From NCBI GenBank assembly GCA_964633015.1, contig CAZWEV010000011.1, positions 6,727-70,726 of the forward strand: a DNA stretch of 64,000 nt, in the 5' to 3' direction. Position numbers and translations under genes: made by a program. The stretch comes from an uncultured Desulfobacteraceae bacterium (GTDB lineage: Bacteria; Desulfobacterota; DSM-4660; Desulfatiglandales; Desulfatiglandaceae). How positions within the stretch are numbered: the stretch's first letter is position 1; every line of letters begins with the position of its first letter. Shown piece by piece: positions 1-64,000 of the stretch. Under the pieces are notes generated by a model that was not told the DNA's origin, searched no databases, and saw nothing but the letters and a program-made list of their open reading frames with translations.

Positions 1-494
1 ACAAATCCCCCGATGATAGTGATTGAAGATTTCATGTCATGGGCAAACATGGAGATGAGATTGTCTTTTTCTCGTTCCATGGCTTTAAGTCGGGAAATGT
101 CATGAAACGCCTCCACCCCGCCAATAAGGCTTCCCTCGTCATCAAATAAGCCCGCAGTATTCATTCCGACGTGTAGGAGTCCCCCCTCCTTATTGCAAAC
201 AGTTGTTTCGACGTGAGATACGGGTTGTTCGTGTTTCAGCACTCCCTTGAGAGGACAACTGAACTCGCACATTGCTCCTTTCAACAGGTCTCCACAAAAA
301 TGACCTATCGCCTCCTCTTGTGAATACCCGGTGATTTCTTCGGCACGGGGATTAAACCCCGTTATCTCAAAAGCCGCATTTACCGTCAAAACAGCGACCG
401 GAAGACTGTCAATAATAAATTTGAAGAAAGCCAAGTCGTACTCCTCTTTCCCGCCTGCTGCCCTGCCATCTGCCTTCTTGTCAATATCGACCAT
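1..494 (-). CDS. PAS-domain sensor histidine kinase, N-terminal part (gene continues past the left edge)
   Basis: Absent from the ORF track because there is no in-window stop. My translation of the minus strand from ATG 494-492 gives MVDIDKKADGRAAGGKEEYDLAFFKFIIDSLPVAVLTVNAAFEITGFNPRAEEITGYSQEEAIGHFCGDLL...EAFHDISRLKAMEREKDNLISMFAHDMKSSITIIGGF. This is a PAS fold followed by a HisKA H-box (FAHDMKSS). Confidence 0.75.
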   Translation of the reverse strand, partial: MVDIDKKADGRAAGGKEEYDLAFFKFIIDSLPVAVLTVNAAFEITGFNPRAEEITGYSQEEAIGHFCGDLLKGAMCEFSCPLKGVLKHEQPVSHVETTVCNKEGGLLHVGMNTAGLFDDEGSLIGGVEAFHDISRLKAMEREKDNLISMFAHDMKSSITIIGGF

Positions 495-1075
495 ACAATC
501 TCCTTTTGCCCAGTCAGACTGCTGCGTTAGAACCTCGTCAGAAGCATACGAACTTTATTATAGTCCTGTCCCCTTTCACGTAAATGACGTTTCCACTGTA
601 TTTCTGTTTCTGTATGCCTGTATTTGTACCTGAAGAAATTGCATTGGAGAGCCGCGAAAAGGTATCGAACAAGGCACTCCTCAATTATCATTCCAAAAAT
701 ACATGATTTCCCTTATTTACCGGTTATACCTTGTTTATCTATCATGTTTTGACAAAGATCATGTCAAGCAGGAAGGAAGAAAAAAGCGGGACGGCCGGAC
801 TTTGCCGCACCATACGCAGGTGCACACTAGTGTTTTTTTCCTGGCCCATGATCAATAGAGGCCATGATATCATCTGGTGGAGCATGGCTGTTTTTTCAAA
901 TCAAAACGTTAAAGAATCACGGAAAACTGAATTTTGTGGAGATATCCAACCCAAAATTTCCGATAAATCTGCAAAAAATACTTGACACAATTTTTCCCAT
1001 GAGCAATAGTGCAAGGTCAAAAGATTGAAATTAATGGGTATTATTGCTGAAAGCACCAGACGAGGAGGACGAAAC

Positions 1076-1375
1076 GTGGCCCTGACGAAGGAAAAGATTA
1101 TCAGCAACATTTATCATCAGGTTGGACTCAGCAAGAATCGTTCCAGGCTTGTCGTCGAGACGCTTTTTGAGATCATCAAACAAACGCTGGAACAGGGAGA
1201 AGACCTCCTGGTCAGTGGTTTTGGCAAATTCGTGGTGAAGGAAAAATCAGCCCGCAGAGGGAGGAACCCCCAGACAACACAGGATCTCCAGCTGAGGGCC
1301 AGGAGAGTGGTGGTCTTTAAAACCTCCGGAGTATTGAGGAACAGAATCAACCAGGGCACTAAAGACTTACAATAA
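1076..1375 (+). CDS. ihfA: integration host factor alpha subunit (HU/IHF family)
   Basis: ORF 1025..1375. [12 protein letters not shown]...[37 protein letters not shown] fits the IHF-alpha pattern (GFGxF, RxGRNPxT, ARRVVxF). Start moved to GTG 1076, preceded by GAGGAGGA at 1062-1069; ATG 1025 is the alternative. Confidence 0.85.
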
Positions 1376-2153
1376 AAGCCTCCTCAAACCCCATATCCTC
1401 CAACTTTTTTTCTATCATGCCTGCCTGCTTCAAGGTTGTGGACCTCGATACCCTCAATCGGTAAAGAGGGACCCCTTCAGGTGTTTCAAAAACAGTGATA
1501 TTCACATACTGAAATAACACTTTCAGGCGCTTTGCCAGCCTCAGCACATTCTCTTTTTCACGAAACGCCCCCACCTGCACCGTAAAATTTCCCTTTTCAA
1601 GGTCTGCCGCTTCAACTACCGGCTCTTTCCCGGACTTGGAATCATATTCTCCCACCTGTCTCCCAAGGGCCTCGATCCGCACCTTCGCAACGCCCGGCCC
1701 GACCAACCCGATATTCTTTGCCGCGGCATAGGAAAGATCAATGATCCTTCCTTTGATAAAGGGTCCCCGGTCATTTATTCTTACGATCGTCTGCTTTCCG
1801 TTTTCCAGGTTCAGAACCCGCACATACGTTCCGAGCGGCAATGTCTTGTGTGCAGCAGTCTTTTGATACATGTTATACCGAATTCCGCTGGCCGTCGGCC
1901 TTCCGTGAAAATCCCTGCCATACCATGAAGCTTTCCCGGTCTGCACAAAACCATGGGAATGAGGAAGCGGATAATACCGCTCTCCATTGACAACATACGG
2001 TTTGAAACCCCGCCCTTCTTTTTTCGGAGATATGACAACTGTTTTTTCCCCGGGCGGCGGCGCCAATACCACATGGCTCCCTGGTCTGGCGCAGGACGAA
2101 ACAACAAAGAGCATGAGTAGAAAGAGAGGGAACAAAAATTTATTCACGAGCAT
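1359..2153 (-). CDS. rlpA: septal ring lytic transglycosylase RlpA (DPBB domain plus C-terminal SPOR domain), lipoprotein
   Basis: ORF 1359..2186. Lipobox LFVVSSC; [16 protein letters not shown]...RINDRGPF matches the RlpA double-psi beta-barrel; the C-terminal FTVQVGAF...YRLRV is SPOR-like. Start taken at ATG 2153 ([10 protein letters not shown] signal peptide); ATG 2186 is the alternative. Confidence 0.85.
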
Positions 2154-2344
2154 TCTTCCCGTCAGGTCCGGACCATGAGAAAACATCAGTCATCAATTTC
2201 ATCAGCACTATTCCTTGCATCCCGGGAGTTTGTGCATGGTGGGAAAAAGTCATCTCCACCGTTTGCGTCGCGACCCCCATATTTGTGATAATAGTAACAG
2301 AGACGCCATTTTTTTCAACCCTATTTCTCTCATTTCGTTTTTGC

Positions 2345-2373
2345 TTGACACTCTTGTGAAATTTTTCTAAAGT
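2345..2373 (+). promoter_or_regulatory. putative sigma70-type promoter upstream of the SDR/had/oah/dch cluster
   Basis: TTGACA (2345-2350), 17-nt spacer, TAAAGT (2368-2373), about 100 nt upstream of ATG 2472. An imperfect TCACAACATAA...TTATAATGTGA inverted repeat follows. Confidence 0.4.
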
Positions 2374-2471
2374 TCACAACATAATTATATTGTAGTTATA
2401 ATGTGATCACTGTTTTCACGTACTTTTTGGAAAAAAGCATCATTTCGAACCATTGGAGGAGCGGGGATACC

Positions 2472-3224
2472 ATGAAGTTAGCAGATAAAATCGCTGTGGT
2501 GACGGGAAGCAGTCGGGGGGTTGGAAGGGCGGTCGCTCTTGGCTTCGCCGCTGAGGGCGCCAATGTGGTCATCAATTATACATCCAACCGAAACGCGGCA
2601 GATGAAGTGGTTGGTATCATTACGGCTATGGGCCGTCAAGCAGTCGCCGTCAAGGCCGATGTGGCGAAAAAGGATGACGTCGAACAGCTTTTTGGAAAAA
2701 CGCTGGATGCTTTCGGCAAAATAGACATTCTGGTCAATAATGCAGGCTTCACCCGTCCCGCTCTGATGCTCAAAATGACGGAAGAGCAATGGGATCAGGT
2801 AGTTGATATCCACATGAAAGGGGCATTTCTCTGTTCTCAGGCTGCCGGGAAGTCCATGAAGGAACAGCAGGCGGGAAAGATTATCAACGTTACCTCGGTC
2901 GCAGGCCTTGTGGGGACGGTCGGCCAGATCAACTACAGTGCTGCCAAAGGGGGCATTATCAGCATGACCAAGTCCATGGCCAGAGAACTTGCCCGATACA
3001 ACGTGTGCGTCAATGTAATTTCACTCGGTATCGTTGCAACCGACATGACCGAGAAGATCCGCACCGATGAAAAACTCAAGGAAATTTATATGAACAGGAT
3101 CCTCCTCAAACGCTTTGCAGAACCGGGAGACATCTCCCCGGCCTTTGTCTTTTTGGCCTCGGACGACAGCAACTATATTACCGGCCAGCTCCTTTGTGTA
3201 GATGGGGGCTACGGCATGATCTGA
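2472..3224 (+). CDS. short-chain dehydrogenase/reductase, 3-oxoacyl-ACP reductase-like
   Basis: ORF 2403..3224. Carries TGSSRGVGRA (TGxxxGxG), NNAG and YSAAK motifs. Start set at ATG 2472 after GGAGGAGCGGGG. Confidence 0.85.
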   Translation: MKLADKIAVVTGSSRGVGRAVALGFAAEGANVVINYTSNRNAADEVVGIITAMGRQAVAVKADVAKKDDVEQLFGKTLDAFGKIDILVNNAGFTRPALMLKMTEEQWDQVVDIHMKGAFLCSQAAGKSMKEQQAGKIINVTSVAGLVGTVGQINYSAAKGGIISMTKSMARELARYNVCVNVISLGIVATDMTEKIRTDEKLKEIYMNRILLKRFAEPGDISPAFVFLASDDSNYITGQLLCVDGGYGMI

Positions 3225-3296
3225 GAATTCTGAGCACGATCGGGTCGTTGGCAACTCGATCACTCAACCACAAAAAATCAACAAGGAGGTAAAAAG

Positions 3297-4406
3297 ATGG
3301 CGACAATACCGGATAAAATCCTGACATGGCAAATGGTTCAGCCCACTTTGCGGGACAGGGAAACAGGTGAAGTAACGCCGGGGAAAATTGAGAAAACAGA
3401 CATTCCTGTGCCGGAACTGGGACCAGGAGAGGTCCTGGTGGAAGTGGCGGGGTGCGGGGTCTGTCACACAGACCTCGGGTACTATTATGACGGAGTCCCA
3501 ACTGTTTCCAAGCCCCCTTTGACATTGGGACATGAGATTGCCGGTACCGTTGTGGCCGGGGATGAGGCCTGGATCGGGAAAGAGGTCATAATCCCGGCGG
3601 TAATGCCTTGCCGCCAATGCATTCTCTGCAAGACAGGCCGGGGAAACCGGTGCCTGAACCAGAAAATGCCGGGAAACAGCCTGGGACTGTACGGCGGATT
3701 TTCCAGCCATATTCCCGTCCCCAGCATCGATCTTTGCGAAGTCAAGGACAGGGGAGAATTCCCTCTTTCTCACCTGGCAGTAGTAGCTGACGCCGGCACC
3801 ACTCCTTACCAGGCTGCCAAACGAGCCGACCTGCAGCCCGGTGACAACGTCGTGGTCATTGGAATCACCGGCGGCGTCGGCCAGTATATGGGCCAGATAG
3901 CCAAAGCTCTCGGAGCAAAGACGGTGGTGGGTATTGCTCGTAACAAGGAAAAACTTGACAGGGCCCTGAAATACGGTGCGGATCTTGTAATTAACTCCAC
4001 GGATAAAGACGCGAGGGCCATCTCGAAAGAATTCAGGGGCCTCTGCAAAGAGAACGGCCTCCCCACCTTTGGATGGAAAATCTTTGAGATAACAGGAGTC
4101 AAGGCCGGCCAGGAAATCGGCCTGGCTCTTCTTGGTTTCGTGGGGAAACTGATTGTTGTAGGGTTCGGCTTGGCTAAGACGGAATACGGGATCGGCCGGC
4201 TCATGGCTTTTGACGCCGAAATCATCGGTACCTGGGGATGTCTTCCCGAATATTATCCCATTGTCATGGATATGGTCCTGAACAAGAAGATCGATATCGG
4301 ACCGTTTGTGGAGACAAGACCCATGAGTTCCATTGTAGAAACCTTTGAAGAAGTGCATAAGGCCGGTTCTCCCGCCAAGCGAATCGTCTTGACGCCTGAT
4401 TTCTAA
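3297..4406 (+). CDS. had: 6-hydroxycyclohex-1-ene-1-carbonyl-CoA dehydrogenase (Zn-dependent alcohol dehydrogenase family)
   Basis: 369 aa with Zn-ADH motifs GCGVCHTDL and GHEIAGTV and a GGVG nucleotide fold. GGAGG lies 7 nt upstream of the ATG. It sits immediately upstream of the oah-type hydrolase; its size matches Had/BamQ. Confidence 0.75.
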   Translation: MATIPDKILTWQMVQPTLRDRETGEVTPGKIEKTDIPVPELGPGEVLVEVAGCGVCHTDLGYYYDGVPTVSKPPLTLGHEIAGTVVAGDEAWIGKEVIIPAVMPCRQCILCKTGRGNRCLNQKMPGNSLGLYGGFSSHIPVPSIDLCEVKDRGEFPLSHLAVVADAGTTPYQAAKRADLQPGDNVVVIGITGGVGQYMGQIAKALGAKTVVGIARNKEKLDRALKYGADLVINSTDKDARAISKEFRGLCKENGLPTFGWKIFEITGVKAGQEIGLALLGFVGKLIVVGFGLAKTEYGIGRLMAFDAEIIGTWGCLPEYYPIVMDMVLNKKIDIGPFVETRPMSSIVETFEEVHKAGSPAKRIVLTPDF

Positions 4407-4501
4407 CGGATTGCCTCAGAAATGTACCTGCAGAGGAAAATAAACAGGGAATATTAACCGCCATTGGCGAAATAACACTAAACAAGAAGGAGGAAAAAAT
4501 C

Positions 4502-5638
4502 ATGAGTTTGGAATGGATGCCGAGAGATAATGGAAAAAAAGATCATTCCCTGCATGCCGATGTTCATTGGGGAACCGAGCCGCCTTGCGTGGTCTATGAA
4601 AAGAGACCTCTGACAGATCCGCAAGGCAACGTGGTGGATGGTCTTTACGTGGCCTGGATCCGCCTCAATAATCCAAAACAGTATAACTCTTACACCACTG
4701 AAATGGTAAAAGGGGTCATCGCAGGGTTCGACAATGCTTCCCTTGACAGAAGCGTGGTCGCAACCGTGTTCACCGGAACGGGACCATACTCCTTCTGCAC
4801 CGGTGGAAATACAAAGGAATACAGCGAGTATTACAGCCTCAGAAGTGATGAGTACGGCCAGTACATGGAGCTGTTCAACGGCATGGTTGATGCCATTCTT
4901 CGGTGCAAGAAGCCCACAATTTGCCGCGTCAACGGAATGAGAGTCGCTGGGGGCCAGGAAATCGGCATGGCCTGCGACCTTGCCATTGCATCTGACCTTG
5001 CAATCTTCGGGCAGGCCGGCCCCAGGCATGGTTCCGCCCCCGTCGGAGGATCCTCAGACTTCCTGCCCTGGTACCTCAGTATCGAGGATGCCATGTGGAA
5101 CTGCGTCTCCTGCGAGATGTGGTCTGCCTATAAAATGAAGGCAAAGAACCTTATCAGCAAAGTAGCGCCGGTGCTGAAGGTGGATGGCAAATGGGTACGG
5201 AACCCCATGATTGTTACCGATAAATGGGTTGAGGACGGCGAGATCGTTTACGGTGAAAATAAGAAGGGTGATGAGTTCAAGGAAGCACGCGCATTTGTAA
5301 AAGAACATCAGCCAAACGCCGATTTTGAACTGCTTGACAAAGAAGTGCAAAAAGTAGTGTGGACATTTGCCAATCTCTTTCCCGGCTGCCTCATAGAATC
5401 CATTGATTCCGTACGGCAGAAAAAGAAATTCTTCTGGGATACTTCGAAAAATTCTCATCGCCATTGGCTGGCCGCCAACATGGGCGGTGAAGCGTTCCTC
5501 GGCTTCGGCGCATTCAATACCAAAAGGATCACCGGCAAGGATACCGTTGATTTCCTGAAATTCCGCCAGAACATCGCCGAATGCAAGACCTGGGATATGG
5601 AGATGTTTGCAGAAGTGATGGGCAAACCCCAGGAATAG
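4502..5638 (+). CDS. oah: 6-oxocyclohex-1-ene-1-carbonyl-CoA hydrolase (ring-cleaving crotonase; BamA/Oah)
   Basis: 378 aa with a crotonase core (FCTGGN, RVAGGQEIGMACDLAIAS) and the long C-terminal extension typical of Oah/BamA. Flanked by had-like and dch-like genes. Confidence 0.82.
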   Translation: MSLEWMPRDNGKKDHSLHADVHWGTEPPCVVYEKRPLTDPQGNVVDGLYVAWIRLNNPKQYNSYTTEMVKGVIAGFDNASLDRSVVATVFTGTGPYSFCTGGNTKEYSEYYSLRSDEYGQYMELFNGMVDAILRCKKPTICRVNGMRVAGGQEIGMACDLAIASDLAIFGQAGPRHGSAPVGGSSDFLPWYLSIEDAMWNCVSCEMWSAYKMKAKNLISKVAPVLKVDGKWVRNPMIVTDKWVEDGEIVYGENKKGDEFKEARAFVKEHQPNADFELLDKEVQKVVWTFANLFPGCLIESIDSVRQKKKFFWDTSKNSHRHWLAANMGGEAFLGFGAFNTKRITGKDTVDFLKFRQNIAECKTWDMEMFAEVMGKPQE

Positions 5639-5665
5639 TCATCTGGTGCCTATCCACAAAAAGTC

Positions 5666-5711
5666 ATGGCAGGCCGGGATCCTTTACCACTCGGCCTGCC
5701 ATTTTTCTTTC
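5666..5711 (+). terminator. intrinsic terminator between oah and dch
   Basis: Perfect 11-bp stem ATGGCAGGCCG (5666-5676) / CGGCCTGCCAT (5692-5702), followed by TTTTCTTTC. Confidence 0.65.
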
Positions 5712-5742
5712 TATTTCCCCTGACAGGAAAGGAGCATGAAAC

Positions 5743-6510
5743 ATGGGCTATGAACATATTGAAACCCGATTCGAAGAAGGACTCGGCACCATTACCCTCA
5801 ACAAGCCGCCGGTCAATGTCCTCAACATCGCCATGATGGAGGAAATCAACCACCGCCTTGAGTCCTGGCAACAAGAGAAGGATCTTAAAGTGGTGCTTTT
5901 CAATGCAAAGGGAAAATGCTTTTCCGCCGGCGTGGATGTAGGGGAGCATATGGGAGACCTTGCCCCTAAGATGATTGGGTCCTTTCATCGAATGTTCCGA
6001 CTTATGGACACGCTCGGAGTCATGACCGTCGCATCTATTTACTCATCCTGTCTCGGAGGAGGATGCGAACTGGCCGTTTTCTGTGACCTGGTAATCGCCG
6101 CGGAAAACAGCAAGATCGGGCAGCCCGAAATCCAGGTAGGGGTCTTCCCGCCGATTGCCGCATATATTATGCCCCGGATTATGGGTCGAAAAGACGCCCT
6201 GGACCTTATTCTCTCTGGCAGGATCATATCGGCCGGAGAGGCACGCCAGATGGGATTGATTAACAAGGTTGTTCCGGACCAGGAACTGGAATCTGAAACA
6301 GCGCTGTTTATAAGGCCCTACCTGAAGCTCAGCGCAGAGGTTCTCCGGAAAACAAAGAAGGCCATTACCGCCGGGTTGCGGGATGATCTTGAGCCCGCCC
6401 TCACCGCAATCGAGGAAATCTATCTTAATGAGCTCATGAAAACAGCTGATGCTCAGGAAGGCCTGAAAGCCTTCCTGGAAAAGAGAAAACCGGTCTGGAA
6501 GAATGAATGA
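5743..6510 (+). CDS. dch: cyclohexa-1,5-diene-1-carbonyl-CoA hydratase (enoyl-CoA hydratase family; Dch/BamR)
   Basis: 255-aa crotonase (FSAGVDV, GGGCELAVFCDL). Adjacent to oah and had, as in known benzoyl-CoA lower-pathway clusters. Confidence 0.7.
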   Translation: MGYEHIETRFEEGLGTITLNKPPVNVLNIAMMEEINHRLESWQQEKDLKVVLFNAKGKCFSAGVDVGEHMGDLAPKMIGSFHRMFRLMDTLGVMTVASIYSSCLGGGCELAVFCDLVIAAENSKIGQPEIQVGVFPPIAAYIMPRIMGRKDALDLILSGRIISAGEARQMGLINKVVPDQELESETALFIRPYLKLSAEVLRKTKKAITAGLRDDLEPALTAIEEIYLNELMKTADAQEGLKAFLEKRKPVWKNE

Positions 6511-6834
6511 CGTTGCCAAGAAACGCTCCCGAAGCAGGGCAGCGCCATATTCCCTCTGCTTCGTTCGCTCCGCCGTCCATGGCTCCGCTTACTGCGGATG
6601 TCGGCCTTTCCGCTGTCCTGCTCCAAGGCCGACAAGCGCCGCTTCGGAAACATCCCACTTCCCTGCGTCGGGCACAACAGCTCAGGACATTCACTCCCCT
6701 TCCCCTGAAAAATGTCCTTTTTTCTCCTCAAGGCTCTTGGAATTGTGAAAGAGCGACTTATATTATTTTGACGGCGCAAGAGGAATGCTATGAGCAACGA
6801 CAGCCGACAATTTCACCGGGGAGACTGAAACTGC

Positions 6835-7653
6835 ATGGGTTCACGGGATTATTACGAAATACTCAATGTTCATAAGGAAGCGGTGCAGGACGAAATCCGT
6901 GAAGCCTACCGGAAGCTGGCTTTGCAATATCACCCTGACCGGAATCATGACGATCCTGCCGCCACTTCCCGAATGAAAGAGATAAACGAGGCATATGCCG
7001 TTCTCTCTGATCCTGAAAAGCGGAAACAATACGACGGGCTGTGGAGCACCTACGGTCCTTCGGCCTCTGATCATTTCAGAAACGCCTATTCTGAACAGGA
7101 CATATTCAGAGGTTCCGACATCCAGGAAATTCTGGATCAACTCAGCAGGGCATTCGGTTACCGCGGCTTCGATGACATTTTCCATGAAGCCTACGGTCCC
7201 GGATACCGCTCCTTCGAATTTCGAAGGCCGGGATCTTTCGGGCGGGTATTCGTCTCGTCATCCGAGAACGGTCAGGACCGCCGGAAACAATCCTCCCTGC
7301 AGGGGATGCTTGGCAGGCTCGTCAAATATGGCCTTAAAAAGAAGTGGGGCATAGAAATCCCTGAAAGAGGAAGAGATCTCCACGACATTATCACCATTTC
7401 CCCGGGACTCGTAATCCAGGGCGGGAAAGTCAGGTACGTGAACAGAAGTGAACAAAGAGAGCTGATCGTCACTATTCCGCCCGGAATACGGCCGGGCCAG
7501 CACGTCCGCTTGAAAGGATTGGGGAATGAAGGAAGGGGAGGAGGAGAACCGGGAGACCTTTTCCTGCGCATCCGCGTGAGATCAGCGTTTTTCCAGAAAA
7601 TAAGGGATTTCGTGGATCAACTCCTGGCTTATCTGTCAATCAAGACTCATTAA
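6835..7653 (+). CDS. J-domain protein with a DnaJ C-terminal-like domain
   Basis: DYYEILNV...YRKLALQYHPDRN (HPD motif). The C-terminal GEPGDLFLRIRV is DnaJ_C-like. There is no Zn-finger repeat, so it is not canonical DnaJ. Confidence 0.8.
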   Translation: MGSRDYYEILNVHKEAVQDEIREAYRKLALQYHPDRNHDDPAATSRMKEINEAYAVLSDPEKRKQYDGLWSTYGPSASDHFRNAYSEQDIFRGSDIQEILDQLSRAFGYRGFDDIFHEAYGPGYRSFEFRRPGSFGRVFVSSSENGQDRRKQSSLQGMLGRLVKYGLKKKWGIEIPERGRDLHDIITISPGLVIQGGKVRYVNRSEQRELIVTIPPGIRPGQHVRLKGLGNEGRGGGEPGDLFLRIRVRSAFFQKIRDFVDQLLAYLSIKTH

Positions 7654-7901
7654 CCCTGATCCACCATCAAGGTGTCTGTCGTCTGCTGCGTTGCCTTCGA
7701 TCACTCCTCCTTGCGACGTATTGGTCATACGACTCAGTCGTCGCTCCTCCCGCACACAACACGGGATCTACGATGCGGCGCTCCCGCTCAAAGTCCGGGA
7801 TCTTCGACTTGCATCTGACACCTTGCTGATGATCAGGACTTTTGCCAAATCAACCCATAAGATTACCATTCGGAATTTAGACGGTGGATTTGGGATTGAC
7901 A
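7654..7901 (-). repeat. structured intergenic repeat, copy 1 (reverse orientation relative to copies 2 and 3)
   Basis: 7691-7864 aligns gap-free to the reverse complement of 40761-40934 with 158/174 identities (hand alignment). Closing helix is 7655-7676 with 7817-7837. Confidence 0.75.
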
Positions 7902-9883
7902 GACGGCGGCGGGAAAAAGAGCGAGAATGTCGTGCCCCCGGACCCATGGCAGTCATTCGTGGTGCTGCAAAAGATGCATTTGCTGATCCTGCCGGGACAG
8001 AGGTCTTCTTCCCCGGGGATGAACCGGCACCGGGTAGACTCCATGTGTATGGTGAAATTGAACCGTTCGGAGAAAATCTTCATGCGCAGAAGATCAGCGC
8101 CTTTCCCTCCCGCATTAAAACCAAAGGGCTTCCCCGTCCGGTAGTTCGCTGTTTGCTGGGTCGAAAAAAAGCCTTCGAAGATGCGACGTTGCGCTCCCTC
8201 AACGACACCTACTCCGTAGTCCCGCACAAGAAGGACTGTCCCCTTCCCTTTTTTACGGACAATCAGGTCGATTTTTCCTTCATCCGGGGTATTCTCTATG
8301 GCGTTTTTCAGCAGCCCGTCAACAACTTTTTGTAATATAGCGGAAGGGAGCAACACGGCCGGTGCTGCTTCCAACTGTTCCATCACGTTCACCTCCCGGT
8401 GGGAAAACAGCGGCTTGAGTTCCCCGAGGCGTTTTTTCACAAACTCGTGAAGAAAAATTTCCTCAATCTCTTCCGGCGCTTTCCCAAATACATCATCAAT
8501 CCTTTTTCGTATTCGCTGCACCAGAAGTATATTCCGGGACTCCTCCTCCACCAGAACCGAAAGTTCATCCTTGCACTCTTCCAATAACAGGGTCAGGAGA
8601 TCATATGCCCGGTAATGCCCCTCCCGCATGATGTCACTCACTTGGTACTGTATATCGACGATTCGATCCAGATTTCGCTTTATTCTTTCAATGTTTGGCT
8701 CCCACGATGTATCTGAAAGGGTTGTCAGAGTGCGTTCAAGGATCTTGAGAGAACCGCCGAGAATGGAGACCGGGGTTTTCAATTCATGTGAAAGATGATG
8801 AATCACCTTGTCTTTTGCCCGGTTCAGACTTCTCACCTCTTCATACGCACTCTTGAGTTTCTTGTTCACTCTTGCATTATCCACCGACAGGGCAACGGCA
8901 CCGGCTATGGTATTCAGGAGTTCAATATCGGTGCGGTCAAATGATCCCTTCTTCTTGTTGAGTGCACAGAGGACTCCGGTAATCCGATCGCTGCTCCTGA
9001 GTGGCACAAGGGCTAGATTCCGGGTCTTGTAGCCCAGCTTTTTGTCCCTTTCCCTGTGGAGTTCCGCATCTGTGGAAGTATCAGAGACGATAATCGGCTT
9101 CCCGGTCTTCACGACCTTCCCGGCCACCAGTTCGTCCATCCTGAAGCGGATCTCCTTTACTCTCTTCTGGGTCGCCCGGTCATCGTAGGCTGCGCCGAGT
9201 ACAAAGAGCTCCTGTTTTTCCTCGTCCAGCAAAATAACTACAGACCCCTCGGTATCGAGGTTTCGCTTAACTTCATTATCCACGTAATCCAGGAGTTCTT
9301 CCAGATCAGGATACTCGGGGAGTGCAGTACTGATACGCAGAATGGTCTCATTGATTCTCGCAATTCTTTTCTGCTCGGTAATATCCCTGAAAATCAATAG
9401 CAGGCCGGCCTGCTCATATTCCGATTCATCATAGTAGGCTATCCGCATCACCACATCAAGCATCTCTCCGCCACGAGTAATTCGCCTGGTCTCACGCCGA
9501 AGCTGCCACTTCTCTCTGATAACCTTGGCTATGTCCTTCTGTTCCTCCTGCCGCAATTCCTGCGGGACAAAGGGGATCTTCTTCCCCTCCATTTCCCTGA
9601 ACGTCCAGCCAAAGAGGCGTATGAACCCGGAATTGAGGTAACGGACTTCTTGGTCAAGACTGAAAACGGCCAGCGGATACGGAACAAAATCGAAAACCGT
9701 ATTGAGCCTTCTCCGGGTCCGTAAGAACGCTTCCTCCACCTTCTTCACTTCGGCAAGTCGCTCTTCCAGTTCCTGTACCCGGAGTTCCAGTTCTTTATAG
9801 GTGAGTTTCTTGCCCACGATCAACCTTTCGCCAAAGGATCTCTTTTCAGGGAATTTCTTCCCATTCATCAAGCAAATCCGCAA
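7877..9883 (-). CDS. PAS/GAF sensor histidine kinase
   Basis: 668 aa with an N-terminal coiled coil, PAS and GAF regions, H-box HHLSHELKTPVS and an HATPase region (DYGVGV, GGKGADL). The true start is uncertain: ATG 9883/9868 overlap the upstream gene, and GTG 9817 after GAAAGG is possible. Confidence 0.85.
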   Translation of the reverse strand: MRICLMNGKKFPEKRSFGERLIVGKKLTYKELELRVQELEERLAEVKKVEEAFLRTRRRLNTVFDFVPYPLAVFSLDQEVRYLNSGFIRLFGWTFREMEGKKIPFVPQELRQEEQKDIAKVIREKWQLRRETRRITRGGEMLDVVMRIAYYDESEYEQAGLLLIFRDITEQKRIARINETILRISTALPEYPDLEELLDYVDNEVKRNLDTEGSVVILLDEEKQELFVLGAAYDDRATQKRVKEIRFRMDELVAGKVVKTGKPIIVSDTSTDAELHRERDKKLGYKTRNLALVPLRSSDRITGVLCALNKKKGSFDRTDIELLNTIAGAVALSVDNARVNKKLKSAYEEVRSLNRAKDKVIHHLSHELKTPVSILGGSLKILERTLTTLSDTSWEPNIERIKRNLDRIVDIQYQVSDIMREGHYRAYDLLTLLLEECKDELSVLVEEESRNILLVQRIRKRIDDVFGKAPEEIEEIFLHEFVKKRLGELKPLFSHREVNVMEQLEAAPAVLLPSAILQKVVDGLLKNAIENTPDEGKIDLIVRKKGKGTVLLVRDYGVGVVEGAQRRIFEGFFSTQQTANYRTGKPFGFNAGGKGADLLRMKIFSERFNFTIHMESTRCRFIPGEEDLCPGRISKCIFCSTTNDCHGSGGTTFSLFFPPPSVNPKSTV

Positions 9884-10577
9884 ATCTTTTTAGAATACTT
9901 GAACTTTCCGGAGTCTCGGTGCATCTCATCATTATTGTATCGGGATCCCCTTTTTCCATGACGAGTTTATCCCGGCTGTATTGAACATACGCGCGCATGA
10001 TGTCCGCATCGAATTCAGGATGAAACTGGAGGCCCCAGACCCTGCCTCCAAACACGAATGCCTGATTTGCGTCCAGAGCACTATATGCAAGTCTGGTTGC
10101 TCCGGACGGAAGCGTCAACACCGTCTGAGAATGGCTTACCTGTGCCTTCAAAGTACCGTCAAAAGTTCCCAGGAGCCTGTCTCCTGCAGATGCTTCCGTT
10201 CTATACACGTCCACGGTCCCGGCTTCCCTTCCATTGGGATTGTCCCCAACCCTCCCTCCGAGTGCGTAGGCAAGCAACTGGTGTCCGTAACAGATGCCGA
10301 GAATCGGCAGCTTCTTGGCAAAGGCGCCCTGCAGCCATGCTGCAGTGCTTTCATTCCATGCATGATGGTCTGTCACCATTGCATGGGAACCCGTGATCAC
10401 AACAGCATCCACCTCTTCCGGTTTCGGCAGCGGTTCCTCTCTTTGCACATCCACCACCACTGCAGGTTGTTCTGGCATGTGCATCCCTGAAAGGATCCAT
10501 TGCTCAAAATCCCCGCGACGGGCGCGAAGCGAGGGGAAGGTGGATCCTGTTTTGATAATGAGCATTTTTTTCATCAT
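9846..10577 (-). CDS. class I glutamine amidotransferase (GuaA-N-like, stand-alone)
   Basis: LGICYGHQLLA (nucleophile Cys) and LQFHPEF (His/Glu of the triad); 243 aa. Confidence 0.8.
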   Translation of the reverse strand: MMKKMLIIKTGSTFPSLRARRGDFEQWILSGMHMPEQPAVVVDVQREEPLPKPEEVDAVVITGSHAMVTDHHAWNESTAAWLQGAFAKKLPILGICYGHQLLAYALGGRVGDNPNGREAGTVDVYRTEASAGDRLLGTFDGTLKAQVSHSQTVLTLPSGATRLAYSALDANQAFVFGGRVWGLQFHPEFDADIMRAYVQYSRDKLVMEKGDPDTIMMRCTETPESSSILKRFADLLDEWEEIP

Positions 10578-11309
10578 TCAGAGGCCGATCAACTGGATTT
10601 CTCCCCATGAAGCCATGGTTCCTCCCAGGATGGCAACCCCGCCGAAAATACCGGGGATATTTCCCGCAGCGGAAGCTGCGGCTTCAAGGTTCTTCCTTTC
10701 CAGAATAGTATTCGCCAGGGCGGTAGCAGCACCGTCGGCAAGCGCACCCGATGCGGCCAGGATGCTCACTGCGTGCGACACACCCATGCTCAGGGAATGC
10801 CCGATCCTCCCCGACGAAGTGCATACTCCGACAGGCATCTGTTCTGTAGCGATACGCAGACCGATGCGCTCGCTCAAGGGGGAATCACCGGCGAAAATAG
10901 ATACCGTAAGAGGTCTTTCGGCTTTCAGGTAAAGGTCTCCTCCGTTCTCGACTATGACCTCGTTGGTATATTCCAGCAGTCCTCTGCCGACGTACTGGGC
11001 GATTGCCCCTGCTACTGCGGCCATGGGCCCGACCCCGGCCACTGCGGTGCTTTCAATCATTTCCTTCACAAGAGGGGGAGCATAGGGATCCGGCGGAAGC
11101 GGCCGAAGGCTTGTCTTAAACATTGGATGGGTTTTCAAATAGCTCTCGATTTCATGGCGGCACTGAAAAACCAGGTCCCGCGCTTCCTGCTCCAGGGCCG
11201 CACCCGCGCTTATCCACAGATCGGTTTCCTTTACACGCACACAGAACGACTGAAGCCCTCGCGCGTGAACCCTGTTGCGGTATGTGCGCTTTTCATAAAC
11301 ATCTTCCAT
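10578..11309 (-). CDS. UPF0280 family protein (ApbE-like superfamily)
   Basis: KETDLWI...AGVGPMAAVAGAIAQYVG...VIVENGGDLY resembles UPF0280 proteins as I recall them. Directly abuts the amidotransferase gene. Confidence 0.65.
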   Translation of the reverse strand: MEDVYEKRTYRNRVHARGLQSFCVRVKETDLWISAGAALEQEARDLVFQCRHEIESYLKTHPMFKTSLRPLPPDPYAPPLVKEMIESTAVAGVGPMAAVAGAIAQYVGRGLLEYTNEVIVENGGDLYLKAERPLTVSIFAGDSPLSERIGLRIATEQMPVGVCTSSGRIGHSLSMGVSHAVSILAASGALADGAATALANTILERKNLEAAASAAGNIPGIFGGVAILGGTMASWGEIQLIGL

Positions 11310-11428
11310 GGGCCTCTTGTTTCAACTCCGTATGAACCTCCCCCTGCAGAACGGAAGGCGCCATAAGCAGAGGAACGGGTTTTGTTTGCTCCCCAAGCGT
11401 GACACTCCTCTGCACCCGGACGTTCCTG

Positions 11429-12985
11429 CTATTCCCATTCGATTGTGCTTGGCGGCTTTGAGGAAATATCATACACAACCCTGTTAACCCCTTTGACGCT
11501 GTTGATGATCCGGTTTGAAATCCTGGCCATGACTTCATACGGTATCCGCGACCAATCTGCCGTCATGGCATCCAGACTGTCCACGGTCCTGACGGCAACC
11601 ACATGTTCATAGGTCCGTTCATCACCCATGACACCGACCGTCCTGATAGGCAAAAGGACCGCAAAGGATTGCCAGACCTTCTCATAGAGATCTGCTTTTC
11701 GGATCTCTTCCTGAACAATGAGATCCGCAGAGCGCAGTATTTCAAGCCGGTCTCTCGTGATTTCTCCGAGGATCCTCACCGCAAGACCGGGACCTGGAAA
11801 GGGCTGTCTCATCACCAGCTCCCTTGGAAGCCCTAATTCGACCCCAGCTTCCCGAACTTCATCCTTAAACAGTTCGCGCAGGGGTTCTATCAACGCCAGT
11901 TTCATGGTTTCCGGAAGCCCGCCCACGTTATGGTGGCTCTTTATGGTGGCAGACGGTCCCTTGAAAGACACACTTTCTATCACGTCGGGATAGAGGGTGC
12001 CCTGGGCCAGATATTTTACCTTCCCCAGTTCCTTTGCCTTTTCCTCAAAGACCGTTATGAATTCATGCCCGATAATCTTTCTTTTCTCTTCCGGATCAAC
12101 AACCCCCCGGAGCCTATTCAAAAAATGTTCCGAGGCATCCACCAGGTGAAAATCCATGCCGTACTGCCCCTTGAAGAGGTCGGAAACCTCCTGGGATTCA
12201 CCCCTCCGCAGGAGGCCGTTATCCACAAATATGCATGAAAGCTTCTCGCCTATTGCCTTGTGCAGCATCATTGCCGTTACCGAGGAATCGACTCCCCCCG
12301 AAAGCCCGCAGATCACACGGTCGGTACCCACGGTTTCCCGGAGGCTTTTTACGGTGCGCTGGACAAATGATGACATGGTCCACGACGGCTCGCATCCGCA
12401 CACGCGAAAGAGGAAGTTTCTCACGATTCTTGTTCCGCTCGGCGTATGGACGACCTCCGGATGAAACTGTACACCAAATACTCTTCTGGCTTTGTCCGCC
12501 ATGGCGGCTGTGGGACTGTTCCTGCTGGAAGCCAGGACCTCGAAACCCGCCGGCATTTTTTCGATGCGGTCGCCGTGGCTCATCCACACGGATTCCTCAC
12601 CTTCAGTTCCCACCCCGTGGAAAATATCTCGGTGATCGAGTATCCGGATCTGCGCATGACCGTATTCCCGGTCGACGGCCTTTGCTACAAGTCCGTGCAG
12701 CACATGGGTCAGGAACTGCATTCCGTAGCAGATCCCCAGTACCGGAATATCCAGTTCCAGGACGCCCCTTTCTGCCAGCGGGGCATCCGCATCAAAAATA
12801 CTCGCAGGCCCCCCGGAGAGGATGATCCCTTTCGGCTCAAACGCCCTGATCTTCTCCATCTCCATATGAAATGGGTGGATTTCGCAGTAGACCCGTGCCT
12901 CACGCACTCTCCTGGCGATAAGCTGGGTATACTGGGAGCCGAAGTCCAGGATCAATATCTTTTGCCTGTACAGTTGACTCGTCAC
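11429..12985 (-). CDS. guaA: GMP synthase (glutamine-hydrolysing)
   Basis: 518 aa with [20 protein letters not shown], the [10 protein letters not shown]-loop and the C-terminal PPSTIEWE. Confidence 0.96.
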
Positions 12986-13019
12986 GACTCTTCCTTTCCT
13001 GTGCTCCGCCGGGCTTTCC

Positions 13020-15471
<2,452 letters not shown>

Positions 15472-15571
15472 TTCCCCTCCCGGTCATCCGTGAACCTCAT
15501 GGAATCCTTTCTCCCTCTCCTCCGTCGCCAGCCGGAATAGACCCTGCTTTTCCGATTTTCCGTGTCACACC

Positions 15572-16858
15572 TCACATGAGTCTCGATGCCGCAAACAGCA
15601 ATGATGCACTGACCATGACGACCGCCACCGGGATGATGAGATAGCGATAGCTGTGAAGCAGGCTCGCCTTGAAATAATCCTTCGTCACCAGGAAACAAAG
15701 GTGAACCGGAGAGAGCATCATGCCCATGTAGCCAAAACTGTATGCCAGTGCGGCCCAGGAAAGATAGGTAAACAGATCCGTCGTATGAAACATGGGGATA
15801 ATCAAAGGGAAGGAGGTTCCCACAAAACCTATGGCAATGCCTGTTATCAGGCCCGAGAGAAACGGCATGAGCAGGATAACAAGAATAATCGGCACATGAT
15901 ACGCCATTAGTTCATCACGGATCTGGATAACCGCACCACTGTCACTCATCACCCCTTTGAAAATCATGATTGAAACAACAAGGAAAATCATGGGGAGAAA
16001 ACCCTTATCCGAGACCGCATGAAACACCTTTTTCAGGTTGACATGATTCACCACACATACCCATATGGTCGCCGCCACAAGCCCCGGGAGAATGGAAACA
16101 GCCCCCGGGATATTGATGTTCACCCCGCCCATCATCAGGAGATCGGAAATACCCCCCAGTATTATGATGACACCGACGACAACAAGGATAGGCATAATCT
16201 CCCACAGGAATTTTCCCATATTCCCCCAGTAAAAAGTCCCCGCATCCTTCCCCGGTGTCTGCCCAAAAGGTCTCAAAATAAAAAATATCCCTGCAAGAAC
16301 AGTCACAACGGTCATAGGCACCATGATGGCCATGAAACGCCATGCATCGACCTTGAGTAATGCGACGGCAAGAACCATTCCCGGATAAAGCGGCCACCAG
16401 TATTCCCAGATATGACGGAACCAGTAGTTTACAACGGTCTTCACTTCCCCTGACATCTCATTCCTGCAGAGTGCGGCATCCACCATGGGAGCTGAAAAGA
16501 GAGCGCCTCCCGGCATGGGCAGCAGACCTATCAGCGCGGGCATAACCGCACCCGCGACGCGCGGGTCACTTGACAGGGTGCCGAAGCTTTCCATAATCCG
16601 ATCCAGGTGCCCGGCATCCTTCATGAGTCGGCTCATAATAAGTATGATCCCCACGATCAGGATCAGAGTGATAGTCTGGATATCTGCAAGACTCGTGAGG
16701 GCGCTTTGCAGCAATTTCGTCGGTCCGAGCCTCATCCAGAAACCCAGGATCAGGGAGCCTGTGAAAAGGGCGATGCTCAATCCTATCTTCAAACGGCTGA
16801 GGAGAAGGACCAGCCCGAAGACCGAAAGAACCTTTACAATTGTTGGAATTGCAATCAT
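15572..16858 (-). CDS. polytopic inner-membrane protein, DUF401/transporter-like
   Basis: 428 aa, hydrophobic throughout with 10 or more predicted helices by eye. The family name is from memory only. Confidence 0.7.
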   Translation of the reverse strand: MIAIPTIVKVLSVFGLVLLLSRLKIGLSIALFTGSLILGFWMRLGPTKLLQSALTSLADIQTITLILIVGIILIMSRLMKDAGHLDRIMESFGTLSSDPRVAGAVMPALIGLLPMPGGALFSAPMVDAALCRNEMSGEVKTVVNYWFRHIWEYWWPLYPGMVLAVALLKVDAWRFMAIMVPMTVVTVLAGIFFILRPFGQTPGKDAGTFYWGNMGKFLWEIMPILVVVGVIIILGGISDLLMMGGVNINIPGAVSILPGLVAATIWVCVVNHVNLKKVFHAVSDKGFLPMIFLVVSIMIFKGVMSDSGAVIQIRDELMAYHVPIILVILLMPFLSGLITGIAIGFVGTSFPLIIPMFHTTDLFTYLSWAALAYSFGYMGMMLSPVHLCFLVTKDYFKASLLHSYRYLIIPVAVVMVSASLLFAASRLM

Positions 16859-16873
16859 GCATTAATTCTCCTA

Positions 16874-18484
16874 TTAAGAGACTCCTGCATCCGGCTTTTT
16901 CCTGGCAATGGGCCGGAACATGCTGGCAAGTGACTGCAATTCCTCTGCACCCATGATCCAGGCACACATGAGATACATTCCCATCCCCAGAGAAATCAGT
17001 GCTGCCAGGCAGAAAATATTCCACAGGAGCCCTGATCGGGGGTCAAAAACAAGCCACCATTTCTTTGCACAATACAAAACCAAGACCATGACCAGAGAGG
17101 CGAGAGCACTCCTAGCGACGGATACGAAAACGGGTCTGAAATTCAGCCCCCTGTTGCGGCGAAGGAGTAGAAGGGCAAGAAGCAAGAATTGCACGGCGGA
17201 AGCCACAGAGAGGGCTAGGGCAAGCCCTCCATGCCGCAAAGGACCCATGAGAATCAGGCTCAGGGCAATGTTCACCACCAGGGCAACGATGGCCACCTTG
17301 ACCGGTGTCTTTGTATCCTGGAAGGCGTAGAAAGCGGATACAAGGATCCGTATTCCGGAAAACGCCCACAGGCCCAGGGTATAGTAAAACAGGGCCTGGT
17401 GGGTCATGATCGCGGAATGTGCGCTGAACGCCCCTCTTTGGAAGAGAATTGAAATGATCGGTCCGCCAAGGCTAATAAGTCCCAGAGTTGCCGGGATGGT
17501 GACGAAAAATACAAGTCGTAAGGCATGAGAAAGAGTTCTATTGAACTCATCCAGATCTTTTTCAGCAGCGTGCCCCGAAAGTGACGGAAGGACTGCCGTG
17601 CTGATCGCTATGGCGAATACGCCCAGAGGAAACTGAACCACCCTGTCTGCGTAGTAGAGCCATGATATACTTCCTTCAGGCAAGAAGGAAGCGAGCAGGG
17701 TCCCCATGAACTGGTTGAACTGGTACACCGCCGAGCCAAAAACCGCAGGAAGCATCAGGCTGCCGATACGTCTTATGGCGGGGTGACCAGGCATCCACAG
17801 GGGAAGCAGGCGCATGCCTGATTTCATAATCCACGGGATCTGCAGTGCCACCTGCAGCATTCCGCCGATAAAGACTCCCAAGGCCACGCCGACAATGGGT
17901 TCCGAAAGATAGGGGGAAAGAAGAAAAGCACCGCCGATAATGCCCGCATTAAGGAGAATCGGGGCTGCGGCAGGCGCTGCAAAGTGCCGGAGGGAATTGA
18001 GTATTCCCATGAAAAAGGCGACCAGACTGATAAAGAAGATGTAGGGAAAAGTTATACGTGTGAGCAGGACCGTCAGGTCATATTTCATTCCGCTCCCGCC
18101 GAATCCGAAGGCCTGAATTCTGACGATCCACGGGGAAAAAAGAACACCAAGCAGGGTAATGACGGTAAGGGCCAGGGAAAGGAGCGTCAACGCGGCCCGG
18201 GCCATTTCAAAGGCGTCATTCTTTCCCTTCTTCGTCAGGTATTCGGTAAAAACGGGGATGAAAGCAATGGTGAGAGAGCCTTCGGCAAAGAGACGCCGCA
18301 ACAGGTTCGGGATTCGGAATGCCACGAAGAATGCATCCGCGGTCAGGCCGGAGCCGAAAAGGCCGGCGATGACCATGTCGCGTATGAGGCCGAGCACTCG
18401 GCTCAAAAAAGTAAAGAGGCTCACCACACCGGCGGCCCGGTTCACTTTTTCCCCTTCAGATCTGAGATTTTTCGAACTCGTCAC
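16874..18484 (-). CDS. murJ: lipid II flippase MurJ (MviN)
   Basis: SRVLGLIRDMVIAGLFGSGLTADAFFVAFRIPNLLRRLFAEGSL is the MurJ N-terminal signature. 536 aa, GTG start. Confidence 0.9.
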   Translation of the reverse strand: MTSSKNLRSEGEKVNRAAGVVSLFTFLSRVLGLIRDMVIAGLFGSGLTADAFFVAFRIPNLLRRLFAEGSLTIAFIPVFTEYLTKKGKNDAFEMARAALTLLSLALTVITLLGVLFSPWIVRIQAFGFGGSGMKYDLTVLLTRITFPYIFFISLVAFFMGILNSLRHFAAPAAAPILLNAGIIGGAFLLSPYLSEPIVGVALGVFIGGMLQVALQIPWIMKSGMRLLPLWMPGHPAIRRIGSLMLPAVFGSAVYQFNQFMGTLLASFLPEGSISWLYYADRVVQFPLGVFAIAISTAVLPSLSGHAAEKDLDEFNRTLSHALRLVFFVTIPATLGLISLGGPIISILFQRGAFSAHSAIMTHQALFYYTLGLWAFSGIRILVSAFYAFQDTKTPVKVAIVALVVNIALSLILMGPLRHGGLALALSVASAVQFLLLALLLLRRNRGLNFRPVFVSVARSALASLVMVLVLYCAKKWWLVFDPRSGLLWNIFCLAALISLGMGMYLMCAWIMGAEELQSLASMFRPIARKKPDAGVS

Positions 18485-18552
18485 AAAAATCCTTGACAGA
18501 ATTAATACTACTAAAATAAACTATTATATTAAATTTTTCCGGAGGTTCTGAA

Positions 18553-18822
18553 TTGGCAAACCATAAATCAGCTCTTAAAAGGGCCAGACAGAGTGAAATA
18601 AGAAGGCTCAGGAACAAGGGCTATAAAACAAGGGTTAAGAACATCATCAAAGAGGTCCAAAAAGCCGCGGACGAGCATTCGCCCGAAGAAGCCCGGACCG
18701 CCTTTACCAATGCTGTTTCCACTATCCAGAAGACAGCATCCAAAGGGGTCATTCACAGGAATACTGCCGCCCGCAAGATTTCCCGCCTGGCGCGCCGGGT
18801 CAACCAGCTTGAAATTTCCTGA
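18553..18822 (+). CDS. rpsT: 30S ribosomal protein S20
   Basis: ANHKSALKRARQSEIRRLRNKGYKTRVKN. TTG start 8 nt after GGAGG. Confidence 0.95.
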   Translation: MANHKSALKRARQSEIRRLRNKGYKTRVKNIIKEVQKAADEHSPEEARTAFTNAVSTIQKTASKGVIHRNTAARKISRLARRVNQLEIS

Positions 18823-18830
18823 ATGGTTTC

Positions 18831-19832
18831 TTAACCGCATAGTGATAGCACGATATTTTCAAGGACTGTCCGCTCGGATGAACCGCTCTTGAGGAGCCGA
18901 TCCGAGCGGTGCAGGAGATGCACGGCTTCTTCAATCTCCGCAAATTTCCAGCTTCTTGACTGCTGCGCAATCTTGTTTCCCAGAAATCCTGGAATGCCCA
19001 CCTTTTTTGGCAAGTCCTTCACCTGTCCACCCTCTTCCAGGACTTTTTTTGTGTGAGAGATCAGCCGGATCTGCCTGTTCAGCATGCCGAGTACCTTCAA
19101 TGCACCACTCTTGTCTTCTTCTTCCAGAAAGCGGTTCAAAACCCTGAGCGATGATTCAGCCCGCCGGGATGAGATTTCGTCCATCAGTTCAAACACTGTG
19201 TATGCCCGGCTGAAAATAGCGAGCTCTTTCACCTCTTCCCTGCCAACCCGTCCCTTGCCGTGTCGCAGGGAAAGCTTTTCCAGCTCAGAATAGAGGTCCT
19301 GCAGTCGATTCCCCACCATTTGGAAAAGATAGGCACAGGCTTCCCCATCCATATCAATGCCCAGTTCCTTTGCAGTGCGCCGCAGCCAGGGGACAATCTC
19401 CCTGTCGCGGAGCCTGTCAAAGACAACGCTCCACCCTTCTTCTCTCATCCGCTTGTAAAATCTGTTCTTGAAATTGGTCTTTCCTGACACGAAAATCAGG
19501 CAGGTGGTCGGGACGGGTCTTTCAAGGTACGAAAGAAATGGTTCGAGGGCCGAGGGAGAAAACTTGTCGGTTCGTCTGACGATTATGAGCCGGTGAGGAG
19601 ACATAAAAGGCAGCGATCGGGCAGCATCAATAATGGTCGAAGTCGGGCTTTCACCGCCGTAAAGCAGCTGGATGTTCAGATCCCTGGCCGCTTCCGGTAC
19701 AAAGGTGTTTTGAATCTTCGTCAGGAGTTTTTCCAGCCTGAAATGGCTTTCACCATGAAAGAGATACACAGGGGAAAGCGTTCCATTCTGTAACTGCCGC
19801 AAAACGGCTTCCGGCTGAATATCCCGTGCCAT
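18831..19832 (-). CDS. holA: DNA polymerase III delta subunit
   Basis: 333 aa with PVYLFHGES near the N-terminus. Sits in the conserved leuS-lptE-holA order. Confidence 0.85.
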   Translation of the reverse strand: MARDIQPEAVLRQLQNGTLSPVYLFHGESHFRLEKLLTKIQNTFVPEAARDLNIQLLYGGESPTSTIIDAARSLPFMSPHRLIIVRRTDKFSPSALEPFLSYLERPVPTTCLIFVSGKTNFKNRFYKRMREEGWSVVFDRLRDREIVPWLRRTAKELGIDMDGEACAYLFQMVGNRLQDLYSELEKLSLRHGKGRVGREEVKELAIFSRAYTVFELMDEISSRRAESSLRVLNRFLEEEDKSGALKVLGMLNRQIRLISHTKKVLEEGGQVKDLPKKVGIPGFLGNKIAQQSRSWKFAEIEEAVHLLHRSDRLLKSGSSERTVLENIVLSLCG

Positions 19833-20401
19833 CAGAACCTTTCCATGGTCTGTGCATATATTTTTTTGGCCAGATTTCGAGCTACCTGCCCTACGGCCAG
19901 TCTTCGATAGTACCGCGTTTGAAGGGGATCCGTGGTTACCTGATAGTAAGCCTTATCTTCCATGCCCTTTTGTTCCCAGAGAATACGTCCGGATGCGCGA
20001 TCCACGAGTCGGGCATCCATTTTCACCCACAGCCATCTCCTGCTGGTGGTCTCATATTGAACAGTCCGGCCCTGGACGTTGCGCTCATCCGCAGTATAGG
20101 TAAAGGGATTGCTTCCGATGCGGGTTATCCGAATCTCCAAAACCCCGTCTGCGCCCTCCTTTGAAACCACGGGCAGACCGGAATAATCAATGAACTCTTC
20201 CCGGATATTCCGAGTGAACTCGGTTTCAAATCCCAAGGTCGAGGAGGGACTTTTCACCATGGGTATCGCAATGCTCGTTATTTCCAGGCCGTGTGGCTTT
20301 CCTATCTGCTGGAAACGGTAGGCGCACGAACCTGCACCCAAGGCAAAAAACACCAGGAAAAGGATAAAGCGCGTACAGGAACTTTTTGATCTCGACGTCA
20401 T
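19832..20401 (-). CDS. lptE: LPS-assembly lipoprotein LptE
   Basis: Lipobox ALGAGSC; 189 aa. Positioned between leuS and holA, with a 1-nt overlap with holA. Confidence 0.7.
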   Translation of the reverse strand: MTSRSKSSCTRFILFLVFFALGAGSCAYRFQQIGKPHGLEITSIAIPMVKSPSSTLGFETEFTRNIREEFIDYSGLPVVSKEGADGVLEIRITRIGSNPFTYTADERNVQGRTVQYETTSRRWLWVKMDARLVDRASGRILWEQKGMEDKAYYQVTTDPLQTRYYRRLAVGQVARNLAKKIYAQTMERF

Positions 20402-20443
20402 TATGTATCCCTTTTTGCTGAATTTGCGGGAAGCCGTTCTTTT

Positions 20444-23023
20444 TCATGCCACCACGTTGACCAGTTTTCCCCTGACCACGATCACTTTCTTGATTTCCTT
20501 TTCTCCGATGAAGCGCTGTATCCGATCGTCTGCAAGGGCAGCCCTTTCCAGTTCCTCATCCGCGAAGGAGACGGGCACCTCTATTCTGCTTCGCACCTTT
20601 CCATTTACCTGCAGGACGACCAGTTTGCTTTCGACGCTCAGCGCTTCTTCCCGGTACGAAGGCCATGAGGTCCTGAGGATGCTCGTCTGTTGCCCCAACT
20701 CTCGCCAGAGCTCTTCACAAATGTGGGGAACCACGGGTGAAAGAAGGACAATAATTGCCTCCAGCGCTTCCCGCAATATGGAAAAGGTCTGTATATTCCT
20801 GTCCCTCTCATGTGTCGCGATGAACTGGTATGCCTCATTCACCAATTCCATGACCGCCGAAATGGCCGTATTGAAATGGAAACGATCCTCCACATCGGTC
20901 GTTACCTTCTTGATGGTCTGATGAGTCTTTCTGTGCAATTTTTTCAGATCTTCGGGAAGATCACCATCTCCCTCAAAGGTCTTGATCGATTTAACGTCTT
21001 CCAGGTTGTCCACAATGAGACGCCACACACGGTTCAGAAACCGGTACGCCCCCTCCACCCCCTGGTCGCTCCACTCCAGGTCCTTTTCAGGAGGTGATGC
21101 GAACAAGCAGAACATCCGGACCGTGTCCGCCCCATAGGCATCAATCAGGGCCTGGGGATCAACAACATTTTTTTTGGATTTTGACATCTTCACGGTTTTT
21201 CCGGTAATGACCGGAGCACCGCACCGGGCGCACCGGCCGTCCTTTACTTCGTGCGGAAAGAGATACCCATGTGTTGGACATTCCTCGGTCTCCTTGCACA
21301 CCATCCCCTGGGTAAGAAGATTGGTGAAGGGTTCGCTCACATGCAAATAATCCATATCCCTCAGGACCCTCGTGTAAAACCTGGAGTAGAGCAGATGAAG
21401 AATCGCGTGTTCTATGCCGCCGATATACTGATCCACCGGCATCCAGTAGTCCACTTTCTTCCTGTCCAGAGGCCCGTCTGAATAACCGGGACACGCATAG
21501 CGGTCGAAATACCAGGAAGACTCAACGAACGTATCCATGGTATCAGTCTCTCTCCTCGCCTTTCTTCCGCACCGGGGGCAAGAGGTCCGGTAGAAAGAGG
21601 GTTCGAACGGCAAAGGAGATCCTCCATTCGGCCGCATGTCAAGATCCAGGGGAAGGACAACGGGCAGATCCCCTTCAGGGACCGGAACAACACCGCACCG
21701 GTCACAGTACAGAATCGGGATCGGGGCCCCCCAGTAACGCTGCCGGGAGATGCCCCAGTCCCTGAGCCGGTAATTTACTGTCTTGTATCCGAGACCCTTT
21801 GACTCCAGATATGCAGCAATCCCGTCTAAGGCATCAAGATTCCGCTGACCGTTGAAGGGACCGCTGTTGACCAGGATTCCCTCATTCACATATGCTTCAG
21901 TCATGTCATTTTCATCGAGATCCCCGTCCGTCGGACGGATCACGACTCTGAGCGGGAGACCATATTTTTTTGCGAACTCAAAATCACGCTGATCGTGTGT
22001 CGGGACTGCCATGATTGCACCCGTCCCGTATTCCGCAAGCACAAAATTGGCCACGTACATGGGGATCTGTTCATTTGTCATGGGATTCAGGCAGCATCTT
22101 CCGGTAAACACCCCTTCTTTCTCTGTGAAGTCAGCGGTCCGCATGTAGCTGTCCATCTTCAGAGTCTTTTCAATAAAGGCGGTGACTTCCCTTTCCTGCG
22201 CCGATCCTTTGACCAAGTCCCTCACCATGGGATGTTCAGGGGCAAAGCAGAGGAATGTCGCCCCATACAGAGTATCCTGCCGGGTAGTAAAAACCTCTAT
22301 GTCCTGCTCAAAGTCCACGAGGGGGAACCGGATGATGGCGCCAATGCTCTTCCCTATCCAATTGCGCTGCATGGTTAATACCCGGTCGGGCCATCCCGGC
22401 AGTTTTTCGCAGAATTCCAGAATCTCTTCAGCATAGTCGGTAATTTTCAAGAACCAGCTGTCCATCTCCCTGATGGCTACCTCTTCGTCCGTATGGCGCC
22501 AGCAGCAGCCGTTTTCCACCTGTTCATTCGCCAGGACACTCTGGCACTTTTCACACCAGTTGACATGGGTACGTTTCTTGTACGCAAGGCCTTTTTCATA
22601 CATTTTAAGAAAAATGAGCTGCTCCCATCGATAGTATTCGGGGTCGCACGTAGCCAGCTCACGCTCCCAGTCATAGCTGAATCCCATCCTCATGAGCTGC
22701 GCCTTCATGGCCCTGATATTTTCATAGGTCCATTTGGCCGGGTGGGTCTTGTTCTCAATCGCCGCGTTTTCAGCGGGCATGCCGAAGGCATCCCATCCCA
22801 TGGGGTGGAGAACATTCTTGCCGCGCATCCTCATGTACCGTGCAACCACGTCTCCGATCGTGTAATTTCTCACATGGCCCATATGGATCTTTCCGGAAGG
22901 ATAGGGAAACATCTCCAGGAGATAATATTTTTCCCGGTCCGGATCTTCGGACGCCTGAAACACTTTCTCACGCGCCCAGATTTCCTGCCATTTCCTTTCC
23001 ACTTTTTGGGGATGATATTTCAT
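20444..23023 (-). CDS. leuS: leucine--tRNA ligase
   Basis: 859 aa with the HIGH motif ([15 protein letters not shown]) and KMSKS (VKMSKSKKN). Confidence 0.97.
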
Positions 23024-23130
23024 CTTCTACCAGTCCTTCCTCTTTCAAATGCCTGTAAATCTACTCCAGCAGAGCGAGAGGCATCATGCGGCCTCTCGAG
23101 ATGGGCTCAGGGAGTGCCTTTTCTGTTTCT

Positions 23131-23697
23131 CTACACGACAACAATAGAGCACGAATGCAGATCACTGAATGCATCTTTCAGCTCCCCCGCAATATCTTTC
23201 AGGGACCCATGCAGGATGTGCGGAAATGAAAAAACCGTCTTCAGATAAAATTCGGGCTCCATTCCGGAGATTTCTTCATACGAACGCAGCAGAGTCACAC
23301 AGGCATCGCAGAAGAAAGCGGCCGGGTCCCTCCCGACTTTCTGCGGAAGGGGAATCCAGATAGCCAGATCCCGGATCCTGAGCTTCGCAAGACAATCTCC
23401 AAGCTCTCCCACACATTTGAGAAAAGTCTCCGGAGAACAGTTTTTCTTCGGGCCCAGACCCTTCAGAAGGACCTTGTCCGCCTTGACTCTTCCTTCAGAT
23501 GCCAGCAGAATCGTGCTCCCGAGGAATCCTGTAAAGAAACCTGTTTCTTCGAGAAAAGAGAGATATCCGCCCATTCGGGTGTTGAGGGAAAAAATGGTCC
23601 CCTGCGAATCAAAGGGCTCATGGAAGACCAAGGCTGCTACAGCCTCGCACCACAGGTCTTCCAGAGAAACTTCCACGAACCGTATGTCTAGTTTCAT
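23131..23697 (-). CDS. hypothetical protein
   Basis: 188-aa ORF between nusB and leuS on the same strand. No motif I can name with confidence. Confidence 0.55.
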   Translation of the reverse strand: MKLDIRFVEVSLEDLWCEAVAALVFHEPFDSQGTIFSLNTRMGGYLSFLEETGFFTGFLGSTILLASEGRVKADKVLLKGLGPKKNCSPETFLKCVGELGDCLAKLRIRDLAIWIPLPQKVGRDPAAFFCDACVTLLRSYEEISGMEPEFYLKTVFSFPHILHGSLKDIAGELKDAFSDLHSCSIVVV

Positions 23698-23700
23698 CGT

Positions 23701-23728
23701 AATAGAAACGAGGGCCGCGAAGGCCCTC
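23701..23728 (-). terminator. putative intrinsic terminator after nusB
   Basis: On the minus strand: GAGGGCC-TTCGC-GGCCCTC followed by GTTTCTATT. Confidence 0.5.
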
Positions 23729-23756
23729 GAGCGCAGAATGGTATCAGTCCTGTAAA

Positions 23757-24179
23757 TTATTGAACAGCGCCCTTTTCCTGCACCGTATTGAAAATATCAT
23801 CCAGAATTCCATTGATGAACTTTCCGGACTCGACATTACCGAATTGTTTCCCCAGTTCAACGGCTTCATCGATTGATACCTTTGGGGGAATATCCTCCCT
23901 GTAAAGGATTTCAAAAACCGCCATACGCAGAATTGAACGGTCAAGCCGGGACATCCTTTCCAGACGCCAATTCCGGGACGACTGCCTGATCATGCCGTCT
24001 ATTTCCCTCTTTTTCTCACAGGTCCCGAGGACGAGGTCCCGCGCAAAGGCACGGGCAGATTTTTTCCAGGAAAAATTATCACACACGCGATCAAAGACCG
24101 AAGCGGCCTCTTCCTGGAGAAATTCCAGGCAAAAAAGCACCTGGACAGCCAATTCGCGTGCCTTTCTTCGACTCCCCAT
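23757..24179 (-). CDS. nusB: transcription antitermination factor NusB
   Basis: MGSRRKARELAVQVLFCLEF; 140 aa. Follows ribH, as in many bacteria. Confidence 0.9.
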   Translation of the reverse strand: MGSRRKARELAVQVLFCLEFLQEEAASVFDRVCDNFSWKKSARAFARDLVLGTCEKKREIDGMIRQSSRNWRLERMSRLDRSILRMAVFEILYREDIPPKVSIDEAVELGKQFGNVESGKFINGILDDIFNTVQEKGAVQ

Positions 24180-24230
24180 GCCATGTCACCCGGGCAGACA
24201 GAACCGCACTGCACGGATCATATTCACGGT

Positions 24231-24698
24231 TCAGGCCAGCTCTCGGAAAAGATTTGCCATTTCCATGGCGGCCACTGCGGCTTCATAGCCCTTGTTGCCT
24301 GCCTTGGATCCGGCGCGTTCAATGGCCTGTTCCAAATTATCCGTGGTCAGAACACCAAAGGTTACCGGGACATTGCTTTCCAGGGCTACCGCCGCAATTC
24401 CCTTGGATACCTCCGCCGCCACGTATTCAAAATGAGGAGTGGCGCCCCTGATCACCGCTCCGAGGCAGACAACGGCATCATACTTCCCGCTCCCTGCGAC
24501 CTTTTTCGCAACAAGCGGGATTTCAAACGCTCCCGGCACCTTCAAGAGGGTGATCTCTTTCTCTTCTGCGCCGTGCCGGACAAGGGCATCTACTGCTCCG
24601 TCCACAAGTCTGGAGCTGATAAAATCATTGAACCGGCTTACAATCACGGCAAAACGCAGACCCGCTGCTGATAATTTTCCTTCGAGAACCTTCGGCAT
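24231..24698 (-). CDS. ribH: 6,7-dimethyl-8-ribityllumazine synthase
   Basis: ORF 24231..24719. Carries [10 protein letters not shown] and PGAFEIP motifs. Start set at ATG 24698, 8 nt after GGAGG. Confidence 0.9.
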
Positions 24699-24752
24699 GT
24701 TCGATACCTCCATGTTCACTGCATATCTGATTCAATCCCTCTGCGTGAGGAG

Positions 24753-25964
24753 TTACTTCTCTTCCCTGATCTTCATCAGGTGTCCAAGCTTCTGGCATTT
24801 GGTCAACAGGTATTTCTTGTTCTCCGGTCTCGGTTCTATTTCAATGGGGACCCTCCCGGTTACCTCAAGTCCGTACCCTTCAAGCCCGATGATTTTCTTC
24901 GGGTTATTGGTCAGCAGACGCATCTTCTTCACTCCAAGGGCCGCGAGTATCTGCGCACCAACACCGTAGTTTCGCAAATCAGCCGCAAACCCCAATTCTT
25001 CATTGGCTTCAACCGTATCAAAGCCCTTGTCCTGGAGCGCGTACGCCTTCAATTTGTTGGCAAGGCCGATGCCTCTGCCCTCCTGCTGCAGGTAGAGCAG
25101 GACTCCCAGGCCGTGGTTCTGAATCACTTCCATGGCCTTTTTGAGTTGCTCCCCGCAATCACAACGATAGGAGCCGAACACATCCCCGGTCAGGCATTCC
25201 GAATGGACGCGGACCAACACTTCCTTTTCCGGACTGATATCTCCCTTCACCAGCGCCAGATGTTCATAGTCATCGATATCATTCACAAATGCAACAGCCC
25301 TGAACTCGCCGAAAGGGGTAGGCAATACCGTCTCAGCAGCCCGGTGAACAAAGGACTCCTTTCGCATACGGTATTCGATGACATCCGCCACCGTGGCGAT
25401 CTTCATGTCGTGCTCTTCTGCAAATATCTCCAGATCCGGCAGTCTCGCCATGGTGCCATCATCTTTCATGACCTCACAGATCACTGCAGCACGTTTCAAT
25501 CCTGCGAGCCTGGCAAGATCCACGGACCCTTCTGTTTGTCCTGTCCTGAAGAGGACCCCTCCTCTCCGGGCCCTGAGGGGAAAAATATGCCCGGGTTGAA
25601 CCAGATCTTCGGGCTTGGCATTGTCCTGCACAGCCGTCAATATGGTGTGGGCCCTGTCGGCTGCTGATATGCCGGTCGTGACCCCGCACCGCGCTTCAAT
25701 GGAAACGGTGAATGCCGTATTGAATCTTGAACGATTGTCGTATACCATCAACGGAAGCTGTAATCTTTCCACAATTTCCGGATCCAGTGCAAGGCAGATC
25801 AACCCCCTCCCGAATCGTGCCATGAAGTTGATCGCTTCAGGCGTTACTTTCTCCGCCGCAATGGTCAGATCTCCCTCATTCTCCCGATCTTCATCATCGA
25901 CCAGGATAACCATCTTGCCCTGTCTCATATCTTCCAGGACTTCTTCTATTCTGGCTGTTGTCAT
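24753..25964 (-). CDS. ribBA: bifunctional 3,4-dihydroxy-2-butanone-4-phosphate synthase / GTP cyclohydrolase II
   Basis: ORF 24753..26066. Carries DDEDRENEGDL (DHBP synthase) and VRVHSECLTGDVFGSYRCDCG (GCH II). ATG 25964 follows the ribE stop by 1 nt. Confidence 0.93.
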   Translation of the reverse strand: MTTARIEEVLEDMRQGKMVILVDDEDRENEGDLTIAAEKVTPEAINFMARFGRGLICLALDPEIVERLQLPLMVYDNRSRFNTAFTVSIEARCGVTTGISAADRAHTILTAVQDNAKPEDLVQPGHIFPLRARRGGVLFRTGQTEGSVDLARLAGLKRAAVICEVMKDDGTMARLPDLEIFAEEHDMKIATVADVIEYRMRKESFVHRAAETVLPTPFGEFRAVAFVNDIDDYEHLALVKGDISPEKEVLVRVHSECLTGDVFGSYRCDCGEQLKKAMEVIQNHGLGVLLYLQQEGRGIGLANKLKAYALQDKGFDTVEANEELGFAADLRNYGVGAQILAALGVKKMRLLTNNPKKIIGLEGYGLEVTGRVPIEIEPRPENKKYLLTKCQKLGHLMKIREEK

Positions 25965-25965
25965 A

Positions 25966-26628
25966 TTATTCCCCAAACCCGTATTTCGTGAGCATCTCTC
26001 CGGTGATTCCGGAGGATGCCTCTCCCTTTTCGGGAGGTTGTTTGTGTTGAAAAAATTTCTCAACATACTTTCCGATCAGATCAACCTCGATATTGACCGA
26101 GTCACCTGTTCGTTTATTGAGAATAGTTGTTTCTCTCGAAGTTTCCGGGATGATATTTACCTCGAAAAATGTATCGCCGCATTGATTGATGGTCAGGCTG
26201 ATACCGTCTACGGCTATGGAACCCTTTTCAATCGTGTACCGCGAAAGTCTTTTTTCAATCTGCACCCTCAAAAACCAGGACCCGCCCCGCTGCTCTTTCT
26301 TGACAATCTTTCCTATGCCGTCCACGTGACCTGCCACCAGGTGGCCCCCGAGACGGTCAGAGAGGCGAAGCGCCCTCTCGAGATTTACCTCCTCTCGTTC
26401 TTTCAGGAAACTCAGAGTGCTCCGAGAGAGGGTTTCTCCAGACACGTCCACGCCGAAACCGTCGGGGTCGATTTCCGTCACCGTCAGGCAGACGCCGTTT
26501 ACGGAGATGCTCTCTCCCAACGCACGGTCGTCCATGGAGAACAGGGGCGTAACCGTCATCCTCATATCGCCTCCGCTTCGTCGGATTGACGTGACTTTTC
26601 CTTTCCCTTCTATCAAACCGGTAAACAT
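25966..26628 (-). CDS. ribE: riboflavin synthase alpha chain
   Basis: MFTGLIEGKGKV, SISVNGVCLTV and SIAVDGISLTI form the duplicated lumazine-binding repeats. Confidence 0.9.
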   Translation of the reverse strand: MFTGLIEGKGKVTSIRRSGGDMRMTVTPLFSMDDRALGESISVNGVCLTVTEIDPDGFGVDVSGETLSRSTLSFLKEREEVNLERALRLSDRLGGHLVAGHVDGIGKIVKKEQRGGSWFLRVQIEKRLSRYTIEKGSIAVDGISLTINQCGDTFFEVNIIPETSRETTILNKRTGDSVNIEVDLIGKYVEKFFQHKQPPEKGEASSGITGEMLTKYGFGE

Positions 26629-26824
26629 GACCTGCGGAACCTTTTCATTTTGATTGAGCCTCCTCCCGAGGAATGGAAGGTATCAGTGAGGAAGCGTCAT
26701 TTTTCCGTTCCGACGCCCCGCAAGATGCTTCCTCCCTGAGCAGCACGTCCTTCCGGACCCTCGATCCGCAGAACCAATCCTGCTCCTCCCCGATGGATGA
26801 GGGTTCAGCTCCAATTGATGTATC

Positions 26825-27952
26825 TCAAGAAAGGAGGGCGGTATAATCAGGATATCCCACCACCAGGATATCATCGCCGAAGCGCCTCACTCGTATGTCT
26901 CGAAGAGATACACTCTCTGCCATCATCCGCGGACCCGGTCCAGAGGCCATGGGGACACCGTCTCCTCCGCCGAGCAGCCTGGGCGCCTTGAAAATGTAAA
27001 ACTTATCCACAAGCCTCCCTCTCATCAGGGATCCGATGATGCCCGCGCCCCCTTCCACAAGAAGGGTGGTGACCATCCTCTTGCCCAGTATATCAAGGAG
27101 GAATTCCATGTCAATTCTGCCCTGCTTCGTGGGGCAGGTCACGACCGTGTTCTTTTCCTGCTCAAAATCGCGGATGGCGCTTCCCTTCACCTGGGAACCA
27201 ACCACCATCATGGTGCCGGTGGAGGATTTCTGAGTCAATACGCGTGCACTGAGCGGCGTTCTCAAGTGGGTGTCCACTACGATTCTCAAGGGGTCTTTTC
27301 CCTTACCGTGTCCCAACCGGCTGGTCAACCGGGGATCATCGGCAAGGACGGTCCCGACTCCCACCATGATCGCGTCCACGTGATTTCTCAATTGATGAAC
27401 ATATCTTCTGGAGCGGTCATTGGTAATCCATTTCGAATCTCCTCCGACAGTAGCGGTCCACCCGTCCAGCGTCTGGGCCGATTTCACCATCACAAACGGT
27501 CTCCCGGAACAAACATGCTTCACAAAGCCCTCGTTCAATTCCCGACACTCGGGCTCAAGCACGCCCAGTTTCACCTCAATATTGCGTTCGGCCAGAAATG
27601 CCACACCGTTCCCTTTCACCCGGGGGTTGGGATCTTTCATCCCGATCACCACCCTGTTTATACCGCTTGCCGCTATCGCTTCAGTGCAGGGCGGCGTTCG
27701 TCCCACATGATTGCACGGCTCAAGGGTTACGTACATGGTTGCGCCCGGGGCCTTTCCGCCCAGCCCCTTCAGGGCCTCTCTCTCCGCATGAGGGGCCCCT
27801 GCCCTCCGGTGATACCCTTTGGACAGGACCTTCCCTTCCTTCACAATAACCGCCCCAACTGCTGGGTTGGGAGCGGTGCGCCCCAGGCCCTTTCTTGCCA
27901 GGCGAATAGCCTGTCTCATGTACCGGATATCAATATTCTCCTGGAGCATCAT
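26825..27952 (-). CDS. ribD: bifunctional riboflavin biosynthesis deaminase/reductase RibD
   Basis: HAEREAL...TLEPCNHVGRTPPC deaminase Zn site plus a C-terminal reductase domain; 375 aa. Confidence 0.9.
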   Translation of the reverse strand: MMLQENIDIRYMRQAIRLARKGLGRTAPNPAVGAVIVKEGKVLSKGYHRRAGAPHAEREALKGLGGKAPGATMYVTLEPCNHVGRTPPCTEAIAASGINRVVIGMKDPNPRVKGNGVAFLAERNIEVKLGVLEPECRELNEGFVKHVCSGRPFVMVKSAQTLDGWTATVGGDSKWITNDRSRRYVHQLRNHVDAIMVGVGTVLADDPRLTSRLGHGKGKDPLRIVVDTHLRTPLSARVLTQKSSTGTMMVVGSQVKGSAIRDFEQEKNTVVTCPTKQGRIDMEFLLDILGKRMVTTLLVEGGAGIIGSLMRGRLVDKFYIFKAPRLLGGGDGVPMASGPGPRMMAESVSLRDIRVRRFGDDILVVGYPDYTALLS

Positions 27953-28051
27953 AGGATATAGAAATTTTCAGCCGAACACCCGGCATTGAGAGTCTCGTTT
28001 TGCCAAAAAACCACTGCATTGAATTTCAAATGTCCAAGCCTAAATATCAAA

Positions 28052-28522
28052 TCAATGTCCTGCCTCTTTTCTCGCTTCCAAAATCTCTTCCAGTTCGGCC
28101 ATGAATTCCTTGATATCCTTGAACTGCCGGTATACCGACGCAAACCGCACATACGCCACTTCATCCCATTCTCTGAGCCTCTGGATAACGCTCTCTCCGA
28201 TATCAGAGCAGTCGATCTCCTTCTTGCCGAGGTCCTGGAAATACAATTCAAGGCTGTCCACAAATTCCTCGATTTTCGTTACGCTGATGGGACGTTTCTG
28301 GCAGGCTTTGCGAATCCCCGCAATTATCTTTTCCCGGCTGAACGGTTCCCGTCTGCCGTCCTTCTTCACCACCATGGGAAGGACATCCTCGATCTTTTCG
28401 TAGGTAGTAAAACGCCTTCCGCACCCAATACATTCACGGCGACGCCGGATCGTCCTTCCATCCTTGCTCAATCGGGAATCAATCACCTTGTTGTTGATTT
28501 CGCTGCAATAGGGGCATTTCAT
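28052..28522 (-). CDS. nrdR: transcriptional repressor NrdR
   Basis: MKCPYCS...[12 protein letters not shown] zinc ribbon plus an ATP-cone. Confidence 0.93.
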
Positions 28523-28965
28523 GAACGGAACCTCACCATCTCGATGTGCGCTTCCGTCAGCATCTGGTCGGCCAGGGGATCATCATAGCCTTCCTCATAG
28601 CACACTCGCGCGATCCCGGCATTGATAATCATTTTCGAGCAGATAACGCACGGTTTGTTGGTGCAGTAAAGGGTTGATCCGCAAATGGATATCCCGTGAT
28701 TGGCGGCTTGAATAATGGCATTCTGTTCCGCGTGCAGCCCCCTGCACAATTCATGTCGCGTCCCCGACGGAATAGCAGCATCTTTTCTCAGACAGCCCAC
28801 TTCGATACAGTGCTTCAGACCGGTGGGAGCCCCGTTATATCCTGTTGCCAATATTCTCTTGTCTTTAACGAGAATAGCCCCCACATGTCTTCGCAGACAG
28901 GTGGATCTTGTGGCAACCACTCGTGTGATGGTCATAAAATAATCATCCCAGGAAGGCCGCTCCAA
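28519..28965 (-). CDS. deoxycytidylate (dCMP) deaminase
   Basis: HAEQNAI and [12 protein letters not shown]/dCMP deaminase Zn motifs; 148 aa. ATGA overlap with nrdR. Confidence 0.85.
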
Positions 28966-30225
28966 TTATTTCTCCAGGCCGATTTTGCGATAGATTGGAT
29001 ATGCAGTACAGAGTTCCGAGACAACCTTGCGGGCGCTTTCCCGTACGCTTTGCGAGGTCGGATTGTCCAGTACCGTTTTTATCACGCCCGATATGGTTTT
29101 CATGGCCTCCGCGCCCATGCCCCTGGTTGTCAGGGCGGGGGATCCCAGTCTGATGCCGCTGGTTGTCTTCGGCCCCTTCTTGTCAAAGGGGATCGTATTC
29201 TTATTCACAACTATGCCAACGTCACCCAGGGCCTGCTCCGCCTCAGCCCCGGTCATATTTCTTCGGCTCAAATCAACCAGCAGCAGATGGTTATCCGTTC
29301 CCCCTGAAACCAGATCAAATCCAAGTCCCATCAGTTCCTCGGCAAGGGTTTTGGCATTGAGAACCACGTCTTTTTCATATTCCGCAAATTGAGGCGTGAG
29401 CGCCTCTCCGAAGGCAACGGCTTTCGCGGCAATGACATGCATGAGCGGGCCGCCCTGTATACCCGGAAAGACCCCCTTATTCAGCCGTTCTCCATACTGC
29501 TCTTTCGCCAGTATTATCCCACCCCGGGGGCCCCTCAAGGTTTTGTGCGTCGTGGATGTGACAAAATCAGCCGCCTCAATCGGTGAAGGATGAAGCCCCG
29601 CCGCAACCAGCCCGGCGATGTGGGCCATATCCACCAGCAAATAGGCGCCGGTTTCCCGGGCGATTGTCTGGAATGCATGAAAATCGATCAGTCTTGGGTA
29701 GGCGCTTGCCCCGGCAATGATCAACTGCGGATGGTGCCGCTTTGCCAGATCTCTCACGTGGTCATAGTCAATCCTGTGGGTCTGTGGAGAAACGCCATAG
29801 GAGAACGCTTCGAAAAGCTTCCCTGAAAAACTGACTGGGCTTCCGTGAGTGAGATGACCCCCATGGGAAAGATCCATCCCCAGAATTCGGTCCCCAGCGG
29901 AAAGAAACGTAAAATAGACCGCCATGTTGGCCTGGGATCCCGAGTGCGGCTGAACATTCGCGTATGGTGCCTGAAAGAGTCTTTTCACCCGCTCAATGGC
30001 CATCCGCTCTACCGCATCCACATAATCGCATCCGCCGTAGTACCTTGCTCCGGGATACCCTTCGGCATACTTATTGGTCAACACAGTGGCCTGCGCCTGC
30101 ATCACGGCGCGACTGGCGTAGTTCTCCGAAGCAATCAAAACGAGGCTTTCCTGCTCGCGTTTCAGTTCTCCACGGATAGCCTCGGACACTTCCCAATCCG
30201 ATATGTTCAAGCCTGTTTCTTCCAA
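28966..30225 (-). CDS. glyA: serine hydroxymethyltransferase
   Basis: 419 aa with the [15 protein letters not shown]-lysine motif. Confidence 0.97.
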
Positions 30226-30228
30226 ATC

Positions 30229-30660
30229 CTATTCCTCAATCAGATCTATCCGGTGCTGATGCCGCCCTCCTTCGAAAGGGGTCTTGAGGAAAAGCTCGAC
30301 CATCTCCAGGGCTATATCGACACCGATAACACGTCCTCCCATACACAGGATATTTGCGTTATTGTGGGCCCTGCTCAACCGTGCGGTATACAGATTATGG
30401 CAGACTGCGGCCCGGATACCTTTGCGGCGATTGGCCGCGATACCCATACCCAGTCCGGTACCGCAGATCAGTATACCCCTGCTGAACTCCCCGGTCGAAA
30501 CCGCCTTCGACACCTTGTGGGCTATATCCGGATAATCGGCGGAGTTGCGATTGAACACCCCGGCATCCTGCACGCCATATTCGGCCAAATCCTCAAGAAA
30601 GGATCGGCAGACCTCTTTCAGATCAAACCCCGCATGGTCAGAGCCAATAATAATATCCAT
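30229..30660 (-). CDS. rpiB: ribose-5-phosphate isomerase B
   Basis: IIIGSDHAGFDLK and ICGTGLGMGIAANR; 143 aa. Confidence 0.9.
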   Translation of the reverse strand: MDIIIGSDHAGFDLKEVCRSFLEDLAEYGVQDAGVFNRNSADYPDIAHKVSKAVSTGEFSRGILICGTGLGMGIAANRRKGIRAAVCHNLYTARLSRAHNNANILCMGGRVIGVDIALEMVELFLKTPFEGGRHQHRIDLIEE

Positions 30661-30751
30661 AAGAATCTCTTCCTTTCGATGCGTTGATCAGGTGATACTT
30701 CGCGGCATAAGGCATGATAGAGGTTGTCTGATGCACGGATGATCACGCAGA

Positions 30752-31993
30752 TCATTGATGAAAGGCTTGGAATATCAGCGAAGCATTAGTCCCGCCGAAT
30801 CCGAAGGAATTGGTCATGGCGACCTCGAGACCGGATTTTCTGGCAACATTCGGGACATAATCCAGGTCACATTCGGGGTCCGGTGTTTCATAATTGATGG
30901 TCGGAGGAATGATTCCGTGTTTCACTGTCAGGACGGTATAGATCGCCTCAAGTCCCCCGGCTCCTCCCAGCAGATGGCCCGTCATGGATTTCGTTGAACT
31001 GACTGCAAGCTTATACGCATGATCTCCGAACACGGCCTTTATGGCCTTGTTCTCTGAAAGATCATTCAATTTTGTTGATGTCCCGTGCGCATTGATATAA
31101 TCCACCTTTTCAGGCCCAATTCCCGCGTATTCCAGAGCCATTTTCATGCACGCGATAGCCCCTTCTCCATCGGGATGTGGTGCAGAGACATGGTATGCAT
31201 CTCCGCTCATTCCGTATCCGATGAGCTCGGCATACACAGGAGCTCCCCGTTCAAGTGCATGATTCAGCTCTTCCAGGATCAGTATCCCTGCGCCTTCTCC
31301 CATGATAAAGCCGTCTCTATCCAGGTCAAAAGGACGGGAGGCCTTCTCAGGCTCATCATTTCTGGTGGAAAGGGCACGCATGGAGCAAAAACCCCCGAGG
31401 GCCAGAGGAGTGACCACCGCCTCTGCCCCGCCCGTGATCATGGCATCCGCAATTCCTTCTCTCACCATGCGAAAAGACTCGCCAACGGCATGAGAGCTCG
31501 CCGCGCAGGCCGTCTCGATGGAAAGATTGGGTCCCTTGGCACCGAATTCGATTGCAATCTGGCCTGGGGCCATGTTTGCGATCATGCCGGGGATAAAAAA
31601 GGGGCTGATTTTCCGGGGGCCACGCTCCAAGAGTACCTGGTGAAAGTATTCGAGCATGGTAAGGCCACCCAGACCGGAACCGGTAATGCAGCCGACACGA
31701 TGTCCGTTTGATGCATCGATCCTCAATCCGGAGTCCTCCATTGCCATCCGGGCGGACGCCATCGCATAATGGATAAAAATATCGAACCGGCGGATCTGCT
31801 GCTTGTCGAGAAAGTCCTCGGAATTGAAACCCTTGACCTCTCCGGCGATCTGTGAAGCAAAGGGAGAGGGGTCAAACTTGGTAATCCTGCCAATTCCCGA
31901 CGTTCCGGAACACAGGGCATCCCAGTTTTTATCAATTCCGGTCCCCAGAGGCGATACCGCTCCGAGGCCTGTCACCACAACCCTTCTGGCCAT
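30752..31993 (-). CDS. fabF: beta-ketoacyl-ACP synthase II
   Basis: 413 aa with RRVVVTGLG, the active-site ACAAS, HGTST and NSFGFGGTN. Confidence 0.95.
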   Translation of the reverse strand: MARRVVVTGLGAVSPLGTGIDKNWDALCSGTSGIGRITKFDPSPFASQIAGEVKGFNSEDFLDKQQIRRFDIFIHYAMASARMAMEDSGLRIDASNGHRVGCITGSGLGGLTMLEYFHQVLLERGPRKISPFFIPGMIANMAPGQIAIEFGAKGPNLSIETACAASSHAVGESFRMVREGIADAMITGGAEAVVTPLALGGFCSMRALSTRNDEPEKASRPFDLDRDGFIMGEGAGILILEELNHALERGAPVYAELIGYGMSGDAYHVSAPHPDGEGAIACMKMALEYAGIGPEKVDYINAHGTSTKLNDLSENKAIKAVFGDHAYKLAVSSTKSMTGHLLGGAGGLEAIYTVLTVKHGIIPPTINYETPDPECDLDYVPNVARKSGLEVAMTNSFGFGGTNASLIFQAFHQ

Positions 31994-32047
31994 TACTCGC
32001 TCCTGTTGTTTCTTTGACCTCTTCCGTGTCCAATCACCGTATCCGGA

Positions 32048-32287
32048 TCATGATGCGATGGCTTTTTGAATATAGTTAATGGCATCCTGTACCGTGCCGA
32101 TTTTTTCGGCATCCTCATCCGGAATGGAGACATCAAATTCTTCTTCCATGGCCATAATCAGTTCGACCTGGTCCAGCGAATCAGCTCCCAGGTCATCCAC
32201 AAAAGATGCCTCAGGAACAACATCTTCTTCCGAAACATTCAACTGCTCACAGATAATCTTTTTCACTTTCTCTTCGACAACTGACAT
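32048..32287 (-). CDS. acpP: acyl carrier protein
   Basis: ORF 32048..32305. [20 protein letters not shown] carries the phosphopantetheine Ser motif. ATG 32287 follows GAGGAGGA. Confidence 0.95.
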
Positions 32288-32349
32288 ACACAAATTCCTC
32301 CTCAATATTTTTCACAAAATGGATGCTTCCGACCGGAATTCCGGCCCCA

Positions 32350-33099
32350 TCACATGTACATTCCTCCGTTCACGTGAATAACCTGCCCGGTTATATACCC
32401 GGCAGCATCGGAGCACAACCAGTAAACCACTTCCGCCACATCTTCCGGCATTCCCATTCGTCCCAGAGGTATCTGCTGGACGAAACTCTCCCGCACTTTC
32501 TCCGGGAGAACAGCGGTCATCTCTGTGTCGATAAATCCGGGGGCCACCGCATTCACGGTAATCCCGCGCGGGGCGGCTTCCCGGGCAACGGTCTTGGTAA
32601 AGCCCATAATCCCGGCCTTGGACGCAGAGTAGTTTGCCTGTCCCGGATTTCCGATCTGCCCCACCACACTGGAAATATTCACGATGCTCCCGCGCCTCTC
32701 CTTCATCATGGCCCGAATAACGGCTTGAGTACAATTGAACACACTCTTCAGGTTCACCTGGATCACCGAGTCCCAATCCTTCTCATTCATGCGCATCAAA
32801 AGGGTGTCCCGGGTGATCCCCGCATTATTCACAAGGACATCCACCTTTCCATATTGTTCAATCACGTGCCTGAAGAAGCCGTTGACCTCCTCCCATGAAG
32901 AGACATCCAGTTTCTGACTGATTGCCTCCACCTCTTTTTTCCGCAACAAGTCCAATGTTTCATCTGCGGCTTTTTCATCCGGATCGTAGTGAACAATAAC
33001 GATCGTCGGATTTTCCGCTGCAAATCTGCTGGCGATTGCCCTCCCGATGCCCCGGGACCCGCCGGTGACCACCACGACTCTATTGCCTTGCTTCTTCAT
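32350..33099 (-). CDS. fabG: 3-oxoacyl-ACP reductase
   Basis: ORF 32350..33120 with TGGSRGIG, NNAG and YSASK motifs. Lies between plsX and acpP. Start taken at ATG 33099. Confidence 0.9.
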   Translation of the reverse strand: MKKQGNRVVVVTGGSRGIGRAIASRFAAENPTIVIVHYDPDEKAADETLDLLRKKEVEAISQKLDVSSWEEVNGFFRHVIEQYGKVDVLVNNAGITRDTLLMRMNEKDWDSVIQVNLKSVFNCTQAVIRAMMKERRGSIVNISSVVGQIGNPGQANYSASKAGIMGFTKTVAREAAPRGITVNAVAPGFIDTEMTAVLPEKVRESFVQQIPLGRMGMPEDVAEVVYWLCSDAAGYITGQVIHVNGGMYM

Positions 33100-33142
33100 T
33101 CTCTTCTCTGTCCTCAACAAAAGCTATGCGCCGGATGCGAAA

Positions 33143-34138
33143 TCAGGCCCCCCTGTTTTTCTGCAGGAGTGCCGCCATTCTCTCAAGCGTTTCATTTTCC
33201 GCATATCGTGCTGCCAGTTTGATGGCGTTCTTGATGGCCTTGGGTGAAGAACTGCCGTGACAAATAATTCCCACCCCGTTCACTCCCAGGAGCGGTGCGC
33301 CGCCGTATTCAGCGTAATCAAGTTTTTCCGCAAATCGCGTCAAAGACCGCCGCCCCAGGAGTAATGCGGTTTTTCCGGCAACGGTCCTCGTCATTTCCTG
33401 TTTCAGCATCATGGCGAAGGTTTCGGCCATGCCCTCTGTCAATTTCAGCGCGACATTTCCTACAAAACCGTCACAGACGATAATATCCACTTCACCGGCA
33501 AAAATATCCCTGCCTTCGACATTCCCCGAGAAATTGAGATTGCTCGATTCAAAAAGCTGTCGGGTCAGCCTGACCTGTTCATTGCCTTTGGTTCCTTCTT
33601 CGCCGATGCTGAGCAGACCTATTTTCGGATCTTTCACGCCGAGACAGACGCTCGCGAACGCGTGGGCCATGATCCCGAACTGAAAAAGGTGCTCCGGCCG
33701 GCAGTCCACATTCGCTCCCACATCAATCAGGACCACAGGGCCCTTCTGTCCGGGAAAAACACTCGCGATAGCCGGTCTCTCGGCGCCTTCCATCCTGCCT
33801 AGGGTCAAAACGCTCGCCGCCATGGTTGCGCCCGAGTTTCCGGCGCTCACAACAGCGGAGACTTCTTTCTTCTTCACCAGATCGAATGCCACCCGAATAG
33901 AGGCATCCTTCTTTTTCCTGACCGCCTTCAGGGGTGCTTCATCCATCCTCACCCATTCATCACAGTGATGAATGGTGAGGTTCTGCCCGCCTCTGTTGGA
34001 ATCCAGGGATTTCTCAATTAACTCCCGTTTTCCGACGAGCCTGATTTTCACTCCCAGCTCTCGAATGGCTTCCAGAGTGCCTTGAACCTCCACGTCAGGG
34101 GCCCAGTCCCCACCCATGGCGTCCACGGCTATTTCCAT
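33143..34138 (-). CDS. plsX: phosphate acyltransferase PlsX
   Basis: IAVDAMGGD at the N-terminus; 331 aa. Immediately downstream of rpmF. Confidence 0.93.
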   Translation of the reverse strand: MEIAVDAMGGDWAPDVEVQGTLEAIRELGVKIRLVGKRELIEKSLDSNRGGQNLTIHHCDEWVRMDEAPLKAVRKKKDASIRVAFDLVKKKEVSAVVSAGNSGATMAASVLTLGRMEGAERPAIASVFPGQKGPVVLIDVGANVDCRPEHLFQFGIMAHAFASVCLGVKDPKIGLLSIGEEGTKGNEQVRLTRQLFESSNLNFSGNVEGRDIFAGEVDIIVCDGFVGNVALKLTEGMAETFAMMLKQEMTRTVAGKTALLLGRRSLTRFAEKLDYAEYGGAPLLGVNGVGIICHGSSSPKAIKNAIKLAARYAENETLERMAALLQKNRGA

Positions 34139-34139
34139 G

Positions 34140-34322
34140 TTATTCCTCTTCTTTTTTCAGAATCGTCCTGCCACGGTAGGCACCACACTCCGGACAGACA
34201 TGATGCGGCAAAACCGGTTCATGGCACTGGGGACACGTGGACAAACGAGGCAGGTTCGCACGATCATGCGACCGGCGTGAATCACGTTTCGCTTTTGATT
34301 TTCTCTTCTTTGGTACCGCCAT
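34140..34322 (-). CDS. rpmF: 50S ribosomal protein L32
   Basis: MAVPKKRKSKAKRDSRRSH...CPQCHEPVLPHHVCPECGAY. Confidence 0.93.
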   Translation of the reverse strand: MAVPKKRKSKAKRDSRRSHDRANLPRLSTCPQCHEPVLPHHVCPECGAYRGRTILKKEEE

Positions 34323-34331
34323 AATTGCCTT

Positions 34332-34970
34332 TCAGCTCCTTTTCACTCTCATATTTCTTGTATGTTTCGCTCTTGGCTTCTTTCCGGTTCTCCCTGCTTC
34401 ATTCCCTTCAGACGCCGATCCGTTCCCATCGAAACGCTGGACACGCAGATTCCCGAGTTCCCGCAACTTGGAAAACCCGGGATGACCCTCTGCCGTCCCG
34501 CATTGACAGGTTTCCCGATTCAAATTCGTTCCACAGATGGGGCAGAGCCCGGCACAATCTTCCCGGCAAAGGTTTTTCATGGGTAATGCAAGGAAAACCT
34601 GTTCGCGGGTGATCTCTGCTAAATCAATAATGAGATCATCAACGAACCCTTTTTCAAGATCCTCACGGAAAAGTTCCACTTCTGTTTGGCCGTCCTCTCC
34701 CTGCCTGACAATCAACGCAAGACGGAAACCGGTGTCCAGATGGTATGTGTAGGATTCCAGACACCGATCACACTGAAGAACAACGTCACCCGTCAGGTGA
34801 CCGTCCAGCAGGTATTTGCTGGCGGCACTGGAAACCTCGATCCTGACATTCATCGGCGCCGCGAGACCGATCACAGAACCGTCACGGCAATTCGCTTCCC
34901 ACCAATCCGAGGTCACCAGGAATTCGAAATCTCGAACTCCGTGCAAAATACTTCGAAGGTCGATTTTCAT
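34332..34970 (-). CDS. yceD: DUF177 / YceD-family protein (23S rRNA accumulation protein)
   Basis: Occupies the conserved position upstream of rpmF. Carries CDRCL and CREDCAGLCPICGTNLN Cys motifs. It has an unusually long basic C-terminal tail. Confidence 0.8.
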   Translation of the reverse strand: MKIDLRSILHGVRDFEFLVTSDWWEANCRDGSVIGLAAPMNVRIEVSSAASKYLLDGHLTGDVVLQCDRCLESYTYHLDTGFRLALIVRQGEDGQTEVELFREDLEKGFVDDLIIDLAEITREQVFLALPMKNLCREDCAGLCPICGTNLNRETCQCGTAEGHPGFSKLRELGNLRVQRFDGNGSASEGNEAGRTGKKPRAKHTRNMRVKRS

Positions 34971-35180
34971 ACACCGCTCACCGTCTCACCGGCGAAAGGA
35001 AGCAATAACGCAAACTCCCTGTCACCACGCGAGGCCCTCTTTCAGCAGGTGGTAGCAGGACCGGGAAATAAAGTAATTAAGTATATAAGAGGCACATCTT
35101 TTGTCAAGACCCAAATGATCTCAGCAATGATCATGACCATGCAGCAACCTTGCCAGTTCCTCCAGGGTTTCTGTTTTTTG

Positions 35181-35209
35181 TTGACTTTTCTCCATTTCTT
35201 TACTATGTA
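35181..35209 (+). promoter_or_regulatory. putative sigma70-type promoter of the orphan gene 35267..36328
   Basis: TTGACT (35181-35186), 17-nt spacer, TATGTA (35204-35209). Confidence 0.35.
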
Positions 35210-35266
35210 TCTTGGTAAAATTTTTAGATAAATCCTTTACAACACACAAAGAAGGCGTCCTCTTCC

Positions 35267-36328
35267 ATGTGGAAATTCCGGGAACAGTTGGACTATTACG
35301 AACGAATACGGCGGTCCCTCTATGAACTCCTGAGAGACGAACTGGAACGCCGCCTCATGAAAATATCGCTGGTTGATTCCTTTTACAGCTATCAAAAAGC
35401 CGGGGAAGAATACAGCTTCCTCGAAAAAAGCGAACTGCGGCCGAAATCAAAAAAAATGGAAAAGGAATCCGAGCTTTTCAACACCTTTATCGTTATTTTT
35501 TACGAAGATGTCATTTCCTCGGAACTAAAAAACTATATCCGCTTTTTCCCTGAAAACAGGGTGGTCAAAAAGAATATTGAGTACCTTGCCAGTTTTTCTC
35601 TTTTCGATCGATTCAACCGGAATCTCCGCTATTTTGACAATCCGGGCTTCCTGAATCTTGTGGAAAATCTCCTCAATGTGGATTACGCATTACTCATTCA
35701 ACAGGACCCTACCGTAAAAAAAAGAAACAGGTACAGCCTCACCCATTTGCACGTGAAGGTTGACTGGCCCATTGCCGATGCGGCCGAAGACCTGGCAAAA
35801 TGGCTCAAGTACATCCAGAATAACCTGTATGAAAACGGAGATAAAAAGGCGAGAATTCTGCAGAATAAGCTTTTCGAATATTACGGGTGTCATCACAGCG
35901 TGGGCGGCAGGCGAACGGCAGGCTTGATTGCGGCCCAGCTCTTGAGAAAACTTGATTACGTTTCCACCGTATTCGTTTCCAGTTCAGAATCGCGGGCCAT
36001 GTATAAATATTCGGAGAGAGGGGTTTCCAAATTTTTCCTTGTTAAACTCAGCGAAAAAGAGATTAACGCGCTTGCGGGCCGGGAGTCAATGACTCCCGAG
36101 TCGTTTATCTCTCAATATGTCTACCCGGCGGGAGGTTTTTACGTGGGCATTTCCGAGGCCTGCTATACCTATACCCCGTACTCCAAACCTCCTGAAGACG
36201 GGAGGCTGAGGAGGCTCTGGCCGGCCTACAACTGGTTGAAAATCTGGTTCGAATACCTCCACCCAAAAGCCGCCGCACTCCATGCCGGCCCTATCAATTA
36301 CCAATGGGTGTACAGCACGGACCTATAA
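35267..36328 (+). CDS. hypothetical protein (orphan, AT-richer than neighbours)
   Basis: 353-aa ORF and the only plus-strand gene between about 19.8 kb and 49.9 kb. Codon usage is visibly richer in AAA/TTT/AAT than the flanking genes. No motif recognised. Confidence 0.6.
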   Translation: MWKFREQLDYYERIRRSLYELLRDELERRLMKISLVDSFYSYQKAGEEYSFLEKSELRPKSKKMEKESELFNTFIVIFYEDVISSELKNYIRFFPENRVVKKNIEYLASFSLFDRFNRNLRYFDNPGFLNLVENLLNVDYALLIQQDPTVKKRNRYSLTHLHVKVDWPIADAAEDLAKWLKYIQNNLYENGDKKARILQNKLFEYYGCHHSVGGRRTAGLIAAQLLRKLDYVSTVFVSSSESRAMYKYSERGVSKFFLVKLSEKEINALAGRESMTPESFISQYVYPAGGFYVGISEACYTYTPYSKPPEDGRLRRLWPAYNWLKIWFEYLHPKAAALHAGPINYQWVYSTDL

Positions 36329-36401
36329 CCGCATCTTTCTCACCGGGTATCTTACCCCCAACCGCCTTTGCACAATTTAAACATGAAGATGAAACGAACC
36401 C

Positions 36402-36611
36402 GAATGACAAATATCAAAGCCCAAATTTCAAATGAATGTCAAATGACAAATGCAAAAACTGTGCTCTCCCCGGCTATCCAATGATCCAAACTCAGGCCAT
36501 TGGTGGACGTTCCTAACGCCAAGTGACTCATGGCCGATCCTTCTTTTCGAATGTTTTGCCACTGGGATTTTGGATTTGATTTGGCATTTGGATTTTGTTA
36601 TTTGGTCATTC
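36402..36611. repeat. MITE-like element with CAAAT/ATTTG-rich terminal inverted repeats
   Basis: Left arm (36402-36457) is GAATGACAAATATCAAAGCCCAAATTTCAAATGAATGTCAAATGACAAATGCAAAA. The right arm (36564-36611) reverse-complements to GAATGACCAAATAACAAAATCCAAATGCCAAATCAAATCCAAAATCCC. The outermost 7 nt GAATGAC/GTCATTC pair perfectly. The unique core is about 106 nt. Confidence 0.55.
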
Positions 36612-36828
36612 TTTTTCCATACCAGATATCCGCTTCCCTGTCCCGCGTGAGCAGATATGTCTCTGCATCCCCGGCAAGCACCTTGAAATAGTCATGCCGC
36701 TCACCGTACCACCGGTCAAGGATATCGTCCACCGGCAATTCCTTTTCTTCCACGTTGAACCGGAGGGGCCTTTCATTTCCCTTGTATCCGGAATACGCCC
36801 ACACCTTGATTGCTTTCTCTTCTTCCAT
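36598..36828 (-). CDS. small hypothetical protein (76 aa) downstream of the helicase
   Basis: MEEEKAIKVWAYSGYKGNERPLRFNVEEKELPVDDILDRWYGERHDYFKV... Starts 10 nt after the helicase stop on the same strand. Its last four codons lie in the right arm of the inverted repeat. Confidence 0.55.
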   Translation of the reverse strand: MEEEKAIKVWAYSGYKGNERPLRFNVEEKELPVDDILDRWYGERHDYFKVLAGDAETYLLTRDREADIWYGKRMTK

Positions 36829-36838
36829 CGTCTTCTCC

Positions 36839-38929
36839 CTACAAGAGATAGACCGGCTCTCTCAGCACTTGTTGAATCGCCTTCCTGGCGCATCTCGCCA
36901 GCGCAGGATGCGTGTCAGCAAGATTTGCCACCTGCCGCAAATGGTCGGCGGTTCTCATGATGAGAGACGCCATATCCCCTTCATCTATGGGCACGATGGA
37001 AAGGAGTTCTTCCCAGGAAATGCCCGCAGTCCACAAATACAGAGCAACCGAGGGCCAGAAAAAAATAACGGGATCGTCAAAACCCGCCCGGGATTTTCTC
37101 TTCCTCAGGGTATCAATGCTCGCAAGCACCTCATCAAAAAATACTTCCATTTCACTCCAGTCATGCTGATCATCTGCGTGCAACACAACCTCCTGGGTCC
37201 TGTCCCAGACAAACGACGCAAGTCCTCCTGCGAGCAGACTCGGACGAGCACCCGACAGCCCCTCCTTTCTGATCGCCTCCGCAATAAGCAGCGGTTGATC
37301 CAGCCGCAGTTTTGAGGCCCAGTACCCATCCTGAGTCAGGGTCCCGTCTGCTTGTACAAATCCAGTCTTCTGGAGGAAGCGCAAATGGCGCTGGAAGCTA
37401 TCCCACAGGTCATCGTCTCTTTCATTCTTCCCCGCGAACAGATGAGTCCCGGATTGTCTTCTCTGAAAAGCTGCAAAGGAACGTGCGAGTAAATCTCTTA
37501 CTTCTGCCGGGCTATGGGAAAGCAGTAAGTTCAATGTCATGGAGAAGTTGATGTGGATCTGACTTTCAATAGGTTCAGGCGATGAATCGCTGAGTTCGTG
37601 AATAAGCTGGGGGTCCTGGTGTCTTCCGGGAACAATCAACACAAAACCGATGCGGTCCTTTCCTCTTCGGCCCGCCCTTCCCACCATCTGATGCAGCTCA
37701 GTGGACGTCAGATCGGTAAATTCGCTCCCGTTGTATCGATCGCTCTGGACCAGGACAACGGTCCTCGCGGGAAAATTGACGCCGGCCGCCACTGTAGAGG
37801 TCGAAAAGATTGCCTCAAGCAATCCCATGCCCATCACCTTTTCAACAAGCACTTTCCAGTACGGCAACTGACCGCCATGATGTGACGCTACCCGGGAATG
37901 CATCAACCTGTCCACCTGGCGATGTTCCTTGAGGTGCGGGTATTTATTCAGGAATGATCGTACCACCTGCCTCATCCGTTTCCTTCCCGCTGTGGACTCC
38001 TCTATGCGCGGGCAGGTGAGCAGGGCATTATCGCAATCGGCCCGTGACTTGAGAAAAAAAATTGCGGGCAGCAGATCAAACTGACGTAATTCTTCGATAA
38101 TACTGCCATACCGTATTCTTGACGATCTGCCTTGCCGTTTTCGCCCGGGCCTGTCCATGAATTTCCTGATTTTTGGAACCAACCCCTTTCTCCCTGCCAG
38201 GGGAGAAATGAGCCCGTCCGGAAAAAGGAAAAGGAATTCCAGGGGCACAGGTCTGTCTGCTGAACGCACCACTTCTATCGATGTTCCACGGATGGTTCTC
38301 AGCCAGGTGCAGATCTCCTCGGCGTTGGATATGGTCGCTGAAAGGAGCAGCATTCTTACCCTGGGCGGCAGATAGATCAGGACCTCCTCCCACACCACTC
38401 CCCGGTCGGGATCACTGAGGTAATGGGCTTCATCCAGGATAACCAGGTCCGCCTCAAGGGTGCCGCCCTGGTGCATCACGTCGTAGAGCTGGTTCCTGAG
38501 GATCTCCGTAGTCCCCACGATAACGGGTGCGTCCGGATTTTCTTTCCGGTCTCCCGTCAAGATCCCGCAGGAGGCGCTCCCGAAGATCCGGCAGAATTCA
38601 CTGTAAATGGAATTGGAAAGGGCCTTGAGCGGAGACGCATACCAGACCTTCTTATGGCCGTCCAAGCACTCAAGGATCGCCTGTGACGCAATCCATGTCT
38701 TTCCGGCACCCGTAGGAGCGCTTACGAGGACATCATGGTGCCTGATCAGATCAAGAGCCTTTGTCTGAAATACGTCCGGTTGAAAGGGCGCCTGTTCCGG
38801 GATGCCGATTTGCCGGAAGGAATGCTGGAGTCCCGGTTCAATTCTCGGCCTTTCATAGGGGATTTCCCTCTTTCGTCGATCCCTTCCTGGTGGCCGTGTT
38901 CCCGGCCTGCTTCGGTATGTTCTTTTCAA
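36839..38929 (-). CDS. Ski2-like superfamily II DEAD/DEAH-box helicase
   Basis: Motif I APTGAGKT, Ia PLKALSN, II LDEAHY, III SAT, VI QMVGRAGRRGKD; 696 aa. The only possible start is TTG 38929, 7 nt after the upstream stop; there is no in-frame ATG before motif I. Confidence 0.85.
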   Translation of the reverse strand: MKRTYRSRPGTRPPGRDRRKREIPYERPRIEPGLQHSFRQIGIPEQAPFQPDVFQTKALDLIRHHDVLVSAPTGAGKTWIASQAILECLDGHKKVWYASPLKALSNSIYSEFCRIFGSASCGILTGDRKENPDAPVIVGTTEILRNQLYDVMHQGGTLEADLVILDEAHYLSDPDRGVVWEEVLIYLPPRVRMLLLSATISNAEEICTWLRTIRGTSIEVVRSADRPVPLEFLFLFPDGLISPLAGRKGLVPKIRKFMDRPGRKRQGRSSRIRYGSIIEELRQFDLLPAIFFLKSRADCDNALLTCPRIEESTAGRKRMRQVVRSFLNKYPHLKEHRQVDRLMHSRVASHHGGQLPYWKVLVEKVMGMGLLEAIFSTSTVAAGVNFPARTVVLVQSDRYNGSEFTDLTSTELHQMVGRAGRRGKDRIGFVLIVPGRHQDPQLIHELSDSSPEPIESQIHINFSMTLNLLLSHSPAEVRDLLARSFAAFQRRQSGTHLFAGKNERDDDLWDSFQRHLRFLQKTGFVQADGTLTQDGYWASKLRLDQPLLIAEAIRKEGLSGARPSLLAGGLASFVWDRTQEVVLHADDQHDWSEMEVFFDEVLASIDTLRKRKSRAGFDDPVIFFWPSVALYLWTAGISWEELLSIVPIDEGDMASLIMRTADHLRQVANLADTHPALARCARKAIQQVLREPVYLL

Positions 38930-38938
38930 GAGGGCAAC

Positions 38939-40561
38939 TCAAGCAACGAGTTCAGTGGACACCAGCCCCATATCCTTGAGGAGGTCCTTCATAAGATGGG
39001 GAAAATCCAGTTTCTCCAAGGCATCGACCAGATCATCCACGACCTGATCACACCCTTGAAGAATTTTTGCACCGTTCACATATACCCTTTGCAGCGCTTC
39101 CCGGGCAAACACGCGGGCACAGGCCTTGATAAAGTCCGGTGAACGGGTCTGGCCGTTACGCTGGTACACTGCCGCTTTCCTGCACAGGGCATCAGCCACC
39201 TCCAGCCAAGTCATCATATCGGCCAGTAGGAACATGATATACTGGTTTTTCGTCAGTTTGTGCTTTCTCGCGGCAAAAATAACTTCATTCATAATGAGAA
39301 GGCCACTGGCGACAACGAAGCCGGCACAATCCGGGGGGAGGGCGTTCAGTCTCTCCGACATATCCTGGTAAAATGCCCCTTTCGACTTGACCGTGCTTCG
39401 CATGCGGAACATGGAGATGATGTTCCTCTGAATCTCGCTGGTCCCTTCGTAAATAGTGAGAATTTTGACATCTCTCTTAATTTTTTCCACTTCGTATTCA
39501 CGCATATAGCCGTAGCCGCCAAAAGCCTGAATCGCATCGTTGGCAGTGGCATCGCCTGCCTCAGTGGCAAAGTATTTCGCAATGGACCCTTCCACCTGCA
39601 AGTCTTCTTCCCCGGAGTCAATTCTTCTCGCCACTTCCTCGATGTAGGCGCGGGCAGCTTCAAGCTTCACGGCGTGGGGGACCAGGAGTTGATGCGTATA
39701 CCCCTGTTTTTCCGACAGGGTGGTTCCGAACTGAACCCGCTCCTTTGAGTACCGGACAGCCCGCTCCAGGGCGGCCATGCCTCCACCGAGCCCGAAAGTG
39801 GCCACCATCAGCCGGGTATACCCGAAAACCTTGTTTGCTTCTTTAAGCCCTCGTCCCTCCTCACCGCCGATGAGGTCTTCCCGTGGGACATACAGGTCCT
39901 CCAGGCTGAGAGCACACGTGTCAGATGCTCTGATCCCGTGTTTATCTTCGTGTTTTCCCGGGGTCAGGCCTTCTGCACCTTTTTCTACAACAAAAAATGA
40001 GGGGCCTTCCGGAGTATCGGCCAAGATAGTATAGAGATCAGCAACCCCTCCGTTGGTAATAAACTGCTTCTGCCCGTTCAGCTTGTAGCCCTTGACATTC
40101 CCATCCTCATCCAGGACGCGCTCGGCCTTTGTTTTCAGGGACTGGACATTGGAACCCGCATTGGGCTCCGTCACGCCGTAGCCCACGATGAGGCCTTCTT
40201 CCGCAATCCTGGTAATGTATTTTCCCTTCTGCGCTTCGGTGGCTCCCACGCGGAGGGGGTCCATCCCCAGGCAGATGGCCAGGAAAGAGGTGGCAATCCC
40301 CAGGTCCATTTTCGCCATGCGCTCTGAAACCACTGCAACTTCTTTGGCCCCTGCCCCTAATCCTCCATAGGCCTCCGGGATAAAAATGAGATGCAGCGCC
40401 ATCTCGGGACTCAGCATGAACCGGATGAGTTCCATGGGAAAATCGCCGCTGCGGTCCATTTCGAGTTTTACCTCCAGCGGGAGTTTGTCTCTTTCCAGTT
40501 TATCAATGGTGTTCAGGACCATCTGAAACATTTCCGGATCCATTTTGCCTGCTTGTGTCAT
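38939..40561 (-). CDS. acyl-CoA dehydrogenase with a roughly 150-aa C-terminal extension
   Basis: ORF 38939..40579. Carries GYGVTEPNAGSN, QFITNGG and YEGTSEIQRN ACAD motifs. ATG 40561 lies 6 nt after GGAGGA. Confidence 0.88.
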   Translation of the reverse strand: MTQAGKMDPEMFQMVLNTIDKLERDKLPLEVKLEMDRSGDFPMELIRFMLSPEMALHLIFIPEAYGGLGAGAKEVAVVSERMAKMDLGIATSFLAICLGMDPLRVGATEAQKGKYITRIAEEGLIVGYGVTEPNAGSNVQSLKTKAERVLDEDGNVKGYKLNGQKQFITNGGVADLYTILADTPEGPSFFVVEKGAEGLTPGKHEDKHGIRASDTCALSLEDLYVPREDLIGGEEGRGLKEANKVFGYTRLMVATFGLGGGMAALERAVRYSKERVQFGTTLSEKQGYTHQLLVPHAVKLEAARAYIEEVARRIDSGEEDLQVEGSIAKYFATEAGDATANDAIQAFGGYGYMREYEVEKIKRDVKILTIYEGTSEIQRNIISMFRMRSTVKSKGAFYQDMSERLNALPPDCAGFVVASGLLIMNEVIFAARKHKLTKNQYIMFLLADMMTWLEVADALCRKAAVYQRNGQTRSPDFIKACARVFAREALQRVYVNGAKILQGCDQVVDDLVDALEKLDFPHLMKDLLKDMGLVSTELVA

Positions 40562-40724
40562 CAACAATCCTCCATCCAAAATAAGATCTTTGCTTCATAA
40601 ATGCCCGTTCGAAGGGTTGCCCTGCCACGGCGCACAGGACAGGGTGTCTCTTTTTCGATTACGAGTCTCCCGGGCTGGTTTTTTTATTGATATCGGCAGA
40701 TCCTTTTTTTGTCAATGGACATGA

Positions 40725-40998
40725 CAATCCCCAAAGCCACCGTCTAAACTCCACAATGGCAATCTTGTAAGTTGATTTGGCGAAAGTCCTGATCACCAGC
40801 AAGGTGTCAAATGCAAGTCGAAGATCCCGTCCCCGGGGCGGGGGCGCCGCATCGTAGATCCCGTGTTGTGTGCGGGAGGAGCGACGACTGAGGCGTATGA
40901 CCAATACGTCGCAAGGAGGAGCGACCGAAGGCAACGCAGCTTGAGGTCTGCGAAATCCCGTTTTGGCGGGAAGATGATACCTTGATGGTGGGTCAGGG
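40725..40998 (+). repeat. structured intergenic repeat, copy 2 (longest)
   Basis: See copy 1. Closing helix is 40788-40808 with 40976-40997. Hairpins at 40860-40876 and 40892-40910. GGAGGAG at 40875-40881 and 40915-40921. Confidence 0.75.
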
Positions 40999-41035
40999 AC
41001 AATCGCCGCTACGGGTTCTTCGACCCAGGACTCTA

Positions 41036-41593
41036 TCATTTTTCGATGCCGTCCCGTGCCTGCACACCCGCTTGATAGTAATGTTTTATCTCCTTCATTT
41101 CCGTGACAAGGTCGGCAGCTTCCATGATCCGGGGGTCGGCTTTTCTCCCGGTGATCACAAGTTCAACCCCTTCGGGTCTTTTTTTGATAACATCCAGCAG
41201 ATCATCCACCGAAAAAAGGTCGTAATACGTGGCGATCGTTGCTTCGTCGAGGATAATGACGTCATATTCCCCGGAAGCCATGACTTTTCTGACCTCTTCC
41301 AGTCCCTCGCGAGCGGCCCGGATGTCTTCCTCATCGGGATCCTTATAGATGAAACAGTCGCGACCGTATTGTCGGATTGTAATAAGGTCCGCAAATCTCT
41401 TGAGGCTTTCCAGCTCACTGTATTTCATCCCTTTGACAAACTGGCCGATATAGGTCCGAAGCCCGGCTCCTGCAGCCCGCAACGCGAGACCCAGAGCCGC
41501 GGTCGTTTTTCCCTTCCCGTCGCCCGTGTATACCTGCACATATCCTTTCATTTTCTCTTTTCTCTTTCGAATTCCGAAATTCTTCTCAATCAC
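41036..41593 (-). CDS. cobO: cob(I)yrinic acid a,c-diamide adenosyltransferase (CobO/BtuR type)
   Basis: VYTGDGKGKTTAALGLALRAAGAG P-loop plus YDVIILDE. Start is either GTG 41593 or ATG 41551. Confidence 0.85.
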   Translation of the reverse strand: MIEKNFGIRKRKEKMKGYVQVYTGDGKGKTTAALGLALRAAGAGLRTYIGQFVKGMKYSELESLKRFADLITIRQYGRDCFIYKDPDEEDIRAAREGLEEVRKVMASGEYDVIILDEATIATYYDLFSVDDLLDVIKKRPEGVELVITGRKADPRIMEAADLVTEMKEIKHYYQAGVQARDGIEK

Positions 41594-42053
41594 CTGGCAT
41601 CACCTTTTCAAAGGCTTCTCTTATCCTCGCTTCAAGATATCCGAGCAGTGAAACATCCTCTTCAAAGACATCAAAACAGTACCCGTCGTTCCCTAATATT
41701 CCCCCCGGAATCAGGTTTCCCAGGCCCTTCGGATCAGAGACCGCCTCGGCGTAAAAGCAAACGGAAAGCCACCTGTTCTCAGGGTCGTCATCGATCACAT
41801 CAACCAGGGTAAATAACCGCTCCTCTCCTCCCCGGAAAACCCACGCCCGGAGTGAATAGCTTACCCCGGGTCGAGCCAGGAAATCAAGTCTTGTTCCGTC
41901 CAGCTTGAGGAAGACCGACTTGAGCCACAGAAAAGAGGCCCTTACCCGGCTTTCCCCACCGTTCCATGTATCGAGAAATGCAATAAACTCTTCCTGTATT
42001 TTTCTGTTTTTAAATATCTGCGATCCTTTCAAGATATTCTCTTGCCCTCTCAT
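41586..42053 (-). CDS. hypothetical protein
   Basis: ORF 41586..42149 trimmed to ATG 42053, which still overlaps the TPR gene end (42010) by 44 nt. TTG 42032 is the alternative. No motif recognised. Confidence 0.5.
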   Translation of the reverse strand: MRGQENILKGSQIFKNRKIQEEFIAFLDTWNGGESRVRASFLWLKSVFLKLDGTRLDFLARPGVSYSLRAWVFRGGEERLFTLVDVIDDDPENRWLSVCFYAEAVSDPKGLGNLIPGGILGNDGYCFDVFEEDVSLLGYLEARIREAFEKVMPGD

Positions 42054-43434
42054 TTCCAAGCGATTCTGCATGCTTCCAGTCTCGAATGGCGAGAGACACA
42101 TTTCCGAGACGTGCCTGCACCCATCCCCTCCGGAGGTACGTCTCGGCATCCAGAGGATAGGACTCTATGGATCGGGTGAAATCATCCAGCGCCTTTTCCA
42201 TATCTCCGAGCATGACATACACAATCCCTCTGTTGTAGTACACATCACCTTCCACCCCGTCCAGGTGAATGACACGTGTATAATCGTCAAGGGCATTAGC
42301 CAGATCTCCGGCTTTCAGATAGGTGTTCCCTCGGTTATAATAGGCCGACATTTCGGATGGTTTCAATTGGATTGTCTGTTCAAATTCCTGAAGCGCAGCA
42401 TCGTATTGCTGCATACATGACAGTGCGATTGCCCTGTTCAGGTGCCCTCTGTGATCACCGGGATTCAATCCAACGTAAAGAGCCAGGTCATTTTCCGCCG
42501 CCTCATAATCAATACCCTGCTCCAGGAGCGCAATGCCTCGATTCAGGTAGGCTTCACCTGTATGAGGGTCTAATTCAATGGCACGGCCGAGATCTTTCAT
42601 GGCCGCGTCCCATTCCTCCTTCAAGGCGAATGCACAGCCGCGATTAACATGGGATAATGCATTTCCCGGAGCTAGATTCAAGGCCCGATCGAAATCCTCC
42701 AGAGCACGGTCAACGTTCCCATTCTTGAGAAAGGCAGCCCCACGCTTCATTAGGGCGGGAACAGAGCTCAAATTCGCCTCCAGTGCTTTGGTATAGGCGG
42801 CTATTGCTTCATCAAGGTCTCCGCGGCGGTACCAGGAATCCCCTTTCATAATCAGGCCTGAAAGCGTCTCCCGCTGCTCCTGCTCCGCATCAGTCTCCCC
42901 TTTCCCAAGCAGAATCATCCCCCTCAGCGCCCTAATTTCTTTATTGAGCATTTCAATATGCTCATTCGCCTCTGCAGCCCTGTTTTCAGCCGCTTTAAGG
43001 GCCTTTATCTTCTCATCCACTTCATCCAGCACCTTTGTATGTTCTGTTACCGACTCAACGTCGCCCACCATTCTGGCCTTTACATAATAATTCCGTTCTT
43101 CCTTCTTTTCTTCAAGGATTTCTGTGGTAAGGATCCCCTCTGCGATCGTTTTCAGCTCTCCCTGTGAATAGCCCAGAGACGCAAGAATCGGTTCCTCCAG
43201 AAGAGAGGACACCAGTTCTTCCAAGAGCAGCTCATGCATCTTCTGCAGAGCCGCCCCTCGCAGGCCGTGTTCCAGATTCTCATACTGCCCGATATCGTAG
43301 AAATCTTTCTGATACTTGAAAGAACCTGCAAACGCGGACCTTGCTGCGGAAAGGTAAAAGGCGATGTCCGCCAGGATGCGATGCTGGTCTGCTGATACTC
43401 CTGCTCCATCATAATCAACCATATCCGGTGCCAT
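42010..43434 (-). CDS. tetratricopeptide-repeat protein with an N-terminal coiled coil
   Basis: 474 aa. The C-terminal half has at least 7 TPR units (for example YNRGIVYVMLGDMEKALDDFTRSIE). The central KALKAAENRAAEANEHIEMLNKEIRAL is a coiled coil. Confidence 0.8.
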   Translation of the reverse strand: MAPDMVDYDGAGVSADQHRILADIAFYLSAARSAFAGSFKYQKDFYDIGQYENLEHGLRGAALQKMHELLLEELVSSLLEEPILASLGYSQGELKTIAEGILTTEILEEKKEERNYYVKARMVGDVESVTEHTKVLDEVDEKIKALKAAENRAAEANEHIEMLNKEIRALRGMILLGKGETDAEQEQRETLSGLIMKGDSWYRRGDLDEAIAAYTKALEANLSSVPALMKRGAAFLKNGNVDRALEDFDRALNLAPGNALSHVNRGCAFALKEEWDAAMKDLGRAIELDPHTGEAYLNRGIALLEQGIDYEAAENDLALYVGLNPGDHRGHLNRAIALSCMQQYDAALQEFEQTIQLKPSEMSAYYNRGNTYLKAGDLANALDDYTRVIHLDGVEGDVYYNRGIVYVMLGDMEKALDDFTRSIESYPLDAETYLRRGWVQARLGNVSLAIRDWKHAESLGNERAREYLERIADI

Positions 43435-43517
43435 TTTTCTCCCCCTTTTTTAAAGGGTTTGCTGAGACGCCAATCTTCCCAATTCCATGTGTCTGCCCGG
43501 GATCACAACCCCCCTGT

Positions 43518-43670
43518 CTACCGGTGCAATTTTTTGCCATACTTCTTCAACAGCTCGCGCATGGCCTCTTCCAGAATGTCGTTGATGGGACGCTCCAGGT
43601 CGATTGCGAGCTTCTTAAATTCTTTCAGGAGATCGTTCTTTACCTGCGTTGAGAATACTTTCTTCCCCAT
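43518..43670 (-). CDS. ribbon-helix-helix (CopG/Arc-like) DNA-binding protein, 50 aa
   Basis: ORF 43518..43706 trimmed to ATG 43670: MGKKVFSTQVKNDLLKEFKKLAIDLERPINDILEEAMRELLKKYG. This has the beta-strand / helix / helix layout of RHH proteins. Confidence 0.55.
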   Translation of the reverse strand: MGKKVFSTQVKNDLLKEFKKLAIDLERPINDILEEAMRELLKKYGKKLHR

Positions 43671-43685
43671 GGCAACGCGGATAGC

Positions 43686-43764
43686 ATAAAGAAATAAAGA
43701 TGTCAAGTTTTTTTTATTTCTTTATCTTATTCTTAGCAAGGTAACATTATTTCTTTATTTCTTG
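43686..43764. promoter_or_regulatory. three-fold ATAAAGAAATAA repeat array (putative RHH operator/promoter)
   Basis: ATAAAGAAATAAAGA at 43686-43700, with reverse-complement copies at 43713-43726 and 43748-43764. GTAACAT direct repeats at 43741-43747 and 43764-43770. On the minus strand a TTGACA hexamer sits next to the first repeat. Confidence 0.4.
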
Positions 43765-43913
43765 TAACATCGGGAACAGATACTTTCAAGAATAACCGGC
43801 GGCGCAGTCATGGACTGTCCACAGGGATAAAATTTCCGGATCCCGTGCATCAAAAAAGTCGAATGTGGATTTTGAGGAATCGGAATTGGACTATTTCATG
43901 AAAAAAAGGAGGA

Positions 43914-46175
43914 TTATTTTGAATTTTCCAGTTCCTGGGCCTGGACAACGGTAATGGCAATCACATTGAGCACGTTCTCCACGTCCGTACCCCGCTGAAG
44001 AACATTAAATGGTTTGCGGATCCCCATTAATAACGGCCCCACTGCCTTAGCGCCCCCGAGCCTCTCCAGAAGCTTGTAGGCGACGTTTCCGGAGGAAAGA
44101 TCAGGGAATATCAACACATTCGCCGCTCCGCCCAGGCGATTGAAAGGATATTCACTGGAGAGGATCTCGTCAACAACGGCCGTATCCGCCTGCATTTCCC
44201 CGTCTATCATCAGGTCAGGTCTGGCCTTCTGGACATGCGCAACCGCGTCCCGCACACGCTGGGCGTCAGGATGGGGCGTGCTTCCGAAATTGGAAAAGGA
44301 AAGCATGGCTATGCGTGGCTCAATGTCAAAAAACCGGGCCATGTCCCCGGCCAACAGCGCTATTCCCGCGAGGTCCTCACTGCTTGGGTAAAAATTGACC
44401 GTCGCATCCGCGAACAGCAGGGTACGCTCCCTGAAAATCATGAGATATATGCCCGCTACCTTGGAAACACCCTCTCGCCGCGGAATTACCTGGAGCACCG
44501 GGCGGATGGCATCCGGATACGATCTCCTGATTCCATGGACCTGACCATCCACAAGCCCCTCATATACCATCATGGCCCCGAAAACATAATGATTCCGAAG
44601 CTGTACCCTTGTCTCGTCCCGGGACCAACCTTTTCTGCACCGCAGGTGAAACAATTTTTCGGAAAACACTTCATACAGTGGGCTCGTGAGGCTGTCCAGC
44701 ACCTCGATCCCTTCCATCGGCACCTGAACTTCTTCTGCCAGACGCCGGATTTCCGCCTCATTTCCGATGAGCAAAGGCCTTGCGATCCCTTCCCGCACTG
44801 CCTGATGAGCGGCGCGCAGAATAACCGGGTGATTTCCTTCGGGAAGGACAATTCTCATGGGTCTCATCTTGGCGCGGTTTATTATTTTCCGCATAATTTC
44901 CTGTTCCGGGTGCAGAATCCTTTCCAGCCGCTGAACATACCGTTCCTTATCGGGCATCACCTTTCTGGCAACCCCGCTCTCTTCAGCCGCTGTTGCCACG
45001 GCCGGCGCAACCTTGAGGAGGACCCGGAAATCAAGCGGTTTGGGAATAATGTATTCAGGCCCAAACAGGATGGGGGTTCCCCCATACGCACGCCGCACCG
45101 TGTCAGGGACATCTTCCTTCGCCAGATCAGCAAGGGCCCGCACCGCAGCGATTTTCATTTCTTCATTAATACTCGTTGCCCGCACGTCAAGAGCACCCCG
45201 AAAGATAGATGGAAAACCGAGAACGTTATTCACCTGATTGGGATAATCCGAGCGTCCTGTTGCGATGATGGCATCAGGTCTGGCAGCTCTTGCTTCAAAG
45301 TAGTCTATCTCGGGATCCGGATTCGCCAGGGCAAAAATAATGGGCTTCTCAGCCATGAGCATGAGCAGTTCGCTGGTAAACGCGCCTTTAACCGACAGCC
45401 CGATCAGGACATCCGCTCCTTTCACCGCCTCCTCCAGACCCCTGCAGGCTGTTTCATGCGCAAACGCCTCCTTGTAGCTGTTCATCCCTTCCGTACGCCC
45501 CTTGTAGATAACCCCTTTGGAGTCGAGCATGATTACATGATCTTTTCGCACCCCGAGCTGCAATTGCATCTTTGCGGTAGCTACGGCCGCAGCACCGGCC
45601 CCGTTTATTACAACACGGATGTCTTCCAGTCTCTTTTCGGTGAGCTCGCACGCATTCAGAAGAGCGGCAGCGGAAATAATAGCAGTGCCGTGTTGATCGT
45701 CATGGAAGACGGGAATAGCCATCCGGCGCTTGAGTTCCTCTTCAATATAGAAACAATCCGGTGCTTTGATATCCTCAAGGTTGATTCCCCCGAAAGTCGG
45801 CTCCAGTACTCCAACTGCGCTGATGAACTCGTCGGGATCAGCGGTGTTTACCTCGATATCAAAAACATCAAGGCCGGCGAAGCGCTTGAAAAGAACAGCC
45901 TTTCCTTCCATCACCGGCTTCGCGGCAAGCGGTCCTATGTTCCCCAGGCCGAGTACCGCTGTCCCGTTGGTTATCACGCCGATCAAACTGCCGCGTGACG
46001 TATATTCAAAGGAAAGATCTTCATTTCCCTGGATTCTCACGCATGGAACAGCCACGCCCGGGGTATAGGCCAGGCTCAGGTCAGATTGGGAAACACAGGG
46101 CTTTAGGGGAACAACCTCGATTTTTCCAGGTCTGGGCTTACTGTGATACCGAATGGCTTCCTTTTCATACAACAT
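43914..46175 (-). CDS. maeB: NADP-dependent malic enzyme (malic enzyme plus PTA-like domain)
   Basis: 753 aa with an N-terminal malic enzyme domain (VITNGTAVLGLGNIG, FHDDQHGTA) and a C-terminal phosphate acetyltransferase-like domain. Confidence 0.93.
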   Translation of the reverse strand: MLYEKEAIRYHSKPRPGKIEVVPLKPCVSQSDLSLAYTPGVAVPCVRIQGNEDLSFEYTSRGSLIGVITNGTAVLGLGNIGPLAAKPVMEGKAVLFKRFAGLDVFDIEVNTADPDEFISAVGVLEPTFGGINLEDIKAPDCFYIEEELKRRMAIPVFHDDQHGTAIISAAALLNACELTEKRLEDIRVVINGAGAAAVATAKMQLQLGVRKDHVIMLDSKGVIYKGRTEGMNSYKEAFAHETACRGLEEAVKGADVLIGLSVKGAFTSELLMLMAEKPIIFALANPDPEIDYFEARAARPDAIIATGRSDYPNQVNNVLGFPSIFRGALDVRATSINEEMKIAAVRALADLAKEDVPDTVRRAYGGTPILFGPEYIIPKPLDFRVLLKVAPAVATAAEESGVARKVMPDKERYVQRLERILHPEQEIMRKIINRAKMRPMRIVLPEGNHPVILRAAHQAVREGIARPLLIGNEAEIRRLAEEVQVPMEGIEVLDSLTSPLYEVFSEKLFHLRCRKGWSRDETRVQLRNHYVFGAMMVYEGLVDGQVHGIRRSYPDAIRPVLQVIPRREGVSKVAGIYLMIFRERTLLFADATVNFYPSSEDLAGIALLAGDMARFFDIEPRIAMLSFSNFGSTPHPDAQRVRDAVAHVQKARPDLMIDGEMQADTAVVDEILSSEYPFNRLGGAANVLIFPDLSSGNVAYKLLERLGGAKAVGPLLMGIRKPFNVLQRGTDVENVLNVIAITVVQAQELENSK

Positions 46176-46224
46176 TATCTAAAATCTCCTCACACTTTCC
46201 CGCTTTGATTTTCTTCAGACGACA

Positions 46225-47595
46225 TCATCGGCCGATAAACGTCAGAAAAGACGTTACGAATAACAGGTAGATCAGGAGTCCCAATATATCATTCGTGGTG
46301 GCCACGAACGGGACAGTGCCCAGAGCGGGATCAAAATGAAGTTTTTTCAACGCGATAGGGACCGATGCCCCGAGGAAACTGGCATTCAGGATAATAACCA
46401 CCAGAGCCAGCCCTACGACAGATCCCAGGCGGAAATCGGATACCCAGAGTCCCACTATCAGTCCCAGCAGAACCCCGCATATGACACCGTTCAGCAGCGC
46501 GACTTTCAATTCAACAAAAAGCCGTTTTCCGATCTTGAGAAGACTGATATCTCCAGTTGCCAGCCCTCGAACAACGATGGTCGCGGCCTGGTTGCCCGTG
46601 CTTCCTCCCATGGCCATAATAACAGGAAAAAAGAAGGTCAGCGCTATAATCCTTTCCACCGATGCCTCAAACCTGCTGATAACCAGTGCAGAGATGATTT
46701 CTCCCAGGAGACCTGCGATCAGCCACGGCAACCGCGCCCTCGAGATCTTTATGGGAGAGTCTTCCGTGATTTCCTGGTTGACCACACCCGCCATGAGGGA
46801 GATATCTTCATCAGCTTCGTCTTCAATGACATCAATGATATCATCATGGGTGATGCGGCCTATCAAACGATGTTGTCCGTCCACCACAGGGATATTGACG
46901 AGATCATATTTCTTGACAAGGTGAACCACCTCTTCCTGATCGGCGTCTGCGTGGACGGAAATGACCTCGGGATTCATGATCTCCCTGATCTTCCGCTCAG
47001 AGGGCTCCAGGACGAGATCTTTCAGGGAAATAACGCCCACGAGCCTCCCGAAATCATCCACCACCCAGATATAATAGAGATTTTCCACCTCCTCTCTTTT
47101 CTCACGGACCACATGAATGGTATCTTGGATCGTGGCATCAGCTTCAATGGCCACGTATTCCAGGCCCATGATCCCCCCTGCTGTATCGTCGGGATACGGG
47201 AGGAGTTTTTCCAGCTCCAGGGAGACATCGTCGCTGAGAGACCCAATGATTTCTTTTGCCCGCTCAGCAGGAAGATCACCCACAAGGTCTGCTGCGTCAT
47301 CGGATTCCAACCCCTGGACAATTTTCGTTAGAGCCTTATTGTCGAGGTCTTCAAGGATACGTCCCTGGACCGGAGGTTCAATCTCCACCAGGACATCCCC
47401 TGCGCCTCCAGGCTCAAGCACATTGAAAATAAAGAGCCGTTCATCGCTGTTCAGGTGCTCTATGAGGTCAGCCACGTCGGCAGGCATCATTTCCTCCAAA
47501 AGCCTGTTCAGGGAATTTTCGTCCTCCCGTGCGATGAACTCCTTGGCCTTATCGATCAACTTTTCGCTGACCTGAGGGTTGGCAAGATTGGTCAA
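46225..47595 (-). CDS. mgtE: magnesium transporter MgtE
   Basis: ORF 46225..47643. Has the MgtE N-domain, two CBS domains and a C-terminal membrane domain (GNQAATIVVRGLATG, PFVATTNDILGL). Start set at TTG 47595, 6 nt after AGGAGA, which removes the overlap with the upstream gene. Confidence 0.9.
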   Translation of the reverse strand: MTNLANPQVSEKLIDKAKEFIAREDENSLNRLLEEMMPADVADLIEHLNSDERLFIFNVLEPGGAGDVLVEIEPPVQGRILEDLDNKALTKIVQGLESDDAADLVGDLPAERAKEIIGSLSDDVSLELEKLLPYPDDTAGGIMGLEYVAIEADATIQDTIHVVREKREEVENLYYIWVVDDFGRLVGVISLKDLVLEPSERKIREIMNPEVISVHADADQEEVVHLVKKYDLVNIPVVDGQHRLIGRITHDDIIDVIEDEADEDISLMAGVVNQEITEDSPIKISRARLPWLIAGLLGEIISALVISRFEASVERIIALTFFFPVIMAMGGSTGNQAATIVVRGLATGDISLLKIGKRLFVELKVALLNGVICGVLLGLIVGLWVSDFRLGSVVGLALVVIILNASFLGASVPIALKKLHFDPALGTVPFVATTNDILGLLIYLLFVTSFLTFIGR

Positions 47596-47605
47596 AATAT
47601 TTCTC

Positions 47606-48643
47606 CTAACGCCATTTCTTGATCTCTTTGGCAACCAGGGCACCTATGTCCGTCCCTGTCTTCGATGACCTCTTTATCTCTCTGAGAGGGATCTCCGCCC
47701 TGGCTGCTCCGGGGTGTCCACCTGCCGTCCCGCCGAGAGGGCCAAAGAGCTTCCGAGCGACCTTTCCCGCGTTTCCCCTGAACCCGGCATTCCGCAGGAT
47801 GATAACCAGTTTATCGTCGTATTCCCCCGACACAATGCTCCAGGTTGTTTCGGCAAGCTTCATAAAAAAATCAGCTATCAGGACCAGCGTATCGGGGTTT
47901 TTCACGACCCCCATATGAACAAATGCTCTGTCTCCAATGAACATTACCCCTTCAATGGCTTTCCTGAAATGCTCAAGGGTCAGGCGTGTGATTTCCGATG
48001 ACTCAATTTTCTTTATAATGTTCAGGTTCGCCAAACGGTAAAGATACTGGAATGCATTTATATCATTGGGAATTGACTTCCTCACAAAATTGTCCGTGTC
48101 CGTCTTGATGCCGTAGAACAGGGCTGTTGCAAGCCGAGGAGAGGGGTTGATTTTGGCAGCTTTCAGATATTCGGTCATCATTGTGGCGGTGGCGCCATAG
48201 TCTTCCTTTATGTCCACAAACGGGGCCTTGGAAGACTCATCCGCAGGATGGTGATCAAGGATAATATCAAAACGCAGGCCCGCAAACTGTTCATGATGTC
48301 CGGGCTGGGAATCCAGCACAGCCACTTTATCAAATTCCTCGCGTCGAAAATGATTCACGTGTTTCTGTTCAATTTTCAAGAGTCTGATAAACGCCAGGTT
48401 GTCCGCCCGTTGTATCTCGTTGATATGGAAAATCTCGACTCGCTGGACCCTTCGCCAGAAGAAACGTTTCAGGGCCATTGCGCTGGACATGGCGTCGGGG
48501 TCCGCGTCAATCAGAACAGCCAGACTGTCTTCAGGATGCACCACCTCCCTGAGTCTCTTGCACTTTTCAGTTGCTGAAACAGACTTGGCAAAGGGGTGTT
48601 CCATAATTTCGTTCATACCGGTTTCCCCCATGAGGACAATCAT
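47606..48643 (-). CDS. DHH/DHHA1 phosphoesterase (NrnA-like)
   Basis: DADPDAMSS, ILDHHP and GGTAGGHPGAA motifs; 345 aa. Confidence 0.8.
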   Translation of the reverse strand: MIVLMGETGMNEIMEHPFAKSVSATEKCKRLREVVHPEDSLAVLIDADPDAMSSAMALKRFFWRRVQRVEIFHINEIQRADNLAFIRLLKIEQKHVNHFRREEFDKVAVLDSQPGHHEQFAGLRFDIILDHHPADESSKAPFVDIKEDYGATATMMTEYLKAAKINPSPRLATALFYGIKTDTDNFVRKSIPNDINAFQYLYRLANLNIIKKIESSEITRLTLEHFRKAIEGVMFIGDRAFVHMGVVKNPDTLVLIADFFMKLAETTWSIVSGEYDDKLVIILRNAGFRGNAGKVARKLFGPLGGTAGGHPGAARAEIPLREIKRSSKTGTDIGALVAKEIKKWR

Positions 48644-48821
48644 CTTCGAAGATCACGTCTTCAGAAAATCCGAAATGCTTTGCGTAATCGTCACCCTATA
48701 GAAACAATGTCTAAAATTCAACGGGAAAGAGAGATTTTGCCCTCCATCACCACGCTTCCTCAACACCCGTTTTCATACCCTTCAAAGAACTGTCACGGTG
48801 GACCTGAAGCGATGTTTCTCA

Positions 48822-49628
48822 TCACCAGGGCCACACGTGCTTCAGGAACTCAAGGCTCGCGCCCAGTTCTTCCTCCCGGTGCGGTTCCAGGGTCACAATC
48901 GGAGGGGCTTCAAGCTCATTTTTCAAGGCGTGGAAAAAGGCCGAAAAATCAATGATTCCCTTGCCTAGGGCAATGTGGTCGTCTTTTTCTCCGAAATTAT
49001 CGTGCAGGTGGAGTTCTCCGATAGTAGATCCCAGGGAACTGACCCACGTTGCAAGAGGGGTATTGCTGAAGGCCGATTGATGCCCTGTATCCAGACAGAA
49101 GGCCACTTGTGTTTGATCCAGTGATTCAAACAGGGGCTTCAGTTCATCCGGTCCTTCTTCAAACACATTTTCAAGCATCAGACGCCCTCCTTCCGCATGG
49201 ACCGCGCCTCCAAGCCAGGTCCACATTCTGATGCTGTTTTCAAACCAGGTGTTTCCGAGAAATCCATACCGTTTGGTCTCGAACCCTGCGTGGCACACCA
49301 CGGTCCGGGCACGGAAAACCGGAATGAGTCTCACGACCTGTTCGTATCTTCGGCGGGTCAGGTCCCAGACCTGTGGATCCGGTGATCCGGGAGAAAGATC
49401 AACAAACGGGGCATGGAAGGTCACTCGCAGCCCGCGTTCAGCAAGTTTTTCCGCCACCTGACGGAATTCCGGCAAAGGAAAACGATCCAGCGCATATGCG
49501 TCCAAACCGATTTCGGGGTTGATCCCTTCTGTCAGGAACCGTTTCAGGTAGGAATCATGGAGCATGCCGAACGGGATATTGACCTGGACCTGCTCTTTCA
49601 TGTCTTTTTTCATATCCGAATCTTTCAC
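48822..49628 (-). CDS. sugar phosphate isomerase/epimerase (xylose isomerase-like TIM barrel)
   Basis: LENVFE, CLDTGH and ELHLHDN motifs. GTG 49628; ATG 49613 is the alternative start. Confidence 0.75.
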   Translation of the reverse strand: MKDSDMKKDMKEQVQVNIPFGMLHDSYLKRFLTEGINPEIGLDAYALDRFPLPEFRQVAEKLAERGLRVTFHAPFVDLSPGSPDPQVWDLTRRRYEQVVRLIPVFRARTVVCHAGFETKRYGFLGNTWFENSIRMWTWLGGAVHAEGGRLMLENVFEEGPDELKPLFESLDQTQVAFCLDTGHQSAFSNTPLATWVSSLGSTIGELHLHDNFGEKDDHIALGKGIIDFSAFFHALKNELEAPPIVTLEPHREEELGASLEFLKHVWPW

Positions 49629-49631
49629 AGC

Positions 49632-49851
49632 GACAATCCTTCCTCTGAAGTAAACCTTCTCCCGCAGAGGGGCTCAGCGTGCAAGGTTTGTTTTCGAAAT
49701 TTCTGACCGTCAGCAAGGTGTCAAATACAAGTCGAACATCCGGTCCCCGGCGGGGGCCCCAAGGAGCGACGACTGAGGCGTATATTTAATACGCCGCAAG
49801 GACGAGAGATCAAACGCATCGTAACAGATGATGCCTTGCCGGTGGATCAGG
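49632..49851 (+). repeat. structured intergenic repeat, copy 3 (shortened variant)
   Basis: Shares the GACAATCC start, the closing helix (49702-49722 with 49830-49851) and the central hairpin (49777-49795) with copy 2. It lacks the CCCG-N9-CGGG segment. Confidence 0.7.
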
Positions 49852-49918
49852 ATATTGACAATACCCTTTTATTGGGATACGTTCAATATCATTCGACTTG
49901 CCAGGGGTTCACCGGACC

Positions 49919-50260
49919 ATGAAGAAGGCATTCTTTTCGCCACTGTGTTCAGCGCTCGTCATCCCGGGGCTGGGACAAATCATGAATCAGCAATTGAAAA
50001 AAGGTCTCGCCCTGCTCGGGGCCGTGCTGATTCTGTTTGTCGCGGCTCTCATAGCAATGTACGGAATAATGAAATCCGCTCTCTCAGAACCTCCCCCCGT
50101 ACATGCAAATACTGAGTCCATCATGCGAAACCTCGGCTCTCAGAGCATTTCAGCACTCTGGGTTATCCTCGGAATCTTTGCGATTGTTTGGATAATTTCC
50201 GTGGTGGACGCGTTTCTTGCAGGAAGGAAAATAGACCGTCTTCCAGAACAGGACCAATAA
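49919..50260 (+). CDS. small membrane protein (two hydrophobic helices)
   Basis: ORF 49898..50260 trimmed to ATG 49919: MKKAFFSPLCSALVIPGLGQIMNQQLKKGLALLGAVLILFVAAL... Confidence 0.55.
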   Translation: MKKAFFSPLCSALVIPGLGQIMNQQLKKGLALLGAVLILFVAALIAMYGIMKSALSEPPPVHANTESIMRNLGSQSISALWVILGIFAIVWIISVVDAFLAGRKIDRLPEQDQ

Positions 50261-50592
50261 TGAGGGCATATCTTATCGACGAAATAAGCCCTTCAGACAT
50301 GGAAAAAATAGGCGGATATCTCCGCGACACCGCCATTTCCTCCAGCCTGGAAAGAATCTACTGGGTACAGATACCCAAGGATCTGCTCAATGAAACCCAG
50401 TCCGTCCACACCCGTTGTCAGCCCTATGTCTTTGCTGTGGAACTCGGCAGGGAATGGGTGAAGCTGGAGTTCTTTTCACGAAGCCTGAAGGGAATGAAAT
50501 GCAGTTGCCAGACCTACTGTACCGACTCTCAGATGGACTATATCACGCGTTTCGCCAATGCCATGTTGGAAAAACTGGAGATCGGTACGTGA
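50260..50592 (+). CDS. hypothetical protein (110 aa)
   Basis: ORF 50188..50592 trimmed to ATG 50260, which overlaps the upstream stop as TAATG. No motif recognised. Confidence 0.55.
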   Translation: MRAYLIDEISPSDMEKIGGYLRDTAISSSLERIYWVQIPKDLLNETQSVHTRCQPYVFAVELGREWVKLEFFSRSLKGMKCSCQTYCTDSQMDYITRFANAMLEKLEIGT

Positions 50593-50604
50593 TCGCCCAA
50601 CTCT

Positions 50605-51006
50605 TCATTTTCCGAATAGATTCTTCCGAATCTGCTCTGCAATGACTCCGGACGCATTTTTATCTCCCAGGGCGCCAACCCGGATGCCCGCCTCTGTTGT
50701 ATCCGCGGACTTGTATCTCAGGGAAATGACGACCCGCTCGCCATCGGCCCTCTTGGCGACGATCTTCCCTTCGGTGAGATCGTGCTCTGCGCTTTGTACC
50801 GCCAGCTTCAAGTCCCTCATTGTCTTGTTGGCTGCATCCCATGTGTCGATGTAGGGTGCTTTGTACGTAACATTGAGGACACCCGCATAGTACTTATATC
50901 CTGCGACCCCTGCCGCGGTTCCCGCACCAAAAAAGATGAGTGGCGCGGCGCACCCGGCCACCAACATGCAACATGCCAACAATGAAATCATTCTTTTTAC
51001 GCTCAT
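50605..51006 (-). CDS. lipoprotein, DUF3568-like
   Basis: ORF 50605..51042 trimmed to ATG 51006 after GGAGAGG. Lipobox LVAGC. Confidence 0.65.
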   Translation of the reverse strand: MSVKRMISLLACCMLVAGCAAPLIFFGAGTAAGVAGYKYYAGVLNVTYKAPYIDTWDAANKTMRDLKLAVQSAEHDLTEGKIVAKRADGERVVISLRYKSADTTEAGIRVGALGDKNASGVIAEQIRKNLFGK

Positions 51007-51444
51007 TCGGCCTCTCCTCGATTTAATAAGACTATGCTGCACCTTTTCTATTAGTGCCTCCTTGAAATGGTGTCAACCACATTCTCCTCCGCAATTCTGT
51101 TGCCAACGCTTCGCATCATGAGTTTCACCGGATGATTCGGCGAACTTCCCCGATCACCGGCAGGATTTCAGAAATGAACCGCTGTGTATTGATCTGATAC
51201 CGTTTTAATGTGCAGGATCAGGGTGATGATTATGAATTTGACTTCATAAGGCCTGTTTGTTAGTGTTTTATCTTTCCATTTCCGTAGCGCTCTGGGCTTT
51301 TCCAAAACGCCCACTTTTCACAAGCGGACAGAACCGTTTCTTGTTTGGGACCGGCCCGAAAAATTCCGGGAAAACAGTCCTGTCCGCGGAGAACTTGAAC
51401 ACCGAAAACTGTAACCTAATTTCGCTGGCAGGAGGCACAGGTTC

Positions 51445-54252
51445 ATGGATTACAAGCAGACGCTCAATTTACCGAAAACAGCGTTCCCGATGAAAGCGAA
51501 CCTCGTAAAAAAAGAGCCCGAGATACTCAATAAATGGGAAAACGAGCACATCTACGAGCTCATTCGAAAGACGTCCCGGGGCAGAAAACCGTACATGCTC
51601 CATGATGGTCCTCCATATGCGAACGGCCACATCCACATGGGAACGGCCTTTAACAAAATACTGAAAGATATTATCATAAAATCCAAACAGATGGCCGGTT
51701 TTGACACGCCGTACGTACCAGGGTGGGATTGTCACGGACTCCCCATTGAACACCAGGTAGACAAGGAACTCGGTCCGAAAAAGGCCGGCATGTCCCTGGC
51801 GGATATTCGCGGTTACTGCCGCAGATATGCGGAAAAATACCTCGACATACAGCGCACCGAGTTCAAACGGCTCGGGGTCCTCGGAGATTGGGATAATCCG
51901 TATCTGACCATGAATTATCCGTACGAGGCCACTATCATACGGGAATTTGGAAAATTCGCCCTGAACGGGAGCCTTGTCAGGAGCAAAAAACCCATTTACT
52001 GGTGTATCTCATGTCAGACAGCTCTGGCCGAAGCGGAAGTTGAGTATGAAAATCACACATCGCCTTCCATATTTGTCAAGTTCCCCCTCGTATCTGATCC
52101 CCAAAAAATCTCTCCGGAGCTGAGCGGAGAAAAGGTATCGGTCGTCATATGGACCACAACGCCATGGACCCTGCCTGCCAACCTGGCCATCGCGGTTCAT
52201 CCTGATTTCCAGTACGTCGCAGCAAAGACGGAAAAGGGTGACGTCCTTGTCCTTGCCGAAAGCCTGCTTGATATCTGCATGGATTCCTTCGGTATTTCCT
52301 CCTATGAAGTTATCGCCCGGTTTCTTGGCATGGCATTGGAGAACCTGGAGACCCGACACCCCTTGTACGACAGGGCATCGATCATTGTACTCGCTGACTA
52401 TGTAACCCTTGACGCGGGAACGGGATGTGTGCACACGGCACCGGGGCACGGCCGGGAAGACTATGAAACCGGACTCAAGTATGGACTTGATGTGTATTCA
52501 CCTGTGGATGACCAGGGTCGTTTCACCTCGGATGTGGAGTACTTTTCCGGCCTCCAGGTCTTCGAAGCCAACCAGGCGGTCAATGAGAAGCTGCGCGAGA
52601 AAGGCGCCCTTCTCCGGGAACAGGATATCTCTCACGAATATCCCCACTGCTGGCGATGTAAAAAGCCCGTCATATTTCGGTCAACAGAGCAGTGGTTCAT
52701 CTCCATGGAAAAAAACAACCTGAGGGAGAAGGCACTGAAAGCCATCAAGAAAGTTGCATGGATACCTTCGTGGGGCCAGGAACGGATTTACCAGATGATT
52801 GCCAACAGACCCGACTGGTGCATCTCCCGCCAGAGGGCGTGGGGAGTTCCTATCACCGTGTTTTTCTGCAAGGAATGCGGCGCGCTGGTCATCTCCCAGA
52901 AGATTATAGATCACGTGGGCGCGCTGGTGGAAAAGTCCGGAGCGGATATCTGGTTTACTGAATCTGTGGAAAATCTCCTCCCCCGGAATACCACGTGCCC
53001 TGACTGCGGCGCTGCGCATTTTGAAAAGGAGACGGATATCCTGGACGTGTGGTTTGATTCCGGCGTGAGTTACGCCGCAGTAATGGAACATCGTGCCTAT
53101 CTGAACAGTCCGGCAGATCTCTACCTGGAAGGCAGTGACCAGCATCGGGGCTGGTTTCACAGTTCACTTCTGTGTTCAGTGGGAACCCGGGGTGAAGCAC
53201 CCTATCATCACGTGCTTACCCATGGGTTCGTTGTGGACGGCGCCGGCAAGGCCATGCACAAGTCCGCCGGGAATGTCATTGCACCGGAGGACCTTATAAG
53301 AAATTACGGTGCTGAAATCCTCCGGCTCTGGGTTGCAGGTGAGGATTATCGGGACAATATACGCCTTTCAAAAGAGATTCTTCAGCGGCTCACGGAGGCG
53401 TATCGGAGGATCCGGAATACCTGCCGGTATCTCCTGGGGAACCTGAATGGATTCGACCCGCAGCGGGACATGGTACCTTACAGTGACCTTGAAGAGCTGG
53501 ACCGATGGGCATTGAACAGGCTTCAGGAGCTGAACGCGAGGATACTCAAGGCCTATGATTCCTTTGAATTCCACCTGGTGTATCACAACCTGCATAATTT
53601 TTGCGTCCTCGACCTTTCTTCCTTTTATCTGGATATCATCAAGGACCGCCTCTACACATCTCCACCAAATTCCGTGGCCAGAAGATCGGCACAGACCGCC
53701 ATGCATCAAATCCTGGAAGTCCTGGTGCGTCTCATGGCTCCCATCCTGTCTTTTACTGCCGAAGAAATCTGGCAATATATGAATGGAAGTGACCGCCCTG
53801 CGAGCGTCCATTCGGAGCTGTTCATTCCGGTGAAAGATGAATTTCTGGACCCGCAACTTTCGAAAAGATGGGAAACCATTGTCGCGGTAAGAAGAGAGAC
53901 CGCCAGGGTGCTTGAACTGGCAAGAAAGGAAAAGAAAATCGGGCATTCCCTGGACGCCTCGGTCACCCTGGCTCTCCCAGCCCCCCTCTTCAGCGAATTG
54001 GAACCTTACAAAGATCAGTTGAGATCCATTTTTATCGTCTCCTCCGTGGACCTCGTGAAGAAGAATGACTTGGAAACTGGGATTGAGAGTGAGACGATTC
54101 CGGGGCTGAAAATCAGGGTCAGCCCGTCAGACGCCCTCAAGTGTGAACGATGCTGGGTCCACGACCCCTCGGTAGGGACCGATATGCAACATCCCGCTCT
54201 CTGCGACCGGTGTCGTGGCGCCCTTGCGGAAATGGAGTTTATTGCCCATTGA
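51445..54252 (+). CDS. ileS: isoleucine--tRNA ligase
   Basis: 935 aa with HIGH (PYANGHIHMGTAFN), KMSKS-type HKSAGN and C-terminal Zn Cys pairs (CERC...CDRC). Confidence 0.97.
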   Translation: MDYKQTLNLPKTAFPMKANLVKKEPEILNKWENEHIYELIRKTSRGRKPYMLHDGPPYANGHIHMGTAFNKILKDIIIKSKQMAGFDTPYVPGWDCHGLPIEHQVDKELGPKKAGMSLADIRGYCRRYAEKYLDIQRTEFKRLGVLGDWDNPYLTMNYPYEATIIREFGKFALNGSLVRSKKPIYWCISCQTALAEAEVEYENHTSPSIFVKFPLVSDPQKISPELSGEKVSVVIWTTTPWTLPANLAIAVHPDFQYVAAKTEKGDVLVLAESLLDICMDSFGISSYEVIARFLGMALENLETRHPLYDRASIIVLADYVTLDAGTGCVHTAPGHGREDYETGLKYGLDVYSPVDDQGRFTSDVEYFSGLQVFEANQAVNEKLREKGALLREQDISHEYPHCWRCKKPVIFRSTEQWFISMEKNNLREKALKAIKKVAWIPSWGQERIYQMIANRPDWCISRQRAWGVPITVFFCKECGALVISQKIIDHVGALVEKSGADIWFTESVENLLPRNTTCPDCGAAHFEKETDILDVWFDSGVSYAAVMEHRAYLNSPADLYLEGSDQHRGWFHSSLLCSVGTRGEAPYHHVLTHGFVVDGAGKAMHKSAGNVIAPEDLIRNYGAEILRLWVAGEDYRDNIRLSKEILQRLTEAYRRIRNTCRYLLGNLNGFDPQRDMVPYSDLEELDRWALNRLQELNARILKAYDSFEFHLVYHNLHNFCVLDLSSFYLDIIKDRLYTSPPNSVARRSAQTAMHQILEVLVRLMAPILSFTAEEIWQYMNGSDRPASVHSELFIPVKDEFLDPQLSKRWETIVAVRRETARVLELARKEKKIGHSLDASVTLALPAPLFSELEPYKDQLRSIFIVSSVDLVKKNDLETGIESETIPGLKIRVSPSDALKCERCWVHDPSVGTDMQHPALCDRCRGALAEMEFIAH

Positions 54253-54734
54253 AAAGAAAGGATCATTTTTTTGTCTGGCCGGCGGTAATCGTCTTCATCC
54301 TGGATCAGCTTTCAAAACTGATTATCCTGGGCCTTGTCAGACCGCACGATACGCTGGCCGTTGTGCCCGGGTTTTTCAATATTGTCCTTGCCCGGAACAG
54401 GGGTATGGCCTTTGGAATCATGAATCGTTCCCAGGGGCATTTCACCTCCTATTTCCTGGTCCTGGCGACAATTGTCGCCATCGCCATATTGATCTATTGG
54501 GCCCGTCGCCAGGGAGAGGAAAGGACAGGAGTCCTTTTCGGGCTCGGCTTGATTCTGGGGGGAGCCGTGGGGAATCTTATTGATCGCGTCCGCCTGGGAT
54601 CAGTCATCGATTTCCTGGATTTTTACCTGGGCCGCTACCACTGGCCTGCGTTCAATCTGGCTGACTCCGCCATTACCATCGGCACCATTCTGGTTGCCAT
54701 CCATATGATTCGTCCAAGGCCGTATAGAGGCTGA
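54249..54734 (+). CDS. lspA: lipoprotein signal peptidase II
   Basis: ORF 54150..54734. Carries NRGMAFG, GGAVGNLIDR and FNLADS motifs. Start set at TTG 54249, overlapping the ileS stop; this gives 161 aa, a typical LspA size. Confidence 0.88.
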   Translation: MKRKDHFFVWPAVIVFILDQLSKLIILGLVRPHDTLAVVPGFFNIVLARNRGMAFGIMNRSQGHFTSYFLVLATIVAIAILIYWARRQGEERTGVLFGLGLILGGAVGNLIDRVRLGSVIDFLDFYLGRYHWPAFNLADSAITIGTILVAIHMIRPRPYRG

Positions 54735-54741
54735 ACTTCTT

Positions 54742-55515
54742 ATGTATCCGGAACTCTTTTCCATCGGCCCTTTTACGCTTCACACCTACGGCCTGTTCGT
54801 GGGTCTCGGTTTCCTTGCCGCGCTTCTGATTACCATACATACGGGACGGATGTACGATATTGCACCGCAGCAGGTCCTGGACATGGGATTCATTATGCTG
54901 ATTTCTGCGGTCATAGGGTCAAGGCTCCTTTACGTCCTCATGAATTTTTCCTACTATCTCCGGCATCCGCTCGGAATCCTCGAAATCTGGCACGGAGGCC
55001 TGGTCTTTTCGGGAGGGGCGGTTTGCGCAGTCGGATCCCTTGTGTGGTATGCCGGGCGCCATTCCTTGTCGATCCTGGACCTCGGGGATCTCTGGGCGCC
55101 TGCAGCAGCCATAGGACAGGGCTTCGGAAGAATCGGCTGTTTCATGGCCGGCTGCTGCTACGGCAAGCCGACTGACGTCCCTTGGGCAGTGGTATTCACC
55201 AATCCCAAGAGCCTGGCTCCCCTGAACATCCCCATTCATCCAACGCAAATCTATCATTCCATCAGCGGATTCCTCCTGTTCGGGATCCTGATGCTCATTC
55301 ATCACAGGAAGTCCTACAGGGGACAGGTCCTGTTGTGGTATCTTCTCCTCCACAGCTTCAGCAGACTCCTTATTGAGCGGTTCAGGGGAGACGATCGGGG
55401 AATATTCTTCCATACAAACATGACCGTCACGCAATTCATGGCCGTGCTCATCCTGACCGGTTCGCTCACGGCGCTCATCATATTGAAGGCAAGATACAGA
55501 AAAAAAGGAAAATGA
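54742..55515 (+). CDS. lgt: prolipoprotein diacylglyceryl transferase
   Basis: FTLHTYGLFVGLGFL, GRIGCFMAGCCYGKPT and HPTQIY. Confidence 0.93.
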   Translation: MYPELFSIGPFTLHTYGLFVGLGFLAALLITIHTGRMYDIAPQQVLDMGFIMLISAVIGSRLLYVLMNFSYYLRHPLGILEIWHGGLVFSGGAVCAVGSLVWYAGRHSLSILDLGDLWAPAAAIGQGFGRIGCFMAGCCYGKPTDVPWAVVFTNPKSLAPLNIPIHPTQIYHSISGFLLFGILMLIHHRKSYRGQVLLWYLLLHSFSRLLIERFRGDDRGIFFHTNMTVTQFMAVLILTGSLTALIILKARYRKKGK

Positions 55516-55638
55516 CAATATGGATACATCCGACTACGGCCGGTTTGTACAAGACATGACTCAGAAAGAACGCCATTCCTGCACCTCCGTTCGTTTCGTT
55601 CGATAAAAGAAGCGCACGTTCTGACTGGATCGCGAAGT

Positions 55639-56355
55639 ATGGGAAAGAAAAAGACAGAAAATGACAGCTCCCCGGGCCCCGAATCCAGCGCGAAGATTGC
55701 ATGCCCGTTAAACGAACAGGACTGTCCGCTGCAAGAGGAAATGGAGCGCCTCAGATCGGAATGCGCTCGTCTGCAGGAGCTGTCGCGCACCGACCCTCTT
55801 ACCGGGTTCTTCAATTTTCGTCACCTTCTCACCATCCTTTCCACAGAGATGGAGCGTACAAGACGTTCCGGGCTCCCCACCGGCCTCCTCATGATTGACC
55901 TGGATCATTTCAAGCGGGTAAACGATACATATGGACACGAGGCGGGAAATGCGGTGCTCAAATGGGTGGGCAAAGTCATACTGAACAATATTCGCCGCAT
56001 CGATATAGCCTGCAGGTTTGGAGGGGAGGAATTTGCCATAATCCTTCCTGTTACCTCGCTTCCCCAAGCCGTACATGCGGCTGAGCGCCTTCGAAGGGCC
56101 GTGGGAAAAAAACCCGCGATACTGAAACAGGAAGGGGTCCCGGTCACCGCGAGCTTTGGCGTTGATGTCTACAGGGGAAGAATCAGGTTGTCACCGGACG
56201 CATTTATCGAGCGTGCCGACCGCTTTCTCCTGAAGGCAAAAACCAAAGGGAGAAACCGCGTCTGCTATGATCGGGAAAAGGCCCGTGGGGTACCCACGGA
56301 AGTCACCCGCGAAGAAAGGAGAGCCCTGCTTGAAAAGAGCCCTCCCGGGGAATAA
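55639..56355 (+). CDS. diguanylate cyclase (GGDEF domain) with a short coiled-coil N-terminus
   Basis: DPLTGFFNFRHL, DLDHFKRVNDTYGH and RFGGEEFAIIL (GGEEF active site). Confidence 0.88.
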   Translation: MGKKKTENDSSPGPESSAKIACPLNEQDCPLQEEMERLRSECARLQELSRTDPLTGFFNFRHLLTILSTEMERTRRSGLPTGLLMIDLDHFKRVNDTYGHEAGNAVLKWVGKVILNNIRRIDIACRFGGEEFAIILPVTSLPQAVHAAERLRRAVGKKPAILKQEGVPVTASFGVDVYRGRIRLSPDAFIERADRFLLKAKTKGRNRVCYDREKARGVPTEVTREERRALLEKSPPGE

Positions 56356-56383
56356 GGCTTTTGGAACAGGGCGAATACCGGCT

Positions 56384-56917
56384 ATGGAAACAAAGGTACT
56401 GAAAAGGACCCCGTTGCACCGGGGCAGAGTCTTCACGCTCACCAGGGAGAGCATCACGCTGCCCAATGGGGCAACAGTGGACCTGGATATTATCCGCCAT
56501 CCCGGCGCAGCCGCCATGGTTCCTCTCAAGGAAAGCGGATCACTGGTGATGGTACGGCAATACCGTCATGCCATAGGGGAATACATCTGGGAGATACCGG
56601 CGGGGACCCTGAATCCCCACGAGTCTCCCCTGGAATGTGCAAAGAGGGAGCTTATCGAGGAAACCGGCTATGCTGCGGACCGATGGGAAAACCTGGGAGC
56701 AATCATCCCGGTACCGGGATATTCCGACGAAAAAATTCATATTTTCCTGGCCCGGGCACTTCGTCCGGCGCTTCAGAATCTGGACCCGGATGAAATCCTT
56801 CGCGTCCGTGAAGTGCCGTTCGAGGAGGCATTCGGGATGATTGAAAGCGGGGACATCAAGGACAGCAAAACCATTGCATCCCTGTTTCTGGCAAGAAACC
56901 GGCTGGAGAAAAGATAA
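56384..56917 (+). CDS. NUDIX hydrolase, ADP-ribose pyrophosphatase-like
   Basis: ORF 56267..56917 trimmed to ATG 56384. Nudix box GTLNPHESPLECAKRELIEETG. Confidence 0.85.
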   Translation: METKVLKRTPLHRGRVFTLTRESITLPNGATVDLDIIRHPGAAAMVPLKESGSLVMVRQYRHAIGEYIWEIPAGTLNPHESPLECAKRELIEETGYAADRWENLGAIIPVPGYSDEKIHIFLARALRPALQNLDPDEILRVREVPFEEAFGMIESGDIKDSKTIASLFLARNRLEKR

Positions 56918-56941
56918 GACGTGCACGTTTTCCGGGCGCCC

Positions 56942-57550
56942 CTACTCCGCCCGCCGCTCAAAAAGCCTGTAGTAGTAAAGGACCTTCCCCACGAAATCCT
57001 GTGTTTCCCGGATCGGAGGGATGCTGCCGCAGGCTTCCACCTTTGCGGGACCGGCGTTGAATGCAGCCAGGGCCATTGTGGTGTCATCGTGAAAGCGCCG
57101 CAACAATGAAGCCAGGTACCGGGTCCCTCCAAGAATATTTTCGGATGGATTGAAGGGATTCCCCACCTTCATTTCTTCAGCGGTGCCGGGCATGAGCTGC
57201 ATCAGGCCTGCAGCTCCTTTCCGGGAGACGGCATGGTGATCATAGTCCGACTCGGCTTTGATGACAGCCTTAATGAGCGTTGAACGCACGCCGAACATCG
57301 CCGAGGCCTTCCTGATCATGCCCTGATAGGCCTGTATGAACTCCTCTCCGCTCATTGACAATGATTTGGGCGTGAAACGGATGCGCTGCTGCATCCCGGG
57401 GCCGGGAAAATGCCAGTGTCCGTTCCTGTCCTGGTATCCGAATATTTCACCCTTTGCGATGCCCGCGGGCAACCATGCCAGGATGCAGAGCACTGCCCCC
57501 AGGATGAAAACGCCGTACTCAGAAAACCTACGGTGCGGTCCGGGTCCCAT
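56942..57550 (-). CDS. lytic transglycosylase (SLT domain)
   Basis: ORF 56942..57670 trimmed to ATG 57550 (the signal/anchor region begins there). Carries AVIKAESDYDHHAVSRKGAAGLMQLMPGTA and AAFNAGP. Confidence 0.8.
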   Translation of the reverse strand: MGPGPHRRFSEYGVFILGAVLCILAWLPAGIAKGEIFGYQDRNGHWHFPGPGMQQRIRFTPKSLSMSGEEFIQAYQGMIRKASAMFGVRSTLIKAVIKAESDYDHHAVSRKGAAGLMQLMPGTAEEMKVGNPFNPSENILGGTRYLASLLRRFHDDTTMALAAFNAGPAKVEACGSIPPIRETQDFVGKVLYYYRLFERRAE

Positions 57551-57908
57551 ATTCCGGACTCCTCCTCCCCTCTCCCTTACTTTTCGCCAGCACCGAAAGC
57601 AGCTCGATGATCTGCTTGTTCTGTTCGATGACTTGATCATATCTTTGAAGCATCTCATCATATTTTTCAATGAGTTGCTGGTTCTGATGATACAGCAGTG
57701 CCAGTGTCCTCGTGGTGTAAATCGAGCCCAGAGCCGCCTGCTTTATTTTGTAATCACTATCCACCGAACTGTACGGAGAAGGCGGTTTTGTGGCATCATA
57801 TTCTTTTGTGAATTCTTCCATGAGATCTGCAAGGGGATCGGACCTGGCGGAACCAACGGCAAAAACAAGGAGACAAAAAAGCGAAAAAAAGACGGCGCAC
57901 GTTTTCAT
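57528..57908 (-). CDS. secreted hypothetical protein (signal peptide plus coiled coil)
   Basis: MKTCAVFFSLFCLLVFAVGSARS signal peptide; 126 aa. Lies between the pseudopilin genes and the SLT gene. Confidence 0.55.
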   Translation of the reverse strand: MKTCAVFFSLFCLLVFAVGSARSDPLADLMEEFTKEYDATKPPSPYSSVDSDYKIKQAALGSIYTTRTLALLYHQNQQLIEKYDEMLQRYDQVIEQNKQIIELLSVLAKSKGEGRRSPEYGTRTAP

Positions 57909-57978
57909 GGGATATCTTCCTCCTGATCCGGTCGATCATTGCCGTTCGGCAGAAAACCCACCGAACATGTCATTTTGG

Positions 57979-58440
57979 CTATGGATTACATATAAACTTC
58001 CAACCAGAGTAAGTCTTCGCCTTTTCAAAGGACTGGTATTCAGTCAAAAAGCCTCCTGTCTTCAACGGCTTCTCCGTGCTCTTGCTGAAGACCCCCTTTA
58101 TGCCTCCTCCGTCGGCCAGGATCAGTCCCCACAGGCCGTCGGCGGTCATCGGGTCCCGGTATATCTTCCTGAGGTGCCGGTGAACTTTCAGAAAGCGGGA
58201 ATCCCTGATAAGGTCCCTCAGACTTCCGGGATACGTCTTTGGTTTGCCCGCCGGTACATCGTTATAATAGGACGCAATGGCTCTCCTGATCCGGTCGCCC
58301 CGAAAAAGGAGTTCTTTTTCCCTCTCCCGCTTTGCAATGGTGCTCCAGTACTCGCTTGCTCCGACGAGCGCTATGCCGGATATGACCACAACAATCAGGG
58401 CACTGAGATAGGTAAATCCCCGGTTCCCATGAAGAACCAT
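57979..58440 (-). CDS. minor pseudopilin (prepilin-type N-terminus without Glu5)
   Basis: ORF 57979..58524 trimmed to ATG 58440: MVLHGNRG/FTYLSALIVVVISGIAL. Confidence 0.65.
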   Translation of the reverse strand: MVLHGNRGFTYLSALIVVVISGIALVGASEYWSTIAKREREKELLFRGDRIRRAIASYYNDVPAGKPKTYPGSLRDLIRDSRFLKVHRHLRKIYRDPMTADGLWGLILADGGGIKGVFSKSTEKPLKTGGFLTEYQSFEKAKTYSGWKFICNP

Positions 58441-58447
58441 GTTCCGC

Positions 58448-58831
58448 TCACCATTCATTGTACGGTGTTCCATCAAGCCCCACCAAATCGCTGCCGCTGT
58501 GCACGTCATAGACTCCGGACTCATCGGACCCCTCAGGCGGAATCACGATCCAGCTTGTCTTTGAATGGGTGAAGGGATCTTCCGGGAGACTCCGCAGATA
58601 GTGCTCTTCCACCAGGGTTTCCAGGGTCTCAGGGTAATTTCCGTGGTCGGCATAATACTGGTCGATCACGTCCCGAAGCACAAAAAGGCTCCGTCTGAGG
58701 GATGTCTCTTTCGCCCGAATGATAGCTTTCTGAAAATTCGGCTGGGCAATGGATACGAGCACTCCGATGATCGTCATGACGATCATCAATTCTATAAGGG
58801 TAAAACCCTTTTTTCCGAGGGTATTTTTCAT
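58448..58831 (-). CDS. GspG-like major pseudopilin
   Basis: KKGFTLIELMIVMTIIGVL prepilin motif, with LPEDPF and a C-terminal YNEW as in T2SS GspG. Confidence 0.8.
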   Translation of the reverse strand: MKNTLGKKGFTLIELMIVMTIIGVLVSIAQPNFQKAIIRAKETSLRRSLFVLRDVIDQYYADHGNYPETLETLVEEHYLRSLPEDPFTHSKTSWIVIPPEGSDESGVYDVHSGSDLVGLDGTPYNEW

Positions 58832-58846
58832 GTCAGATAAATTGTT

Positions 58847-59311
58847 TTACCAGTCCCTGTAATACGATCCGTCCAAGGCCTGTTTTTCACTTTTTGAATA
58901 CACGTCATAGACATCTTCCCCACCCCAGGTATCACTGTCAGGCGCATCAGCGTAGGACCGGAGCCCCCATTTTCCGTCCTCGGTCATTGGATCCTTGGGG
59001 ATCCTGCGTAAGAATTTTTTCCGGAAAGGGACCGGGCCCTGGAGGTCAACACCTTCCACCAGGACATCCAGAGTCTTGGGGTACCCGCTTGAGAATGCCT
59101 GTGCGGGAATCTTGCCCTCGTCAACCAGGGCACTGTATTCGTCAAGGGCATCGCGGATGATGCGCAGATCCTGCTTGAGTTCTATCTCCTTTGAGCGTCT
59201 GTAGGTCATCTGCGACAGGGGCATGATGCCCACCGCAAGGATGGACAAAATAACCATGACCACCAGGAGTTCAATGAGCGTTACACCGGTATTGTCACGC
59301 AAAAGGATCAA
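58847..59311 (-). CDS. GspG-like pseudopilin (second paralogue)
   Basis: NTGVTLIELLVVMVILSIL, IPKDPMT and C-terminal YYRDW. TTG start 9 nt after GGAGGA. Confidence 0.75.
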   Translation of the reverse strand: MILLRDNTGVTLIELLVVMVILSILAVGIMPLSQMTYRRSKEIELKQDLRIIRDALDEYSALVDEGKIPAQAFSSGYPKTLDVLVEGVDLQGPVPFRKKFLRRIPKDPMTEDGKWGLRSYADAPDSDTWGGEDVYDVYSKSEKQALDGSYYRDW

Positions 59312-59317
59312 GGACCA

Positions 59318-61720
59318 TCATCCTCCGAACGCCCACCTGCGGTCTGCTACGTGAATATCCGTTGCAAATCCTTTCTTCCCTTTGAGTGACTTGCACATGG
59401 AAGAGGCGGATCGGTAATCAGGAAAGCGGCCCACGAAGACACGGTAGTAGAAACCCATCCCGGGAATATCTACGGGAACAACGAAGCATTCGAAATTCTC
59501 CTTGCTCAGCTTCTGTAAGCGATCCTGGGCTTCCACACTGGTAGGATAGGAATTTACATGGATGCTGTACGGGACACTTCCGGGCCAGAAATACTTTTTG
59601 TTCTCTTTTCCTCCGGACTCCTCTTTCTTCACCTCCGGTTCTTTCGCTGGGGCGTTTTCCTCCTTCATCTTTTTCGGGCCCGGTGCAGCAAGGGTCGGCG
59701 CGACGTGTTCCCCACCGGAAAAAGGCTGCGCGTTCTTTGCAGGGGGCACTGCAATGGGCAGTCTCGATTCGGGGACCGGCTTATCCCTTTCCCCCGTTTC
59801 CTTTAGTGTATTTTCACCGCCCGTGGTTTCAGCCGTTTTTTTCGCCTTTTCCGGAACAGGTTGACCGGCAGACCCCCTTGCATTTTTCGGACGGCTGTAA
59901 TACCTGTCTTTTCGCTCCGCATAGCTCTCATATGGTTCTTCCAGAGAGAATTGCTGTTCTCTGCCGGACCATATTTCAGACACGTCCTTTGCCGGGATGT
60001 CCTGCGTCCGGATAATGATCGGTGTTATGGCCATCAGGACATCAGTTTCTTCGTTGGTCTTATCCAGGTTGGAAAAAATATAGCCAATGACCGGGATGTC
60101 CCCGAGCAGGGGAATCTTTCGCACGGTCTTCCGCTCCTCATCACTGATCAGGCCGCCGATAATAACCGGTTCCCCATCCCGGATAGTCAAAACACTGCTT
60201 GCTTGCCTGGTCTTAATGGAATACTGGGGTTCATCCGTTGTTCCGAGGTTTGCTCCCAGAGCGCTGATCTCCAGCGCCAGTTTCAGCGAAACTTCGTCAT
60301 CGCGGTTCACTATCGGTTCAGCGTCTACCTTTACTCCGATATCGTGGTATACATAATCATTTGTGACCACCCCGGTGGTATCTATTCTCCTGTTCACCCG
60401 CAACGGGACCCGTTCCCCCACATGAATGGTGGCCTTCTCCCCGTTTCTTACCCTGATCTGGGGGCTCGCAAGGGTTCGGGTGTCCGCATCCTGCTTCAAC
60501 AGGTTCAGGGTGGCCTGAGGAATGGACAGGAGAAGTTCCTTGTTCGTGATCTTCCCAAGGGCATACGCCGAAACATTGGGTACGAAAACAGAATCCACGC
60601 TGACCTGAGGGCTTGACTCTCCGATCCCGAAGGTGATTGACGTGGGGTTCACCTCGAGGCCGAGCTGTCGCTCCTTGGAACGCCTCACCTCCAGGATCTC
60701 CACATTAAACAGGACTTCCGCGGGAGTCCGGTCGTTTGCTTCCAGGATCTTTGACGCAACCTCTATTTGTTCCTTCGGCCCCCGGATAACCAGGGCATTC
60801 AGTTTCTCATTAGCAATGATATCCTTGCTTTTGAGAATCTTCGCCAGGAGGGCGACGCCCTCTTTGACCTTCAGGTTCGACAGATAAAAGGTCCGAATCT
60901 GGAGATCTTCGTACTCCTTGGTCTTGGCAGGCGTACTGGGATAAATGATCATGGTCTTATCATTCACCAGTTTTCCGGTCAGGTTATTCGTCTGAAGCAG
61001 GACTTCCAGAAAGCGCACGATGGGCACGTCGGTCATGAAAAGGGTGACCTTTGTCTCTTTTATATCTTTATCAAAAATGAAATTGATGCCGGTAAGCCTG
61101 GAAAGGACCTCGAAAACGCTGGTAATGGGGGTCTTCTTGAATCGGAGGGAAACAGGAGCGACTGATTTTGGCTTCAACCTGAAGCGTGGCGGACGCGCTA
61201 TTTCCTTGCGATAGGCGGCAAGAGCTTTTGCCGCTTCTTTGTTTCCTCGATTTAACTTGACCGCTTCTTGAAAGGCTCTCCTTGCCTTGGCATATTCCTT
61301 CTCTTTGAGGAATTTCTCTCCCTCTTTAAACAGGGTGCGGGACTCTTGAAAGGCCTTTGCCCTTCTCAAAAGCACTGCTGCTCTTACATTCCCGGGCCTA
61401 AAGTCAATGCTCAACTGGAATTCCCGTGCGGCTTCCTCAAATGAGCCCTTTTTCAGCAGGGCCTCTCCCCGGGTCATATGTTGCATGGAAGCATTGAACT
61501 GCGCCCTTTCCAGCATGAGTCTTATCTCAGCATCGCCAGGTTTCTTCTTGTGTGCCTCCTGAAGAATCTTCGCACTCTTGTCCCATTCACCGGCAAAACC
61601 AAGCAGCCGCCCCTCTTCAACATAGTGTGGGCTCGGGGCGCACGCCTGCAGCCAGATCCCCGTGAGTATCATGAATGCGACCAAAATGCATTGTCTGAGC
61701 CTTCCAACCACGTAAGCCAT
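59318..61720 (-). CDS. secretin (GspD/PilQ family) fused to an N-terminal lipoprotein TPR module and a C-terminal SPOR domain
   Basis: ORF 59318..61762 trimmed to ATG 61720, 5 nt after GGAGG. Lipobox IWLQAC is followed by TPR-like repeats, then secretin N-domains and the core (IPLLGDIPVIGYIFS). After a Pro/Lys-rich linker comes a SPOR-like end (YSIHVNSY...YYRVFVGRF). Confidence 0.88.
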   Translation of the reverse strand: MAYVVGRLRQCILVAFMILTGIWLQACAPSPHYVEEGRLLGFAGEWDKSAKILQEAHKKKPGDAEIRLMLERAQFNASMQHMTRGEALLKKGSFEEAAREFQLSIDFRPGNVRAAVLLRRAKAFQESRTLFKEGEKFLKEKEYAKARRAFQEAVKLNRGNKEAAKALAAYRKEIARPPRFRLKPKSVAPVSLRFKKTPITSVFEVLSRLTGINFIFDKDIKETKVTLFMTDVPIVRFLEVLLQTNNLTGKLVNDKTMIIYPSTPAKTKEYEDLQIRTFYLSNLKVKEGVALLAKILKSKDIIANEKLNALVIRGPKEQIEVASKILEANDRTPAEVLFNVEILEVRRSKERQLGLEVNPTSITFGIGESSPQVSVDSVFVPNVSAYALGKITNKELLLSIPQATLNLLKQDADTRTLASPQIRVRNGEKATIHVGERVPLRVNRRIDTTGVVTNDYVYHDIGVKVDAEPIVNRDDEVSLKLALEISALGANLGTTDEPQYSIKTRQASSVLTIRDGEPVIIGGLISDEERKTVRKIPLLGDIPVIGYIFSNLDKTNEETDVLMAITPIIIRTQDIPAKDVSEIWSGREQQFSLEEPYESYAERKDRYYSRPKNARGSAGQPVPEKAKKTAETTGGENTLKETGERDKPVPESRLPIAVPPAKNAQPFSGGEHVAPTLAAPGPKKMKEENAPAKEPEVKKEESGGKENKKYFWPGSVPYSIHVNSYPTSVEAQDRLQKLSKENFECFVVPVDIPGMGFYYRVFVGRFPDYRSASSMCKSLKGKKGFATDIHVADRRWAFGG

Positions 61721-61751
61721 AACGGCCTCCATTGAACGAACGACAATCCTC

Positions 61752-62321
61752 TTAAAAATCACTCAAATCGATGTGAATATCCTGCTGGATCTCCGCAGCC
61801 CATAAATCCAGAGAATTCCCGCTGATACTTTTAATCAGATATTTTCCATCGATCTTGTCTCCCGGCTGCACAATGAACACGTCTTTTCCTCTCTCTAGGA
61901 AGAGCATATTCTTCCCTTCGCCCTGACAGGAGCCGAATACCCGGAAACTGCTCAAGTCCCTCTGTACCCGGGCCCTGGGGTCTTCTCCAGCCGGTTCCGG
62001 CGTTTTCTCGGCATGTTGCACCGGCACGATCGTGGATTTCTTTTCCGACGAAGTGTCGGTGCTCGGTTCGAAAAATGGATTATGAATCACCTCGCCGTGG
62101 TGGTGCGAGGACTTTGAAAAAAGTCCCAGCATAACCTCAGGGGATTTCAGCAGTTGCTCTTCCCCCTTCCGGGTATTCTTCTTCACAACGACTCTTTTCC
62201 GGCTCCCGCTGAACACCAACCGGGACACTTTCTGCTGCTGATACGGATGCCGAATGCGATACGCGAGCGAAGCTATGAAAATAACCAATAGTATAGCGAG
62301 AATGAGTCTTTTTTTCTTCAT
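61752..62321 (-). CDS. PilP/GspC-like membrane-anchored protein
   Basis: Only the 3' 189 codons of ORF 61752..62798 are used. ATG 62321 overlaps the upstream stop as ATGA. MKKKRLILAILLVIFIASL anchor, low-complexity linker and a C-terminal beta-rich domain. Confidence 0.5.
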   Translation of the reverse strand: MKKKRLILAILLVIFIASLAYRIRHPYQQQKVSRLVFSGSRKRVVVKKNTRKGEEQLLKSPEVMLGLFSKSSHHHGEVIHNPFFEPSTDTSSEKKSTIVPVQHAEKTPEPAGEDPRARVQRDLSSFRVFGSCQGEGKNMLFLERGKDVFIVQPGDKIDGKYLIKSISGNSLDLWAAEIQQDIHIDLSDF

Positions 62322-62854
62322 TTGAAATACGTCGATACTTCCAGATGCATATCTATCAATCCTGGAGACCGGGATACTCTCTTGAAAGAAACATGGTCCA
62401 GGCAAAAAAGATTCTGTGAATTCTGGAGACCAGCGATAAAGGGCTTCAGTTGGGAGTATCTTCCCCGAACACTGAAAGAACTGGTATACTTCCATAACTC
62501 CAATGGACCCACCCGCTCCGGCTTGAAGATGAGCTTTTGCATTTGCAGTCCATTTTGATGAAGAAGCTGGTGAAGTTCTCTCACCCGATCGACAAATGCT
62601 TCTTTCGGAGGCAATTTCCCTTTGAACACCTTCAACTCCATCCCTGCAATCCTGTACTTGGCGATTTCGTCCCTCTCGCGTGGCACATCGGGGTTTCTCT
62701 TCTTGCTGTAAAGGGCCTGGAGCCTTTCGATATGATTTTCCTGTCGTTGAATCACGGTCGCGTAGAGCACCAGATTGAGCAACAGAATAAATGCGCACCC
62801 CCCCCAGAAAAAGCGGTTAAATCGAAGGGCGCTGATGATCTTCTGAAATTTCAT
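62318..62854 (-). CDS. PilO/GspM-like assembly protein
   Basis: 178 aa with a single N-terminal TM segment, a coiled coil and a C-terminal alpha/beta domain. Lies between the PilN-like and PilP-like genes. Confidence 0.55.
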   Translation of the reverse strand: MKFQKIISALRFNRFFWGGCAFILLLNLVLYATVIQRQENHIERLQALYSKKRNPDVPRERDEIAKYRIAGMELKVFKGKLPPKEAFVDRVRELHQLLHQNGLQMQKLIFKPERVGPLELWKYTSSFSVRGRYSQLKPFIAGLQNSQNLFCLDHVSFKRVSRSPGLIDMHLEVSTYFK

Positions 62855-62922
62855 TCTTCCATTTCTTCCCAGCCCTTACAGGCATGAACACTCCTGCCCT
62901 GTGTGACGGCATCCACTTCATG

Positions 62923-63579
62923 TTAATGAAGATGGTACGATTCAAAGGTGGCTTTCAGAATCCGTATCTGTCCTTCATATTCCTTGGCATTGAAAAGCTC
63001 GTCGATGTTCAATTTGCTCTCGATCTCAAAATGCATCCTGTTTTCGGCATTGTCGGCGCCAGCATTTTTCCCTGTTTCCCCTACGCTCAATCTGGTCAGA
63101 AGATTCCTCTCAAACACACCTGACTTCTTCAAACGCGACAATAAGAGATCGATTTTATGCGAGGATTCCGCCACACCATTCATTTGCACGGTCTGCGAAT
63201 CTTCCGCCACGGTGAGATCCTGCAGAACAACACCGCCCGGGATGCTGGTCTCAATAGCGTCGAGAAGTCTGTCCCAGGGGAACGCATCCATAGCGATAAT
63301 CCGGTTAACGAACAGGGTCCCCTCCCGGATAGCCTGCATTTCCTCGCCTTTGAGTTTCTTCAGGACTTTTTCCCGGGCCTTCTTACTCTTCGCAAGGCTT
63401 TTTTCCAGACGTTTCACCTTCACCTGGTAGCTCAGGATTTCTCGCTGTCCCTGTATGCCCCGGGTGACATTATACAGTGAAATCCCTCCTAAAACGAGGA
63501 TAATAATAACCAGGGCAATGGAAGCAACCCGCTTATCATAATACTTGAATGTAGCCAGATTGAGTTTTACAGGATCCAA
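62923..63579 (-). CDS. PilN-like assembly protein
   Basis: 218 aa; N-terminal LNLATFKYYDKR is followed by a TM helix and a coiled coil. TTG start. Confidence 0.6.
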   Translation of the reverse strand: MDPVKLNLATFKYYDKRVASIALVIIILVLGGISLYNVTRGIQGQREILSYQVKVKRLEKSLAKSKKAREKVLKKLKGEEMQAIREGTLFVNRIIAMDAFPWDRLLDAIETSIPGGVVLQDLTVAEDSQTVQMNGVAESSHKIDLLLSRLKKSGVFERNLLTRLSVGETGKNAGADNAENRMHFEIESKLNIDELFNAKEYEGQIRILKATFESYHLH

Positions 63580-63629
63580 TGTACGCTCAAATCCTTTCCC
63601 GTATCAATTTGAAGAACCGGAACAGATTC

Positions 63630-64000
63630 CTACGCCAGACTCTGGGCAGCGCCTATAGCGGACGCATAGGACCACAGTCCTGCTTCATCCAATCCTTCCA
63701 TGTGGTCATCCGTGGAGATCAACACCTCATCACGCATCCGGGAAATGGACAATTCGCCCATGGTTCTCAATCCCTGTTCGAGAGTCTTTCCAAATCCCAC
63801 CTGACTCCCAAAGTAAAGCTTCTCGATTTTATGTCCGGGATTTTCATTCCTGAAAAGGTTGAGCGTCATATCCACATCCTGGAAAAAATGAATATCGGAA
63901 AATCCGCGTTTCACTCCGTGGTAAAAGAATATGGTTCCGTGGACACACACAATGAGGTTGAAAAATCCCCGGAAAAGGCCCAGAAAAGCCACGGTCCCTG
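63630..64000 (-). CDS. PilM/GspL-like cytoplasmic assembly protein, C-terminal part (gene continues past the right edge)
   Basis: The reading frame is open to the window edge. Assignment rests mainly on its position upstream of the PilN/O/P-like genes. Confidence 0.45.
   Translation of the reverse strand, partial: GTVAFLGLFRGFFNLIVCVHGTIFFYHGVKRGFSDIHFFQDVDMTLNLFRNENPGHKIEKLYFGSQVGFGKTLEQGLRTMGELSISRMRDEVLISTDDHMEGLDEAGLWSYASAIGAAQSLA

Follow-up and report, generated by a model that had tools for sequence, protein, structure and literature searches.

Correia and ERIC elements are examples of bacterial MITEs. Insertion sequences of the IS1380 family (e.g. ISEcp1) have termini of the type 5'-CC...GG-3' and are flanked by a direct repeat of 4-5 bp. 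A different kind of behavior is found in safe-haven elements, with Ty3/Ty1 inserting upstream of Pol III genes, Tf1 at Pol II promoters, Tn7 downstream of glmS and group IIC introns after terminators. The repeat family described here resembles MITEAba12 of Acinetobacter (PMC6382973) and the QMITEs of Coxiella (PMC5896051) in being short, non-coding, multi-copy and mostly intergenic. Like bacterial MITEs in general, it shows terminal inverted repeats (TIRs), a short target duplication, presence/absence polymorphism and stem-loops, and it is able to lengthen or truncate adjacent ORFs. It differs from known MITEs in its unrelated sequence (Rfam, 72,556 plasmids), in its four copies of the terminal motif, in a modular conserved multi-hairpin core and in a fixed-distance association with TTGACA/-35 hexamers. 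We consider the family to be very probably a gene-less, non-autonomous DDE-type MITE that is mobilised in trans by a transposase encoded elsewhere.

The window, a stretch of DNA of 64,000 nucleotides, had been reported in a first-pass annotation to contain three copies of one non-coding sequence. All three copies (c1, c2 and c3) are present, together with the remnant of a fourth:

7654..7894, minus strand: c1, full-length element (nhmmer 187.6 bits)
40730..40998, plus strand: c2, full-length element (nhmmer 195.8 bits, HMM positions 1-212)
49644..49852, plus strand, left boundary approximate: c3, with the core at ~49702-49852 intact (nhmmer 163.6 bits)
~48740..48808, minus strand: eroded remnant of an ancient fourth copy, located by three-way alignment with the spacers of relatives (L062/L063, L065)

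The nhmmer profile search returned no further intact copy in the window, and the remnant of the fourth copy is located between a TIM-barrel gene and a DHH gene. c2 represents the long form of the element, consisting of a 5' domain and a core with two extra hairpins, and its terminal G at 40998 is ambiguous between element and target duplication. In case of c3, both the left TIR and the 5' domain have been lost or replaced, and its left boundary, placed at 49632 in the first-pass annotation, is undefined. The motif initially taken as the start of all copies (GACAATCC/GTCAATCC) falls mostly outside the element, with GACAAT/GTCAAT representing duplicated target; the element begins at CCC, at 40730 in c2 and at 7894 in c1. 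A repeat search identified c1 and c2 as an inverted pair of 186 nt with 91% complementarity (7685-7870 and 40755-40940), with which the earlier hand alignment (158/174 identical bases) is consistent. In the same search, c3 matched c2 in two separate blocks, one of 77 nt at 78% and one of 60 nt at 82%. In a three-way alignment of c1, c2 and c3, the common core is broken by indels of whole hairpins. The genes around the copies are unrelated housekeeping genes whose products include a DnaJ-like protein, a PAS/GAF histidine kinase, an acyl-CoA dehydrogenase, a corrinoid adenosyltransferase and a xylose-isomerase-like TIM-barrel protein. c1 sits between convergent genes and c2 is antisense to both of its neighbours.

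Further copies were collected via pattern scans of species-representative genomes and metagenomes, using two conserved core blocks with a variable gap between them. True loci were confirmed by profile search and more copies were added from syntenic contigs of relatives. The genome scan yielded 9 true loci, all in uncultured Desulfobacteraceae MAGs; the gap in its pattern was one base short, which placed long variants (including c1 and c2) outside its reach. The pattern was corrected for the metagenome scan, which yielded 28 true loci. After removal of duplicates, ca. 36 distinct insertion sites outside the window were obtained, and all true matches belong to Desulfobacteraceae MAGs or related metagenome contigs. 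The recurrence of the element at this number of sites is far more than expected by chance. Assemblies with copies include GCA_964581175.1 (CAZONI01), CAZEGG01, CAYUCJ01 and CAYOIU01. Chance pattern matches (L003, L015/L034, L017, L022/L032, L025, L029 and L040) were discarded. The two pattern blocks, AAGTCGAA and GGAGCGACGACTG, are invariant in the copy set by construction and their invariance is thus a search artefact. Pairing of AGTCG with CGACT was given no weight because both blocks are part of the search pattern. The insertion contexts are diverse and comprise convergent genes, divergent genes, positions within operons just 5' of a ribosome-binding site and the final codons of genes for histidine kinases.

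A scan of viral contigs gave no match to the element, nor did a blastn search against 72,556 plasmids. The first-pass annotation had recognized no named RNA family, and this is in agreement with our Rfam searches: the whole window gave no match in Rfam 15 at the gathering score, c2 gave none at E <= 10, and the other copies gave only sub-threshold matches to hairpin-like miRNAs. Nothing relevant was found in the literature on a Desulfobacter MITE, on TTGACA-targeting MITEs or on the TIR sequences. Rfam, plasmid records and the searchable literature thus yielded no description of the family, which represents a well-known kind of element.

Based on the consensus of 24 full copies, a complete element runs 5'-CCCAAATCCACCGTC ... 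GATGGTGGATCAGGG-3'. The left end CCCAAATCCACCGTC and the reverse complement of the right end, CCCTGATCCACCATC, match at 12 of 15 positions, and the ends therefore constitute imperfect 15-bp TIRs. The terminal-repeat motif recurs twice internally, once inverted at the end of a 5' domain of ~55 nt (GGTTGATTTGGCG) and once in direct orientation at the opening of the core (CCTGATCACCAGCAAGG). In c2, the four sites are arranged as follows:

40730..40744, plus strand: TIR1, the left terminal inverted repeat, CCCAAAGCCACCGTC, which matches the reverse complement of the right end CCCTGACCCACCATC
40771..40782, plus strand: TIR2, an inverted TIR-like site, GTTGATTTGGCG, which closes the 5' domain of ~53 nt
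40788..40809, plus strand: TIR3, an internal TIR-like site forming the 5' strand of the closing helix
40975..40998, plus strand: TIR4, the right end with the right terminal inverted repeat, forming the 3' strand of the closing helix

TIR2 pairs with CCAAAGC at the left end (helix H0). The closing helix of ~21 bp with one bulged G, noticed before, forms between 40788-40809 and 40975-40998 and is a feature of the MFE structure in c2 and c3 and of the centroid structure in c1. Structure prediction returned it for most of 28 copies from other genomes as well. This helix is the right end of the element paired with an internal terminal-repeat-like site. Also confirmed were the positions of the internal motifs, namely CCCG-N9-CGGG (40860-40876), GGCGTAT-N5-ATACGTC and two GGAGGAG motifs. 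Across the family, the core carries as many as four ATCCCG-loop-CGGGA hairpins, a single GGCGTAT-loop-ATACGCC hairpin, inside of which four copies harbor a nested hairpin of 110-130 nt, and two AGGAGCGA motifs. Copies are ca. 180-270 bp long, the measured range being 183-269 bp, and reach ca. 400 bp with the nested hairpin. The left end or 5' domain is absent in c3, L006, L019, L021 and L004b, a solo 5' domain is found at L019:6511-6565, and 3'-truncated or internally deleted forms are represented by L035, the L019 solo 5' domain and L062. No reading frame is conserved, as had been proposed, since the frame of the conserved blocks (0, 1 or 2) changes from one copy to another. A coding function was rejected on this ground, although one strand is free of stop codons in many copies.

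Short direct repeats, different for each copy, flank the element. When offsets were allowed to vary, paired flanks reached a mean best match of 4.1/5 compared with 2.8 for mismatched flank pairs, and none of 20,000 permutations scored as high (p < 5e-5). Counted from termini CCC...GGG, the duplication register peaks at 5 bp, where flank identity is 66% compared with 26% for the null. This is the best-scoring register in 12 of the 24 copies, and 7 copies show a 5/5 match. The duplication length varies between 4 and 6 bp (c2: 6 bp, ACAATC; L007: 4 bp), and several copies are without a clear duplication. An initial estimate of 6-7 bp, together with the ISDol1 group as a lead, was dropped because the register analysis gives 5 bp; the literature on ISDol1 offered nothing useful. 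The duplications flanking c2 and c1 are:

40724..40729, unstranded: left copy of the c2 target duplication, ACAATC (GACAATC with G 40723), present as a single copy in empty sites
40999..41004, unstranded: right copy of the c2 target duplication, ACAATC, present as a single copy in empty sites
7895..7899, unstranded: left copy of the c1 target duplication, TCAAT on the minus strand, a 4/5 match with TTAAT
7649..7653, unstranded: right copy of the c1 target duplication, TTAAT on the minus strand, which holds the stop codon TAA of the DnaJ-like gene

Syntenic contigs of the nearest available relatives (81-86% protein identity) were used for an empty-site comparison, and all three window sites were found to be empty in these relatives. 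At the c2 site, the spacer between the adenosyltransferase and dehydrogenase genes measures 106-198 bp in relatives and is free of the element. When the element and one repeat copy are taken out of the c2 region of the window, the remainder aligns to the spacers of the relatives. At the c1 site, L058/L059 have 18 bp and no element between the stop codons of the DnaJ-like gene and the kinase gene, which are convergent. The divergent spacer at the c3 site is 305 bp long in the window compared with 19-63 bp in element-free relatives (L062/L063/L065).

The relatives also carry copies of their own. L062/L063 contain a full copy between an isoleucyl-tRNA synthetase gene and a DUF3568 gene, and an internally deleted copy with recognizable ends between the TIM-barrel and DHH genes. 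L065 shares the latter copy, which has undergone internal deletion in L062/L065 and has almost vanished from the window. The decay of this shared old copy took a different course in each lineage, from which it follows that old copies are not preserved in the manner of genes. Mobility, as evident from empty sites and from the occupation of different sites in related genomes, is thus shown, as are the terminal repeats, the target duplication and the decay of an old copy. Insertions also leave traces in adjacent reading frames. The kinase ORF at 7877-9883 ends five codons inside c1 (...SVN followed by PKSTV and stop) and would end in ...SVNES and stop if c1 were absent. The stop codon of the DnaJ-like gene (6835-7653) lies within the right repeat copy of c1. 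At L009, a kinase ORF likewise extends into the element, and 15 nt separate the element from the start of a response-regulator gene.

Outside the element, a strong target preference was observed. TTGAC starts at positions +13 to +15 in 12 of 56 outward flanks, where ca. 0.4 would be expected from the remaining flank positions (background rate ca. 0.0023 per position, taken from flanks outside positions 10-18). Eight of these occurrences lie beyond the right end and 4 beyond the left end, and three more start at +10. Among the 16 hexamers at +10 to +18, 12 are followed at 17-18 nt by a -10-like hexamer starting with TA, 10 of which fit TAnnnT; this spacing indicates that most of the TTGACA hexamers are real promoters directed away from the element. 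More than half of the copies are without such a hexamer. The element is found in either orientation relative to promoters and neighbouring genes. The bases between the element end and the hexamer show no conservation, and the information content of the end-adjacent bases does not exceed 0.13 bit. A TTGACA hexamer lies near each of c2, c3 and c1:

40687..40715, minus strand: acyl-CoA dehydrogenase promoter TTGACA-N17-TATCAA, conserved in relatives without the element
49855..49883, plus strand: promoter TTGACA-N17-TACGTT of the downstream 113-aa gene, 3 nt past the right end of c3
7634..7639, minus strand: TTGACA hexamer within the DnaJ-like coding sequence, starting 15 nt past the right end of c1

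In the acyl-CoA dehydrogenase promoter, the -35 hexamer (40710-40715) has its start 15 nt outside the left end of c2, and this promoter, CATTGACAAG...GATATCAATAAA, is kept in element-free relatives. The promoter next to c3 reads TTGACA-N17-TACCTT in L062/L063, where c3 is absent, and L065 aligns only TTGATC at this position. As the promoters are present at empty sites, the promoter preceded the insertion for both c2 and the c3 site. The hexamer next to c1 is not part of a promoter and is conserved as coding sequence in L058/L059. Its location within the DnaJ-like coding sequence argues for recognition of the sequence and not of an active promoter. Overall, the family strongly prefers sites with TTGACA, usually a pre-existing -35 box pointing away, 13-15 nt beyond either end. 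No description of a fixed-distance association with TTGACA or a -35 box was found in the literature for any bacterial MITE. The outcome is like that of safe-haven elements, in that insertion occurs a short fixed distance outside a signal and leaves both the signal and the gene intact, whereas Ty3/Ty1, Tf1, Tn7 and group IIC introns differ in element class and host domain.

The family thus combines the features by which MITEs are identified: TIRs, target duplication, small size without coding capacity and dispersed copies with insertion polymorphism. The first-pass annotation had offered two readings, one being a family of structured ncRNAs and the other a non-autonomous element that moves as single-stranded nucleic acid. 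Presence/absence polymorphism, TIRs and target-site duplications uphold the non-autonomous mobile element; neither the single-stranded REP/RAYT or IS200/IS605 mechanism nor an ncRNA family as the primary nature of the repeat found support.

In a MITE of this kind, a DDE-type cut- or copy-and-paste transposase supplied from elsewhere would bind all four occurrences of the terminal motif, two at the ends and two internal, make a staggered cut of 5 bp and join the element. The cut site would be selected 9-10 bp from the TTGACA hexamer, with the transposase or a partner presumably reading TTGACA or a protein bound there. The TIR-like sites and the folded core may serve as binding or assembly sites or may be relics of the untranslated ends of a parent insertion sequence. 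An autonomous parent would be expected to be bounded by CCCAAATCCACC...GGTGGATCAGGG, to generate a 5-bp duplication and to carry a transposase gene. A search by TIR matches across the window and ca. 300 kb of fetched loci uncovered neither an autonomous element nor a transposase bounded by these ends. One candidate, L019:6511-8064, was considered as an IS of 1.55 kb and rejected, being made up of the solo 5' domain, a Ser/Thr protein-kinase gene and a chance match in a coding region. The IS1380 family is a tentative lead for the possible source of the MITE: the termini CC(C)...(G)GG and the mostly 5-bp duplication are alike, whereas the terminal repeats show no likeness beyond CC.

The target preference allows for a more far-reaching, tentative proposal. 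The transposase or the element may recognize TTGACA, or sigma-70/RNA polymerase bound to it, and insert upstream with its end 14 nt away in either orientation, with the folded, strand-biased core acting as an RNA or single-strand cofactor. The family could then be regarded as a bacterial 'safe-haven' element. We view this proposal as possible but see the balance of probability against it. With respect to the recognized signal, the TTGACA in a coding region at c1 suggests sequence recognition over an active promoter complex.

Several observations do not fit well with a plain MITE. The interior is more conserved than a passive MITE needs, hairpins are gained and lost in a modular fashion, compensatory changes occur and the fold prefers one strand. 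The conserved interior hints at a role as RNA or single-stranded DNA beyond the plain MITE model. The plus-strand fold has a z-score of about -3. The RNAalifold consensus on a MAFFT alignment was poor, and five helices were therefore defined by hand in an alignment of 28 copies. In these helices, 90.5% of cells are paired and 9 pairs are changed on both sides, with 21 cells carrying both-side changes compared with 6.2 +/- 3.1 in shuffles (0/500). Helix 1 (TIR2/left end) is 80% paired with double changes at 3 pairs, and helix 2, the closing helix, has 21 pairs, is 90.8% paired and shows changes on both sides at 5 pairs. The best covarying pairs are 88/286 (UA 9, UG 9, CG 7) and 177/195 (GC 10, AU 5, GU 4). 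Full double compensatory substitutions, which had not been seen among the three window copies, thus appear once more copies are aligned. As the main helix is made up of two copies of a probable protein-binding repeat, such covariation is possible without any RNA being involved. Whole hairpins are gained or lost at three sites among copies. The strand asymmetry proposed earlier is borne out: the high-frequency non-canonical states of the closing helix are all of the G.U type on the strand first read, but the effect is weak, with G.U and A.C about equally frequent when counted by position. In L031, folding of the nested hairpin is favoured by 19 kcal/mol on the plus strand, and among the 28 copies, 24 reach a lower energy on this strand. 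After composition control this preference is reduced to 18 of 28 (Wilcoxon p = 0.026, copies not independent). Taken together, the signals of covariation and of strand asymmetry range from weak to moderate. The core may have a role as a single strand, but the repeat can be explained without it.

Of the alternatives to a plain MITE, the one that survives best is compatible with it, namely a MITE whose folded core is also a functional RNA, for example a transposase regulator, an RNA stabiliser or processing site, or a guide-like RNA. The structural evidence given above speaks for this reading, as do insertions within operons (L009, L010, L013 and c1) which share the orientation of transcription. 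Then again, both strands fold well, as in any inverted-repeat DNA, old copies are not maintained and c2 is antisense to its flanking genes. We regard an additional RNA function as possible but doubtful.

Considerably less probable is a family of structured ncRNA genes, i.e. sRNA-like paralogues selected for their fold and not for mobility. Such genes would account for the same stable plus-strand fold, paired and covarying helices, hairpin turnover, G.U states and strand preference, including that of the nested hairpin. They would not account for the target duplications and TIRs, for sites being empty in relatives or for the decay by deletion of an orthologous copy. In addition, no convincing promoter-terminator unit was found in the copies, which occur in both orientations relative to neighbouring genes and promoters, overlap the 3' ends of genes and match no Rfam family. 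The strand asymmetry is weak once composition is controlled for, and covariation can arise without RNA in a helix of transposase-binding repeats. We therefore do not consider an ncRNA gene family to be the primary nature of the repeat. Similarly, a riboswitch or 5'-UTR element is not indicated, with neighbours being unrelated, c1 lying between convergent genes, c2 being antisense and both orientations occurring relative to promoters.

A SINE-like element, in which an RNA copy is reverse-transcribed into a nicked target, is very improbable. Target duplications, the plus-strand fold preference and the copies that have lost the 5' part and kept the 3' end (c3, L006, L019, L021 and L004b) would be in line with this mechanism. 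It is contradicted by clear TIRs and two internal repeats of the same motif, by the additional existence of 3'-truncated or internally deleted copies (L035, the L019 solo 5' domain and L062) and by the absence of an internal promoter and a 3' tail from the element. We know of no SINE-like system in bacteria.

Hardly tenable is the derivation from REP/RAYT or from IS200/IS605 as a PATE-like element, moving as single-stranded DNA by a Y1/HUH transposase. REP/BIME-RAYT elements and PATEs are likewise dispersed, intergenic, hairpin-rich and without their own transposase. The many hairpins with the repeated ATCCCG-loop-CGGGA motif, the mild strand-specific pairing and the absence of a transposase adjoining the copies agree with such an origin. 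However, these families are inserted 3' of a fixed tetra- or pentanucleotide and are devoid of TIRs and target duplications, whereas the present element has both TIRs and duplications and its end-adjacent bases are not conserved (<= 0.13 bit). PATEs are characterized by subterminal hairpins, and the RAYT gene by flanking REPs. REP units are palindromes of 20-40 nt, compared with 180-270 bp for the present element, which is thus 5-10 times longer. This reading is already largely refuted by the duplications. Equally far-fetched is a cis-regulatory DNA module of promoters, such as a regulator platform at a fixed distance from the -35 box, to which the constant distance of 14 nt from TTGACA, observed beyond either end in a total of 12 of 56 flanks, would lend itself. 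The same promoters are conserved without the element in relatives, the hexamer at c1 is part of a coding sequence and the insertion is located between convergent genes, over half of the copies are devoid of such a hexamer and duplications flank the element.

In conclusion, the repeat is best treated as a mobile element and should be masked or annotated as such and not as an RNA gene. Insertion of c1 explains odd gene ends in the window, for example that of the histidine-kinase ORF at 7877-9883, and the work contributes a MITE family from uncultured, sulfate-reducer-like bacteria, a lineage that has received little study. The constant distance of 14 nt from -35 hexamers, backed by empty sites, is unusual among bacterial transposons and likely to come as a surprise to specialists. 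If confirmed on whole genomes, this spacing would provide a natural example of promoter-adjacent target selection and a possible tool for placing DNA beside promoters. It would also give rise to variation close to promoters, by which regulation in these bacteria may be rewired.

At window positions 7654-7894 (minus strand), the transposon copy lies between two convergent genes. The stop codon of the DnaJ-like gene (6835-7653) falls within the duplicated target, and the interior of the element supplies the last five codons of the histidine-kinase ORF (7877-9883, minus strand). Without the insertion, this ORF is predicted to end in ...SVNES*, overlapping the 3' end of the DnaJ-like gene. Among the relatives syntenic at this site, L058 and L059 are empty and L057 carries a 164-bp spacer (4320-4483). 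This spacer contains an inverted repeat, GAGTCAGCTTCAAAAT ... ATTTTGAAGCTGACTC, which is unrelated to the element and may represent another small element or a terminator.

A fourth, eroded copy was located in the window:

48740-48808, minus strand, heavily eroded element copy in the spacer separating the TIM-barrel and DHH-family genes

This remnant was identifiable solely through comparison with internally deleted orthologous copies in syntenic relatives (L062/L063 and L065); a -35-like TTGAAT starts 15 nt past its right end. In the L062 copy (1082-1264), the AAGTCGAAGATCCCG...CGGG hairpin block is missing and the GGAGCGACGACTG block bears a substitution. Therefore, neither block is truly invariant among copies found without the search pattern.

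Further variants were found in loci from Desulfobacteraceae MAGs and related metagenome contigs:

L019:6511-6565, solo 5' domain, extending from the left terminal repeat to GATTTG and located upstream of a gene for a Ser/Thr protein kinase
L031:550-830, copy with nested long hairpin
L038:400-725, copy with nested long hairpin
L039:120-455, copy with nested long hairpin
L041:2965-3305, copy with nested long hairpin

The 5' domain has its own flanking pair of terminal motifs, inverted relative to each other, and might exist or move independently of the rest of the element. In all four nested cases, the GGCGTAT...ATACGCC hairpin contains in its loop a G.U-rich hairpin of 110-130 nt, composed of GGGCGCAGGGCTCAGG-like repeats. 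This inner hairpin folds far more stably on the plus strand of the element than on the minus strand, and it may represent a second small element that inserted into the first.

Three intra-operon copies are situated directly upstream of a ribosome-binding site:

L009:3384-3733, duplicated target AAGGA
L010:7632-7983, duplicated target TGGAG
L013:716-1039, duplicated target GAGGT

In each case the duplicated target falls within the Shine-Dalgarno sequence, so that the downstream gene retains its ribosome-binding site.
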